Source: Pecten maximus (Eukaryota). Taken from it: 64,000 bases of DNA. The notes under the pieces were generated by a model that saw only the letters and a list, made by a program, of their open reading frames with translations, did no database searches and was not told the origin of the DNA. The DNA is taken from positions 50,654,001-50,718,000 of the forward strand of contig NC_047015.1 of the NCBI RefSeq assembly GCF_902652985.1, given 5' to 3'. Numbering within the stretch: position 1 is the first letter of the stretch; each line of letters opens with the position of its first letter. The position numbers and the translations under genes are program-made. Positions 1 to 64,000 of this stretch are shown piece by piece.

Positions 1-3000
1 CCGGAAGTGAAGTGATTACCACATATATCGGAAATTAAATGATCATCATTTATACCGGAAATTGTAGTGATCAACACATATACCGGAAGTGAAATGATCA
101 CCACATCAACAGGACATGACCGCCACACATATCGGTAATGAACTTAACACCACATATAACGAAAGTGACCACCACATCTATCGGAAAAGAAATGATCACC
201 ACCTATACAGGAAAAGATCGCCATATATACCGGGAATGAAATGACTGCAACAATATCGTAAATGAAATGACCACCTTATATACCGGAAATGAAGTGACAA
301 CTACAAAAACCTGAAATGAAATGATCACCACAAAAACCGGAAATGACCGTCACAAAAATCGGGAAGGAAATGACCACAAAAATACCGGAAAAGAAATTAC
401 CACCACATTTAACGGCAATGAAGTGACCGCCAAAAATTCCAGAAATGATATGACCATCAAATACACTGGAAGGAAAAAAACCCTCTACATACTCTGGAAA
501 TGAAATGACCACCACATATAGAGGAATCGACCACCATATACTGCCGGAAGTGAAATGACAACCATATAGTACCGGAAGTGGAATAACAACCAGATAGAAC
601 CGGAAATTGAATGACAGTCATATAGTATACCGGAAGTGGAACGACAACCATATAGTACCGGAAGTGGAATGGCAATCATATTGTACCGGAAACGAAATGT
701 CCACCAAAATACCGGAAACGAATCAACCACTTCATAACGAATTAACCATCCTGTATACAGTAATGGAAGTGACCATCACAGATACAGTAATGGAAGTGAC
801 CATCACATATACAGTAATGGAAGTGACCATCACATATATACAGTAATGGAAGTGACCATCATATATACAGTAATGGAAGTGACCATCACATATACAGTAA
901 TGGAAGTGACCATCACATATACAGTAATGGAAGTGACCATCACATATATACAGTAATGGAAGTGACCATCATATATACAGTAATGGAAGTGACCATCACA
1001 TATACAGTAATGGAAGTGACCATCACATATACAGTAATGGAAGTGACCAATCACATATATACAGTAATGGAAGTGACCATCACATATACAGTAATGAAGT
1101 GACCATCACATATACAGTAATGGAAGTGACCATCACATAAACAGTAATGGAAGTGACCATCACATATACAGTGATGGAAGTGACCATCACATATATACAG
1201 TAATGGAAGTGACCATCACATATATACAGTAATGGAAGTGACCAATCACATATATACAGTAACGGAAGTGACCATCACATATACAGTAACGGAAGTGACC
1301 ATCACATGTACAGTAATGGAAGTGACCATCACATCAACAGTAATGGAAGTGACCATCACATCAACAGTAATGGAAGTGACCATCACATATACAGTAATGG
1401 AAGTGACCATCACATCAACAGTAATGGAAGTGACCATCACATATACAAGAATGGAAGTGACCATCACATCAACAGTAATGGAAGTGACCATCACATATAC
1501 AGTAATGGAAGTGACCATCACATATACAAGAATGGAAGTGACCATCACATATACAAGAATGGAAGTGACCAATCACATATACAGTAATGGAAGTGACCAT
1601 CACATCAACAGTAATGGAAGTGACCATCACATATACAAGAATGGAAGTGACCATCACATCAACAGTAATGGAAGTGACCATCACATATACAGTAATGGAA
1701 GTGACCACCACATATACAGGAATGGAAGTGACCATCACATATATACAGTAATGGAAGTGACCATCACATATACAAGAATGGAAGTGACCAATCACATATA
1801 CAGTAATGGAAGTGACCATCACATATACAGTAATGGAAGTGACCATCACATATACAGTAATGGAAGTGACCATCACATATACAGTAATGGAAGTGACCAT
1901 CACATAACCATTAATGGAAGTGACCATCACATATACAGTAATGGAAGTGACCATCACATATACAGTAATGGAAGTGACCATCACATATACAGTAATGGAA
2001 GTGACCATCACATATACAGTAATGGAAGTGACCATCACATATACAGTAATGGAAGTGACCATCACACATATACAGTAATGGAAGTGACCATCACATATAC
2101 AAGAATGGAAGTGACCATCACATCAACAGTAATGGAAGTGACCATCACATATATACAGTAATGGAAGTGACCATCACATATACAGTAATGGAAGTGACCA
2201 TCACATATACACAGTAATGGAAGTGACCAATCACATATATACAGTAATGGAAGTGACCATCACATATACAGTAACGGAAGTGACCATCACATATACAGTA
2301 ATGGAAGTGACCATCACATATACAAGAATGGAAGTGACCATCACATCAACAGTAATGGAAGTGACCATCACATATACAGTAATGGAAGTGACCATCACAT
2401 ATACAGTAATTGAAGTGACCATCACATATATACAGTAATGGAAGTGACCATCATATATACAGTAATGGAAGTGACCATCACATATACAGTAATGGAAGTG
2501 ACCATCACATATACAGTAATGGAAGTGACCATCACATATATACAGTAATGGAAGTGACCATCATATATACAGTAATGGAAGTGACCATCACATATACAGT
2601 AATGGAAGTGACCATCACATATACAGTAATGGAAGTGACCAATCACATATATACAGTAATGGAAGTGACCATCACATATACAGTAATGAAGTGACCATCA
2701 CATATACAGTAATGGAAGTGACCATCACATAAACAGTAATGGAAGTGACCATCACATATACAGTGATGGAAGTGACCATCACATATATACAGTAATGGAA
2801 GTGACCATCACATATATACAGTAATGGAAGTGACCAATCACATATATACAGTAACGGAAGTGACCATCACATATACAGTAACGGAAGTGACCATCACATG
2901 TACAGTAATGGAAGTGACCATCACATCAACAGTAATGGAAGTGACCATCACATCAACAGTAATGGAAGTGACCATCACATATACAGTAATGGAAGTGACC

Positions 3001-5920
3001 ATCACATCAACAGTAATGGAAGTGACCATCACATATACAAGAATGGAAGTGACCATCACATCAACAGTAATGGAAGTGACCATCACATATACAGTAATGG
3101 AAGTGACCATCACATATACAAGAATGGAAGTGACCATCACATATACAAGAATGGAAGTGACCAATCACATATACAGTAATGGAAGTGACCATCACATCAA
3201 CAGTAATGGAAGTGACCATCACATATACAAGAATGGAAGTGACCATCACATCAACAGTAATGGAAGTGACCATCACATATACAGTAATGGAAGTGACCAC
3301 CACATATACAGGAATGGAAGTGACCATCACATATATACAGTAATGGAAGTGACCATCACATATACAAGAATGGAAGTGACCAATCACATATACAGTAATG
3401 GAAGTGACCATCACATATACAGTAATGGAAGTGACCATCACATATACAGTAATGGAAGTGACCATCACATATACAAGAATGGAAGTGACCATCACATATA
3501 CAGTAATGGAAGTGACCATCACATATACAGTAATGGAAGTGACCATCACATATACAGTAATGGAAGTGACCATCACATATACAGTAATGGAAGTGACCAT
3601 CACATATACAGTAATGGAAGTGACCATCACATATACAGTAATGGAAGTGACCATCACACATATACAGTAATGGAAGTGACCATCACATATACAAGAATGG
3701 AAGTGACCATCACATCAACAGTAATGGAAGTGACCATCACATATATACAGTAATGGAAGTGACCATCACATATACAGTAATGGAAGTGACCATCACATAT
3801 ATACAGTAATGGAAGTGACCAATCACATATATGCAGTAATGGAAGTGACCATCACATATACAGTAACGGAAGTGACCATCACATATACAGTAATGGAAGT
3901 GACCATCACATATACAAGAATGGAAGTGACCATCACATCAACAGTAATGGAAGTGACCATCACATATACAGTAATGGAAGTGACCATCACATATACAGTA
4001 ATTGAAGTGACCATCACATGTACAGTAATGGAAGTGACCATCACATATACAAGAATGGAAGTGACCATCACATCAACAGTAATGGAAGTGACCATCACAT
4101 ATACAGTAATGGAAGTGACCATCACATATACAGGAATGGAAGTGACCATCACATATAAACAGTAATGGAAGTGACCATCACATATATACAGTAATGGAAG
4201 TGACCAATCACATATATACAGTAATGGAAGTGACCATCACATATACAGTAACGGAAGTGACCATCACATATACAGTAATGGAAGTGACCATCACATATAC
4301 AAGAATGGAAGTGACCATCACATATACAGTAATGGAAGTGACCATCACATATACAGTAATGGAAGTGACCATCACATATACAGTAATTGAAGTGACCATC
4401 ACATGTACAGTAATGGAAGTGACCATCACATATACAAAAATGGAAGTGACCATCACATCAACAGTAATGGAAGTGACCATCACATATACAGTAATGGAAG
4501 TGACCATCACATATATACAGTAATGGAAGTGACCATCACATATACAGTAATGGAAGTGACCATCACATATACAGCTATGGAAGTGACCATCACATATACA
4601 GTGATGGAAGTGACCATCACATATACAGTAATGGAAGTGACCATCACATATATAGTAATGGAAGTGACCATCACATATACAGTAATGGAAGTGACCATCA
4701 CATATACAGTAACGGAAGTGACCATCACATCAACAGTAATGGAAGTGACCATCACATATACAAGAATGGAAGTGACCATCACATATACAGTAATGGAAGT
4801 GACCATCACATATACAGTAATGGAAGTGACCACCACATATACAGGAATGGAAGTGACCATCACATATATACAGTAATGGAAGTGACCATCACATATACAA
4901 GAATGGAAGTGACCAATCACATATACAGTAATGGAAGTGACCATCACATATACAGTAATGGAAGTGACCATCACATATACAGTAATGGAAGTGACCATCA
5001 CATATACAAGAATGGAAGTGACCATCACATATACAGTAATGGAAGTGACCATCACATAAACAGTAATGGAAGTGACCATCACATATACAGTAATGGAAGT
5101 GACCATCACATATACAAGAATGGAAGTGACCATCACATATACAGTAATGGAAGTGACCATCACATAAACAGTAATGGAAGTGACCATCACATATACAGTA
5201 ATGGAAGTGACCATCACATATACAGTAATGGAAGTGACCATCACATATACAGTAATGGAAGTGACCATCACATATACAGTAACGGAAGTGACCATCACAT
5301 ATACAGTAACGGAAGTGACCACCACATATACAAGAATGGAAGTGACCATCACATATACAGTGATGGAAGTGACACCACATATACAGTAATGGAAGTGACC
5401 ATCACATGTACAGTAATGGAAGTGACCATCACATATACAGTGATGGAAGTGACCATCACATATACAGTGATGAAAGTGACCATCACATATACAGTAATGG
5501 AAGTGACCATCACATATACCGTAATGGAAGTGACCATTACATATATACAGTAATGGAAATAACCATCACCATCACATACAGTAACGGAAGTGACCACCAC
5601 ATATACAAGAATAGAAGTGACCATCACATATACAGTGATGGAAATGACCATCACATATACAGTAATGGAAGTGACCATCACATATACAGTGATGGAAATG
5701 ACCATCACATATACAGTAATGGAAGTGACCATCACATATACAGTAATGGAAGTGACCATCACTTATACAGTAATGGAAGTGACCATCACATACAGTAACG
5801 GAAGTAACCATCACATATATACAGGACATGAAATGGACACCACATATATCAGAAATATACTGACCACCACCTATCTAACTGGAATGAAATTACTCCACGT
5901 GTAATGAAGTGACAACTATG
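1..5920. repeat. 27-bp minisatellite (consensus CAGTAATGGAAGTGACCATCACATATA); homogeneous core ~755-5820 (~185 units) with degenerate units on both flanks
   Basis: Tandem unit directly visible. Recurrent variants include CAAGAATGG, CATCAACAG, CCAATCAC and extra TA. All ORFs at 276-5904 are translations of this unit. Confidence 0.97.
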
Positions 5921-7291
5921 GCGTTTCGATTCCATCATATGATTAAATTAAGTGTGCATCCATTTACATGGTAATTAAATACATAGTTGATTAGCATGCA
6001 CCTTAATTCCGTTTTATTTATACGTGGAGTTTGACCCTTATATATCCTTTCCATACTTGTTCTGTATAGTTGTCGTTTTGTCAGCGAATTCGTCAATCGA
6101 TATATATATATATATATATTGTACTACAGTTTACATCAATCTATATATAGATTCGCGTGACGACCGTCCTTCAAGTACATGCATCTATGAGTACTCGAAG
6201 CGCATGTGATGCGTAATTTTAGTAATGCCGTCTTTTTATAGTAATTGTGTCAAAGTGGCGTCATCTTCTGATGGGAATTCCCAGAATATTTCGTGTACTG
6301 GAAACTATCATTGCGTCAGACATTAGCGTGCATACACGTACTTGTAAATATTTTGTTGTTTCCGAGGATTGTTCTATGCAGTCCTCTTTCTGCGGGATAA
6401 TTGTTAGTGGTTTATAAATAAACAATCCTTTAAACCTACTACAATTAAATTACATGTTCAGATTTTATTTTTAACGAAACTTCTTCAAAAACTGACATCG
6501 TACTGCTTTCCATGTTTTAAATGTAATCCGATTATCTTCATTTAATCACTGGTTGTGTGTAGGATGTTGAAGCTTATATAGAAACAGTGTTATCATTAGG
6601 ACACACAAGCGATGCTGTTAATATCAATCAATCAATCAATCATATTTTATTAAAGTGTCACATGTCAATACAATCATAATAAAACAGCATTTGAGACTTA
6701 GCATAAAATTGATATCGACATCCAGCCAATTTTGGCTTATGAGACACTATTAGAACATTATCTATATACACTATTAAATAAATATATAATATCATACAAT
6801 ATATCAATACGAATCAGAAATCATAATAGACAAACTAAAAGTACAAAGATCTAGTTCTTAAAAGAGTCATTATCGGTTTTAAAATATAACTGCATACGCA
6901 CATATATGGACGGAATGTATAAATAATTAAAAATGATAGCAACTATATTATGACTAGTACTTGTTTGAAAATACACTTGTACCAAAGCCAGTGATGGGAG
7001 AAGCACGAGAGTGGTTGAGCCTATCCCTACCGACAAGTCGCACAAATCCCATCACTGAATACTCTTTCAGAGTGACAGGTTAGATATGGTATAAATATCA
7101 ACATCTCTATCATTTATGTACATGCTAATACTATCATCATAAAATTTATAAATTTATACATAAGATATATGTGGATATCATTATGACTAAAAAAACATAG
7201 ACAGCATAAAATAATTATAAAATGTGTCTTAACTATATCAATTTTATGAATTAAAAGGCTATTAACAGACACGGAAAATAAGAAACAGATA

Positions 7292-10200
7292 TTAAATAAA
7301 TTGCATAAGCGTTCTTCTTCTACGTAACATTAAAAATACAGTTTTGGCAAGTAAAAATTGGACATCTGAATTTGTCATTAATAAATTAAACTTTCCAATA
7401 TGATCACAATTTTTAAAATTTACATCACTATGTTCCATTTGATTAAAAAGATTAACTCTTAAGTCACTATATGTATTACAGACACACAAAAAATGCATTT
7501 CGTTTTCGACTACATCCTCACAGAACGGACAATATCTCTCGTTTAATGGAGTAGGAGGTCTATTGTAGCGACCAGTCTCTACCATTAATGGTGCACTACC
7601 ACATCTCACCTTGGTTAGCGCGCTTCGGTAAGCTCTAGGCATGTAAATGTTCACATATTGCTCGGTTATTCGGTCTTTCTTATAAATCCTGTAAGTCCGT
7701 AATTTATTTCCATTAGGGTTGCCACGGTCATTCCACATCTGGCCAAACCACTCACTTTCGTCTTTATGTCTAATTTTAGATTTGATCATGTTCATGATTT
7801 GTTTCGTGGGTTTGGCTCCAGATCCTACGATGTCTTGGGAATCATATTTGCGGCTAAGCCGAAGTGCCCGCGAATCCCAGGAAGTTCCTCTCCGCTTGGA
7901 CCACAAATGAATTTTATTGAGTAAACGATCACTATTAACAGAGTTAACTCGACAGTATAGACGAAATACTTCGATGTGTTGCTTACTTTGCGTAGATAAC
8001 CATCCCATGTCTCCAATCATGCCGACGTTAGAGGTGTTCTTGGATGCACCCATAAAAACTCTCATAGCGCGATTTTGGACATTGTTTATCTCTTTTCTTT
8101 GGGGCTGTCCCCAAATACCGGAACAGTAAAGAAGGACAGGCTCAACAAGACTCTCATATAACTTTGTGAATACTGAATAAGTCATTCCACCGGCACTATA
8201 AAACTTAGAGATGAGGAGACCGAGGGCTCGGCTTGCGGATTTAGACAGTTCTTTCACCGCGATGTTCATATCGGCGTAATCGTCGAACCAGAGTCCTAAG
8301 TATTTATAACGGTCTTTACGTTCAAGAGAGTGTCCATTACAGGTGAACGAAAACTGAGTAGCAGGTATACTTTTATGTCTAAAATGCATGACTTTAGTCT
8401 TTCCAGCGTTAACAGAAAGGCGCCATCGAGAACACCAAGATGAGACAATGTTCAGAAGGGATTGGAGACCCTCTTCTGATGACGTCATTAACACAATGTC
8501 GTCGGCGTAAAAGAGACAGCTAAGCAAGACACCATCGATGTCAATACCAAATTCTGAAGCGTTAAGTTCCTCAATCAAGTCATTAATGTAAATTGCAAAG
8601 AGTGTTGGGGAGGCTAAACAACCTTGTTTTACCCCACGTGACACAGATAGCCAATCAGTGTGTAGGTTGTTGACGCGCACGCAGCAAGAAACACCATCAT
8701 AAAGAGCAAAAACAGCCTTGAAAATCTCACCTTTTATTCCAGTCTGTAGAAGTTTATACCATAAACAGTCTCTGACGACCGTATCAAAGGCTTTGCGTAG
8801 GTCTATAAAGCATGAATAGGTCGACTGTTTAGCGTTGATGCGATTTTTCACGACGCTGTATAGCGAATACACGTGGTCCTGACAACTTCTATCCTTCCTA
8901 AAACCATTCTGCGCGTCGTGTAGGATATTATTTTCCTCTAGCCAGGAAGAAAGACGACGGTTGAGGATATCGCAATAAACTTTACAAGGAACGGACAATA
9001 GGGTTATACCTCGGTAAGACAAAGGGTCCATAGGATCGGTACTATTTGGTTTGACAAGAGGGTTGATGATACCCTGCTTCCATTTATCAGGGACGATTCC
9101 ATGGTCGAAACAATAGCTGATCAATGAGAACATGATATCCACGCAGGCGTCGTTTTTTAACACTTCCGCCGGAATACCGTCGACTCCAGCCGCCTTACCT
9201 ACTTTGGTACGACATATTGCGTCCAGCACCTCCTGTCGTTGTATAGGTGCGTTGAGGTTTGATACATCCTGGTTGTTGTTTAATGGCACTGTATTATTTG
9301 TAACACGACCCTTCACCATCTCAAGGTGATCATCATCGTACGTTGTAGCTTCTACGTCGTTTGGCGCGTATAGACTTTCGTAGTCTGTTCGCCAACGTTC
9401 CAGAACATCGTGTGTGTTACTAATGATGTTTCCGTCGTCATCTTTAACAAATAGAGGTATATGTGAAGTTCTGTGATTAGCGATTCCTATATTCCCGATA
9501 TCCTTCCAAAAATCCCTTGAGTTAGGTTGCTCTAATTTATCATGTAGATCATTCACTTGTTTTGCCTGAAACTGACGTTTGACTTTCCTGTGTAACTTAT
9601 CGAATTCTTTCCGTTCTGTACAAAACAATTGCTTCAAACGGCGTTTTTGAGATTTATTAGTATCTATACATCTAAGCCAAGCACGCTCCTTGGTAGCAAC
9701 GGAGTTCCATTTACTCTTCAACTCATCGTTCCAATATGGTTTTGTAGTCGGTTTTACGGAAGAGTCGATGTTGGTTTTCGCGTGGACTCTCATACCGGCA
9801 TTGTCCATATTAAGATGTAAAAAGTCAACAAAATCGTCATATGCAGAATTAACATCTGCTCTATTGCTTAAATGGTTTTCCAGGCGTTCAATAGTTGCGT
9901 TTATATTGGGTAGGTATTGGTGTCCGAGTAGGAAGTCATTTGGAACTTTTTTGGCGTTATATCGGGTGCCAGAAGTCACGCTACCACCAATCTCGTGATT
10001 ACACTGCATATTGGAAATATTAACATTCACGGGAAGTAGCAGAGCGCATTCCAATAGAGAGTGATCCGGGTATGACATAGCTGGAATACCGTCAATGCTC
10101 TCAATCACTGCAGACATAGTCCTGACTTTAAAGTCCGTAACGAATTGCAGCTGATCGTGCGGTACAATCATATAATCGACTACCGATCTTCCCCTGGCGG

Positions 10201-10852
10201 ATATACATGTGAAGTTATTATCATCGTCATTATAACGGCCGTTCAGAATACACATGTTTGAATCAATACAGAAGTCAACAAAATGATCACCATAAGAGTT
10301 TAAAGTAGTATCTATGGAATGTCTGTGTTGAACACGGTCAACGCCTTCGATATAATCGGATAGGTCACCAGTTCTAGCATTGAAATCTCCAAAAATAAAC
10401 ACGTGACCTTCATTTTGGTACATGTGTACTTGATGTAAAAGTTCTGAATAGGCAATGCAGGGATCATGTGAATGAGTTGAGTTTTCAGGGGGGAAGTAAC
10501 ACACACACAGGCAGATGGTAAAATCGTCAGACTTAGATCTCATTTTTATCCAATAAACATCGTCTTTGTCTTTATTTAGATCAGATACAACGAAATAGTT
10601 CAGTATAGATGTTTTCAGAAGGAATCCTACCCCTCCAGAACCGCGTTTGGCGCGCGTATGAATGTTAGCTCTGTTGTGACCAAAGAAACTATACCCATCA
10701 ACGGCTATTTGTTCGTTGTTCGTTAAAAACGTTTCACACAATGCAATAACGTCGAGATTAAAGTGTTGAATAACTGTACCTCTAAACCGAGAGTTATCAT
10801 TTTCATGCCTGGACCAACCGTTTACGTTCCAACCACCTAGTCGAAGACTGGC
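7292..10852 (-). CDS. LINE ORF2: apurinic-like endonuclease + reverse transcriptase + C-terminal CCHC zinc finger
   Basis: The open frame extends 37 codons upstream of the track's TTG start (ASLRLGGWNVNGW...DVIALCET). APE motifs GDFNAR, SVVDY, YPDH; RT motifs QNGFR, IDLRKAFD, GVKQG, YADD, YKYLG; C-terminal CPFC..E...H....C. No internal stops. Confidence 0.95.
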   Translation of the reverse strand, partial: ASLRLGGWNVNGWSRHENDNSRFRGTVIQHFNLDVIALCETFLTNNEQIAVDGYSFFGHNRANIHTRAKRGSGGVGFLLKTSILNYFVVSDLNKDKDDVYWIKMRSKSDDFTICLCVCYFPPENSTHSHDPCIAYSELLHQVHMYQNEGHVFIFGDFNARTGDLSDYIEGVDRVQHRHSIDTTLNSYGDHFVDFCIDSNMCILNGRYNDDDNNFTCISARGRSVVDYMIVPHDQLQFVTDFKVRTMSAVIESIDGIPAMSYPDHSLLECALLLPVNVNISNMQCNHEIGGSVTSGTRYNAKKVPNDFLLGHQYLPNINATIERLENHLSNRADVNSAYDDFVDFLHLNMDNAGMRVHAKTNIDSSVKPTTKPYWNDELKSKWNSVATKERAWLRCIDTNKSQKRRLKQLFCTERKEFDKLHRKVKRQFQAKQVNDLHDKLEQPNSRDFWKDIGNIGIANHRTSHIPLFVKDDDGNIISNTHDVLERWRTDYESLYAPNDVEATTYDDDHLEMVKGRVTNNTVPLNNNQDVSNLNAPIQRQEVLDAICRTKVGKAAGVDGIPAEVLKNDACVDIMFSLISYCFDHGIVPDKWKQGIINPLVKPNSTDPMDPLSYRGITLLSVPCKVYCDILNRRLSSWLEENNILHDAQNGFRKDRSCQDHVYSLYSVVKNRINAKQSTYSCFIDLRKAFDTVVRDCLWYKLLQTGIKGEIFKAVFALYDGVSCCVRVNNLHTDWLSVSRGVKQGCLASPTLFAIYINDLIEELNASEFGIDIDGVLLSCLFYADDIVLMTSSEEGLQSLLNIVSSWCSRWRLSVNAGKTKVMHFRHKSIPATQFSFTCNGHSLERKDRYKYLGLWFDDYADMNIAVKELSKSASRALGLLISKFYSAGGMTYSVFTKLYESLVEPVLLYCSGIWGQPQRKEINNVQNRAMRVFMGASKNTSNVGMIGDMGWLSTQSKQHIEVFRLYCRVNSVNSDRLLNKIHLWSKRRGTSWDSRALRLSRKYDSQDIVGSGAKPTKQIMNMIKSKIRHKDESEWFGQMWNDRGNPNGNKLRTYRIYKKDRITEQYVNIYMPRAYRSALTKVRCGSAPLMVETGRYNRPPTPLNERYCPFCEDVVENEMHFLCVCNTYSDLRVNLFNQMEHSDVNFKNCDHIGKFNLLMTNSDVQFLLAKTVFLMLRRRRTLMQFI

Positions 10853-12025
10853 CTAACGGCGCTCAAAGCGGTTTTGACCTTGCGTAGTGTGATTATCACG
10901 CTGATGATGACGTCGACCTTGACGTTGGTCATTACGCCTGTCATTAGAAAAACCATGATTGCGATTATCGCGAGGTACGTCACGAGCGGGCGAGTGTCTG
11001 CGCCGTACGGTCCTCCATCCATCCGACTCGCTATGCATGTTACGTGTGTCGTCACGCTCCGGTTCCTTTACCTTTACTAGTCTGTTACCATACACCTTGT
11101 AGTCGTGTTGTTTACCAATTTCGCGCAAAACAGTGTGTAAAGAGCGCTGGGTATCCAACTCACTTTTAGACATGTCATTGTCAATATATACACTTGAGTA
11201 ATCGCGAGATTGTTTCAAAGTGTTCTTTTTCTTCATTACTGTTTGTTTTTGAGTTAATGTCTCGATAGTAGCAATTACTACCCCTGGTTTGTCACCTCTA
11301 CGTTGTTTACGTTCAGCCTGTACAATGTTTATGTTTGGTAGCCGGAGGCCGTCTCTAATCATCGCATTCACTTTTTGTTTTGTGAACTCGGGTCCTCCCT
11401 CACCCTTTTCCTGTTGGAGCTCCTTTAGGTTTCTGATGACTATGTTGGTTTTCCTATTGATATTTTCTGTGTCACCTGATGAATTAATTCTGTTGTTGAT
11501 AACTCCATGGACATCGGTGTGTAGATCTTTTATTTTATCGTTCATGTCCTGTTTCACTTTGTTTATTTCTGTGTTTACATAGGAGGTCAAATTCTGTTTA
11601 GCTGTTTGAAGTTTTTTGTCGATCTTGGTGTCAATAATTTGTGAAAGTTTATCAGTCAAATTATCTTCTAAAGCTACCATTCTATCACTTAAGCTGCCAT
11701 GAATGGTGTTGAGGCGTGTTGTTAATTGTTGTATCAGGTGCCTGAGTTCGGCCATATCGGAGTTCGAGTGTTGTGTGGGGGTGGGTAGGGAACACTCTGA
11801 GTCATTACAGTTCTTTTGCTTTTTATTCTCATTGTCAATAGTGTGTCTGTTATCGGCACCGGCTTTACGTTTTCTTGTGTCAGGGGTTTCTGAACCTTTC
11901 GTATCTGTGGTTACATTCTCAGAAGTCGTAGCGACAGGGGTAATGTTACCGACCGCCATTACCTCACTTACATACATTGCCGCAGCCTGGTTGTTCAAAG
12001 GGTCTGTACTGACCTGTTGATCCAT
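10853..12025 (-). CDS. LINE ORF1 (coiled coil + RRM-like nucleic-acid-binding region)
   Basis: ATG at 12025 (MDQQ...). Heptad-like segment LRHLIQQLTTRL..., followed by KTNIVIRNLKE...VYIDNDMS, typical of LINE ORF1p. Lies directly upstream of ORF2. Confidence 0.85.
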   Translation of the reverse strand: MDQQVSTDPLNNQAAAMYVSEVMAVGNITPVATTSENVTTDTKGSETPDTRKRKAGADNRHTIDNENKKQKNCNDSECSLPTPTQHSNSDMAELRHLIQQLTTRLNTIHGSLSDRMVALEDNLTDKLSQIIDTKIDKKLQTAKQNLTSYVNTEINKVKQDMNDKIKDLHTDVHGVINNRINSSGDTENINRKTNIVIRNLKELQQEKGEGGPEFTKQKVNAMIRDGLRLPNINIVQAERKQRRGDKPGVVIATIETLTQKQTVMKKKNTLKQSRDYSSVYIDNDMSKSELDTQRSLHTVLREIGKQHDYKVYGNRLVKVKEPERDDTRNMHSESDGWRTVRRRHSPARDVPRDNRNHGFSNDRRNDQRQGRRHHQRDNHTTQGQNRFERR

Positions 12026-14320
12026 AACAAACGCAGTTCGATGCGGTAATATGTACCACAAGAATAGTATCACTGCGGAAACAGTTCAAATTGTTCAAAT
12101 CAGTGTAAATTAAGAGGAAACTCACCAAAAAAACACAATGAAGTTGAGCTGAATTCAAAACACAGTCATTCAGTAGCAGGGGCGACAACCGTTACTTGAA
12201 TATCCCTAATGTTAAAACTCATTTGGATTTTTCCCCTTTTCATGGTGTATATTATATTTGATGTTTGATTTTGATGACAACACGACAATTTTCAATTCAA
12301 GATGAATTATCAATATTATAAAGATCTAATAATGGATAGAATGGACATCTTATCAATGAAATACCAAAGAAATATTAAAGCTTTTAATTATAATTTCGTA
12401 ATCAATATTTATTCATGTAGATACAGACATTTACTGACACGCGTACTTACTTATATACGTAATAACCTATACATGTACGTGTTAAATTTTATGACATCAT
12501 ATTTCGACTTCGACTTAAAGGTTGGGATTCGAGGTTTTGAGTTTGACAATTTTCGACCCCACTCTCTTGATATATGAATTCGCCTGTGTTATCCATTATA
12601 ATACGATGTTTTAATTGTCAAAATAATTGGGCCCACATCGGGGCAATGACTTTACAAGGAGAGATTACATATTAGCCGATATGCAAATAGTTACCAGGCT
12701 CATAACTATTATATTAAATTCATCGGTAAGGATAGGTAAAGGATGCCCGGTAATATATACAGGGCCCGTAAGTTTTGTTTCCCATTAAAATGAGACTACA
12801 TCGACAGCATAGATAACATATCTATATTTTACTATGCATTATATATATACATATAATTACATTAAACAACAAGCATGCATATGTGGTATCAACGGGGTTT
12901 TCCGGCGTCGTCTGCTCATCAAGAAACAACACAATTAAAGCACAATATTATCGCCGAACCATAATTTACTAATGATTTAAATACATTTTCCGTTAGTTTA
13001 TATATTGTAGAACAATGAAAATGTAGTACATATATACCTTCGTGTGAGTTAAGATGTAGGTAAACTGAATACTGTCCGGAACTTGCTGTAGATAACAGCG
13101 ACTAAGAAGCCTCCTCTTCCTCGTACAACCACGTGGACTTGTTTACTACCGGTGGTGTGAGCGAGTTCGGCACCGCGTGTTCGTGAATCAGATGATGTGA
13201 CGAGCCGAATTTAAATGATAATTCAACCAATCAGAACGTCGGAAATATTTCGTCATTCTTATTTTTTTCATAAATGGTCAGCTTGGCTACGTGTTATTTT
13301 AGTGTCTGATATTCAAGGTCAGGGCAAACAGATATATTTAGTCGATGTGAAACACATGTGTGTCAAAGGTCAAAAGGTTATACACATATTTTACAGTTCA
13401 ACGATTTTAATCACTTACCGAAGACGAAAATAACACTAACTTGTTACTTGTCATCGAGCTTTCCTGTTAGGTTTGGGAGCCTCTCTGAGCAATTTGGTAC
13501 ACATCATGTATTTTAACTTTAAATATCGATATTACTCTCATTTTATATCATATATATCTATAAAGAGATGGCAGTTATTTGTTGATTATCAACATTGTTT
13601 ACGCAATTCAAAAATTCTTCAGCTATCAGTATATATATGCCGAGTAAACAAAATCAATCAATAAAAATTGTTGCTCTGAACTAAGAACAATAACATATTT
13701 ACATACTGATTAATTATCTATAGAAACCTATATATAAATATGAGATAATTATATTGTATAGTACAAGCCTATATATGTGGTATCGTGTCACGAAGTGACC
13801 CGGCGTGACACTCCTCCATAGCATGGCACTATTTAAAATTATCACATACATGTACAATCCAAAGTACTTCTGAGGATTGATGTTTCCCGTTTTGGTTATG
13901 AATAACGTTTGTGACAATTACGCCTTAATAAATAAATAAAACATATTCGTACAGTGACAATGTGGAGTTTTAAAAACATTTTAATTAGACAGTAGATACA
14001 TGTATAAGAATTAGATTTTGTATGTATTATTCAGCACAGCAGCAACCCGTCCCCACACCCTTCACCAAAATCTCACCAATATACCCCGGAAAGGGACTCG
14101 GTCACTTTACTCTACCCTTCAGCATCCCCTACACAACTCATTTCTAGTCTCGTCATTTAAATTACCGAAAGAACAATTAGAATGTTAAATTATTTTAATA
14201 TTCGCTAAATGGTTTCAATATTTCATAATTTCATTAATATACACTGTTGAATATGTTGATATTCTATGTAAAATATATATGGTCGTTTATTGTCATGTTT
14301 CATTTTTATCAAACTTGTAT

Positions 14321-14517
14321 GTCGCCGGTGGCCGAGTGGTTAAGATGTCCCGACACTTTAATACTAGCCCTCCACCTCTGGGTTGCGAGTTCGAAACCTA
14401 CGTGGGGCAGTTGCCAGGTACTGACAGTAGACCGGTGGTTTTTCTCCGGGTACTCCGGCTTTCCTCCACCTCCAAAACCCTGGCTGTTAATAGGACGTTA
14501 AACAAAAACAAACCAAA
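14321..14517 (+). mobile_element. tRNA-derived V-domain SINE
   Basis: A box TGGCCGAGTGG, B box GAGTTCGAAACC, V-like core TTTTCTCCGGGTACTCCGGCTTTCCTCC, A/C-rich tail. Near-identical to the copies at 27846 and 33579. Confidence 0.88.
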
Positions 14518-16000
14518 GTACATGTATGTCCGTCCGAAACTATTTTAAATAACCGTTTCGGATTTATTTGAAGAAAGCGAACAATGAACTCAAACACACA
14601 GGTACCAGTAACCATTAATTTTACCTCATTGCTACTACATGTATATACAGAAACAGATCTCAAGGAAAATAAATCGGTGCCTGTGCAAGAATACAAATAA
14701 GAGGGATTTCCCCTAACGTAAATACACGAATAAATTTTAATAACTTAGTATGCTTATTTTTTCGGCTTTTCACCGAGTCGTTTAGGACCCCCCCCCCCCC
14801 CCCCCCCCCCCCCCATAAAAAATGATTTAAAAGCAACTTTAAAAACCGCATTATTGTTCAAAAATAAAAGAAAGTTTATATGTAATACGAAAGAAACATT
14901 CCTATGCTATATTTAAACTGCACAAATGTTCAAAACTAAAAAGAAGTTTATATGTAAAACGAAACAAACTTTCCTGTGCTATATTTAAACTCCAAGGTAA
15001 TTTACCAAAAACTACTTAAAATCCTTATATATGACACCATTAAGTATAGGATTGTGAGTACCTATTACAATAAACCCACTTTCGTTATCGGTCAATCTTA
15101 TGATACATGAATCACAACCGATTTTCAATTCCCCGGAAAGTCCAAAGGGCACTTGATATGCGGGTTTTTCTGATTTACTCCAGACACCGATACACATCTG
15201 TCTGGGGCATATTATTTTCTATCAAGTTCGAAGTCCAACAACATCATGTAGAGGGAAAACCGACCACGTGCGTCAATTAGGGACCTGTATTTTGATACGG
15301 ACAAACCTGTTTGTCAATTTTACTCATGTGTGTAACACATCAGACATAATCTTAAACTGAACTACAGATATTTATAGATAATTTGAAAAACTTTGACAAG
15401 ACTTGCCAGAAAAATACTTACAACACACATATTTCCAAATTCATGGTCCATATATATATAGTTGTTTTGTATGAGATACTATAATACATGCATGGACAGG
15501 GAATTTCTCGTACCAAGTCCCTGTGTTAAAATGTAACAAAATGTCCACCAAGATACGATGTTGCAGTGCAAGGGACGTTACTCGTGTAGGAATGTATGAC
15601 AAAACTTTTCACACCCTGCTGACTTCATTACATATTGATCTCCGTGTATCAGACGACTTATTTCTAGTATGAAAATATACTATTTTTATTTCACAAATCA
15701 TATGTTTTTAAAAGAAAACACTGCTTGACACATTTCATCTGAGCTTATACGTACAAATTAAACTGTATTAGGTCACAGAAATTTTATGTCGTGATGATTA
15801 TAATACTGTATACATGTGTGTATATTAAGATAATTTTCCCATGAAATATATGCAATAAATGTTTGATTTTCATACATTTTTTGGATGTTTAAACAAGTAA
15901 AGGTGTACAGACAAAATACATCTTTATTTGCTTTAAATACAACAAAACAATATAAACAGAAAAGATTAATTTCACTTTTCTCTATATAAAACTTACATAT

Positions 16001-16113
16001 AGTCCATAGAGACGCTCAACATCTAGTCTATAAAGACGCTTAACATCTAGTCCATAGAGATGCTTAACATCTAGTCCATAGAGACGCTTAACATCTAGAT
16101 CATAGAGACGCTT
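16001..16113. repeat. 24-bp tandem repeat, ~4.7 copies (AGTCCATAGAGACGCTTAACATCT)
   Basis: Directly visible. Confidence 0.9.
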
Positions 16114-16299
16114 GCTATTCCGGAACAACTGGTCGTATTATCCTTGTAACAAACATGGACGGCCGGAAATTACTCGTGCTTGCTTCTTGGGCTGGAATAA
16201 ACATGTATGAAGATATACACAACGACTGTTTTTCGAGTTTCTTGCTGGCACGGTGCACATTTTAAGAATGAGTTTCGTAAACTGCTTGTAGTTACTGTA

Positions 16300-19200
16300 G
16301 TTCAAATCTGAACGACAGTGAATGAACAGTACCTCATTAAATGATCATTGATTTAAAGGTTATCAGGCAACATAGCGTGGTAAGACATGAAATAGAGAAT
16401 GTGCAAGTGGATGCTGCCAAGCAGAAGGCAACTTCACAGCCATTCAGGGGTCAACGTGCCGACGTTGTAGGCATACCCCAAGTCATACCGGAGATAAATG
16501 TTCAGCTCGCAACGCAACATGCTTCAGATGTAAACGTAAGGTTTGGTTGGTTTGGTTTATTTTGTTTAACGCCCTATTAACAGCTAAGGTCATTTAAGGA
16601 CGGCCTCCCGTGCGTGCGACATGTATGCGTGTGGTGAGTGCGTATGTGTGTTTTGGGAGGCTGTGGTATGTTCGTGTTAAGTCTCCTTGTGATAGGCTGG
16701 AATTTTTGCCGATTTATAGTGCTATCTCACTGAAGCATACTGCCGAAGATACCCAGCAGCACACCATACCCGGTCACATTATACTGACAACGGGCGAACC
16801 AGTCGTTCCACTCCAACTATGCTGAGCGCTAAGCAGGAGTAGCAACTACCATTTTTAAAGACTTTGGTATGTCTCGGCTAGGGGAAAGAACCCAAAACCT
16901 TCCTCACAGCGGCGAACGCTCAACTAAAGGCCAAAAATGAGGCATTGTCAAGGGAGACATTAGGAAGAAGAAAGTTGTTAAGAAAGAAGAGAAAAGATAA
17001 GATCCCAAGTTTAGTCGCAGCAGGTACAATTCTTACGCCCTACCTGCAGGGCAGATAAACGTAAGGGACATTTTTTAAAAGTTGTAGAGCTGAAGTGGGA
17101 CATGTGATCACAGATTATGAAAATAGAGACAAAAAATGTGAAGAACTATTTCTTGGTGAAGTGGTGGGAGCTATAAGCTCGGAACCTTGGACTGCTGACA
17201 TTAAATTGGACGAGAAACCAGTCATGTTCAAGACTGATACAGGAGCAGATCAGAAATTGATCCCTGCTGAGTGGTAAAAAACTAAACTAGAAAAATCGGA
17301 CAAAGTGTTGTATGGACCCGGACAGAATCCCTTAGATGTAAAAGGGAAGTTCACAGCGATGCTTTCAGCAAGAGTTAAGGGGGAGGACGTAAGAACTAAA
17401 TAGGAAGTATATGTTGTTGGTGGTCTACTTCAGGCCTTACTTGGACGACAGGTTGTCACTAGCCTGAGGTTGGTAACCAGAGTATCAGTGGACGCAGTAA
17501 ATATGACCCCCATTCGCGCTTCATACCCGAAATTATTTACTGGTTTTGGGAAATTGGTTAGCAGCTACACTATAAACCTTAAAGAGGATACGAAACCGTT
17601 CCCACTAAATACACCACGAAGATTGCCAAATTTCCAATACCCCTTCTACCGAAATTTCGTGATGAGCTCAAACGTATGGAGCAGTTGGGCGTAATAGAGG
17701 CAATTAACGAGCCTACAGAGTGGTTGCGTAGCGTTGTCGTCGTTCCGAAACCAATGGAAAGGTCAGAATCTCTAAGTTAAATGAAAGTGTTCAACGAGAG
17801 AAACACCAACTTCCGTTAGTTGATACAACTTAGTTAGCCGGGGCCAAGATATTTAGCCAATCGGACACTAACCCACGGTTTTGGCTGATCGGTCTCCCAG
17901 AAGAGAGTGGTCATCTCACAATCTCCATAACGCCTTTCGGGAGGTAGTGTTTCAAACGTTTACCTTTCGGTATATCCTCGGTACCAGAGCATTTTCAGCG
18001 AAGAATGAGTCATATTCTAGAAGGTCTTCCAGGATTCGTGTGTCAAATCGAAGACATTCTGATATATGGAGCAGATCAGTCAGAGCATGATGACAGGCTA
18101 CATGCAGTGCTAGACGGCTATGTGCTAGTGGTATTACACTGAACACGGCGAAATGTGAGGTCTCAAGGTCACATGTCAAGTTTGTAGGACATATCATTAG
18201 CGCGAACGGTGTACTTCCGGATCCCGAAAAGATTACTGCCATTACAGAAATGGAACCCCAAAATGACGTGAGTGGGGTATGCAGCTTTCTTGGTATGGTA
18301 AACCAGATGGGAAAGTTCGCTCCCAATCTGGCGGGAAAAAACCAAAGCTCTCAGAGATTTGTTGATTAAAGACAATCAGTGGTCATGGGGTATACCACAG
18401 GAACAGGCATTTCATGAACTGAAAGTAGAACAACTGAGTTGAAGCCCGACGTTAGCTCTGTATGACCCTCACAAAGACACTATCGTTGGCGCGGATGCGT
18501 CGTCAAATCATCGGGGCAATTATCATGCAAGTACAGGAAAACGGTCAACGACGTCCAGTCACGTACACGTCTTGTGCTATGACGCCAACAGAACAAAGGT
18601 ACGCACAAATTGAGAAAAGGCTTTAGCCCTCGTGTGGGCATGTGAACGCTTTCCAGACTTCATCCTAGGTAAAAGAATCTACTGGGAGACCGATCACAAA
18701 CCGTTGATTCCGTTGCTTAGCAACAAGTGCTCAATGAACTCCCTCCGCGTATCCAGAGATTCAGGATGCGGCTCATGCGTTTCGACTACACCATAATTGA
18801 CATTCCAGGAAAGGAACTATATATACCAGACGCTCTATCCAGGGCGCCCTTAAGAAACACATAGATAACACCCTCGTTTGAAGAGGAGACTAATATTTAC
18901 GTAAACAGCGTGATCGATGCTATTCCGGCAACAGATCTTCGTCTCGACGAAATCAGACGCGAGTCAAAAATGGATCCAAAAAGTCATGACAGACTTCTTA
19001 GGTGAATGGTCAATGGATAGGACCAGTGTACCGGAGTGTGTCAAGCCGAACTGAGCAGTACGTGGAGAGGTAACAAAGGCTTACTTCTGAAGAGTGAACG
19101 ACTTGTGATACCCTCTAACACTAAGGTCAGACATCCTCGATAAAATCCATGAAGGTCATCTAGGAATAGTCAAGTGCAGAGAACGTGCAAATAAGACTGT

Positions 19201-19750
19201 GTGGTGGCCAAGGTTGAGCACGTAAGTAGAAGATCTCGTGCACAATTGCTATCGTTGTGTCAAAACAAGAAATACACAATGCGAACCGCTCATACCAACA
19301 CCTGTACCATCACAAGTTGGCAAGTCATGGAAAGTGACTTATTTCATTATAAAGGTGGAAACTACCTGCTCGTGGTCGACTATTATTCGCGATTCGTTGC
19401 AATCTCCAAGTTGTTGACGGCAACATCAGACGACATAGTTTGTGTTCATTTTATATAATGGACCTCAGTATGCATCCGAGTCATTCAAACGCTTAACTAA
19501 AGAATATGAATTCAAACACCGGACTAGCAGCCCACGTTATCCGCAGAGTAACGGCGAAGCAGAGTGCGCGGTCCAAACTGTTTAACAGTTGTTGAAAAGG
19601 AACGAAGCACTTATGGCGTATCGAGCAACGCATTCCGCGAATCGGGCTCAGCCCACCAAAATTGTGTTTCGATCGCATGGAAGATCAAGACAACATTACC
19701 TATGAAGGAGGATTCACTGCAAAGTGGCCAGAGATGCCGCGAGTTCCCGA
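16300..19750 (+). mobile_element. Decayed Ty3/Gypsy LTR retrotransposon internal region (gag-pro-RT-RNaseH-integrase; many stops and frameshifts)
   Basis: Gag knuckle CFRCKRKGH (split by a SINE); protease FKTDTGAD (~17227); RT PFGISSVPEHFQ and IEDILIYG (~17960-18070); RNase H ADASS, YAQIEK, ETDHKPL; integrase [41 protein letters not shown]. The order PR-RT-RH-INT indicates Gypsy. LTRs were not identified, so the boundaries are approximate. Confidence 0.9.
16542..17055 (-). mobile_element. Meta-domain SINE with a ~115-bp 5' extension, nested in Gypsy gag
   Basis: 11-bp TSD TAAACGTAAGG at 16531-16541 and 17056-17066. The - strand contains GACTGGTTCGCCCGTTGTCAGTATAATGTGACCGGG (Meta-like core) and the tail CCTTAAATGACCTTAGCTGTTAATAGGGCGTTAAAC, shared with the V-SINEs. 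Confidence 0.85.
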
Positions 19751-22700
19751 AAAAGAGTCGTTTGCAAAGAACAATATGGAGTAGAAATCATAATCGATTG
19801 TGCGATTGATGCCAAGCTTCAATATAAGTATTCTCTGAGAACATGCTCAAAGCGTTTCCGTGACCTACGTCAACAATAAGTTGTAAATGAAAATACGATT
19901 ATCATTTAAATATTAAACTGCAACGTACGCTTTACTTAGACGTAAAAATGACAAAGACAATAAAACATCTATAGTTACCCAAAACATTAAATTTGTGATG
20001 ACAAACATTTCGACACATGCTATCGCGATTGACTCTCCTACTCGGTATATAAGTTATTTAAATTATAAAAAAAATGTATAAAAAGTATTTCCGTTAATGT
20101 AACTGTGTGCTGGAGAAAAAAAATGTCTGAAAACTGTGATTTGACTAAAGGATTATTTGGACACAGAACTGTTAATAATATTATAAATTACAAACAAATA
20201 ACTACACCGGCTACATCCTCAATGTCCACTTTCCTGTGCAACAGGACGAAAACGAATGAGGAAACTTCAAGCGTCAAAAATGACACCAGATATTTCAACT
20301 GCATTCCCTCATACTCTCAATATGCTGAGTCAATTTACAGTTGCACAGAGTGTACTTGCCGAATGGTTATGTATTTCAATACAAATCACATCAATAGTGA
20401 GATTGGTAGCAAGGTCGTATCATGTGTTAAGATTTATGATAACTCTAACAATAAGATAATTCTGACTCACTTTTATTTTATTAACCGAAGACAGAATATA
20501 AACAAAATATAGATTTGCATGGAGCCGTAGAAACAACTAATAATAATAATAAAAAAATTAAAAAATGAAGAAATAACAGAAATCGCAACTCTTGGTCAGT
20601 TTTTGCCCCGGAATCAATGTACATATTGTAATCTGAAAAGTGTCCAAGTTGTTTACAAAATTTGATAATCATCTTAATATTTGGTGCCTAAGTGGATAAA
20701 TTTAGCTTAGTGTAAATGTAAACAGACGATTGCCGCTCTGAAATATATATATATATTCTTACCTATTATGTCGATTGGCTAAGCATGGCTAGCTACGAAG
20801 GTTTCGTATCGCAGTACAAAGACGTCATTCCTATACATGTACATAATTACATAATCAACAACAAAAACAGGTAAAATTCATAAAGGTAGCAGCATAGCTA
20901 TGAGATCACATTTCGAAAAAAAAATACAACAACCAGACAAATAGATTTTAGTGCAAATAGTTAACAGGTTGATTCTATAAATAAGGTATTCTTGTATATC
21001 ACGACGTTCTGTAAGACAGTAAACAGGAAATGGCCATATTGACAATCCATATCGTATGACAGTGAACGAAAAATAGTGTTTAAAACAGATACATGTATGT
21101 TGGATAAAGTACTTGTACCCATGTGTTCATAATTCCATTTTATACTCGACAGCTTTGGGCGTTGAAGATACACGTAGACTTGACTAAAACCGAGCGCCCG
21201 GTAAGAAATTTGGAACATGCTATCTTTGAAGAAAATGCAATGCAAGGCCAAAATGATTTAATATTTCAATAACATATTCAATCTCGTGAATCATTGATAT
21301 GTGGTTGATAATATCCATGGAGGAGAAATTTCAAGTTTATTGAAGAAAGCTCGAAAAGTGATAATAAATTATGAATATTAGATACTTAAAATAAAAATAC
21401 TAAATATAAGTACAAAGGTACCCATTCGTTTACTGAAAAATGTTTACAGGTTGGTGTTCCTCGGAAACTAATATCCGTTAACTTGTTCCGAAAAGATCCA
21501 TCGCGAAATATTAGCCACATGAATTGTACAACTATACGTGAAGCTCCCAGAAATGTATGTAGTAAGTGTATCTATGTGCACATGAACAGGAATGTGGGGT
21601 ATTGTTATACATTTATCTTCCTAAATAGTGATTACATGTCAGATTGGTAAACATTCTACGCTCTCATGAATTTCAATATATTTCTTTCCTGTAGCAGGAA
21701 TATCTCATCTCCTATATTCTTATTGTCTATCTGGTAAATAACCGGACTTAGAAACTGAAAACAATATGTTGACATGAACTGAAATCTATTTTTAACTAGA
21801 AAATGACCATGACCCTTTGGGTAACATTGGATTATACAATACACGGGCGTATGTGTTTAAAATCCTGCTTGTCAGTTTAGCAAATCAAAAATTAACACTA
21901 AAAACGTTTGTATTCAGAGAAATTGGGAGGAAACAGAAGAAAAAAAACACTCACAAAAAAACAAAACAAAACGAAAATTCACAAACAAATGAAAATATCA
22001 AATAAGTCTACAAGAGACAATTTAAAGTATGTATGTAACTACCTTGTGAAGATTACCTGGATTTTCTTATCGATACAGATTTATTTACAGGACTCCGGTC
22101 AGTGAACCTGTTTACTACATTTGTATGTATTAATTACGCTATTCGGTATTTCAGTGTGTTTTCAGTTTGAAATATGACGTATGCACATTTAATTTAAAAA
22201 ATAAAATAGTAGCATAAATACCCAGTCTTCTTGTCGGTATCGAAGTGCTGAAAAGGTAAGTCAACCTAAGTCACAATGTCACATATTGATAGGGTATATG
22301 AGAGATCAGTTTTCGACATCATAATTTTTTTTATATGTTTATGATGCAATGAAAAAAAAATCATTTGAATTTCTCCACCTGCTGCTTCAAAAGAAAAAAA
22401 AGGTTTTGTATTACAATTTAAAAATGTTTTTTGTTTCAAAGGACAAGTATTATTATGGTATATAGAAGATCACTTTTGTACAACATAATTATTTGTTTAC
22501 GATGCCATGAAAAACATTTGAATTTCTTCCTCTGCTGCTTAAAAAGTTTTGTACGACAATATAAAAACAACTTTTGTTTCCAGGATATTATTACGATATA
22601 TAGAAGGTCACAGGGTGATATATGTTTTTAATGATTGATGTAAAAAATATATATATATATATATTCTGATTTCTTTAGCTTTGTTGTCTTTGGAAGACAA

Positions 22701-23189
22701 CAACGACATGGTATGTGTTAAGATAATGTAATGAAAGACTCACACACCTTTATATAGTAAAAGGTTCATTTACATTATAATTAAATGAAAAACACAAACA
22801 TACAACTGTTTTGTCATCCTAGGACTTGTCAATGATTTTAGGGCTGAAAGTTTTGAAATTCATAAAGGAATCCAGGGAAACTAAAATCGATATGGTCAGG
22901 TGTCAAAGCTTCTTATAACTTTCGTGACAATATATTTATGACGTCAACAGTTTTACACCAACTTGTAAAAAGCGAAATATGACATGATAGCGAGTAGGTT
23001 GGCAGATGGGGTGGTTTTCAATATCATTATCATCCAATGATGTTATAGATACACAGGAATGTTCATTGGGGATACACAAAACAAGTTGAAAATAGAATGG
23101 TTCATGAACTTGACAGTATTAACGTGCACTCACATGGAAAACAGGCAGGATAGGTGGACGCCTTGCTCGAAATTAAATGTGTTCTTTCC

Positions 23190-25824
23190 AGAAATTCAAA
23201 TTATTTCTGTAACTTAGAAAAAAGAAACTATGTAAATAAAACAATTTGTGAATTAGTAACAGATTCCGGTAATGTGCTTGAGGATATGGATGAAATTTTA
23301 AAGGAAGAAGCAAATTTTTTTAACAAATTGTATAAGTCTAGTGATAGGGAGCTGCAGGACACCGAGAGCTCAGAGTTTTTTTAATCATATGGTAAAGCTA
23401 AGTGCAGAACAAAAAGCGAGTTGTGAGGGTTTCTTGAAAGTAGGTGAACTATTCTTAGCTTTAAAAAATATGAAAAATGGGAAAAGTCCAGGGTCTGATG
23501 GTTTTGGGGCAGAATTCTATAAATTCTTTTGGAAAGATTTAGGAACTCTTCTTTGTAGATCAGTTAATTATGCATATGAATATGGTAAACTTTCAGATTT
23601 TCAATGTCAAGGTATTATTACATGTTTGCCAAAAGAGGGAAGGGATAGAAGATATATAAAAAATTGGAGACCAATATCCCTATTAAATGTAGATTACAAA
23701 ATAGCAGCAGCAGCCATTGCTAATAGAATAAAGCCATTATTACCTCACATAATTAGTAATACACAAACAGGGTTTATCAAGGGTAGGTTTATAGGGGAAA
23801 ACACACGACAACTTTATGATATTATGCAACTTTTAGAAGAACAAAAAATACCAGGATTATTATACATGATTGATTTTGAGAAAGCTTTTGACTCCATAGA
23901 GTGGGATTTCATAGATAAATCGTTGGAAAGTTTTAATTTTGGAGAATCAATAAGAAGATGGTTTCAAACTTTATATAAAAATTCAAAAAGTTGTATTATT
24001 AATAATGGACATATGTCAGATTTTTTCAGTCTTCACCGTGGTTGTCGTCAAGGCGACCCATTATCTCCCTACATTTTTATCATAGGTGTGGAAATTCTAT
24101 CATTAGCTCTAAAAGCCAATCCAGATGTAAAACCACTTAAAATCTTAGGAAAAACCTTCCTTTTAGGTCAATATGCAGATGATGCCTATATGCTGTTAGA
24201 TGGATCTAGTCAATCTTTATATGCCACAGTTGAAACATTAAAACTTTTCTCTACCACATCAGGTCTGAAAATAAATACTACGAAGTCTAATGTATACTGG
24301 CTAGGCAGCAAAAAGTTTTCAGGAGAAAGAATTTGTGAGGATTTAAACTTATCATGGTCTACACAGAACTTTAAATTACTAGGAATCATCTTCTATTTGA
24401 ACTTGGAAGATATGGAAAGACTCAATTATAATAATAGATTAAAAGACACAGAACGAAAACTTAGATTTTGGGCTAAAAGAGATCTCTCATTAATTGGTAG
24501 AGTAACAGTGATTAAATCTATCATTATTCCTACATATATTCATTTATTCAGTTCTATTCCAAACCCTTCACCAAATATTATTAAAAAGCTCAACAGCATA
24601 CTATATCAATTCATTTGGAATTACAAAGTTGAAAAAATTAAAAGAGACACATTGATTGGTCTTTTAGAGGATGGAGGGCTTAAAATGATTCATATAACTT
24701 CTTTTATCAAATATTTGAAATTAAAATGGTTGAAAAGACTACTTGACATTGGAGAGGCACCCTGGAAATCACTAGTATCTTACATTTTGCCTATAGATCC
24801 AAATATCACAGTTCAATTGAATTCAGATATACTAAAAAAAGTAGGAAAACAGATTAAAAATAAGTTTTGGAAAGATGTTATTTTTGCACTAGTAGATGTT
24901 CAAAATAAACCACAAACCTTAGAGGAATATCTAAATGAAGATTTGATCAACTTTCTTCCTTTCAATGAAATTAATCAAGGTATTAGATGGAAACAATTTG
25001 GGCTTAATAAAGTTATAGATCTTTTTCAAAATGGGAAAGTAAAAAAATGGCCAGAGGTACATCATATCCAGGGATTAGGATTTTTACAGTTTTATGCACT
25101 AGTTAATAAAATCAATGGAGAATGGAAAGCGGAATATAGAATAAGAATTGCACAGGGGGAAAATATAGAGGTTTGTGAAACTAATAGTATAATTCATCAA
25201 ATAAAATTCACTGATAACTTGAAATTCCTATATGAAAAACTTGTGAAGTCAGTTTTTAAAAAACCTATTAAAAGTCAAGAAAAGTGGAAAATGAAATTAG
25301 ATTTAAGGGATAATTTTGACTTTGACACATATTCATCTGTATTTAATTACACACGAGAAACTAAACTACAAGCTTTTCAATTTAAGATTCATCATAGAAT
25401 ATTAGCAACAAAATCCTTTCTTTTTAAAATCAACATTGAAAATGATAATTTGTGCTATTTTTGTAGTAGAGAAGAAGAATCACTGGAACACATCCTATAT
25501 AGCTGTTACTTCTCAAATGAATTATTGCAAGAATTTATTGTATGGTATTGTGAGAATGATGATGTTGAAAATAACTTTACCTTAAGTATAACTGATGTTA
25601 TATTTGGAAATATAAGATTTAAGCAAAGGTTGAATCACTTTTTGTTATTACTAAGATACCATATTTATGCAAGTAAGTGGAAAAACACCCATCCATCATT
25701 TCAGATATGCAAATTTTATTTTATTCAAGTCATCAAATTAGAGAAATATATTGCAGCAAAACAAAACAGAAATCAGGCATTTCAGGAAAAGTGGGGATCA
25801 TTTGTTGAAATATTAAATAATTAA
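23190..25824 (+). pseudogene. Truncated L1/Tx1 ORF2 (RT + zf-RVT), endonuclease missing, +1 frameshift in the T7 run at 23376-23382
   Basis: NSNYFCNLEKRN, KSPGSDG, WRPISLLNVDYK, DFEKAFD, GCRQGDPLSP, YADD, CYFC..EEESLEH...C. Confidence 0.9.
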
Positions 25825-26508
25825 ATTGTAAATCATGTAAGAGTACTCTCCCTTTACGATTTTAAACACTTTGTACCTGTTTATTCTCAGATAAAAAAAC
25901 AAATCATATTTGCCATTAGTTTAGTGGCATTAATACTTCTGTGTGGGCATACTTTCAAGTAAATCATATTTTATACATATCCACTTAATGAATATACTAA
26001 CAGGTTACAAAAGTGACTTTTAAGTTTTAGCCTCATACTCAAGCCACTGAGGGCCAATGCCAGGGGGGAACCAATCCGAACCAGTTGTACTTTGCCACAG
26101 ATTTTCATTTATTTATATTATATTTTTAATATGAATTTTGTTTATGTAATAGATATAACTGAGTGGATAAATGAAGGAGGTATAGAATGAATGAGTGATG
26201 AATGCAGTATAGGATGAGTATGATATATATAATGAATGAATGACTGAATGAATTACGTGAATTACAGAATGAATAAATAATTTCAAAATAAATGAATGAA
26301 TGGATGAAAAATGAATGGATGAATAATGAATGAATGGATGAATGAATGATTGGTACATTGTACTATATTGTATGTTGAATGAGAGCCCTCTTCCATGAGG
26401 ACCTATTTGTTCGGACACTGATCCCAGGGTCCCAACCTTGGCAGTGGTCTTCATGCATAAATGTCCGGGAAATAAAAGTATTTTGTACCCTAAAAAAAAA
26501 AAAAAAAA
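23190..26508 (+). mobile_element. 5'-truncated L1/Tx1-clade LINE
   Basis: 15-bp TSD AAATGTGTTCTTTCC at 23175-23189 and 26509-26523. AATAAA at 26471, poly(A) from 26492. GAAT-rich 3' UTR. Confidence 0.93.
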
Positions 26509-27883
26509 AAATGTGTTCTTTCCGAAGGACTATAAAAAGTACAAACTTGAATATCACTATCAAATATAAATTTTGTACTAGATACAGGGTATTTCGAATC
26601 GTGAATATCAAACTTCAACATAATGCTGGTTCGTCCTTCTAGGGTGGGGCTACAATAGCTCAGTCGGTTTGATTTTTTGAGGAGCGTGTTCTACACTGCC
26701 TACCCATGGTTTATCGGGAAGTTGAGAAAAACAAACGGTCTGTACTGTCCTTGTTATGTCCTTGGACAAGGCATTTGTTTGTTTGTTTGTTTTTGTTTAA
26801 CGTCCTACTAACTTACTATATCATGTAAACTTATATATTAAATCCTCAAAACGTTTTTCTGTGTATAAATAAGAAACTATATGTAATACTGTCTTTAGTA
26901 GTAATACAATTATATACATTTACTCAACTATTATAGCAAGTTTGTTATGTTAAATACTCATCCTTATAACATTCTAGTATGAAAGTATGAATGAATGTGT
27001 GTGAGTGAGTTATTGTTGTTTATTACATTACATATAACTTTTCATTTTAGGCTTGGTGGAAATATGTTGTGTCTTCACTTTATCAAATAATAGTTTTGTT
27101 TTCTTACTAAGTAATTTTGAATAGTAGTTATCTCTATAATTATAACACCTATTCTATTTAATTTCATGATGAACATATAATTCCTTACAGTAATCCCTTT
27201 TTGAATTAGATACTATACATGTAATGATATATAATTTCTGTAGAAATAATAAAGTGAAACATATCATCTTTCTACCAAGCCTAACCGGAAGTAATAGAAG
27301 AAGACTGATATAGGCATTGCGCCTGTTGTCTTATTCTTTTGACAATACTTTGTATTTATTTATATTTGTATTGTTAATAAAATATTTCTGAAAAAAAAAA
27401 AAAAAATGGATGAATGAATGATTGGTACATTGTACTATATTGTATGTTGAATGAGAGCCCTCTTCCATGAGGACCTATTTGTTCGGACACTGATCCCAGG
27501 GTCCCAACCTTGGCAGTGGTCTTCATGCATAAATGTCTGGGAAATAAAAGTATTTTGTACCCTAAAAAAAAAAAAAAAAAAAATGTGTTCTTTCCGAAGG
27601 ACTATAAAAAGTACAAACTTGAATATCACTATCAAATATAAATTTTGTACTAGATACAGGGTATTTCGAATCGTGAATATCAAACTTCAACATAATGCTG
27701 GTTCGTCCTTCTAGGGTGGGGCTACAATAGCTCAGTCGGTTTGATTTTTTGAGGAGCGTGTTCTACACTGCCTACCCATGGTTTATCGGGAAGTTGAGAA
27801 AAACAAACGGTCTGTACTGTCCTTGTTATGTCCTTGGACAAGGCATTTGTTTGTTTGTTTGTTTTTGTTTAACGTCCTACTAA
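26333..27883. repeat. Direct duplication of ~480 bp (26333-26811 = 27405-27883) flanking a ~590-bp AT-rich insert that ends in AATAAA + poly(A)
   Basis: Copies are offset by 1072 bp and nearly identical (one C/T difference, CCGGGA vs CTGGGA, plus poly(A) length). The insert 26812-27404 ends AATAAAATATTTCTG(A)n. Confidence 0.92.
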
Positions 27884-28070
27884 CAGCCAGGGTCATTTAA
27901 GGACGTGCCAGGTTTGGAGGTGGAGGAAAGCCGGAGTACCCGGAGAAAAACCACCGACCTACGGTCAGTACCTGGCAACTGCCCCACGTAGGTTTCGAAC
28001 TCGCAACCCAGAGGTGGAGGGCTAGTGTTAAAGTGTCGGGACACCATAACCACTCGGCCACCGCGGCCCC
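27846..28070 (-). mobile_element. Full-length V-domain SINE nested in an older CORE-type SINE
   Basis: 11-bp TSD TGGACAAGGCA at 27835-27845 and 28071-28081. The - strand starts GGGGCCGCGGTGGCCGAGTGG. The rejoined flanks read TGTCCTTGGACAAGGCACTTTACCC (CORE-like). Confidence 0.9.
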
Positions 28071-29253
28071 TGGACAAGGCACTTTACCCTTATTGATCTG
28101 GATGGTTCAATAGTAGTAATGAAGACTGCATATATTGATACGAAAGTAAAGTATTGGAAGTGAGGAACGGATTATTAAAACAAGTTTAAGAGGAAAAGTA
28201 ACTCGTGAGGCACAATTTCAAATAAAAAAAGGTGCATTGCTTATTATTTGCACAGGGTGTTTTGTTTTCAAAATATGCTAAGAATGCATTTTCTTTATTC
28301 TATGCCCATTTATGTAAAAAAAATCCAACAAACAAAAATCCAAAACATCATTCTTACACTTTTACACGAGGTTGAATAAAAGTTATTTGCATTTATTCTG
28401 TGTTAAATATTAACAGTATTTGAGTCGTGTTGGATCAAATTAACCACTTCTGTATGGCTGTTGATGATTTTCTGGCCATTCTTTGTATTGTACCAAAATC
28501 AATATACATAACATGTATTGCAATCTGAAAAGTGTCAAGACACTCACCAAATTCGATATTTATACTGAATTCTGATATCGGGAATGTTCGATTAATGTAA
28601 TTATCAAAACAGTCTAGCACCGCTCTGGAAAATGAACTTCGTTACCTATTTCATTGTTGGCTATGGACGACTAGCTATGAGGCATTTGTGCATGCGCATA
28701 CGACAATTATAAACATGTTTACGAAATACAATATAGTAAAAGTTCATGAATAGTGGCGTAAAATTTGAGGTCACAGTAAGAAAAAAAAAATATATATAAG
28801 AAAACGAGAAATTCTATAGAACTTTTCTTAGACAATTAGGTTCATTCATCTTCCTTGTTATTATTTGCATACATAGTGACAAGTGACGGTTTATTATGAG
28901 CTCAGTCTTAGACAAATGCCTCTAACATTAAAATACAGTCTGTATCATAACATATACCCTATCATATATCACATGTCACCTCGAAGCAAGTATGAAATCA
29001 ACGATTCGTACAATGAAACTCAACTCAACTTTACAATACTGGCGCACATTGTGTCATACTGTAAATGTATAGCTAAACGGCAATACGGATTGTTGTTCGA
29101 GAAGAAAGGTAAGGGAAATATCTATATTGGTTCATTCCCGATACATATCCTAAATGCAGTCATTCGTTTTTCGATACTGAGACATACATAAACTTACTTT
29201 TTTTATATATATTAAGTCACACATTGTGATCAAATGCCTATGCCTATGCAAAT

Positions 29254-29391
29254 CACAGGCGCTTGCATAGAAAATGTTATTTTCGTTTTTTTTGACAGTG
29301 GTATGTGTAATCTGTTAAGCTTAACAGATTACACATACCACTGTCATATCAAAAAATAATTTAAGTCATATTTTCTATGCAAGCGCCTGTG
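29254..29391. mobile_element. 138-bp MITE with 22-bp TIRs and an 8-bp TSD (P- or hAT-type)
   Basis: TIR CACAGGCGCTTGCATAGAAAAT / ATTTTCTATGCAAGCGCCTGTG. TSD ATGCAAAT at 29246-29253 and 29392-29399. Internal perfect 54-bp palindrome at 29293-29346. Confidence 0.9.
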
Positions 29392-29818
29392 ATGCAAATG
29401 ACTATTGAAAGTATGTACTTACAATAACATTATGTAGGTAGGTTGGTTAGTATATAGACAGGTTATTTGGCTGCACACCATCATAAAACCTGCTCTTGGA
29501 GCCATTTGGTCAGTGAGTCGGATTTGACTTTAAAAGTAATGCAGTAATTTTATGCAATATTGAAGCACTATATAGTTCCTTAATATAGATATTGGTCATA
29601 TGATACTTTATCGAAGTAGCCTATAGATTGCAAGTAGGTTTATTTAAAAAAGAAGTGAATACGTTAGGCATATCCCATTCACCCTGCGATAGCGACAACA
29701 AAGCAAGGCAATTAACAGGAAGCTAGATAACATTCATTTAAAGGGGTGTTGTTGTTATATTTATGATGCTAAGTACAACATACCGGACAGTGTATTTACA
29801 ATTGTCGTGATAAATTAT

Positions 29819-30135
29819 GGGCACGGTGGACTAGGGGTAGGACTAAGGGCTTCGTGACCTAAGGATAACTAGTTAGGCATCCGCCAAGGGAATTGCGTTC
29901 CATCCTTGAACAAGATGTTTTAATCCGTTTTGTTCAAGTCGACTGTTAATGAGCACGTGGAAGGTCAGTGTAAGAAATGTTGTGTGCAAGCTGTTAGCGC
30001 CGAAATGGCAGCTCCGGCTGTATGCTCCCAAGGGTTTTGAGATAGACATTGGCTGGTAACTAAAGGCTCAATAACCTCGGATGGTAATTTGTGAACAGCT
30101 TTAAGGCGGCTATTTTACTGTTATATAGCGGTATA
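29819..30135 (+). mobile_element. Degenerate tRNA/CORE-type SINE
   Basis: GGGCACGGTGG..TAGGGGTAG head and CATCCTTGAACAAGATGTTTTAATCC CORE-like segment. Strongly diverged. Confidence 0.5.
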
Positions 30136-30677
30136 CAAAACTCCAAAATTAGTGTTATTCAAATATTCGTCTTAGAGGTAGGACGTATGAAAGACCTAGC
30201 TATTGCTGTACCCGGTGACATATTGAAGATGTAAACTATCAGTCCCCTATCTTGATCAGTTCATTTTTGTTTAAGTTGGTGCAGTTAAAGAGATAAAAAG
30301 ATATATAAAGAGATAAGAAGAGATATAAAGAGAAATTGTGCACAAGTTTGAAAATATCTTACTGTTTTCTACATTTTAAGACCTCATTTACTTTCTGTTA
30401 AATTTATTTTCATCATAAAAAAATTCTTTCCGGTGGTCAGTTTGGACAAGCGGAATTGATGGGGTTGTAAATTATGTTATAAATGGTCCTGAAACACAGT
30501 GAATGCATGAACGAACATGACATTCTATGTTCTTTAACTTTATTTTTTACATCATACAATGGTGAAACTGGAATTTATATTCACGTTCATATCGGTATCA
30601 ACGAGAAATGAAAATTTTAAAATATTTCTTTAGTTTAGTTTATTCATTCATCTTAAGTGTTTTCCTTCTTTTCAGAG

Positions 30678-33600
30678 ATGTGTTCCCTTAATATCGCCCT
30701 GATTGTCCTGTTGACGATTGTTGTACGCACTATTGGTTATGAGTGCGACAGATCCGCCACGGTATGCGAGACGACTCTCGTTATCACACACAGCCAGACG
30801 ATGTTGCACGACACTGCGTCACAGGTTTACCCAGCCAATGGAAAGCTGTATAGGTATGACGATGTGAATCAAACCACCGCTATTCCTGCTGATGAAGTTA
30901 TGACCGCTGATGGATGGGAAGACAATAGACTAGTTGTTGTTGCGAATGAAAGCCTTCCAGGCCCGCCGATTATAGTTTATGTGGGACAAAGGGTCAAAGT
31001 TCGTGTCATCAACATGCTACCATCAGATACTGTGACAATACACTGGCATGGTTTACCTTTGTATGGAAGGCCGTGGATGGATGGTACTCCTTTCTTGACT
31101 CAATGCCCGATTCTCCCTGGCCAGTCGTTTACTTACGACTTCTATGCAGAACCCAAAGGGACACATTGGTATCACTCGCACGCTGGAAATCAAAGAACGA
31201 AAGGTTTGAGCGGAGCTTTCATTATCAAAGAGCGGACGTCAACTGCCAGAGAGCATATCATGACGATACAAGATTGGAATCATAACTGGGACGGGGATAT
31301 GGATTTGCAAAAGTTGATGAAAGCTCAAGCAAATCGTTGATCGTCAGCGCATACCTTTCAGATTTTCTCTAGATGGAGCAATGTTTCTTCCTTTCTATGT
31401 TTCTTCCGTCCTGATCAATGGCAGGGCGCGTTTCTACAACGAAACAGGACAGCATAACGGGGCACCTTTGTCCGATTTCCCCGTTGAAGCAGGAGTAACC
31501 TACAGGTTCAGAGTAATCCATGTTGGTGTTATGTATCCTATTAGAATCTCAATTGACCAACACATGCTCACTTTAGTTGCTTCAGACGGACACGACATCC
31601 AACCGGTAGTTGCAGAATCCTTTATCATTACCGCAGGCGAACGATACGACTTTGAAATAAGTACTGATCAACCTATAGGAAACTACTGGATACGAGCCGA
31701 AACCTTGGAAGAAATTATGCATAAATCTGAAGCTGTTCTCCGCTACAATGGCGCCGATGCATCTCAATACCCGTTAACTACTAGAAAGACATGCACTCCA
31801 AACGACAGATGTTTGGTTGTAAACTGTCCGTTTGCAACATATCCAGCAGACACGTACACAGACTGTGTACAATTTAATGAACTCAAATCAGCTGTAAACG
31901 ACCCGGCACCAGAACCACCATCACCGGATACATTCAAAGAACATTTTACGAATTTCGGTATCGTTATTGGACGACCGTCAGTGAATGGTATTGTGTTCAA
32001 AATGCCTACAGTGCCAGCACTCACGCAACCTTTTGAAGTTGGTCCTACATGTGACAAAAATGACTGCGGTGAAGAGACGATATGTGCCTGCACTCATTCA
32101 ATCAACACTAACCACAATGACGTTATACAACTAGTGATGACGAACATGGGAATCGGAGGATTGAATTCCCATCCAATTCATCTACACGGCTACTCATTCT
32201 ACGTATTGAAAATGGGTTTTGCCACTTACAACATGACCACCGGAAAATATATTTCGCAAAATCCGGATATCGACTGTCGAGGAAATGGGGACCAGAGTTT
32301 CTGTAACCACGCTACATGGAGTAATTCTACCTGGCTTGGGAACAATGTTCCGGGGTTGAACTTGGTCAATCCCCCACGGAAGGATACATTGAACATACCT
32401 CATGGTTCATATGCTATTGTTAGGTTCAAGGCCAATAACCCAGGTGTATGGATGTTGCATTGCCACATACAGCTACACATGTCACTTGGAATGAGTATGA
32501 TCATCAACAGCTCGTACGGTATGCATCCAGACCCGCCAAAAGCGTTCCCCGTCTGCCATAGCTTTCCCTCCACGTACCGCGAAGACCTTCTAGACCAACA
32601 GCCGCAAAGTACAACCACTGAGCCACGTCCAATCGCTTCATCTCCTGAAGTCAAAATTGTGACACAGATTGTCAAAGAAGGTAAGTTACTGGGAGTTTGT
32701 ACCAAAGAGTCCATTTTATTCATTTCATCAAATATTTTGAAATATTAACATTCACCTTAGTTAATTGATTAATTTAGTTTTAATAGTCTCAATAAGAAAT
32801 GAATATTTTACACATCGGCTTCAAAGGGTCATCAAGGCAAAACATAATTGAATTACGTGGTTTCTGCACTTCAATCCAACAGAGTACCCGTACTTTCTCG
32901 GATTGCCTTGACAGTTCTTTTCTTTTCTTTGGATCTCCTATCTACCGTACTCCTTCCTTACTCTAACTCTGGGGCTACCAGTGTTCAATTTAGCTTTTAC
33001 CTTAACAGAGAAGACGCGTGTACATGCGTTTTCATAAATTACGACACACATTGATATGCCGAACTCATTGGTGAAGGAAAAGGATTGCGTTTTTAGAACT
33101 ATCAATTAACATATCTAATTATATGTTTCATCGAAAACCGATCATCATATGCATTAGTTTCAATATGTCATGGTGGCTCCTTGAGATCTTAATACTGTGT
33201 GTTGTGATGCATATTTATTTTCAAGCCCAATTCAACAAAATATATCTAATTTTAGATGGTCAGTTGGAATATTCTGAATAAACATTTTATGAACGAGTCT
33301 GGACTTTGTATTTAGTATGTTTTGTATGGTTCGAATTTTCTTCAGAAATGTAGCTACGAATGAAAACATGGTCAAATAGATAAGATTTGTAATCATTGTA
33401 TAAAACAGAGCATTAAGAATTAAAATAAAAATAATAATTTAACAAAATTTACACCAAGGGAAAGTCCACAGTAGGAAAGAGAATAATAATACATCAAGAT
33501 AATGTATTACAATTTAAATTTTCAATTTACAGAAACTATTTACGTCTCAGGCGATAAAACTAGCATTTCTTATGTTTGTTAACGTGTCCCGACACTTTAT

Positions 33601-33977
33601 CACTAGTCCTCCACCTCTGGGTTGCGTGTTCGAAACCTACGTGGAGCAGTTGCCAGGTACTGACCGTTGACCGGTGGTTTTTCTCCGGGTACTCCGGCTT
33701 TCCTCCACCTTCAAACCTGGCACGTCCTTAAATGACATTGGCTGTTAATAGGACGTTAAACAGAATAAACAAAAATAAATCAATCTTATGTTTATTTGTA
33801 GATGATGTTTATGGAACCTCATCTTTCTGGGCCATGTTTGGAGTACTTGTAGCGGTTATCCTCGTGCTGGGTATCTACATTGTGTGTTTACGGAGAAACG
33901 TGGAAATGTATAAGAAAACCTGTAAAGAATATACAGTAACTATGACAACGAAAAATGAAAACCTCTCAAAACTGTAG
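30678..33977 (+). CDS. Multicopper oxidase (laccase-like) with signal peptide and C-terminal TM helix; coding exons 30678-32680 and 33802-33977; one frameshift at ~31326-31333 (possible null allele or pseudogene)
   Basis: Signal peptide [16 protein letters not shown]. All four Cu motifs are present: [28 protein letters not shown]. Acceptor TTCAG at 30671-30675, donor AG|GTAAGT at 32680/81 (phase 1), acceptor TGTAG at 33801 in matching phase. TM segment [22 protein letters not shown] followed by RR. Confidence 0.9.
33579..33780 (+). mobile_element. V-domain SINE (5' truncated) in the laccase intron
   Basis: Same B box, V core and tail as the 14321 and 27846 copies. Confidence 0.85.
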
Positions 33978-34089
33978 CTTTTAGGTCACACAAGGCAACG
34001 TCCCAATGGACTTAATGCGACTGTCTTTAGATTTATCCGTCGTCATGCTTCGGTAATCAACATGTGCTTTTCGAATTCTATCCAGTTAA

Positions 34090-34709
34090 AGGGGCATTCT
34101 TTTGTCTGAATAAAGTTTAGGTCGTCAAATTTAAACTTACTGGAAAATATGTGACATGTGATATATGGTGACACAGGTATATATGTATTCAGAAGTTGAT
34201 GGATCAAAGAAAAGTATGATCGTAAATTGATATTAATTTCTGAAGGTATTTAATTTGGATTTGACAAAATATCAGGTTATAAATAGCTGTCAAGTTTTTT
34301 TAATTGATCATATGTCATACAATAGTATTATTGGTGAATCATTTACATTGATAAGTTTTTATCAATAAAGATTCACCAACTTGACAAATAATTCTAATCC
34401 TTTGAATGCCAAAATTGGGCAAAAATGTTAAGAGTAAAATTAAGTAGTAAAAGTTATAATCTTTACATCAATAAGGCAAGATAAAGTTCTTCGAGTATTA
34501 AGTCCTGAAAATTCTTAATTCGACCCGAAGTATCCCTAATTACCGCAAAGACATACAACGGTATCTGTATACGATATGCCTTTTCTTGTACATTTCGGCG
34601 TTAATTTCATTACATGTAAGCACAGACACTCATATAATCATCGTTCAGACATAGGTTTCATCAAAAGAAATGGTGCGTGTTTCTGATGTTCGAACGAAGG
34701 AATGACCCT
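34090..34709. mobile_element. Non-autonomous DNA transposon with TTAA TSD (Kolobok-like)
   Basis: TTAA at 34086-34089 and 34710-34713. Imperfect TIRs AGGGGCATTC... / ...GAATGACCCT. A second, deleted copy lies at 59836-60140. Confidence 0.75.
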
Positions 34710-35027
34710 TTAAGAATGGCATGGACCGTCCATTGTCGAATGTTGCTGGGATATGGTTCGTAATCAAATTCATGCATGGATGGGACTAAAGGTGCCATAA
34801 TAATAATTGTGGGTTGCATTAGTCCTCAACACGCCCACTCCCATGCTGTACGGATTCAGAAGAACGTTAGGATGGTTTCATCCTGACCTACATGCACTCA
34901 TATATTGAGGAATGGTACCAAGGAGGTCAACAAAGACAAAAAATCAACAATCTTTCTCTTGGAGCCCAGATTTCCTAGAATCAAATAATCTTCATCCTTT
35001 ACCCGCTGTTTTGGATAGGAACCGTTA

Positions 35028-35637
35028 TACGAGGGCTGATTGAGTAGTGAGTCTCATATTGAAGGATTTGAATTTTGTCGGACATATTGTATTATTTTTC
35101 AACAAAATCCCCTTCAATATTTATACACTTTTGCCAGCGGCCTTTAAGGGGCCCCAATGCCACTTTTAAAGAACTCCTTTTCGTGTCTGTTCAGAAAGTC
35201 GTTCACTGCATTTTAGGGTTAGGGTTAAGGTTAGGGTAAGGGTACCTGAAATAGCTGTTTTCAGTTTTGGAAATAGATGAAAGTCTGATGGAGCGAGATC
35301 AGGTGAATAACATCCTTGAATACCTTCTTCAGTACGAGGCTTATAACATGCCAATCAACTCTCGTATGTCTTCCAACGTCATTTTGTTGAAACATCTCAG
35401 TTGCTATAGATCATTTGATTTTAATGCACAAGATATTTTGCTATGTTTTTTTGATAATGTTCATGCCAGATCACGTCCACAAAAACAATTACGAAATGTT
35501 GTAGGGTTAGGTTAAATTCGGATGACCGTTAAGGAGATTACACATCATTTATTGAACAGTAGTATAATTATTTTATTTTAATCATATTCATCAAACAATG
35601 ATATTATATACAAAATGTTATTTCAGATATCCTCGTA
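35028..35637 (-). mobile_element. Internally deleted mariner transposon relic
   Basis: Termini TACGAGG... / ...CCTCGTA. The - strand encodes YSPDLAPSDFHLFPKLK and, after frame disruptions, RWQKCINIEGDFVEK* (mariner transposase C-terminus). Confidence 0.88.
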
Positions 35638-36675
35638 GTTACATGTATTTACTCATTTTCAATTCTACAAAGACTAACACAACTTTAGATATTAAATTTT
35701 ATATTAACATGAGATGAAGTTTTGCTATGCTCTTGTATTTACATAACATAATTACATTGTTCTTTTAGAGATTTCAAGTTAACCTGAACTTAGGGCCTGA
35801 AACATAAGCTTCTGGCACAAATGGACAAATGTGTGTGAGAAATTTGTACCAAGTTCCTGTGATACATTAGCATAGCACTGGTCACGGATCTTGAGTTGAT
35901 AATTTCCTTGTGGCCAATAACGTCTTTTCAACATTAATTTGTAATATTATTGATATTGATTTAGTTAACAAAACATGTTGTTAAAACTGACGTACAACTG
36001 ACGTAGGAAGACATTTTCATAACGTTGTCTTCCTTCATCATTTGCGTTTTTATGTTCGATAATTAATAAGGCCATCCTTAAAAATATCTTGGTTTGCTGT
36101 AACCCGACCAGGGGGTCTTACTTATGGATAGGTAGGTAGGGCTGATTTTTTTTTCATTCAGTTCTGAAAACAGATTGTCAACCTTTAATACGAAAACAGA
36201 CCAGAATATGGAAATCAGTACTTATTTTGTGTTCTTAAACAATAGAAACGCACACCAACCTTATTTGAGTTTGAGAGACGTAGTTTCAAACCTGCACAGC
36301 AAGTTCCGGACATAAATCCGGAACGCTCAAATCGTTAAAAAAAACATATTTTTTTTTATTTTTCACAATAAATTATTTGGAGTCGGCGCATTTTTTCTTG
36401 TTCGGGCGGGTTACGCCAAATCAACTGTATTTTATTTTGGACTTATTTGTACAATGTTATGTGTTGTTGATCCGAAGGTAAAGATTTGAATTTCCTGTCG
36501 TAGTTGTACTGCACTCTGTTGAATATTATATGTAATATCTGTACAGTTCGCATCCATATGAATGTATATGCATTGTGATCCAGAGATTCGTATAATCTGA
36601 TAGACGATTTGTCACTATGATCATGTCAGGATATCGGACCGATCATCACTGAGCCATTGAAACGGTCTTTCAAGG

Positions 36676-36770
36676 ACGTGGATGTGGCGTAGTGGTATAA
36701 GCTGCGGGCATTTCTGGCTAGGCGATAAGGTGCCGTAGATCGTGAGTTCGAGGTGCGGTCAGGGCACGAG
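36676..36770 (+). mobile_element. tRNA-like SINE head (degenerate)
   Basis: A box TGGCGTAGTGG and B box GAGTTCGAG. No convincing cloverleaf. Confidence 0.5.
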
Positions 36771-51488: not shown

Positions 51489-54400
51489 TCAGCATGGCAA
51501 CGGTCGTATATCTGGTGAAACAAATCTGAAATGGAACAAAATCATTATTAGATAAAAATGTATATCCACTTTGGTACAACTGAATTTGTAAAAAAAAGAA
51601 AAGAAAAGTAAGTTGTACACTAGAACTGAATTATTTCTTGAGAAAGGAACTACATATACTTGAGACAACTTGGATGGAGTATACAGTATCTGTACAATGG
51701 ATAATGAAAATTAAACTTCAATTGTTGAGCACTTCAGGCTCCAGTTTCAATAACTTATGATTAGGTCAAATCCATCCTTTACAACTTTGTTTACCATTAG
51801 GTAATTTAGAAATATTATTTATGGAACAAAATTATTTCAATTTCTCCCAACCTTGTTGTAGACCAAAACAAAATCAAGGTCTAAGGGGAGATAATTTGAT
51901 GACCTCTTTGCAGAAATGAGTTAAGGGCTACATCATACACCTTTTATGATGAAGTATGAAAGAAAATCCATACACTGTGTATGAAAATTAAACCGATACA
52001 TAGCCTGGGTCTGATGGACACTTACTTTTTACGTGCTTCTGGACAAAACAGTCTGTCTTTTGAGTAGTATTGCGAGGGGAGGTTCCTGTCGAGGAGGTAG
52101 GTATGTGAGGAGATGAAGTTTTCAAATTGAAGGTCTTCATCACTCCTTAGAATGGCGTCTGTTACCACAGATATGTAAAACCTAGTGATGGTTTCATGGT
52201 AACCAAACTTCACCTGTAACACATTAGAAATTATGTTTATAATTATAATTCATTAAATAAACATGACACTGGTATATATGAACAGCACTTAATTATAGAG
52301 GCAAAAAAATGGAATTTAATTAATCCCAGGGCATTCATTCTTATTTATATTTACACCAGTATACTTTTATTTGAAATGAAACCAATGTTCAAAATCTTTT
52401 TCATATTAAAATATCTTAAGTTTAAAAAAACTGTTTATATATTTGTAATGCAATGAAGCATATAACTTTGTAAAAATTATGAGAAATTAAGAAAAGAAAA
52501 TATGTGAAACTTACCTTATCTATGTTTTGTTCATTAAAATGCTTAATTCCTTCTCTGAAACAAAAGAATTAGTGTCTTTATTTCATGAAAAGTGCACAAA
52601 ATATAAAATATACTGTACTGCTCTGTGGTCTAAGGGGAGATAATTTGGTGAGCCCTGTTGCAAAAATGTTTTAAGAGCTAGGTTATACACCTTGTAATGT
52701 AGTATAAAAGAAAACCCATACACTGTGTATGAAAATTAAACCGATACATAGCCTACATCATTTGAGTCTGAAGACCCCACATTCCCTCTTAAATAGAAGC
52801 AAAACCCATTCAAATTAATTCTGATTTGTAACAAAATAGTATAAAGTCTATCTGTCAAATAGAAAAAAATTGCAAGGTTAAATGTATGTAATATTTCATT
52901 TTTCATACTCATAGACTGAAATTTCAATTCCTTTCAATATAAACAAACTCCATTTACAATAGTCGTTTATCCCTGTACTAACATTATATGGGGTGTGGCT
53001 CCATCTTTGCCAAGCTCCATGATGTAATTCCAAGCCATTCTAAGATGTGCCTCATGAGTCCAGTCCTCAAAGGGCAATGTAGCATCCTCAAATGCCTTCA
53101 AAAATATCTCGTCTCCAACAGACCTAAATGACCTTTAAAAAACGATAAATAAAACTTCAAAATGCTACCGAGTATACATTTGTGATAAAATATGCACATA
53201 TCAATCTTGTTCAACTCAACTCTACGGAAACACTAGATTTCAGGGAAAATTGTCCCTCAAAGCACGGACTTGGTAATAAATTTACATTGTTGTTTACCAG
53301 AATAAATTATTTATAAATTTACAGTGTTGTTTACCCGAGTTAAATATTCAAAAATTTACATTGTTGTTTACCGGTGTATAATATCTATAATTTACATTGT
53401 TTACCTGATTAACTTATTTATAATTTACATTGGTGTTTACCCAAGTAAAATACCTAGAATTTACATTGTTTACCCGAGTAAAATAGTTATCATTTATACT
53501 GTTGTTTACCTGAGTGAAATATTAAACAATTAACATTGTTGTTTACCTGTGTAAAATATTTATACTTTACATTGTTTACCCAAGTAAAATATTTAAAATT
53601 TACACTGCTGTAAAATTTTTAATGCTGTTTACCCAAATGAATTATTTTAAAATTTACACTGTTGCTTACCTGAGTAAAATATTGATAAATTTACACTGAT
53701 GTTTACTCGAGTAAAATATTTATAAATTTTCATTGTTGTTTACCTGATAAAGTACAGCAGAGGATCAGGCGTGCTATGATTCAATACAGCATTACACACA
53801 TCTCCGTACCATACATGATGGTCGCCGACGGTGTGGACAGACTTAGCTGTACATTCTAAAACCGCTGAACATCCAGATATTAGAGGCAGACCCTGTAACA
53901 TGGTAAGCCATTTTATACCAAACAAAAGTAGAAAATTCTGTCATACCAGATTTCCGTCATCTGATAACAAATAAAAGATTAGATTATACTGGCTGTAAGC
54001 CCACTATCTTAAGCTCTATTAACTGTATTATGAATAGACAAGTTCTTTGTATTATATCAGGTATTAGCTAAGAAAATGGAAAGACGATAGATTTTCATCT
54101 TCTGGCATATCTAATTTCATTTTATCGCAATACATTTCTCTAAAATGATCATATAAAGTATATTTATAGAAATAGTGGATTTTATTTTCAATAACAATAC
54201 AAATTTAACAGACTCTTACACACAATGTAAGTGTTTTGGGATATCAAACTATCATAATTTTATAAATCTAATTGATACAAGGCGTTGTACCTTGGCATTA
54301 AATATTTCATTCTGGGTCATAGGAACCTGTCAAGCCCCTGTGGTTTAAATGTGACCTACCTCTTCGCCTATCTGGTGAGGTACACTGGTGAACTGGCAAA

Positions 54401-56456
54401 CATCCTCTTTGACTGGTTGAGAAAAATGTACACCATACTTTACCTAAACAGAAAAGTCATATTCAATTAAGTGGACATTCACGTGATTTTAGCATTCTTT
54501 AAATAGTTTTAAATGCATACAATAACTGCTGACTTTTGTACATTGAGTTTGAATTTTTTTTTTTCCAACAATGCTTAAGTGCATATCAAACTTTGACCCT
54601 AAGATCAAGATTTCTTGATAAAGAAAGGATTTTCCTATAATATGAAAATAACAGCATTAATGAAAAACAGCTACATAGCTGGACTTAAAAAATATAATCC
54701 CGATTTCCCAGGGCCCTGCTGGACCCAGAACTACTTCTGAAAGAAAAATACTGAAGATAACATTTGTCTCAAAAATAAGAAAGCCACCCTCCATTTACAG
54801 TATGTACATTACCTGATATAAAATGTTTTCAAATGTAAACAGGTAATTTTTTTTTTTTTTTTTTAAATTTAAATTTGAAAAAGAAAAGTATTGATATTAC
54901 CTGGTCCCTGGCAAGAACATGGACAGCAAAATGTTGAGTCCTCAATAAAAGATCCTGCATTCGACTGAAATCGATAAAAATGACATATAGTGTAATGTCT
55001 TGTTTACAATCAAGACAACACAATGTTATAATTGTCAAATAATATCCAACCAGTAAATTTAGAGGGTTGATTGGACATTTCTTTATAGAATTACCTTTTA
55101 ATCTATCTGCATCATATTCCAACAACTTTTCCGGTGGAGAAAATATCATTAGGTCTGCAGCTCTGCAGAAACACAGAAATGGCCCACACAGAGAGTAAAA
55201 TGACTTGTGTGACTAAATTATGTTACTGTGAAATTACCTTGGATGTTTTAAACATATGGACACCACCGCTGGTTCAAAGGAAACACTGTTGAAGGAGGTA
55301 CATGTTATTCCTCTCTTCAGCCATCTGTTGTTCAGGATATCATACTCGGATGTTGTTACAACCACCACTGGAGACAGAGATTTCTTGTTGTTATACACTG
55401 TATCTGGATCACTATACAAACCTCTGAGGATGTAATATATACTTGTGTGGACATCACAGACATTATGACTACACGTCCAACTTCCATTTCATGAATGTCC
55501 ATCATAGGAGAACTTATTATTAGGTAACTTTTGAATTTAATATCAATTTGTTAACAAGCAATGACAGGATTGAAGTGTATAAATTTCTCAGGATAAAATC
55601 TCTAAAAAAAAAAAGAAAAAAAAAGAAAAAGAGAAAAGTTAGGTTTACTACCTCATAATTTCTTACTAAAAGTAAGATACATTTGCTCACCTGGTTGTGG
55701 CACCTTCCTCATAACACTCTTGTAAACATCTTGTGACTCTCCTGATGAGGACATAACCTCATTGACTTCTGAAGAAGTAGAGAAAAATTATCTGTAGATA
55801 TCAATATCAATATATATGTACTCACTGATTTCACTTACTGAGTCCCAAAAGAAAAACACGTACATTTTTGCATGTTAATACAATATTTCTTTGCATTTAA
55901 CTTAATATAATATTTTATGCATATATTCAAATGTGTTTACAAAATTGTAGAATACCCAGTAATGGGTATTCTACAATTTTGTAAACACATTTGAATACTA
56001 ATTATTAGTATTAAACTGTGAGCTTTGTTTTTCTTCCTTCACATATTCCATAACAAAGATTTCCAATTATAGATTTAGAGTATTCTGATCTTGCATTTGT
56101 AATATTTTTGGCAATAGATTTTACACAGACAAAGAATATATTGCTGGTATACCTGATTACCTTACAAGTACCATCAGCATCTTGCAACATGCACAATTTT
56201 GAAGAAATCTTTTTGAACAAATTATATTTCACAGTACACCAAATGTATTCTGGAAAAAAAAATCGGTAAAAAAGGTACGAAAAAAATATTGTCTATAGGG
56301 ATTTCAAGTATTCATAATTTTGAAAATTTCAAAGTCATTGTTGCAGTACTTGTATCTCTTACGTGTTGAGAATAATTTGCGAACACATTGTACCGTACGT
56401 ATACAGTAGAAATGTGGCAATTTGCCTGGTATCCTAAGAATATGCCAGGAGTTCAT
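51489..56456 (-). CDS. Flavin reductase-like (HpaC/RutF family) protein fused to an uncharacterised C-terminal domain; exons 56456-56363, 55768-55691, 55367-55238, 54964-54901, 54443-54360, 53892-53744, 53132-52983, 52554-52515, 52213-52026, 51525-51489 (337 aa)
   Basis: All nine introns are GT-AG and phase-consistent (1014 nt, ending TGA). Motifs MRKVPQPVVVVTT, RGITCTSFNSVSFEP, FAVHVL, GLPLISGCSAVLEC, VGDHHVWYG, PLLY; then WTHEAHLRMAW and GYHETITRFY. Confidence 0.9.
53275..53745. repeat. Degenerate ~35-39-bp intronic tandem repeat (AATTTACATTGTTGTTTACCCGAGTAAAATATTT), ~12 copies
   Basis: Directly visible. Abuts the donor site of exon 53892-53744. Confidence 0.85.
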
Positions 56457-57199
56457 CTTCTCAAGCAATCAGCACACATCTGAATACAAACAGTCTCTCT
56501 GAAAGGAAAGAAAAAACAAACTTATAGTAAAGACAATTTGAAATAGTTATGGGCCAGGTCATTAATTAGTAAATATACACATAATAAAATATCCCTATTG
56601 AAATAAATACAAGCATCACTTACCGTAATAAGTTTTTTTCTGTATGTTTGTTTGTTCAATATAGAAATTCAACTGCAGAGATTGTGATGGGCTTGTTTAC
56701 CTGAGGCACAGGGGCATGTCTCGTGCTTTATTTTAAAAAGACAGTCAGAAATACCTATATATAGAGAGACTGTCATAACGTCCAGTGGTCTTTGCCCACA
56801 GGGGCATGTCTAGTCTTATATTTAAAAATAGTCAGAAATACCTATATATTAAGACCAGTAGATATTCCTTGCATTTTTTAAATATAAGACTAACGATAAC
56901 CTCTAGCCCGATGGTGGCAGGGCCAGAGGAAACTCGGGCTAGGTGTAACCTCTATCCTGATCTTGACATGGTGCACAATCGAGGAATCCTCACACGAGTT
57001 GTAATATTCCTGATCTTATTTTAGAATCACAACTGTAAATATGAAAAAAAAGATCAAACTTACATTTCTATGTTTGGTGTTCCAAATGCGTGTAAATGAC
57101 CTTAGTAGCTGCAGATAAACATACTGGTAAGTAGGTACTCATGCTAGGCTAATGCAATATATGTAGGGATTTCCTCATTAATAGAAGTGACATTAATTT

Positions 57200-58753
<1,554 letters not shown>

Positions 58754-59835
58754 GGTCATGATTGATTTTTTATTTATTTAATGTTAATAAATTATTCAAA
58801 TGTTCACAGAATGTTGAAGTTGCCTTTTAATTGTTATACAACAAATAAACTTTATAGTTTTGAAATGGGTTACACCACAGCGGCGCGACATACAGAATCC
58901 TAATCAAGCCATCAAACTTAGTATGGGTTTCCCCTGCCTTAAGACATGACGCCTGTCATACTGCGCAGGTATATCATTTGTGTAAGCAGTGCTTGTGGTA
59001 CGCAAACTTTTGTTGAAATGAGATAGTTCGTGAATAATTCGGTTTGAATGAAACCATTCAAGTTCTTTTCAAAACACTGCCGTTTAAATATCCAAACTTT
59101 AAACATGTACATATATTATGCATTGCCTAAACTGCGATATCTCAAATCACAAACAAGCAAACACCAACATACTTACATATGACATAATCAATATCACAGA
59201 AAAAGCAAACACATTCAGATATCACAACACTGCAGTATGGTTAGCACGCTTTTCGGTCAGAAGCACCTAAAATCTTGAATGCCCTACCAGACCACAACAA
59301 CTTAACTCACACAATTCAAATAACTGACAAACAGCTAATATGGGTCACAATGCAAATACAGCACATGCAGACAAAACATATTATAGATATACACACAACA
59401 TTGTTTTAAGTTCCATTTTTTTTTCTAATAGTCTAAATAAACTTAATAATTACCAATATTGTAAAGTGCTACTGCTATATCTCAAGAGATAACTCCAAGA
59501 ATATATTTCTTTTTAATGGGCTTGATTTAAATCCGAAGAATTTAAATACATAATATATACTCTAGCCCTTCCAAAGCCCGATCACAAAATGTGTAAACAA
59601 ATAGACTATCACAAATCATCATGTCCCTGTGAATACAATATGTCCAGACATAGGTATTAGCCTCGTTTGTCAATAAACTCAATATAAATAGTTATATATT
59701 GAGGGTATTGACAGACGAGGCTAAGTACCTAATGTCCAAATATACCTTATTCTCAGGTCCCTGTGACACCGACGTGATCTGATCTCTATGCACAATTCCG
59801 CTCCTTATTCCATTACAAACTAATTCCAAGCTTAA

Positions 59836-60140
59836 TGGGGCACTAGTTCGTTTGAATAATGTTAATTTAGGTCGTCAAAATTAAACTTACTGATTTTTTT
59901 CAAGTAGTAAATGTTATAATCTTTACATTAATACGACAGTTTGCTCTCAAGATAAAACAAAGTTCTTCGAGTATTAAGTCCTGAAAATGCTTAATTCGAC
60001 CCGAAGTATCACTAATTACCTCAAAGACATGCAGCATTTGTCTACAACACGCCTTTTTCCTGTACATTTTGGCGTTAATTTCATTACTTGTAGGCACAAA
60101 CACCCATATCATCATCGTTCGGACATAGATTTCATAGCAT
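59836..60140 (+). mobile_element. Deleted second copy of the TTAA-flanked DNA element at 34090
   Basis: Shares TTTAGGTCGTCAAA.TTAAACTTACTG and GTTCTTCGAGTATTAAGTCCTGAAAA..CTTAATTCGACCCGAAGTATC with 34117-34660. Confidence 0.8.
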
Positions 60141-60444
60141 GTTATGTGGACTTCTAGAAGATACACAGATACAATTAAATCTTACTAGATCCAAAATGAT
60201 AACAAATAGTTAAAATGATTTCATCAAAAATATATATTTATTAAGTATATAATCTGTTAACTGATATTGAACAAATTCGTCTATATAAAGAAAATACACA
60301 AATGAATTCACTATGACCTACGTATTTTAGATAATAATGTTTCCTAAGGGTTGCACTATATATATACCAAACTCTTTAGCATAGACCACAGGGACCAGGG
60401 AATGGGGTTACCAAAACGGCTGAAAAAGTGTGATATGCACACTA

Positions 60445-61115
60445 AGGTAGGTCCAAATACACCAAGACTGTAACGAATTCCCAGGTCCATGTGGCAGGAA
60501 AGGTTCAAATACACCTATACTAAGAAATTCTCAAGTCCCTGTACCTTGGATAGGTTTAAATATATGCACTTATAATGTAACGAATTCTCAGGTCCCTGTG
60601 ACCAGGATTCGTTTAAATACACATAGACTGTCAGAAATTAGCATGTCCCTGTGGCTACGATTAGTCCAAATATCCTAGTCCGTAACAAATTTTCATGTCG
60701 CTGTGACTATGATTGTTCCAAATACACCTAGTCTGTAGCGAATTCTCAGGTCCCTGTGCCAAGGTTAGTTCTAAATACAGAATTCTCAGGTCCCTGTGCC
60801 AAGGTTAGTTACAAATATACCTGGTCTGTAACGAATGGTCAGGTCCCTGTGACCTCGATATGTACAAATACACCTAGTCTGTAACGAATTATCATGTCCC
60901 TGTGACCTTGACATGTACAAATACACCTAGTCTGTAACGAATTATCATGTCCCTGTGACCTTGATATGTACAAATACACCTAGTCTGTAACGAATTCTCA
61001 GGTCCCTGTGCCCAGGATAGGTCCAAATACACCTAGTCTGTAACAATTCTCAGGTCCCTGTGCCAAGGATAGGTCCAAATACACATAGTCTGTAACGAAT
61101 TCATAGGCCCCTGTA
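60445..61115. repeat. 53-bp minisatellite, ~12-13 copies (CAAATACACCTAGTCTGTAACGAATTCTCAGGTCCCTGTG...)
   Basis: Directly visible; period 53 between 60863 and 60916. Confidence 0.9.
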
Positions 61116-61852
61116 GCATAGGCCTGTGTTGTTCATGCACCTACATAGGCGGATTGCACATAGGGATCGTATGTTAGGAGTATTTATGTTTTATTGTCAA
61201 TATATAAATATGGTATTACAATACAAAAGAACATATTGATACAATATAGTTAATAGCATATACCAATCTAACATAGCTTTACAACCAGTCTAACATAGCT
61301 TTTCAAGAATGATATATAAAAAGATTTTTTGGGATGCAAGTTTGGAAGGGAAGTAACTCGAACCCGCCTACATGTATATATACTAATTTTATAAGTGATG
61401 TTCGGTGTTGTGATCCCGACACTCCTATGTTGAACATGACACGTTTTTTTAGCTGTACATCTATTATTTTCCCGCCAACAGAGACATATACACCTGATGG
61501 CGGCGCCATTTTGCAGACCGTAGTGAGATGGAATTTAATCCATTAGCTGTCTTTCCCGACCGTAGAAACATGTTAGAAAGCATATATTTTTCTTACTCGT
61601 TCACAATATACCTGAAGCATATTTAATTGTCTCCCAATAAATGCTTAATATCTGCCGAACCTCCTCTTCAGTCCGATTTTTTGGAGTTATTCAAACTGAA
61701 AAAATATTCTCTTTTTATGATTATTCACGTTTTCTTTAATTAATTATATGCAGTTATTGTTGTGCATAATCATTTAGAAGATGAGGAGGAGGAAAATCAT
61801 ATTGATGACAACTGAAAATAAGTCATAAATATAGCTTTGATGCAAAAGCAAA

Positions 61853-62060
61853 GGCGTCGGGTGGCGTAGTGGTTAGTGCAGTCGAATTTCATATAGACAG
61901 CCGGGGCTTGAATCCCCGGTCGAAGAAAAAATGTAATGCGGGTACTTAACCAAACACTTGAGTTTTCTCCAGGTACTCCGCCAGTTTCCTTTCAATGGCG
62001 ATTCCTTGCGGGAAATGCAAGGATATAGTCCGCGCTAAACGAATACGCCGCTAAGGTCGA
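61853..62060 (+). mobile_element. Diverged tRNA-derived V-type SINE (different family)
   Basis: GGTGGCGTAGTGGTTAG A box, GGCTTGAATCCCC B box, GAGTTTTCTCCAGGTACTCCG V-like core. Confidence 0.6.
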
Positions 62061-63501
62061 TCAAGTTTGCTTGTTTATTAACAGGTAAAAGAATTCATGT
62101 TCAGTTTTTAAATAACGGATTATAGCTATGTGTATTGAACACAGTTATAAATGCTTCATAATTGTTGTAAAATAACTTTTACATGTTTGAAAATATTTTA
62201 AAGGTTTGCGTTATTTACACTTTTTTTTAAATAACGAAACCGGCGCAGTGTATATTTAGCCTCTATGTGTATACAAAACTGTACATACTCTCGATGGTAT
62301 TGTTCGATCAAAACACACTTACTGATATTGTTTATCAATTATCTTTACCGGTACCATTCATGTATGTAAAGGTTTATGAACCCCTACACGTGTGCCATAC
62401 ACAGTTAATAACTCGATCGTAATTACCTCGACGAGACCTCGCTGAGTCTTGGAGACGAACAATATAGACTCGTCTGTATAAATAGAAACACGCCTAGCTG
62501 TACATATGTATACTCTAACTTCGCCGTAAGCACTGTTATTACTGGGGGTATATATCTGTGTGTATATACATACTGATTTACCTACAGACTCGGGAGGGAC
62601 ACCCACACCCACACATTCTCATACATATACACCGTGCTGTTGTTTACATGTACGTGTGTACATTTCCGGATGGTGAGAAATAGATTGCATTATTTTGATG
62701 TGATGCATACCATTAACGCTGGTACCTGGGAACACTCGGATTTATTCCAACAGTTGTGTTATGTTTGAAACGCTTTGGATTCTACGTCTTTTCAAGTAGT
62801 ATTACACCACGTAGAGGGTGGTGATCGTCTGATGGTGGAGCTATAAGTGACTGGTATCGGGCAGGTCTCACGTGCGCACGCGGATCGAAGCCTTGTATCG
62901 ATCTTTGGCCTCCCCTGTGTCACACTATACCCCGGCGCACGCTGTTGTCAGCACTCGACATCAATATTCATGAAAATCGCTTTTCAGTTACGGAAAAGGG
63001 TGATTGGAGAAGAACTGAACAATACGCGTGTAACCTCAGCCACTGAAGCCGTTTCAGAAGGTGTACAGTAATGATGTGTTCCGTTGTCAATGGATCGGTG
63101 TTGCTTGCCACGCCGGTGCTTGTTCAGGAAAGCTTGAAAACCAAGTAATATTACTATAACAAACCCTGTTCAACCAACCAAGGGCACATTCGCTATTTGC
63201 ATGCAAATAGGCTTTCCATCAGATGACACAGGTATATATCGTGTATGTTGCTTTAAGCTATAGCAACGACATTCGGAACTCGGCGGTTCTATCGCCAAGA
63301 TGCTTGTAAAATGTACATGAAGCGCCCATCGGCACCTCCAGATTAACCATGGTGACAGTCTTCTAAGCTACTTGGAGGAATTTATTTGTGTACTTTCTCG
63401 GAATATTGTGTTTGAGATATAAATATTTATTTTGTGTTCATTTATATATGATATTTCTGTATGTGTCGCAGTGTTATTTGGATTAAAACTTGACCACTAC
63501 T

Positions 63502-63828
63502 ATGTCGGGGAATAATACCACTTTGTCCATTGTCCAGTGCTCGGACGAAAGGCGCTGGTATACTTTCTTAGCATCCAGCCTCATCACTTTTGGATTTGGG
63601 TTATACATAATTCTCTGTTACAGAGTCTTATTAATCTTTTTCTGTCGAAGACGGAAAAATGGCGGTGTGGCCAAAGTTTCTCATCAAACTGGGCCCGTCC
63701 CCATCCCCGGGGGAAAAAACGTGCCGGGTTTTATGAAAACCCCAGACCCAGAAATTGGATGGATGACAGAAGCGAAAGATTGGGCAGGAGAGCTGATCTC
63801 AGGACAAACGACGACAGGCAGAATACTG
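63502..63828 (+). CDS. slo: Calcium-activated BK potassium channel slowpoke (KCNMA1 orthologue), first coding exon (S0 helix and S0-S1 loop); the gene continues beyond the window
   Basis: RRWYTFLASSLITFGFGLYIIL (S0) and the highly conserved WMTEAKDWAGELISGQTTTGRIL followed by donor GTAAGA (phase 0). Upstream acceptor at 63471. Confidence 0.95.
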
Positions 63829-64000
63829 GTAAGAGTATTTCTAACGAAAATATTGACATTTCTGATGACCCGACGGACACATATAATAGATCTAACGATT
63901 GGCCGAAGTATTTCTGTACCAGTTAGCAAATAATATCACTTCGTTACGACTTTACTTGGTATAAGACATGATCAGCTTGGCTTATACGAATGTAAAATTA

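Follow-up and report, generated by a model that had tools for sequence, protein, structure and literature searches.

An in-frame amber codon joins ORF1 and ORF2 across a clade of animal LINEs: a candidate readthrough site with a predicted long-range RNA duplex

Background

How the second open reading frame (ORF2) of LINEs is translated is a long-standing question, and stop-codon readthrough was previously described for viruses. The accessible parts of reviews of LINE ORF2 translation give reinitiation and StopGo, not readthrough (PMC5972666, PMC5009743); in the first of these, L1 is described with a 63-nt spacer followed by an AUG, and SART1 with an overlapping stop-start. For viruses, the available portion of PMC13517186 describes UAG-G contexts as weak by themselves and dependent on RNA structure further downstream: in MoMLV a structure beginning at nucleotide 9 past the stop, in CIRV pairing over >3.5 kb. 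In tombusviruses, such long-range pairing has been proposed to cull truncated templates and to favour cis replication (accessible parts of PMC3234231 and PMC5893793).

We describe here a LINE that can be set beside these three systems. As in mammalian L1 and silkworm SART1, its RNA would be bicistronic with low-level, unconventional translation of ORF2, but both the spacer/AUG layout of L1 and the stop-start of SART1 are absent. As in gag-pol of MoMLV, a structural ORF and an ORF bearing the reverse transcriptase (RT) share one frame across UAG-G, although MoMLV has a local pseudoknot (PMC13517186, available portion) and the present element is a LINE in which we found neither a local structure nor a Pfam protease. 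The element also resembles p33/p92 of the tombusvirus CIRV and its PRTE-DRTE interaction, which combine UAG-G, a polymerase made as a C-terminal extension and pairing over ~3.5 kb. In the parts of PMC3234231 and PMC5893793 available to us, however, the tombusvirus proximal element sits as a bulge within a large local stem-loop and pairs with the 3' UTR, whereas we found no local stem-loop, and a longer duplex (about 9-20 bp) is predicted with its partner in the ORF2 coding sequence; the hosts and the classes of element are also unrelated. By analogy, the element may work like tombusvirus and gammaretrovirus readthrough while belonging to neither.

Results and discussion

Element, junction and encoded proteins

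The window (the whole analysed stretch of 64,000 nucleotides of Pecten maximus DNA) carries on its minus strand a full-length RTE-X-type LINE of about 5.57 kb (12190..~6620). Its parts are as follows:

6620..12190, minus strand: whole RTE-X-type LINE, with a 5' end common to four copies within 1 nt
12026..12190, minus strand: 5' untranslated leader, from the shared 5' end to the first ATG of ORF1
10853..12025, minus strand: ORF1, 390 aa, first ATG at 12025 and TAG at 10855-10853
10852..10855, minus strand: in-frame amber codon and following G (UAG-G) at the ORF1/ORF2 joint, candidate readthrough site
10823..10852, minus strand: first ten post-stop codons, with silent sites conserved; they would supply the proximal arm of the predicted long-range duplex
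7292..10852, minus strand: ORF2, 1186 codons, without start codon; APE endonuclease, RT and C-terminal Cys/His motif
7569..7593, minus strand: distal arm of the predicted duplex, ORF2 codons for PLMVETGR, ~3.26 kb downstream of the stop
6620..7291, minus strand: 3' UTR, ending with AATAAA and a (GATT)n tail

The four full-length copies have a mutual identity of 98.8-99.8%, and the family appears to be a recently active one; its many dispersed copies are 5'-truncated and share the simple-repeat 3' tail, as is typical of LINEs. Consistent with an APE-type LINE, ORF2 encodes an APE endonuclease (Pfam Exo_endo_phos, 8-232) followed by a reverse transcriptase (RVT_1, 611-855). Pfam gave no protease domain in the element; MoMLV uses a protease.

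ORF1 and ORF2 are, as the first-pass annotation reported, one reading frame with a single amber codon: the minus strand reads CGC CGT TAG, then GCC AGT CTT CGA CTA GGT GGT TGG AAC, and stays open from 10852 to 7292. There is no spacer, and the first Met of ORF2 is codon 104, beyond the WNVNG and LCET motifs. The assignment of the conserved Asn to the former motif was borne out, N9 aligning in the profile with N14 of the human L1 endonuclease, so that an ORF2 starting at codon 104 would lose catalytic parts.

Membership in RTE-X is likely. Compared by eye with the alignment in PMC10294476, the RT resembles RTEX-1_LG and RTEX-1_BF, not Proto2-1_CS1, and at least two Solen grandis consensuses labelled RTE-X share the TAG-G junction (also by eye, in a supplement seen as about 400 letters per sequence); the S.grandis_10 consensus, matched by its junction motif, bears the same label (supplement file 25). 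The plan of an ORF1 plus an APE-RT ORF2 is shared with RTE-X, but ORF1 here has a predicted L1-like fold and no esterase match (none in 29 ORF1s), whereas some RTEX ORF1s are esterases (PMC3905857, accessible part). The in-frame stop is unmentioned in the accessible parts of PMC10294476, PMC7846101, PMC11203168, PMC3905857 and PMC4559204, and our literature searches returned no report of readthrough in RTE-X or other LINEs; Repbase and subscription papers may note the stop. Named relatives come from Mytilus and Mercenaria, and representatives at 50% identity are mostly fragments without context. The in-frame stop also explains why predicted gene models of these proteins are truncated or wrongly spliced.

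Sequence searches for the ORF1 family were uninformative, and a weak search for longer ORF1-bearing proteins found none among 1749 candidates. The model of ORF1p (pLDDT and secondary structure) contains a coiled coil (88-179), an RRM and a CTD (about 190-320) and a disordered Arg-rich tail (324-390). The ten best Foldseek matches of this model are all L1 ORF1p (E 4.7e-6 to 8.5e-4), and its structural alignment to human L1 ORF1p (VIA) gave Z 9.9 and rmsd 2.6 over 90 aligned residues; an L1-like fold is thus predicted.

Conservation of the in-frame stop

A single copy might carry a private nonsense mutation in an otherwise continuous frame, and the alignment of copies and relatives refuted this for the present junction. 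Within the own genome, TAG GCC was read in 12/12 DNA matches, including four from a second family. Among protein-match loci (the best 30 of 56 matches), the in-frame TAG lies 6-12 codons before the WN motif in 30/30 and is followed by G in 29/30, these 30 loci falling into 11 families down to 40% identity. Such a recurrence of the same in-frame TAG is far beyond chance.

In metagenome and genome contigs 92 loci were detected, of which 68 were scorable (21 had no N-terminus and 3 no upstream stop in the contig). The stop found within 20 codons is TAG in 53, TAA in 1 and TGA in 1, the TAA and TGA versions being L067 and L114; in the remaining 13/68 it is farther off, and these include damaged copies, distant outgroups, an ATG lineage and one fusion. 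The 55 near-stop loci and the 11 own-genome families were clustered into 56 families from several animals, with TAG in 54/56 and G next in 44/56.

A junction-blind search was also run with the ORF2 C-terminus against three genomes (40 contigs taken, 39 of them from this search). Seven contigs were then set aside (3 without a long frame, 2 cut by an edge, 2 broken at the 5' end). In 30 of the remaining 33, a long ORF1 terminates at an in-frame TAG, 1 is a fusion, and in 2 the ORF1 lies in another frame; ten of these 33 records had already come up in the earlier contig scan. The 19 most distant families are all new and all have TAG, with linkers of up to about 300 codons, and a second tally gave G after the stop in 31/36. 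As controls, TAG accounts for 4/33 of the stops that end ORF2 and for 36/112 of the nearest upstream stops in the two alternative frames. From the stop to the first endonuclease motif, the linker varies from 4 to about 300 codons and remains open and in frame. The shared-frame TAG layout is therefore clade-wide, not a private mutation, and includes the conserved in-frame UAG followed by G that is a hallmark of type III readthrough. Junction hexamers match listed type III contexts in 23/80 cases, the UAGGCC of the window family being unlisted. A codon-usage test per column gave three columns at p<1e-3, one of them near the stop.

Dozens of animal LINE contigs were encountered in the bacterial genome bins G001, G002 and G003, most likely as contamination by host DNA; among 301 genomes from the family of G001, matches occurred in G001 and G002 only. 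Viral contigs contained no relatives of the element.

Elongation, restart or splicing at the junction

The annotation had offered two mechanisms, programmed readthrough and AUG-independent translation of ORF2; the second is possible, yet accounts for less. According to it, ribosomes would terminate and restart in frame just past the stop without AUG, releasing a free ORF2p, possibly with help from the duplex described below. Unconventional termination-reinitiation is indeed reported for L1 and SART1, the latter requiring a downstream structure (accessible parts of PMC5972666 and PMC5009743); restart would also preserve the frame, and lineages with a free, ATG-started ORF2 exist (L069/L077, L216). 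However, an AUG overlapping or shortly following the ORF1 stop, the hallmark of termination-reinitiation, is generally missing, and an ATG before the first endonuclease motif, which would have offered a conventional start, is rare (1/56 families; 4/30 in the junction-blind set). Where the linker has its shortest common length (31 families), the post-stop codon specifies V/I/L/F in 30, as the first hydrophobic residue of the endonuclease, and differs from AUG by at least two changes in 20/31. This codon therefore behaves as an elongation codon, not as a start, and a restart would have to use a first codon that obeys protein constraint and is mostly not near-cognate. Restart moreover leaves unexplained the near-universal UAG-G, the open linkers of up to ~300 codons and the sense-codon fusion L126/L209, and UGGGA, the calicivirus-type reinitiation motif, occurs in just 4/53 upstream regions. 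We consider it unlikely.

The TAG could alternatively double as a 3' splice acceptor (AG|G), the ATG then coming from an mRNA made by splicing or trans-splicing. This would account for the TAG-only pattern and the following G, and two Mytilus gene models do splice across the junction; these two models, however, use different introns on near-identical sequence. No acceptor signature was found: the upstream region has no pyrimidine tract (T 14% and pyrimidines 39% in 55 families; 20% and 44% in 30 junction-blind families), and another AG competes within 18 nt in 84% of families and in 14/30. TAA and TGA versions exist, and no genomic copy of the window family joins a 5' part to the junction. One contig, from a run guessed to be RNA, covers 9651-11107 unspliced with no joints listed, which is weak evidence against splicing; none of the RNA runs on record is listed as containing the element. 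We give this explanation very little credence.

Relatives departing from the layout

The first-pass annotation would have been undermined by copies with a sense codon at this place; one relative has it, but it is not the rule and copies keep the TAG. In L126/L209 (G001:C632, a single contig), TTC CAC stands where its sister L127 has TAG TAC, with no indel, so that ORF1 and ORF2 form one fused frame of 1487 codons; it is nested among TAG families (support 99/94). Also nested among TAG families, L069/L077 has an ATG before the endonuclease and no ORF1 was seen; L216 has such an ATG plus a 731-codon ORF in another frame. L235 (=L133; G003:C13:858000-865500), with a 440-codon ORF1 in another frame overlapping ORF2 by about 65 codons, is either a frameshift variant or a damaged copy. 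Since L069/L077, L216 and L235 do without the layout, fusion to ORF1p is not obligatory.

In L219 (G001:C637), about 300 extra open codons separate the TAG from the endonuclease. Among about 16 truncated copies of the window family, L144 and L145 (G000:C1:58892183; C11:2852419) start 14 and 10 nt upstream of the TAG, and a copy from another family (G000:C13:10943633) starts 21 nt upstream of it. RNA cut or degraded at the stop could produce such breakpoints; none near the TAG is seen in the sister family, and breakpoints elsewhere coincide too.

Constraint at silent sites without detected local structure

The small hairpin that had been noticed after the stop did not hold up: its letters are present, but it is absent from the predicted minimum-energy folds, and no local structure is common to the relatives. 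Folding of the junction region in four windows was no better than shuffles (z 0.05 to 0.70), the 60-nt sliding z over 53-56 families was flat, a consensus helix scan from +1 to +150, through which pseudoknots were also probed, was not clearly above synonymous shuffles, and pairing within +600 nt of the stop was null. The junction thus has no detected local pseudoknot or stem-loop after a short spacer, another type III hallmark.

Constraint beyond the protein is nevertheless seen immediately after the stop. In 12 sister pairs (one of 13 pairs was left out because L060 seemed to be frame-damaged), silent-site identity over codons 1-10 is 52/78 conserved residues versus 32.9 expected (z 4.65), and it is at background over codons 11-30. 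CGG starting at +6 to +10, in various codon phases, occurs in 32/56 families versus 10.5 expected; the motif was picked after viewing the data, and 2000 shuffles gave a maximum of 21.

Long-range pairing

Pairing was tested on full-length families, the 56-family set mostly ending before the distal site. A first, cruder scan indicated a partner near the ORF2 end but was insufficient alone because one control query also peaked (z 6.3). After removal of nine near-duplicate copies, 12 families with 7-12-codon linkers were compared for pairing of +1 to +24 with codons 1082-1105: own partners gave -22.4 kcal/mol versus -15.3 for swapped partners (permutation p<1e-4), and synonymous shuffles gave -12.9. 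The identical own-versus-swapped test on a second window was null. In a scan of the whole element with seven discovery families, codons 1082-1105 ranked first among 259 windows on either measure, and nothing comparable appeared with control queries; pairing with the own partner held in five held-out families (p=1/120, 0.008) and in two subsets without close sisters (p<0.001). Compensatory changes are also seen, one helix position being C-G, U-A, A-U or U-G across five families.

Seven families with 6-codon linkers pair with codons 1156-1179 instead (-17.2 versus -10.5 shuffled); their partner, at about codons 1165-1170, is the best of 252 windows (z -6.4), with own versus swapped reaching only p=0.06. 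The predicted distal partner lies 3.2-3.5 kb downstream of the stop, within ORF2, and differs between subgroups, while the proximal arm stays near +9. Mean pairing peaks at +9 to +22, which matches the spacer geometry of MoMLV (PMC13517186) and the long-distance case of CIRV (PMC3234231) as given in the accessible parts of these papers; the UA of the stop pairs little on average. In the window family itself, the duplex (partner 7593-7569) is predicted at -22.0 versus -15.5 +/- 3.0 kcal/mol for synonymous shuffles (2% of 300 as good) and begins at the stop itself, not at +9; the distal site ranks second among the windows of the element, and third in the sister family. The predicted duplex is cleaner in L140, L142 and L157.

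Across the 19 distant families, seven regions were tried for a common partner and none proved significant (lowest p=0.005); three families with 16-codon linkers likewise gave no partner. In L219, L222, L225 and L228, a G-rich post-stop arm matches the end of ORF2 or the early 3' UTR over 9-11 bp, but taken together these matches fall short of significance. The type III hallmark of pairing between the sequence just 3' of the stop and a 3' region is accordingly predicted, with covariation, in two subgroups. Complementarity and covariation together suggest that +9 to +22 pairs with the ORF2 partner.

A duplex of this kind raises two further explanations. A-to-I editing within it could make the UAG a Trp codon, an amber/W-type switch as in hepatitis delta virus: UAG needs one edit, and the predicted duplex adjoins it, reaching the AG in some families. 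However, mean pairing of the A is 0.30, not above swapped partners (0.36), and the sequence upstream of the stop does not pair. Copied-back RNA should moreover leave TGG copies, none of which was seen at the junction in the loci examined; this argument assumes for the present element the cis preference that is a property of L1. Editing is, in our view, very improbable. The duplex could otherwise serve RNA packaging, reverse transcription or protection from nonsense-mediated decay, ORF2 being reached through unassisted, leaky readthrough of UAG-G. Its distal arm is near the 3' end, where copying begins, and distant families have no detectable shared partner, but the proximal arm remains tied to the stop at about +9 though the distal site moved, and we regard such a role, with readthrough left unaided, as extremely doubtful.

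Proposed mechanism and its significance

Programmed readthrough of the UAG, yielding an ORF1-ORF2 fusion, is the best reading of these sequences, and we hold it to be quite probable. Of the mechanism proposed initially, readthrough gained strong comparative support, and the local hairpin as stimulator gave way to a long-range candidate: the stimulator is most likely composed of UAG-G, a spacer of about 8 nt and a duplex of about +9 to +22 with the partner at the ORF2 end, and this duplex, if formed in cells, would probably stimulate readthrough. The majority of ribosomes would terminate at the UAG and release ORF1p, and a few would insert an amino acid and produce a fusion of ~1,577 aa comprising ORF1p, endonuclease and reverse transcriptase, in which the disordered ORF1p tail could act as a linker. 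The rate of readthrough would fix the ORF1p:ORF2p ratio, as in gag-pol readthrough. As the partner lies near the end of ORF2, only near-full-length RNA would yield enzyme.

More broadly, we lean, with moderate confidence, towards the view that a clade of animal LINEs makes a Gag-Pol-like RT fusion by UAG readthrough switched by pairing over >3 kb, with synthesis from full-length RNA only and tethering by the coiled coil. If true, long-range control of readthrough would extend from plant RNA viruses to animal retrotransposons, would give cis preference and RNA quality control a simple basis, and would leave the enzyme tethered to its own particle through the ORF1 coiled coil. How ORF2 is translated can be tested directly at this clade-wide candidate site, given its dozens of natural variants, the relative with a sense codon and the defined duplex.

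Other features of the window

Three other regions, all on the plus strand, contain coding frames. A second LINE ORF of another type (23302-25824; Pfam RVT_1 and zf-RVT) is probably L1/Tx1-like. Two adjoining frames at 30657-32748 resemble, presumably, a multicopper oxidase, and a frame at 58172-58753 resembles what we take to be an exon of an RrmJ/FtsJ-type rRNA methyltransferase. Finally, positions 1-6000 are occupied by a long, strand-skewed tandem repeat of short period with duplicated blocks.
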